Shown: piece by piece, positions 1 to 16,128 of the stretch
How positions within the stretch are numbered: position 1 is the stretch's first letter
How the letters are laid out: each line of letters begins with the position of its first letter
Assembly: GCA_019358935.1 (NCBI GenBank)
Contig: JAHHIK010000150.1
Location: 1 to 16,128, forward strand
Origin: Tolypothrix carrinoi HA7290-LM1
GTDB lineage: Bacteria > Cyanobacteriota > Cyanobacteriia > Cyanobacteriales > Nostocaceae
Direction of reading: 5' to 3'
Length of the DNA stretch: 16,128 bases
The notes under the pieces: generated by a model
Told to the model about the DNA's origin: nothing
What the model saw: the letters and a program-made list of their open reading frames with translations, nothing else
Database searches by the model: none
Translations under genes and position numbers: made by a program

Positions 1-63
1 ATTGAAGACTTGCTTGATACTTTGCCGGAACCACTAAAAGAAAATATCACGGCGCTTGGTTAA
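1..63 (+). CDS. 3' end of a small IS-borne gene (IEDLLDTLPEPLKENITALG*), possibly a ribbon-helix-helix/CopG-like protein of cyanobacterial tnpB elements
   Basis: Open frame from base 1 to TAA 61-63, just inside the terminal hairpin. The family call rests on recalled similarity of IEDLLDTLP only. Confidence 0.4.
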   Translation: MEDLLDTLPEPLKENITALG

Positions 64-121
64 CCCTGCATCGTAGCTTTCATCCCCTGGCTAAAGCCAA
101 GGGGTTTTCAGCATACCTCTT
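1..121 (-). mobile_element. End (probably left end) of an IS200/IS605-family (tnpB-type) element, truncated by the window edge
   Basis: 2-126 is the exact reverse complement of 16004-16128. There is a subterminal hairpin CCCCTGGCT-AA-AGCCAAGGGG (84-104). Both copies abut the same TTTAT motif with no target duplication, as in IS200/IS605 elements. Confidence 0.7.
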
Positions 122-138
122 ATAAAATATTTTCAAAC

Positions 139-432
139 AGTCCTCTGAAAGAGGACTTTAGCTATCAGACAGGGACTTATAGTCCCTGGCGATCAAGAAC
201 GCAGACAGGAATTGCTATAAATACTTGTACCGTGTTTACCCGCCCTGAAATAAATTACTAGCTCATAGTCTAAGTGCGTTTAAATTGACATCTTGCACGC
301 CTTTGCAACAACCGCCTCAGAATTAATTCTGAGGCTAATAGCTCAAGTCGTCTAAAGACGACTGGGTAAGGCTTTCAGTCAGTTTTAACTGAATGAGTGC
401 TAAAAGCTGTGGAAATTTATTTCCTGGCGGTT
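139..432. repeat. Cluster of four related double-hairpin REP-like units
   Basis: Units share the layout CGCC-hairpin-CTnATAGCTnAAGTC-hairpin-GACTG: ~139-191 (-), ~239-289 (+, degenerate), ~309-364 (+), ~377-432 (-). Hairpins include GTCCTCTGAAAGAGGAC, CAGGGACTTATAGTCCCTG, GCCTCAGAATTAATTCTGAGGC and AGTCGTCTAAAGACGACT. Confidence 0.7.
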
Positions 433-465
433 TGTGGTGCTAATTGAGAATGGTGCAAGTTATCA
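286..465. mobile_element. MITE-like element with 13-bp terminal inverted repeats
   Basis: TGACATCTTGCAC (286-298) and GTGCAAGTTATCA (453-465) match at 11/13 as an inverted pair and enclose an inverted pair of REP-like units. Confidence 0.6.
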
Positions 466-466
466 G

Positions 467-484
467 CGCATAAAAGCTTGCCAT
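467..484 (-). pseudogene. Probable 6-codon stub of a DUF5615/PIN-like toxin gene (MASFYA), cut by the MITE
   Basis: ATG lies 3 nt after the DUF433 stop. MASFYA resembles the MARFYADE start typical of DUF5615 partners, and the MITE end follows immediately. Confidence 0.45.
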
Positions 485-487
485 CAA

Positions 488-814
488 TTAGGCTACCTCA
501 TTGCGCTCAATAGCCAGTTCAATTTCATCAGGGTGAGCTTCTGCATATGTCCAAGCATTAGCTAAGTCAGTAGCAGTGATGGTTGGATAGCTTGTCAAAA
601 GTTCGGCATCACTATATCCAAGACGACGAGCTTCTACAAGTACCCAAATAGGAATACGAGTTTTGGCAATGCGAGCCTCCCCACCACAGACTTTGGGAGT
701 TTTCTCAATTCCTTTCCAATTGCTGCCGAGACTTTGAGCAAGTAATTGAATAGCCTGCACTTTTTCACTAGGATTGAGGGCAAGAAGTTGTGGCTCTAAC
801 TCTTTAAGTCCCAC
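488..814 (-). CDS. DUF433 domain protein (putative VapB45-like antitoxin), 108 aa
   Basis: IEKTPKVCGGEARIAKTRIPIWVLV...GYSDAELLTSYPTITATDL is the DUF433 signature. Likely start is GTG at 814 with AAGGA upstream; the longer ORF to 1189 overlaps the caspase fragment. Confidence 0.88.
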   Translation of the reverse strand: MGLKELEPQLLALNPSEKVQAIQLLAQSLGSNWKGIEKTPKVCGGEARIAKTRIPIWVLVEARRLGYSDAELLTSYPTITATDLANAWTYAEAHPDEIELAIERNEVA

Positions 815-980
815 GGATGTAAATCCTTCGATGTAGGGAAAAGGTCGATTTACAATTTTACCATTTGCAACGCCCCCAGATAGATATAGGATACGTTCGG
901 TAACACTATCCTTGGTTTGCAAACAATGTACTGGCACTTTGTCTGCCAGAGCAATCAAGGCTTCGGAGCAAGAAATACTC

Positions 981-1673
981 ATTGTGAATACATTGTTCCT
1001 ATTGATGGCTGCTGTGAAAAGTGAAAATTTCACCGCCGTTTTAGATAGCTGTTTTTCTGGTGGTGCAACCAGAGATTTTCGCGTTCGTTCTCGTGAAGGC
1101 GGTAGGAATATCCAGATTGTACCAGCAGAAAAAGCATACCAAGAAAATTTGTTAGCTAAACTCAACCTCAAACGCCAAGATTTTGTCAAAGCGTATCGTC
1201 AGGGAGTTGCTAAAGGAGTTGTTCTGGCGGGAACAAATCCCAATCAATTGGCAGCAGATGCACAACTGAATGGTTTCTATGCAGGTGCTTTTACATACTC
1301 ATTAACGCAGTATCTTTGGCAGCAAACCAGCACGCCAGAAACTGCTATTTCCTATGTTAGGCAAGTGATACCTGAGAAATATAACCAAACACCGATATTT
1401 GAAGCGAAACCGGGCAGTGGGTATGGAAAACAGCCAATATATTTCATCAATAACCCGTCTGTGGGGGCGAATGCAGCAGTTACCGCAGTTACAGGGAATC
1501 AAGCGACACTGTGGTTTGGTGGAGTAGATGTAGGAAACGTTGATACTGGCACGGTGTTTACTGTGGTGAATGGTTCAGGCAAGGTAATATACCAAAGCCG
1601 TCAAGGGTTAGAGGGGAAAGGGATAGTACAGGGAGTTGTGAAATCAGGAGCGTTGTTGCGAATGGTAAGGTGA
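981..1673 (+). pseudogene. 5'-truncated caspase-family (peptidase C14) gene
   Basis: TLFLLMAAVKSENFTAVLDSCFSGGATR carries the catalytic Cys motif, and QLAADAQLNGFYAGAFTYSLTQYLWQ is a p10-like segment. The upstream part with the catalytic His (SGHG) is absent and there is no good start codon. Confidence 0.8.
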
Positions 1674-1731
1674 TACCATTTCACTTTAAGGTTAGAACAT
1701 GGCGGGGAAGCAGGGGAATTGAAAAACAATA

Positions 1732-1956
1732 CCCCGTTATATTAAAACATCGCCCCGTTATATTAATACGTCGGTCCGTTATGTTAATACGTCGGTCCGT
1801 TATGTTAATACGTCGGTCCGTTATGTTAATACGTCGGTCCGTTATGTTAATACGTCGGTCCGTTATGTTAATACGTCGGTCCGTTATGTTAATACGTCGG
1901 TCCGTTATGCCAATACGTCAGTCCGTTATGTTAAAACGTCGCCCCGTTATGTTAAT
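1732..1956. repeat. 21-bp tandem repeat (CCGTTATGTTAATACGTCGGT), about 10.6 copies
   Basis: CCGTTAT recurs every 21 nt from 1734 to 1944. Central units are identical and outer units are degenerate. No unique spacers. Confidence 0.97.
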
Positions 1957-2165
1957 GCATTTGAAAACGCGATCGCTTTGACGCAAAACTACACTCAGCA
2001 TGAAATTGCATAACCCCTCCCGCCTCAGAAATGTAGCAATAGTAGAGACTCGATAAACCGCCGCACAATACAAATGTAGTATGAAGAATCAAAATAAATC
2101 GTTGGTTGTAGTCACATCCAGGACGCGATCGCTTTTATCAAGGCAATCAATTTGATAAACTTGTA

Positions 2166-2276
2166 CTCACTCTGCCACAAATTCAACAACAAGTTCTCGA
2201 TGACAATACCCTGCTTTTAGAATATTCCCTTGGCGAGGAACGCAGTTATCTTTGGTTAGTCAGCAAGACAGGTATA
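2166..2276 (+). pseudogene. Internal fragment of a TPR-CHAT domain protein gene
   Basis: Manual translation gives [37 protein letters not shown], the typical segment preceding the CHAT domain in cyanobacterial TPR-CHAT proteins. It is not in the ORF track and has no start codon. Confidence 0.75.
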
Positions 2277-2482
2277 TGTGGCTCACTTAGCTGTATGGTG
2301 AGTAAATGCTCTTGGGCAATCACCTCAGGATACTCACAAGAAGGCATAAACAAACGTTCAACATAGATTTCATCACTTTCCAAAGTGGTATCGGTAACAA
2401 TTAGTGATGAATCAGAACTAACTGGTAGTGGCACAAATTTATCATTGACAACATCAAAAACTTTGATTTTGCTGTCAGACAT
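2246..2482 (-). pseudogene. 3'-truncated N-terminal part of a probable AraC-family regulator
   Basis: ATG 2482 with AAAGG upstream. [31 protein letters not shown] resembles the N-terminal cupin-like region of cyanobacterial AraC proteins. No HTH is present and the last residues are antisense to the CHAT fragment. Confidence 0.5.
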
Positions 2483-2590
2483 ACCTTTCACCTTTAAATG
2501 ACAGGGCTTTGAAAATCGAATCAAATGCTACAACAATAAATTTCGCCTCAGCGTTTAATCGTAAGTAATCTTAAGAAATCTAGATAAATA

Positions 2591-3895
2591 ATGTTAAGTA
2601 TCCCCGTTAATCTGGGTTTACCTCGCGCACCTCGTTTGATAACACCTTTACCTGGACCTTGTGCTGAAGCGATTGTCAAACGCGATCGCGTTGTAACTTC
2701 TCCTTCTTACACTCGCGACTATCCGTTAGTTGTGGCGAGGGGTGAAGGTTGTATGCTCGAAGATGTCGATGGTAATATCTTTCTAGATATGACTGCGGGA
2801 ATTGCTGTCACCGCTACCGGACACGCACACCCGGAAGTTGTCGCCGCAATTCAAGCACAAGCTGCTAACTTAATACACATGTCCGGAACTGATTTCTACT
2901 ACGAACCGATGGTAGAATTAGCAGAGAAGTTAGCTTGCCACGCTCCTTTCCCAAACGGTGCAAAGGTGTTTTTTAGCAACTCTGGGGCAGAATCGAACGA
3001 AGGAGCAATCAAACTAGCTCGATATTACACCGGACGTTCTTCAATTGTGGCATTTTTGGGCGCATTTCACGGACGCACTTATGGAGCGATGTCTTTAACT
3101 GCTTCTAAAACTGTGCAAAGAGCAAACTTTGGTGCTTTGCTTCCGGGAGTAACACACATTCCTTACGGTACTCACGCCAGTGTGGATTATTTAGAGAAAG
3201 AATTATTTTTAACTATATTACCACCAAATGAGGTGGCGTCAATAGTAGTTGAAGCAATTCAAGGTGAAGGTGGTTACATTGTACCTGAAGATGGATTTTT
3301 GCAGAGAATTCGCGATATATGCGATCGCTACGGCATTCTGATGATAGTCGATGAAGTGCAATCGGGGATGGGACGCACCGGTCGGATGTTTGCCATTGAA
3401 CATTGGGGTGTAATGCCGGATATCATAACTACAGCAAAAGGTATCGCTAGCGGTTTACCTTTGGGTGCAATTCTCTCACGTCCAGAAATTATGACTTGGC
3501 AACCTGGTTCTCACGCTACCACATTTGGGGGCAATCCGGTTGCTTGTGCGGCAGGAATTGTCACTTTGCAACTGCTGGAGAACGGTTTGATGGAAAACGC
3601 CGTTAATATGGGAGAATTATTGCAAGCTGGTCTTACTCGGTTGCATGAAAGATTTCCGAGAATGTCTTTACCACGGGGTAAAGGTTTGATGGTAGCGGTA
3701 GATTTATTAGATGAAGAGCAAAGTTTGGATAGAGAATTGCGCGATCGCATTCTTCAAGAAGCTTTCTTACGTGGTTTATTATTACTTGGTTGCGGTAAAG
3801 CCGCAATTCGATTTTGTCCGCCTTTAGTTATCGACAGCGAACAAATTAAAATAGCTTTAGATATTATTGCTGATGTGTTAGTTGAAATGCTTTAA
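2591..3895 (+). CDS. Class-III PLP-dependent aminotransferase (GabT/ArgD/lysine-6-aminotransferase-like)
   Basis: Motifs SGAESNE, FHGRT, EAIQGEGG, DEVQSGMGRTG, TAKGIASG (PLP lysine) and TFGGNP. Confidence 0.95.
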   Translation: MLSIPVNLGLPRAPRLITPLPGPCAEAIVKRDRVVTSPSYTRDYPLVVARGEGCMLEDVDGNIFLDMTAGIAVTATGHAHPEVVAAIQAQAANLIHMSGTDFYYEPMVELAEKLACHAPFPNGAKVFFSNSGAESNEGAIKLARYYTGRSSIVAFLGAFHGRTYGAMSLTASKTVQRANFGALLPGVTHIPYGTHASVDYLEKELFLTILPPNEVASIVVEAIQGEGGYIVPEDGFLQRIRDICDRYGILMIVDEVQSGMGRTGRMFAIEHWGVMPDIITTAKGIASGLPLGAILSRPEIMTWQPGSHATTFGGNPVACAAGIVTLQLLENGLMENAVNMGELLQAGLTRLHERFPRMSLPRGKGLMVAVDLLDEEQSLDRELRDRILQEAFLRGLLLLGCGKAAIRFCPPLVIDSEQIKIALDIIADVLVEML

Positions 3896-3927
3896 GTTTC
3901 GCGCCAAAATGCAAACACTTTCTTAAA

Positions 3928-4091
3928 CTAAGTACAGCTTTGCGTAAAATCGTGGCGAATTGAGGGTTAAAATTTAAACGCAGAGGAGCGCAGAGGTAAG
4001 CGCAAAGGTACGCAAAGAATACGAGCGCAAATTAAGTTTGGCAATAGGATACATTTAAAAACGCTACGCTTTTACGTAAAACTGTACTTAG
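3928..4091. mobile_element. MITE-like element with 22-bp terminal inverted repeats
   Basis: CTAAGTACAGCTTTGCGTAAAA (3928-3949) and TTTTACGTAAAACTGTACTTAG (4070-4091) match at 20/22. Internal CGCAGAG/CGCAAAG repeats. Confidence 0.75.
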
Positions 4092-4124
4092 CCTGTTAGC
4101 GTAAAATTATTCCAACCTTGACTT

Positions 4125-5045
4125 ATGAAACCGGAAATTACCCGCAACCTTTGGGAATTGCTTTGGCAAGAATACAGCGCTAGAGTAAGTTATGCCCGCA
4201 CATACGAGCAAATGATAACTGCCGCTGGTGGTAGTATTGCTAATGACCATATTGCTTTTCGGTCTTTGCGTACAACTGTGGATAGTCCGCACGGTAAGAT
4301 TAACTTGGGGATTGACTACTTGGGGCAATTAGCGGAAGCTTTAGGTTACGAAGCTGTGGGGGAGTACACTTTTAGTGAAACTCATCTTTATGCACGTCAC
4401 TATCGCCATCCACAGCAAGAAGAATTAGACTTACCCAAGTTGTTTATTAGCGAGTTGGTTGTGGATGAATTGCCAGAAGCGATCGCTCAACTCATCCAGC
4501 AAACAATAGCCGGCGACAATTTACTTAATTACTCAGCAATTCTTAATGCATTTGACTCGGATGCACAACGCCTTGTCAAACAATTGCAAAAAATCTTTAC
4601 CCGTCCTTGGCAACCTCCCAAACATTCGATTGTGGAAAAAGTTAACGCTGTTACCCAATATGGAGCTTGGGTATTATTACACGGTTACGCTGTTAACCAT
4701 TTTACAGGATATGTTAACCGCCAAAATACGCCAGAATACCCAGATATAGATACTACCGCTCGTGGTTTGGCTAAATTGGGCGTACCAATGAAAGCTAAAA
4801 TTGAGGGGGATATTGCCACCGGTTTGCGTCAAACCGCTACAGAAGCAGTTACGGAAACAATTCCTGTATTAGATAATATAACCAACGCCGAAATTCAAAT
4901 TCCCTGGACTTACGCTTATTATGAAATTGCCCAGCGTTACATGGTAGAAGTGGAACCGGGTAAGCAAAAGCTTTTTGACGCTTTTTTAGGAAAGAATGCC
5001 CAACAATTGTTTGAAATGACTAGATTAGGGACTGGGGAAAAGTAA
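4125..5045 (+). CDS. DUF1338 family protein (2-oxoadipate dioxygenase/decarboxylase, HglS-like)
   Basis: Motifs NDHIAFRS, PKLFISEL, QYGAW, NHFT, LRQTAT and YYEIAQR, giving the His/His/Glu metal triad. Confidence 0.88.
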   Translation: MKPEITRNLWELLWQEYSARVSYARTYEQMITAAGGSIANDHIAFRSLRTTVDSPHGKINLGIDYLGQLAEALGYEAVGEYTFSETHLYARHYRHPQQEELDLPKLFISELVVDELPEAIAQLIQQTIAGDNLLNYSAILNAFDSDAQRLVKQLQKIFTRPWQPPKHSIVEKVNAVTQYGAWVLLHGYAVNHFTGYVNRQNTPEYPDIDTTARGLAKLGVPMKAKIEGDIATGLRQTATEAVTETIPVLDNITNAEIQIPWTYAYYEIAQRYMVEVEPGKQKLFDAFLGKNAQQLFEMTRLGTGEK

Positions 5046-5056
5046 AAGTTAAGAGT

Positions 5057-5154
5057 TGGGCATTGGTAATTGGTAATTGGTAATTGGTAATCGGCACGCT
5101 CGCATTTATCCCCCTTGTCCTCCTTGTCCTCCTTGTCCCCATTCCCCATTCCCC
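5057..5154. repeat. STRR heptamer tract (GGTAATT)n plus CCTTGTCCT 9-mer/CCCCATT composite repeat
   Basis: Seen directly. 5093-5119 is the perfect reverse complement of 6444-6470. Confidence 0.9.
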
Positions 5155-5177
5155 TCTTTTTTACAGGAGCGATCGCG

Positions 5178-6398
5178 GTGACTGTTGAAATTGACCAGCT
5201 TATAGCAGATTGGAAGAAGAAAGTCAATATTGCAGGTCAAAATCTCCTCGAACTTCAAGAACTACCAACTTATCAGCGACTTTGCGGTGGTTTTGGTTTC
5301 CCTCCAGTCAAGTTGACAGGAATCACTCAAACGCGGGTGACACCAGCACTAGAAGCGATGAACGATTTGTTTCAACACTTCGACTTGTTGGTGCAAACCG
5401 TTGATAAAGCAATCAAGCTACGACAGCAGTTACCGCGTTTTTTGTCAACACAAAAAATTAGCGAAATTGCACAACTTTTAACAGGTGCTTCAATTGAGTT
5501 ACCTGGGGTGCAAACACCGCTAGCACAAAGAGAACTTTTGACTGGTGCAGAAACGACAAATAAAATCACTCCCGCACAGCTACTTGAAGTGATGCAAAAT
5601 GCTTTCTCTGTAGCTAGGGATGCAGTTTTAGCGGTTGACGACGCTTGGACACATTTGGATGTGATGCTGGCAGATGCAGAAGCGCAAATTTTTTCCTTGC
5701 AAAATTTAGCTATATCGGTGAATCAAGATTGCCAAAGTGAATTAATTCAAGCTGCGAGTGCGTTAGCGAAGCTCGCCGAAGGCATCGCTTCTTTACGGCG
5801 AAGTATAGAACAAGACCCTCTAGGAACGAGTGCGGTCTTTCAACAACATGTCCAGCCGATGTTAGCTCAGGTAAAAGCGACTTTAGAAGATTATATCAGA
5901 CAACAAAATCAAATTCGCGAAAAATTAGCGATCGCTCACAATTTGTTACAGCAATTAAAAGAAATTCACGTCAAAGCGATCGCAACTTTTGCGGAATGTC
6001 AGGATAAAGTCTTGGATCACTGTATGTTGCTTCCTCCTTTACCCAAGGAGCAAATTGAAGCGCTTAGACAATGGCTTATGAAGTTAGAAACCAAGTTGGC
6101 TGAAGGTTTAGTGAATCCAATTATCGTTGGTTTAGACAATTGGACTATCAAAGCTAAAGAATATATAGCATCAGAACAACAAGCATATGCAGTTAATAAC
6201 GCTCCCCTACAAACTCGTCGAGAGTTACGCGGAAGATTGGACGCACTCCAGGCAAAAGCGCTGGCACGGCAATTAATTGAAGATCCTATTTTAACTGAAC
6301 TGGCTTTACAAGCGAAGCAACTTCTCTACACTCGTCCAACTCCTTTAAATAAAGCCGCTGAATTGATTACTCAGTATGAAAAACGTTTGAATCGGTAG
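5178..6398 (+). CDS. Conserved all-helical/coiled-coil hypothetical protein, PknG-locus partner, 406 aa
   Basis: Likely start GTG 5178 after AGGAG (5165-5169). L/Q/E/A-rich helical sequence. The C-terminal APLQTRRELRGRLDALQAKA resembles, from memory, the protein encoded upstream of PknG-like kinases in streptomycetes. Confidence 0.8.
   Translation: MTVEIDQLIADWKKKVNIAGQNLLELQELPTYQRLCGGFGFPPVKLTGITQTRVTPALEAMNDLFQHFDLLVQTVDKAIKLRQQLPRFLSTQKISEIAQLLTGASIELPGVQTPLAQRELLTGAETTNKITPAQLLEVMQNAFSVARDAVLAVDDAWTHLDVMLADAEAQIFSLQNLAISVNQDCQSELIQAASALAKLAEGIASLRRSIEQDPLGTSAVFQQHVQPMLAQVKATLEDYIRQQNQIREKLAIAHNLLQQLKEIHVKAIATFAECQDKVLDHCMLLPPLPKEQIEALRQWLMKLETKLAEGLVNPIIVGLDNWTIKAKEYIASEQQAYAVNNAPLQTRRELRGRLDALQAKALARQLIEDPILTELALQAKQLLYTRPTPLNKAAELITQYEKRLNR
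5763..5783 (+). mobile_element. 21-bp SDR5-type small dispersed repeat inserted in a HIP1 site, in frame
   Basis: GCG|TTAGCGAAGCTCGCCGAAGGC|ATCGC. Removing the 21 nt restores GCGATCGC. The insert adds LAKLAEG. Confidence 0.85.
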
Positions 6399-6606
6399 TG
6401 GGGAGTGGGGAGTGGGGACAAGGAAGACAAGGAAGACAAGGAAGACAAGGGGGATAAATGCGAGCGTGCCCATTGCCCAATGCCCAATGCCCATTGCCCA
6501 ATGACGCCAGATGCTTCAAGTCGGCAGAGCCGACGGCAGGTGCTTCAAGCCGGGAAACCCGTCCAACGCACTGCCTCCCCAACGCACTGGCTCCCCCATG
6601 CCCAAT
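6399..6606. repeat. Composite intergenic repeat: GGGGAGT and GACAAGGAA tracts, TGCCCAA STRR tract, and two nested 45-bp structured repeats (6504-6593)
   Basis: The inner 45-mer (6533-6577) splits an outer 45-mer (6504-6532 + 6578-6593). Removing both restores the heptamer tract. Confidence 0.88.
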
Positions 6607-6619
6607 ATAGGAGAGTCTT

Positions 6620-8797
6620 ATGGACGGCGATCGCTGCACAAAAAATGCCTGCACTGGTATCATCGAAGATGGTTACTGTAACGTCTGCGGATTGGCGGCG
6701 GTAAAATTTCAGCCGAGTAGCCAAAGACAAAGCGCAACTATTACAGCAAGAACTTCATCCGTCACCACGGGAACGGGTTCTTCTCCACTAACCAATCGTT
6801 CTAAAGGTTCGCGACGTACTAGTACAACCATCACTAGAAGTACCCGCAAGCACTTGGGCGCGGGGTTAATATCCGTACCCGAACTGCCTTCAACCGAGCC
6901 AGAAAAAGCCATCATCCCTAACCCGATGGTGCCGGAAAATAAACGCTTTTGCGCGAATTGTAATAACCCGCTGCGACGGGAAAAGGGATTTTGCAGCAAG
7001 TGCGGACAGAAGTATTCTTTTATTCCCAGCCTTCAGCCAGGTGATTTAGTTATTGGACAATATGAAGTTAAAGGAGCGATCGCTTATGGTGGTTTAGGTT
7101 GGATTTACTTAGGCTTTGATAAAATTCTATCTCGCTACGTAGTCCTCAAAGGATTGCTCAACACCGAAGACGCATCAAGTGCAGCCGTTGCCGTCGCTGA
7201 AAGACAATTTTTAGCAGCAGTGAAACACCCGAATATTGTGGGGATTTACAACTTCGTTAACCACGGTAACGAAGGTTTCATTATTATGGAATATGTCGGC
7301 GGCAAAACCCTGAGAGAAATTCGCAAGAGTCGCGGACCGCTACCAGTTGCAGAAGCGATCGCCTACATTCACCGCATCCTCAGTGCATTTGCTTATTTAC
7401 ATTCCCTAGGTTTAGTTTACTGCGACTTCAAGCCAGATAACATCATGATTGAAGGCGGCGATGTGAAGTTAATTGACTTAGGTGGTGTCCGCAGAATTGA
7501 TGACCCTTATGGTGATATTTATGGCACAGTCGGCTACAGCGCTCCCGAAGCTGGCGAAGGACCGACCGCTGTATCAGATTTATTTACAGTTGGTAGAACC
7601 TTGGCAGTATTGCTGACTAATATTAAAGGTTTTAACAAGCAACATTTATATACCTTACCCAGTCCTGAAGAAGAACCAATATTTGCCGAACAAGAATCAC
7701 TTTATCGCTTTTTAATAAAAGCCACCGCTGAAAATCCCGACGATCGCTTTCAATCGGCAGATGAAATGGCAGATCAACTGCTGGGTGTGCTGCGGGAAGT
7801 AGTAGCAATTAGCACTAAGATTCCGCGTCCATCTGCGAGTAACGTCTTTAGTGGAGATATGCTAGCGCTGGGTAACGGTAATGACTTTGAACCGATAAAA
7901 GTCGATTATCAGCAATTGCCCGTGCCAATGTTAGACTCAGAAGATTCTGGCTTTAATACAGTCGTAAATGCGAGTGCGATCGCCGATCCGGTGAAACGAG
8001 CAGCCAGTTTAAAAATAGCAGTTAAGCTATGTCCTAATTCTGCCGAAGCATTACTGCGATTGGCAAACAGCCTAATTGACACCTTTGAGTACGACGAGGC
8101 AGAGCATATTATAGCACAATTTGAGGCAAAAGATGCTTGGGACTGGCGAATTTTTTGGTATCGCGGGCGATCGCTAATGCGGCAAGGCAAATCTAAAGAA
8201 GCACAAGCAGCATTCGACCAAGTTTATTTTGACTTACCGGGGGAACTTGCGCCCAAATTGGCGTTAGCGCTTGCGGCAGAACAAGCAGAAAATTATCAAC
8301 TAGCAATTAAGATGTATAACTTGGTATCTCGTACCGAGCCGGGTTATGTATCAGCGGCATTTGGGTTAGCTCGATGTCTTTGTGCTGTTGGCGATCGTAG
8401 CGGTGCGGTAGCAGCTTTAGAAAGAGTACCGCAAAGTTCAAATTTATTTACGCGATCGCGTGTGGAAATTGCCCGAACCCTAATTAATGGCGATCGTTCT
8501 ACCCCCGGAACCAAAGAATTACAAGCTGCTTCCACCGCGATTGAAGCCCTCACTTTAGAAGGAATGGATCGCCATAAATTAACCAAACAACTTTTAGAAA
8601 CAGCCTTAAATCTGCTTACCTCGAAGACAGTAAAAGCCGCTGACGACATGAAAATTTTAGGACAGCCATTTCAAGAAATACATTTAAGAAAAGGATTAGA
8701 AAAAGCCTTGCGTGACATGGCACACCTCGTAACCAAAGAAGAAAAAATTCGCTTAGTTGATGAAGCAAATCGCGTGCGTCCAAGGACTATTTTTTAA
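6620..8797 (+). CDS. pknG: PknG-type Ser/Thr protein kinase (Zn finger, Thr-rich linker, rubredoxin, kinase, TPR)
   Basis: LGAGLISVP...PMVPENKRFCANC...GFCSKCG..YSFIPSLQPGDLVIGQYEVKGAIAYGGLGWIYL, VVLKG, AERQFLA, non-RD loop YCDFKPDN, DLG, GTVGYSAPE and a TPR region (PGELAPKLALA, SAAFGLAR) match the actinobacterial PknG architecture. AGGAG RBS upstream. Confidence 0.92.
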   Translation: MDGDRCTKNACTGIIEDGYCNVCGLAAVKFQPSSQRQSATITARTSSVTTGTGSSPLTNRSKGSRRTSTTITRSTRKHLGAGLISVPELPSTEPEKAIIPNPMVPENKRFCANCNNPLRREKGFCSKCGQKYSFIPSLQPGDLVIGQYEVKGAIAYGGLGWIYLGFDKILSRYVVLKGLLNTEDASSAAVAVAERQFLAAVKHPNIVGIYNFVNHGNEGFIIMEYVGGKTLREIRKSRGPLPVAEAIAYIHRILSAFAYLHSLGLVYCDFKPDNIMIEGGDVKLIDLGGVRRIDDPYGDIYGTVGYSAPEAGEGPTAVSDLFTVGRTLAVLLTNIKGFNKQHLYTLPSPEEEPIFAEQESLYRFLIKATAENPDDRFQSADEMADQLLGVLREVVAISTKIPRPSASNVFSGDMLALGNGNDFEPIKVDYQQLPVPMLDSEDSGFNTVVNASAIADPVKRAASLKIAVKLCPNSAEALLRLANSLIDTFEYDEAEHIIAQFEAKDAWDWRIFWYRGRSLMRQGKSKEAQAAFDQVYFDLPGELAPKLALALAAEQAENYQLAIKMYNLVSRTEPGYVSAAFGLARCLCAVGDRSGAVAALERVPQSSNLFTRSRVEIARTLINGDRSTPGTKELQAASTAIEALTLEGMDRHKLTKQLLETALNLLTSKTVKAADDMKILGQPFQEIHLRKGLEKALRDMAHLVTKEEKIRLVDEANRVRPRTIF

Positions 8798-8798
8798 A

Positions 8799-8914
8799 TA
8801 TAGCAGTCCTAAATAAGAGCGTAAAAACCTCTCTTTATTCTTATCTCTGTGTTCTCTGTGCCTCTGCGGTTAGTTTAAACAATAATATTCACAACTCCTC
8901 CACGGATTGCTATA
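8799..8914. mobile_element. MITE-like element with TATAGCAGTCC / GGATTGCTATA ends
   Basis: 10/11 inverted match of the termini and an internal CTCTGTG/CTCTGCG tract. It fills the kinase-GNAT intergenic space. Confidence 0.6.
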
Positions 8915-8920
8915 GCAAAT

Positions 8921-9487
8921 ATGACAAAGATGAAAACAATTATAGTCCCAACAAAAAAGTTGCAACTAATTGCTTGCACCTTGGAAATTGCCCAAGCAGA
9001 ACTTAGTGATAAATCCAAATTTTCTGAACTACTGAATGCATCTGTACCCGATACTTGGCCCCCTGAATTTAACGACGATGAAACGATTTTATTTATTATA
9101 AATAAATTGCAAGAAGCTCCTGAGCAGTCAGGATGGTGGTCTTGGTACTTTTTGCTAAAAGATGTAGTTACAGCATCTATTCTTATTGGTAATGGTGGTT
9201 TCAAAGGTAAGCCAACATCTGATGGCATCGTCGAAATTGGCTATTCAATTTTACCAGAGTTTCAAAACTTGGGATACGCTACAGAAGCTATCCAAGCACT
9301 TGTATCTTGGGCATTTGCTCATCCAGAAGTTCAGCAAGTTATAGCAGAAACTCTGCCAGAACTCAAAGCTTCACAAAGGGTTTTGGAAAAAAGCCATTTT
9401 ACATATGTTGGACAAGGTTCTGAAGAGGGAACAATTCGTTATCAGCTTTATCGTAATCGCCAAATGAACTTAGGAGCAGCAAATTAA
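8921..9487 (+). CDS. GNAT family N-acetyltransferase (RimJ/RimL-like)
   Basis: IGNGGFKGKP..DGIVEIGYSILPEFQNLGYATEA and ASQRVLEKSHF. The start may be ATG 8930. Confidence 0.92.
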   Translation: MTKMKTIIVPTKKLQLIACTLEIAQAELSDKSKFSELLNASVPDTWPPEFNDDETILFIINKLQEAPEQSGWWSWYFLLKDVVTASILIGNGGFKGKPTSDGIVEIGYSILPEFQNLGYATEAIQALVSWAFAHPEVQQVIAETLPELKASQRVLEKSHFTYVGQGSEEGTIRYQLYRNRQMNLGAAN

Positions 9488-9491
9488 ACTT

Positions 9492-10421
9492 ATGGAATGT
9501 CCAAACTGTGGAACGGTGGTACTGCTTAACGATAAATTTTGTGAAGAATGCGGTACATCCTTAACAACAGTGGGATGTGAAAAATGCGGTGCCGAACCAG
9601 AAGCAATTGATGACGAAGGATTCTGCTCAGTTTGTGGATTTCGTAAAGAAGTTCAGGAGCGACTTGAGATAATTATTGACTCGCGTCTAGCAGGAGTAAG
9701 CGATCGCGGACTCAGACACCACCGCAACGAAGATTACCTTGCCCTGCAAACCGTTAATTCTAACACTCATATCCTTATCGTTTGTGATGGAGTTTCCAGT
9801 TCTAGCAATCCTCATATAGCCGCTCAAACTGCCAGCGAAAGTGCTTCTACAGCATTAATCACCGCCATCAAACAAAAACAAAATCCCGAATCAGCCATCA
9901 AATCAGCCGTAGCTGCCGCCCTCTCCTCCCTATGTAATATTGCTAATACTAAAAGTATCAATTACGAACCACCATCAACCACCATTGTAGCCGCCGTTGT
10001 TCAACAGAACACCGCTACCATAGGTTGGCTCGGTGACAGCCGCGCTTATTGGATTTCAGACAACAATTCCCAACAATTAACCAAAGACGATTCCTGGCTC
10101 AGTGAAGTAGTAGCAGCCGGCGAAATGACACAAGCCCAAGCCAAACAATCTCCCCAAGCAAACGCCATTACCCGCTGGTTAGGCGCAGACATCATTGACG
10201 ACGCCATCCCCTCCATCATCAACTTTACCATTCCCAGTTCCGGATATTTACTGCTGTGTAGCGACGGACTCTGGAACTACACAGAACAACCACAGCAACT
10301 CGCCAACCTCATACAATCCACATCACATACAAATGCCATCACCATCTCCCAATCACTAATCGAATTCGCCCGTCACAGCGGCGGACACGACAACATCACA
10401 GTTGCCCTCCTCTCCCTATAA
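9492..10421 (+). CDS. PP2C/PPM Ser/Thr phosphatase with N-terminal double zinc ribbon
   Basis: CPNC..CEEC..CEKC..CSVC, then DRGLRHHRNED, VCDG, GDSRAY, CSDGLW and GHDNIT. Confidence 0.95.
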   Translation: MECPNCGTVVLLNDKFCEECGTSLTTVGCEKCGAEPEAIDDEGFCSVCGFRKEVQERLEIIIDSRLAGVSDRGLRHHRNEDYLALQTVNSNTHILIVCDGVSSSSNPHIAAQTASESASTALITAIKQKQNPESAIKSAVAAALSSLCNIANTKSINYEPPSTTIVAAVVQQNTATIGWLGDSRAYWISDNNSQQLTKDDSWLSEVVAAGEMTQAQAKQSPQANAITRWLGADIIDDAIPSIINFTIPSSGYLLLCSDGLWNYTEQPQQLANLIQSTSHTNAITISQSLIEFARHSGGHDNITVALLSL

Positions 10422-10444
10422 ACCAAACCCCTTCTCCTCTTCCC

Positions 10445-10583
10445 TCTCTGCGTCCTCCGCGCCTCTGTGAGTCCAGCCCCCGTCTTGGACGCCACTTGCT
10501 TTATGCCGGGAGACCCGTCCACCGCAGTGGCTCCGCTTTCCGTCACGATGGGGGACTGGCGAACCCGAAGGGCGGTTCGTTAA
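10445..10583. repeat. Three-level nested small repeats
   Basis: A CTCTGCG-type repeat is split by a TGAGTCCA...TGGCGAACCCGAAGGG element (10468-10572), itself split by a 45-bp ACGCCAC...GTGGCTC element (10489-10533). Confidence 0.75.
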
Positions 10584-10599
10584 ATCCAAACCAAACACC

Positions 10600-11883
10600 A
10601 TGCCTAACCAATTCAAAGCCGAAGTCTTCCAAAACCAATTTTTACCCCAAGGTGCCAGAGAAGTTCACGCCATCATGACCGTCACCGTCCAAGCCGGTGA
10701 CAGCGTAGCTACAACCCCCAACAACGGCAGACTATTCGGTATTATTTGCGACACATCCGGCTCAATGGGAGGTAAAAAGATTCACGCGGCAAGAGATGCG
10801 ATGGTCAAAGTCGTAAATCTCCTGCCAGACGATGCCTACTTCTTCATCATCACAGGTGCTAGTAAAGCCAGCGTCATATGTCCAGTGTCAAAAGCTACAC
10901 CAGATAAAAAAACGTGGGCGATCGCCGCCATCAAAGAGATTTATGCTAGCGGCGGTACACTCATGTCAACTTGGTTGAATGAAGCTTTAGAACAATTCAA
11001 CAAAATGCCAAACGCCGTTCGTCAAGCATTACTACTCACAGACGGACAAAACGACGATTCAGACGAATTTAAACTCAATAAAATTCTCCAAGCTTGTGAA
11101 GGAGTCTTTCAATGTGATTGTCGAGGCGTCGGTACTGATTGGCGAGTTGCACAACTCCAAAAAATTGCTAATAAACTGCTGGGTACAACTGACATCATCC
11201 CCAACGCCGAGATGATTGAAGCTGACTTTCGAGCGATTTTAGAGAAAGCCATGAGCAAAGATGTCAGCGATGTCGCTATGCGCTTGTGGACTCCCCAAGG
11301 TGCAAAAATACTTTTTTGCAAACAAGTTAGTCCCGATATTGTAGACCTTACACATCGCGCCAAAATTGTCAAGACCCAAGTCGTAGATTATCCCACCGGC
11401 GCTTGGGGAAAACAAGAATCCCGTGATTACCACTTCTGCATCGAAGTTAATCCGGGCAACGTTGGTGATGAAATGTTAGCCGGTCGCGCAAGTTTAGTTT
11501 ACACAAACAACGGTGTAGAAAGCAAAATTGTTGAGGCACGCATTCTGGCAACTTGGACTGACGACGATGCTAAATCGACCAAAATCGACAGACGAGTTGC
11601 CCACTACACCGGACAAGCAGAACTTGCCCAATCGATTCAGCAAGGATTAGAAGCGCGTGCCAAAGGTAATATTGAAATCGCCACCGCCAAGTTAGGCAAA
11701 GCAGTGAAACTTGCCCATGAATCTGGTAACGAAGCAACAGCTAAACTCTTAAAAACTGTAGTTGATATAGAAGATGCACCCACAGGAACAGTGCGATTAA
11801 AAAAAGCTGTTGCTAAAGAAGACGAAATGGCGTTGGAAACTCGTTCTACCAAAACTACCCGCATTCAAAAACCACAAAGTTAG
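10600..11883 (+). CDS. von Willebrand factor A (vWA) domain protein
   Basis: MIDAS motif DTSGS, GGT and LLTDG. Helical C-terminal region ending LETRSTKTTRI. Confidence 0.93.
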   Translation: MPNQFKAEVFQNQFLPQGAREVHAIMTVTVQAGDSVATTPNNGRLFGIICDTSGSMGGKKIHAARDAMVKVVNLLPDDAYFFIITGASKASVICPVSKATPDKKTWAIAAIKEIYASGGTLMSTWLNEALEQFNKMPNAVRQALLLTDGQNDDSDEFKLNKILQACEGVFQCDCRGVGTDWRVAQLQKIANKLLGTTDIIPNAEMIEADFRAILEKAMSKDVSDVAMRLWTPQGAKILFCKQVSPDIVDLTHRAKIVKTQVVDYPTGAWGKQESRDYHFCIEVNPGNVGDEMLAGRASLVYTNNGVESKIVEARILATWTDDDAKSTKIDRRVAHYTGQAELAQSIQQGLEARAKGNIEIATAKLGKAVKLAHESGNEATAKLLKTVVDIEDAPTGTVRLKKAVAKEDEMALETRSTKTTRIQKPQS

Positions 11884-11940
11884 TCAATAGTCAATAGTCA
11901 AATTTTCAAATAAAGGACAAATGACAAATGACAAATGACA
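11881..11940. repeat. STRR heptamer tracts (TAGTCAA)n and (GACAAAT)n
   Basis: Seen directly. The second tract supplies the ATG at 11928. Confidence 0.85.
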
Positions 11941-12728
11941 TCTCTACCTATAAATGTCTCAAAGGTCACGAATCAACCGAATCCGATTATTGTTCAGAGT
12001 GTGGGGTGAAAATTCTCGGTGTAGGTGAAGCGATCGCCTCACCTGTACCACAAAACATAACTCTCGAAACTTGCCCAGCTTGCAGCGTTCAGCGCGAACT
12101 TAACAGCGGCGACTTTTGCGAAATTTGCGGTTACAACTTCGTCACCCTAGTTCATGGGGAAGTGCCCATTGTTGAGGGGATGAGGGGACAGGGGGGACAG
12201 GGGGGACAGGGGGGACAGGGGGGACAAGGGGGACAAGGGGGACAAGGGGGACAAGGGAGACAAGAGGACAAAGGTGAATTTGCTTCGTTGTCTTCCCCCT
12301 CCTCCGTGTCTCCCCATCCCCCCCTCTCCCCCTCTCCCCCTCCCCCCATCCCCCTCACCTGGGAACTTGTTGTCACAATCGATCCATCCCTACGGCATCC
12401 AGAAAGCCCAGAAGCGCCAACAAATCAACAGGCTATTGCATTTCGCCTAAACAAGTCAAATAACCTCATCGGTCGTAATAGCCAAGCTAGAGGAATTGAA
12501 CCAGAAATTGCTTTGGATTTTGACAATGCTGTTTCCCACCGTCACGCTTTGTTAAACCTTCAGTCAGACGGTTCTTTAACTCTGCGCGATATTAATTCTT
12601 CTAACGGGACTAAGCTTAACGGAGTGGAATTGAAGCCAATGGTGGATGCACCTCTACAAGATGGAGACGAATTTACTTTAGGACACTGGACTCGAATTGC
12701 TGTCAAAGTTATCCACCAATCTTTATAA
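11928..12728 (+). CDS. FHA domain protein with N-terminal zinc ribbons and a repeat-derived GGQ/Pro-rich linker
   Basis: CLKGH..CSEC and CPAC..CEIC. FHA motifs IGR, VSHRHA and DINSSNGTKLNG. Confidence 0.93.
   Translation: MTNDISTYKCLKGHESTESDYCSECGVKILGVGEAIASPVPQNITLETCPACSVQRELNSGDFCEICGYNFVTLVHGEVPIVEGMRGQGGQGGQGGQGGQGGQGGQGGQGRQEDKGEFASLSSPSSVSPHPPLSPSPPPPIPLTWELVVTIDPSLRHPESPEAPTNQQAIAFRLNKSNNLIGRNSQARGIEPEIALDFDNAVSHRHALLNLQSDGSLTLRDINSSNGTKLNGVELKPMVDAPLQDGDEFTLGHWTRIAVKVIHQSL
12174..12356. repeat. 183-bp G-rich/C-rich quasi-palindromic repeat element in frame within the FHA gene
   Basis: About eight 9-bp GGGGGACA(G/A) units followed by CCCCCTCT/CCCCAT tracts. The ends GAGGGGATG and CATCCCCCTC are near-complementary. 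Length is 61 codons. Confidence 0.85.
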
Positions 12729-12979
12729 GTTTCGTGGATTAAATAAAATGCAAAACTTTTATTTTGTCGGGTGCATTATTCATAACTACGAGACTCTTTT
12801 CTTTTGTAGGGTGCGTTATGCATAACGCAACGCCAGTTGCTACAACGTTCGTGACCTCACGAGCGGGTTCGCCACTTCGACGGGACCCAAACCGACACCG
12901 CGCCCGTGGACTCACCGCAACGCACTGGCTCCCCTACGGGACTCAAATTGCTGTCAAAGTTACCCACCAATCTTTATAA
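12688..12979 (+). repeat. 41-bp direct repeat of the FHA gene 3' end (12688-12728 and 12939-12979) enclosing nested REP/SDR-like repeats
   Basis: The copies are 39/41 identical. Removing 12830-12931 restores the perfect 30-bp palindrome GTAGGGTGCGTTATGCATAACGCACCCTAC. Confidence 0.9.
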
Positions 12980-12990
12980 AGATAAAAAAT

Positions 12991-14370
12991 ATGAGTAAGA
13001 TAATCTCAGCCTCAAGTAAAGCAATTAAAAAACTCAATACTCCACAACTGCTTCAAGGTGGCTTGTACTTAACTTGGGCTACAAGTTTACTAGTATTAGT
13101 TTCTACTATTAGCGGCATCCAAGGACAACGGCACGCTATTAACACAATCGGTAAAGATGCAACACCGAGTATTACTACTGCCCAACGTCTCAAAGATGCA
13201 GCAGCGGGTATGGATGCCTACATTGCTAAAGAACTGCTATTACCATCTGGACAAAACCAAGATGCTGTTAAGGGTTACGAGGAGCGATACGAGAAACTAA
13301 CTCAAAGACTGGTTGCTGCTGCGGAAAGTATCAGCTACGGAGATAAAGAGCGAAAACCTATCGAAACTTTGCAACTAGAATTAGGTAACTACATCGCCAA
13401 GATTCAGCAGGCGCGTGATTTTCACGAACGCGGTGATACTAATAATATGCTGGTTGCTTATCGAAGTGCTGCGGAAATTATGGATGAGAAATTATTACCA
13501 GCAACCGACGCACTGGATAAGGTGAATGTAGACGCTTTAAATGTTACATACAATAAGGAAAAATTTGACTCTGGGAAATCGCTATTTTTTATAGTGATTT
13601 CTGGTGTTGCACTAATCAGCGTATTAGTAGGGTTACAAATATTTCTCAGTCAGAGGACTCGTCGCACCTTCAATCCTATGCTGTTGGCAGCGAGTGCGAT
13701 CGCTATTGCTTTTTTAAATTACACAACAGGTGCGTTTCTTTCTGCTTCCCAAAATCTCAGAATTGCTAAAGAAGATGCTTTCACTTCTATGCACGCATTG
13801 CGACAAGCCCGCGCTTTAGGTTACATCGCCAATGCCGCTCAAAGTCGCTATTTGTTTGATTCGGCTTTTGCTTTGAATCACGAACAGGCTTTTTTTAATA
13901 CTATAGCTAAAATTGCCAAACCGCCTGATGGTGACACTTTTGAAACAGTCGCAGCATCAGCATCAGCATCAGGCTACAAACCGAATAATTTCACAGGCTT
14001 GTTAGCTGACCAACTAAAAAATATTACCTTTGCTGGCGAACGAGAAGCAACAGTAAAAAACTTGACAACTTTAGGCGCTTATGTTGCTATTGATAAACAG
14101 ATTCGCCAACTCGAACGCAGTGGAAAACATACTGAAGCGATCGCACTTTGTTTAGGTAGTCAACCAGGACAATCTAATTGGGCATTTGATGAATTCAGAT
14201 TGAAAGCTAATCAAAAAACTTTTGATATTAACCAAGCAGCCTTCGACAAAGCAATTAAGCAAGGCTTTAAAGATGTGGATGGTTTTGAGTTTACCACCCC
14301 AGTAGCGCTGAGTGCGATCGCTCTTTTAACTTTATTTGGATTGCTCCCACGCTTGAAAGAGTATGCTTAA
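12991..14370 (+). CDS. GlnX-like membrane protein (4 TM helices, two extracytoplasmic helical-bundle domains)
   Basis: Hydrophobic segments at the N-terminus, a central pair joined by the basic loop QRTRRTFNPMLL, and a C-terminal helix ending GLLPRLKEYA. The topology and these motifs resemble actinobacterial GlnX from memory, and the gene lies in a pknG locus. Confidence 0.7.
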   Translation: MSKIISASSKAIKKLNTPQLLQGGLYLTWATSLLVLVSTISGIQGQRHAINTIGKDATPSITTAQRLKDAAAGMDAYIAKELLLPSGQNQDAVKGYEERYEKLTQRLVAAAESISYGDKERKPIETLQLELGNYIAKIQQARDFHERGDTNNMLVAYRSAAEIMDEKLLPATDALDKVNVDALNVTYNKEKFDSGKSLFFIVISGVALISVLVGLQIFLSQRTRRTFNPMLLAASAIAIAFLNYTTGAFLSASQNLRIAKEDAFTSMHALRQARALGYIANAAQSRYLFDSAFALNHEQAFFNTIAKIAKPPDGDTFETVAASASASGYKPNNFTGLLADQLKNITFAGEREATVKNLTTLGAYVAIDKQIRQLERSGKHTEAIALCLGSQPGQSNWAFDEFRLKANQKTFDINQAAFDKAIKQGFKDVDGFEFTTPVALSAIALLTLFGLLPRLKEYA

Positions 14371-14492
14371 TACCAAATATATAATTCATTAGTTGTAATT
14401 CCAATTGTTCACCCTATCTGGTGATGTCGCTCAAAACTGCTGAACGATATCTTAAAAGTACCAGGAGTGATTGAACTCTGGAGAATGCAATT

Positions 14493-14891
14493 ATGAAAAA
14501 AATTATTTCCGCTAGTTTAGTAGTTTTGGCTGCTACTACTGGTTTTTTACTCAACAATCAGCCTGTTCAAGCTCATCGACGTTACAATTATGGTGGGTAT
14601 CCCTACTACCATCGCTATCGTTATCGTATAGAGCCAATAAGATACTGCTTTCCTACAACTCAATGGCTGGTTGACGAAGACCCCGCTTATCACCCTCAAG
14701 CTTACTCCGACGGCTACCGCCAAGGACAGACGAGCGCTAAAAAAGGTCAAAAGTACAAACCGCGTACTGCTGGGGGCGAATTTGCTCGCGGTTTCGATGA
14801 TGGTTATTACGGAAAGCAATTTGCCGGTCAAAAAAACATTGTTCCAAACGTTATTAAACCATACACTACAACAGAATGTAGTTTGTATTGA
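14493..14891 (+). CDS. Small secreted hypothetical protein
   Basis: Sec-type signal MKKIISASLVVLAATTGFLLNNQPVQA, a Tyr/Arg-rich segment, YSDGYRQG and FARGFDDGY motifs, and two Cys. GGAG upstream. Confidence 0.75.
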   Translation: MKKIISASLVVLAATTGFLLNNQPVQAHRRYNYGGYPYYHRYRYRIEPIRYCFPTTQWLVDEDPAYHPQAYSDGYRQGQTSAKKGQKYKPRTAGGEFARGFDDGYYGKQFAGQKNIVPNVIKPYTTTECSLY

Positions 14892-14894
14892 TTT

Positions 14895-14944
14895 CGTAGT
14901 GAGGACTGAAGTCCTCTCATATAAGAACTGAAGTCCTTACTACG
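14895..14944. repeat. GTAG-type REP-like inverted doublet, possible terminator
   Basis: CGTAGTGAGGACTGAAGTCCTC...AAGAACTGAAGTCCTTACTACG. A related unit CGTAGTAAGCACTGAAGTGCTTA lies at 15581-15603. Confidence 0.7.
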
Positions 14945-14979
14945 ATATTAAATTGAAATATCTGGAGTTTTGTTAACCT

Positions 14980-15579
14980 GTGCTTTCTTCTCAATTACCG
15001 ACAATTAACGCTCTAAAACAACCTACCAGTTCTGCTTGGGTAGAACAAGCGATCGCTAATTTAGATATTATTCTTCTTGACCACTCCCACTGCGAACGCA
15101 AAGCAGCGGGTGTCGCTTTAAATATGATGTTTCGCTATCCTTCCAATACCAAAATGGTACGGGAATTAACTGCGATCGCTCGTGAAGAATTAGAACATTT
15201 TGAGCTAGTTAATCAATGGCTTGAACGTCGAAATATCCCCCTTGCCCCATTATCACCACCTCCCTACGGTGCGGGTTTAAAAGCACAAGTTCGTCCCCAA
15301 GAACCAGAACGATTTTTAGATTCTTTATTAGTTACCGGTTTAATTGAAGCCCGCAGTCACGAACGCTTGGGATTATTAGCTACCCATTGTCCAGAACCAG
15401 AATTAGCTAAATTTTATCGCGGTTTGATGGCATCCGAAGCGCGGCACTTCGGTACGTATTGGGTTTTAGCTGATACTTACTTTGATCGGTAAATTGTCAG
15501 GCAGCGGTTGGATGAATTAGCAATTGCCGAAAGTGAATTACTATCAACTTTGCACCCAGAACCAAGAATTCATAGTTAA
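14980..15579 (+). pseudogene. miaE: tRNA-(ms2io6A)-hydroxylase MiaE with in-frame premature TAA at 15490-15492
   Basis: Di-iron motifs DHSHCERKAA, EELEHF, IEARSHER and SEARH. After the TAA the frame continues IVRQRLDELAIAESELLSTLHPEPRIHS*, the normal MiaE C-terminus. Confidence 0.88.
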
Positions 15580-15624
15580 TCGTAGTAAGCACTGAAGTGC
15601 TTAAAATAGGCGTTTTAATGCGTA

Positions 15625-15758
15625 CTAAGTAGGTTGGCGTTAAAAATTGTCGTTATGACAAGGCAGCTATGCTGAGGGCAGAAGGCAGAAGGGAAGAGGT
15701 TTTTGGACAATTTTACTTTTCGTTACATACTTCGGTTTTTTTGTGCCTTTCTACTTAG
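15625..15758. mobile_element. Degenerate MITE-like element with CTAAGTAG / CTACTTAG termini
   Basis: Termini match at about 16/22 as an inverted pair. Internal GGCAGAA repeats. The end motif is related to that of 3928-4091. Confidence 0.6.
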
Positions 15759-15822
15759 AAACTTTTATATTGTATTTAAGCGAGATTTGGGCAAACGGTA
15801 GTTAGTATGTCCAAATCATGTA

Positions 15823-15837
15823 TAGTACATATGTACA
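15823..15837. promoter_or_regulatory. Putative cyanobacterial LexA box upstream of the VOC gene
   Basis: TAGTACATATGTACA has a GTAC-N4-GTAC palindromic core close to the RGTAC-N3-D-GTWC-B consensus, about 18 nt before the ATG. Confidence 0.45.
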
Positions 15838-15854
15838 ATGCATAAGTCCTAAAT

Positions 15855-16010
15855 ATGACCCTCCAGTTCACATATGTAAGACTGCTAGTCTCCAATTTCG
15901 AGGCTTGCTTTGTTTTTTATCGAGATATCATGGGATTTGATATCGCTTGGGGCGATGAAAATGGTGCGTATGCTGAGTTTAAAACCGGAGATACCAAGCT
16001 TGCTTTATAA
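15855..16010 (+). pseudogene. VOC/glyoxalase-bleomycin resistance family gene interrupted by the IS
   Basis: MTLQFTYVRLLVSNFEACFVFYRDIMGFDIAWGDENGAYAEFKTGDTKLAL* is the first VOC module only. The stop T|AA is created at the IS junction. Confidence 0.85.
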
Positions 16011-16128
16011 GAGGTATGCTGAAAACCCCTTGGCTTTAGCCAGGGGATGAAAGCTACGATGCAGGGTTAACCAAGCGCCGTGATATTTTCTTTTAGTGGT
16101 TCCGGCAAAGTATCAAGCAAGTCTTCAA
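16009..16128 (+). mobile_element. Second copy of the IS200/IS605-type element end, truncated by the window edge
   Basis: Identical inverted copy of 2-121. Hairpin at 16026-16046. Inserted directly 3' of TTTAT (16004-16008). Confidence 0.72.

Follow-up and report, generated by a model that had tools for sequence, protein, structure and literature searches.

The GlnH-GlnX-PknG-GarA/OdhI pathway is known from Mycobacterium and Corynebacterium (PMC6069109, PMC9769921, PMC8546545, bioRxiv 10.64898/2026.07.02.735984), and the question raised by the locus described here is what a GlnX-family receptor and a PknG kinase might sense and control in a cyanobacterium, Tolypothrix carrinoi HA7290-LM1, where both are encoded within one stretch of 16,128 nucleotides (contig JAHHIK010000150.1; the whole stretch analysed is hereafter called the window). 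A preliminary description of this DNA knew of no characterisation of such a switch in cyanobacteria, and we found no study of it in the literature beyond a single mention of a Calothrix PknG homologue (PMC8546545). We suggest that the genes probably encode a six-component transmembrane phospho-threonine switch, in which GlnX activates PknG, PknG phosphorylates the C-terminal domain of a vWA protein, an FHA protein clamps it and a PP2C phosphatase resets the system.

A conserved six-gene cassette

The six intact, co-oriented core genes and the GNAT gene of the preliminary description were confirmed as seven open ORFs on one strand (Table 1), and Pfam HMM searches recovered all of the domains proposed for them (PknG_rubred, PknG_TPR, PP2C, VWA and FHA).

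Table 1. Genes of the cassette, in positions of the window
Feature	Coordinates	Strand	Remarks
Helical protein	5178..6398	+	406 aa, GTG start; no Pfam, NCBIfam or PADLOC family
PknG	6620..8797	+	PknG_rubred, Pkinase and PknG_TPR, each above cut-off
GNAT	8921..9487	+	RimJ-like acetyltransferase; accessory
PP2C	9492..10421	+	DZR and PP2C domains
vWA protein	10600..11883	+	vWA and VWA_3_C
FHA protein	11928..12728	+	FHA and two zinc ribbons
GlnX-family receptor	12991..14370	+	NF058618; four hydrophobic segments

Of 80 related loci from cyanobacteria, Acidobacteriota and Armatimonadota, 46 contain all six core genes side by side, and so their clustering is not due to chance. The same set was found in Nonomuraea, as well as in additional genomes of Acidobacteriota and Armatimonadota; at least one gene is missing from 10 of the 80 loci despite long flanks, and broken copies are present among the loci (G012, L046). 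The cassette is patchy in its own phylum (6 of 301 genomes) and is not peculiar to cyanobacteria, since their copies share a diderm clade with those of Acidobacteriota and Armatimonadota, and actinomycetes carry a version too. The upstream aminotransferase and HGLS genes were rejected as members because they adjoin the cassette in only 3 of the 80 loci.

The actinobacterial side of this comparison consists of metagenome loci, PLSDB records and the tables of one paper. The longer streptomycete locus mentioned in the preliminary description was located there (S. rimosus SRIM_014200-014230, supplement rows) and, with Nonomuraea (L081) and the Catenulispora vWA protein 4FX5, represents a seven-gene actinomycete pknG locus holding the same six genes as the window, in L081 in the same order. 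The seventh gene encodes an SBP_bac_3 lipoprotein, of which the window has none, and GlnX is usually of type A and placed first. In the literature we found this seven-gene locus only as rows of proteomics tables, where it is not presented as a system.

The kinase is a PknG orthologue

PF16919, PF00069 and PF16918 all scored above cut-off in the kinase, residues 79-725 matched M. tuberculosis PknG (2PZI) with 474 bits, and in a kinase tree 31 PknG rows, the actinobacterial ones included, fell on one side of a 100/99 branch from 8 same-genome paralogues, in agreement with its original assignment. The catalytic motifs of this non-RD kinase are intact (YCDFKPDN at 267, DLG at 286) and we regard it as a PknG orthologue and a putative active kinase. 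A rooted kinase-domain tree splits three ways (actinobacterial monophyly 65/28), and for this reason no donor of a transfer is named.

The rubredoxin, kinase and TPR domains are preceded by an extra zinc ribbon (residues 6-24) and a linker rich in Ser/Thr (23 of residues 30-78). This ribbon is kept in cassette PknG kinases and was found in none of the three Mycobacteriales kinases examined, whose fetched loci also hold no vWA gene. PknG of S. rimosus is phosphorylated in its N-terminal region (PMC9600765 supplement).

A GlnX receptor without an adjacent binding protein

The four-TM receptor-like gene proved to belong to the GlnX family, scoring 281 bits against NF058618 (cut-off 250) and having hydrophobic segments at 25, 197, 231 and 434, of which the third is the weakest (1.55; family mean 1.84). 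The mycobacterial equivalog NF041460, present in the library, did not match it at E<=0.01, and the diderm receptors (type B) form a separate subfamily, split off by a branch with support of 100. A C-terminal tail of the R[LI]xEY type is found in 61 of 62 GlnX proteins, and the receptor of the window ends in it. A GlnH-type binding protein gene is present in 21 of 26 high-GC loci, compared to none in the window and none in the 58 diderm loci long enough to reveal one.

The vWA protein as a candidate substrate

The vWA protein is predicted to consist of a MIDAS-bearing vWA domain, a beta-sandwich and a C-terminal helical domain with a Thr-rich tail. In Foldseek searches its model matched Catenulispora 4FX5 first (TM 0.93), followed by ArnB 8S05 (E 1.9e-23, TM 0.67, 16% identity) and vWA2 5A8J (E 2.1e-20), with Sec23/24 matched too, and so the modelled fold is that of archaeal ArnB, with a Sec23/24 core. 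The MIDAS residues D51, S53, S55, T120 and D148 are invariant in 75 homologues.

The S. rimosus orthologue, SRIM_014225, carries pT416, pT431 and pT433 (localisation probability 0.999-1.0; PMC9600765 supplement) and is listed among the phosphoproteins of the phase entering starvation (PMC9600765 text). Placed by eye from peptide windows, these sites correspond to T380 (conserved in 72 of the 75 homologues), T395 (53 of 75) and T397 (73 of 75) of the window protein. T120, T147 and T337 are equally conserved, and so a phosphosite cannot be recognised from conservation by itself. The vWA protein is likely to be a PknG substrate at T380, T395 and T397 and in its Thr-rich tail, where T414-T419 are candidate sites and Arg/Lys residues are also frequent.

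The FHA, PP2C and helical proteins

The FHA protein has two zinc ribbons and a linker in which short tandem repeats have added length, followed by an FHA domain that retains the putative pThr-binding residues (G182/R183, S203, H206, N226/G227). It scored 22 bits against NF041660, the GarA/OdhI model (cut-off 200), and lacks an ETT motif, which only one of 84 homologues has; judged by its predicted domains, its layout is that of ArnA and not of GarA/OdhI. The best NF041660 score anywhere in the genome, which is 99.65% complete, was 41, and TIGR00239 (SucA) found no match, so the output through GarA and 2-oxoglutarate dehydrogenase is missing, as had been anticipated.

PP2C has a double zinc ribbon and its metal-binding aspartate motifs are present. 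The ribbons of PknG, PP2C and the FHA protein are similar in pattern; a shared zinc-ribbon tag was rejected when an HMM built from the first of the two FHA-protein ribbons failed to pick out those of PknG and PP2C specifically in the genome.

The helical protein has an all-helical model (pLDDT 95.6), and its family, which has no name, comprises 1,983 clusters at 50% identity. VIA-align matched it to the spectrin-like repeats of EzrA (4UY3, Z 13.0, rmsd 4.3, 192 aligned, noise level for helical bundles; 4UXV, Z 11.1, a level common for such bundles) and Atlas placed it in the EzrA cluster (0.83, a lead only), while Foldseek returned nothing at E<=0.001 (E 0.73). EzrA has an N-terminal membrane anchor; the helical protein has no hydrophobic segment and no Pfam EzrA match, and from its model we infer a soluble rod acting as scaffold or adaptor. 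Two runs predicting its complex with PknG 135-725 (paired 65-row alignments) scored 0.00, which is evidence neither way.

Proposed mechanism and alternatives

In the proposed switch, an outside cue would act on GlnX with no dedicated GlnH involved, shifting its two periplasmic four-helix bundles; direct sensing of ligand by GlnX is raised as a possibility, and left open, in PMC9769921. PknG would be held and activated by GlnX through its TPR domain, on which the R[LI]xEY tail may dock; coupling of GlnX to PknG has been demonstrated genetically in actinobacteria. The kinase would then autophosphorylate its own Ser/Thr-rich linker and phosphorylate the C-terminal threonines of the vWA protein, at sites taken from the Streptomyces orthologue in vivo. 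By analogy with ArnA on ArnB, the FHA protein may pass from loose docking by its zinc ribbons to a tight FHA-pThr clamp on the vWA protein, which PP2C would undo, and the helical rod might serve as scaffold of this output module. Most likely the switch would tell a partner of nutrient or growth state, with 2-oxoglutarate dehydrogenase not acted upon.

A conserved role in amino-acid sensing, with GlnX borrowing a binding protein from elsewhere and an FHA-bound enzyme tuning carbon/nitrogen metabolism in the manner of GarA, seems unlikely to us. Actinobacterial GlnH does bind Asp/Glu and signal via GlnX (PMC6069109, PMC9769921), an SBP adjoins type B GlnX in Nonomuraea and L096, and a divergent glutamate-receptor-like SBP/channel gene lies upstream of the cassette in L030 and L055. 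The genome has four SBP_bac_3 genes, and the one that stands alone, beside rplT, obtains the top score (136 bits) with an HMM built from cassette SBPs, but it is present in 39 of 41 relatives compared to 14 of 41 for PknG and so does not track the cassette, and the remaining three occur as fusions with ABC permeases. The GarA-like part of this reading also sits poorly with the FHA protein and with the absence of its SucA target. Sensing of envelope, ion or membrane stress, with the EzrA-like rod and Sec23/24-like vWA protein as a phosphorylation-controlled membrane scaffold, is less probable again. It would suit the EzrA matches and the orphan type B GlnX genes, one of which has KdpD, TrkA-N and Na/H exchanger genes as neighbours in a plasmid record from Streptomyces (L083) and the other an amino-acid-permease-family gene (L082); however, these are the only two independent orphan loci, no stress or ion gene recurs beside diderm cassettes, and the rod is weakly matched in fold and unanchored.

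A role in anti-phage defence or conflict, in the manner of TerY-P, was one of the two outputs suggested in the preliminary description; it has little support and we consider it very improbable. The kinase-PP2C-vWA triad is present, similar triads are defensive according to PMC10542128, and the distribution is patchy, but the cassette contains no nuclease or toxic effector, the vWA protein had no PADLOC match at E<=0.01 and the matches of the kinase and PP2C were generic. No TerY-P-labelled model was among the matches listed, which is telling only if the library holds such models. Nine of 118 neighbour proteins matched PADLOC at 1e-10 (a TPR protein, two ABC ATPases, an amylase, two Uma2 and three others; no control set), with no known system recurring. 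Searches with the vWA protein and its alignment found no relatives in viral contigs and a single PLSDB match, an 11.9-Mb Nonomuraea record, and its 43-52% identity to high-GC homologues indicates slow evolution. Relative to TerY-P as described in PMC10542128, the cassette has a Ser/Thr kinase, PP2C and vWA protein in common but a different kinase (PknG) and vWA architecture, a receptor and FHA protein in addition, and no recurring defence context.

Relation to known systems

The archaeal ArnA/ArnB pair, a starvation switch, is a closer analogue of the output than TerY-P, which had been put forward before. This vWA fold, the phosphorylation of threonines near the C-terminus and docking by a ZnF have been described for the pair (PMC6509490, PMC12852372). 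The cassette and the Sulfolobus acidocaldarius system (8S05, 5A8J) share a vWA domain, beta-sandwich and Thr-rich C-terminal helical domain, and the vWA gene in both adjoins one for a zinc ribbon-linker-FHA protein. In vivo, phosphate has been located on threonines of this domain in the orthologue from Streptomyces, which makes the conserved residues of the window protein candidate sites. The two differ in that identity is only 16%, the cassette reader has two zinc ribbons, kinase and phosphatase are PknG and PP2C in place of ArnC/ArnD and PP2A, a membrane receptor belongs to the cassette gene set, and a motility output is known for Arn only.

With the actinobacterial pathway the cassette has in common a rubredoxin-kinase-TPR PknG orthologue with a Ser/Thr-rich N-terminal linker, a GlnX-family four-TM receptor and an FHA protein downstream. 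It lacks GlnH, GarA/OdhI and SucA, its GlnX is of a separate subfamily, and it adds a dedicated PP2C, an ArnB-like vWA protein, a zinc-ribbon FHA protein, the helical rod and the PknG N-terminal zinc ribbon.

The preferred switch points to a specific second class of PknG substrate, with candidate residues whose equivalents are already seen to be phosphorylated in Streptomyces, and links the actinobacterial GlnX-PknG and archaeal ArnA/ArnB systems, which have been studied apart. With it, a receptor-kinase pathway would exist in a few percent of cyanobacteria, and its GlnH-free diderm form offers a natural setting in which to ask if GlnX can sense ligand alone. More speculatively, and doubtfully as a whole, PknG may originally have acted through the vWA/FHA pair, a bacterial counterpart of ArnB/ArnA and the Sec23/24 core, with control of 2-oxoglutarate dehydrogenase through GarA arising later by rewiring in Mycobacteriales; the diderm GlnX may bind ligand directly in its four-helix bundles and serve as receptor for a soluble Ser/Thr kinase; and the vWA protein, once phosphorylated, may form a switchable membrane-associated scaffold with the spectrin-like rod.

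The locus in its host genome

The GNAT gene is accessory and outside the core set, being present in 9 of the 80 related loci, with a GC3 of 0.26 and no HIP1 sites. The many internal HIP1 sites described earlier were indeed counted (14 in the locus, where the genome averages 9.06 per 9,193 bp), but their density is host-like rather than exceptional, as 9.6% of 781 genome windows hold at least 14. Promoter and terminator scans of the locus gave hits at chance level (15 vs 14.7 and 6 vs 10.4, respectively). In an RNA search, one soil metatranscriptome contained 0.06 of the locus words; its contigs, which come from a relative with about 92-93% similarity, cover pknG together with parts of hel, vWA, FHA and glnX, possibly by DNA carry-over.

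The cassette and its setting

The source genome (7.96 Mb, 99.65% complete), in which the window is the entire contig C150, has Tolypothrix-like Nostocales as its nearest named relatives. As the preliminary description had it, the seven genes are intact and co-oriented, being open plus-strand ORFs (see table) with successive gaps of 221, 123, 4, 178, 44 and 262 nt. PknG_rubred, Pkinase and PknG_TPR domains confirm that the kinase is of the PknG type and the last gene is indeed GlnX-like (NF058618, 281 bits; cut-off 250), with the other calls being GNAT, DZR-PP2C, vWA with VWA_3_C, and FHA; no domain family was assigned to the helical protein. The kinase and PP2C catalytic, MIDAS and FHA binding motifs are all present. 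HIP1 sites are as numerous as claimed (14 against a mean of 9.06), but their density and the GC content are host-like and not unusual. Short tandem or dispersed repeats were found in the FHA linker and several larger intergenic gaps; one tandem array within the coding linker encodes (GGQ)n, and the insertion between fha and glnX is missing in the RNA contig of a relative.

Features of the window and of comparison loci (L numbers)
Record	Position	Strand	Feature
Window	912-1673		caspase-domain ORF upstream of the repeat ORF; possibly the last part of a longer gene
Window	1670-1981	+	ORF consisting of 21-nt tandem repeats that encode (VMLIRRS)n; unlikely to be a true gene
Window	2591-5045	+	class III aminotransferase (NF004426 over cut-off) adjoining HGLS/DUF1338-family gene
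Window	5057-5157, 6394-6500, 12173-12281		tandem repeats, 9-nt and 7-nt units
Window	5178-6398	+	hel (helical protein)
Window	6620-8797	+	pknG
Window	8921-9487	+	GNAT gene
Window	9492-10421	+	pp2c
Window	10600-11883	+	vwa
Window	11928-12728	+	fha
Window	12729-12979		251-nt insertion with 44-nt duplicate of fha end
Window	12991-14370	+	glnX
Window	14493-14891	+	132-aa protein right after glnX; signal-peptide-like start, no family
L058, L066 (Acidobacteriota)	3-491; 7114-8763	+	co-oriented AAA ATPase gene immediately upstream of hel
L030, L055	94-1233; 50-1195	-	glutamate-receptor-like SBP/ion-channel gene, divergent from hel
L083, L082 (Streptomyces, Embleya plasmid records)	9896-11266; 9917-11314		type B GlnX without kinase cassette; L083 neighbours KdpD, TrkA-N and Na/H exchanger genes

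Distribution and gene order

A GTDB scan with the kinase as query confirmed 404 stretches, and among the best 80 of these the complete core set was found in 46, showing that the six genes are kept together; in a further 24 the flank was short on one or both sides, 10 were without some core genes although their flanks were long, and the GNAT gene was present in 9. Hosts include Nostocales, Microcoleus, Pseudanabaena, Acidobacteriota and Armatimonadota, mostly with the gene order of the window, with a circular permutation in two Pseudanabaena-type loci and, in one genome checked, hel-pknG split from vwa-fha-glnX. The distribution is patchy, in samples that consist of kin and are not independent. 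PknG was found in 14 of 41 relatives, one of these copies being interrupted by internal stops, and GlnX at full length in 6 of 301 genomes from the phylum (the source genome counted in both). Two samples of 251, centred on an Acidobacteriota and an Armatimonadota genome, had 2 and 10 carriers of full-length GlnX respectively, the centres counted. One locus, L011, is labelled Acetobacteraceae, but with 80% identity to the cyanobacterial kinase it has probably been misbinned. The aminotransferase/HGLS pair, which might serve lysine or 2-oxoadipate catabolism, adjoins the cassette in only 3 of the best 80 of 404 loci, and the gene after glnX was seen in 4 close relatives only.

A diderm form without GlnH

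In Nonomuraea the six genes stand in window order, followed by an SBP_bac_3 gene. Eighty metagenome loci were picked by similarity to the Nonomuraea vWA, and these, at 65-75% GC, were assigned to actinobacteria on GC and tree position; an SBP (GlnH-type binding protein) gene is present in 21 of the 26 in which glnX, hel and pknG are all visible, prevailingly in the order glnX-sbp-hel-pknG-pp2c-vwa-fha. An HMM of these SBPs had no match in any of 58 diderm loci (cyanobacteria, Acidobacteriota and Armatimonadota) whose glnX is complete and followed by 1.2 kb or more of sequence, two duplicate loci having been removed, and its only diderm matches were divergent glutamate-receptor-like genes in two loci outside the 58. 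The three Mycobacteriales loci fetched lack hel, PP2C, vWA and FHA, two having the short form glnX-glnH-pknG and the third a lone pknG.

A long, fully supported branch parted diderm from actinobacterial copies in a 61-row full-length kinase tree. In a 39-row kinase-domain tree, PknG was one clade (100/99) containing supported diderm (95/88) and cyanobacterial (97/91) groups, and the proposed long residence in cyanobacteria is therefore supported; with its outgroup of 8 paralogues this tree did not settle the PknG root and indicated no actinobacterial donor. GlnX forms two subfamilies across a branch of 100 support. Type A takes in the Mycobacteriales and the majority of the copies linked to an SBP gene; type B consists of all 31 diderm rows together with Nonomuraea, locus L096, a second copy in L135 and two plasmid orphans; an R[LI]xEY-type C-terminal motif is shared by 61 of 62.

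The three-gene operon is covered by PMC6069109, PMC9769921 and bioRxiv 10.64898/2026.07.02.735984, and Rdx-containing PknG homologues are mentioned for Calothrix and Ktedonobacter (PMC8546545). The literature searched, mostly open papers with few subscription ones, described neither the cassette as a system nor a cyanobacterial GlnX; what is new here is a diderm form free of GlnH with a GlnX subfamily of its own, and phosphosite support at the residue level.

Phosphosites and a proposed switch

The longer streptomycete locus mentioned in the preliminary description exists in Streptomyces rimosus, where supplement rows SRIM_014200-014230 read hypothetical, glnH-type SBP, hypothetical, PknG, DZR-PP2C, vWA and DZR-FHA (PMC9600765); from position and size, the two hypotheticals would be GlnX and the helical protein. 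The vWA is phosphorylated in vivo at T416, T431 and T433 and is among the phosphoproteins at stationary-phase entry (SII phase section); the passages of the main text examined do not discuss the locus (PMC9600765). These phosphopeptides align by eye with window T380, T395 and T397, which are conserved in 72, 53 and 73 of 75 vWA homologues, further threonines being conserved to the same degree. S416, T419 and R421 in the tail (96-98% conserved) may be an additional phospho-region.

The predicted vWA structure (pLDDT 92.3) best matched Catenulispora 4FX5 (TM 0.93), followed by ArnB 8S05 (E 1.9e-23, TM 0.67, 16% identity), vWA2 5A8J and Sec23/24, showing a likeness in fold to the vWA partner of the archaeal ArnA/ArnB pair. 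4FX5 has a tripartite fold in common with ArnB, of which threonines in the C-terminal bundle are phosphorylated (PMC6509490), and ArnA-ArnB has two states, loose zinc-finger docking and tight FHA-pThr binding (PMC12852372). The cassette FHA protein carries two zinc ribbons; the ETT motif occurs in 1 of 84 FHA-protein homologues. With controls responding, the source genome yielded no SucA, and its best OdhI score (41 bits) fell short of the cut-off of 200; judged from sequence, the output is not GarA/ODH.

On balance we favour a switch in which GlnX would turn on PknG, which would put phosphate on the vWA C-terminal domain, the phosphorylated vWA would be captured by the zinc-ribbon-FHA protein, and PP2C would reset the system. 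An amino acid sensed via a borrowed SBP is an unlikely input, as the sole stand-alone candidate SBP is found in 39 of 41 relatives irrespective of the cassette. Ion or envelope stress, to which two orphan type B glnX genes, one amid K+/Na+ transport genes, lend some support, is more doubtful still. The defensive output raised earlier is the least probable, as the cassette has no effector, no defence neighbour recurred among 118 neighbouring proteins (a single set with no control) and no viral carrier was found. As motility is controlled by ArnA/ArnB, we note that in four related Nostocales loci (L008, L010, L037, L039) the cassette lies directly behind a pilM-to-pilQ operon, probably through a single insertion event.

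The switch may also include the helical protein, a member of a large unnamed family (1,983 clusters), which was confidently predicted as an all-helical chain; no membrane segment was found in it. Its model gave no significant Foldseek match, the best match otherwise being EzrA (Z 13.0 and 11.1, borderline for helical bundles). As hel adjoins pknG in most loci and is missing together with PP2C, vWA and FHA from the Mycobacteriales loci, we assign it to the output module, perhaps as a scaffold. In two homologues (P0130, P0213) an M48 peptidase or adenylate/guanylate cyclase domain is fused at the N-terminus.
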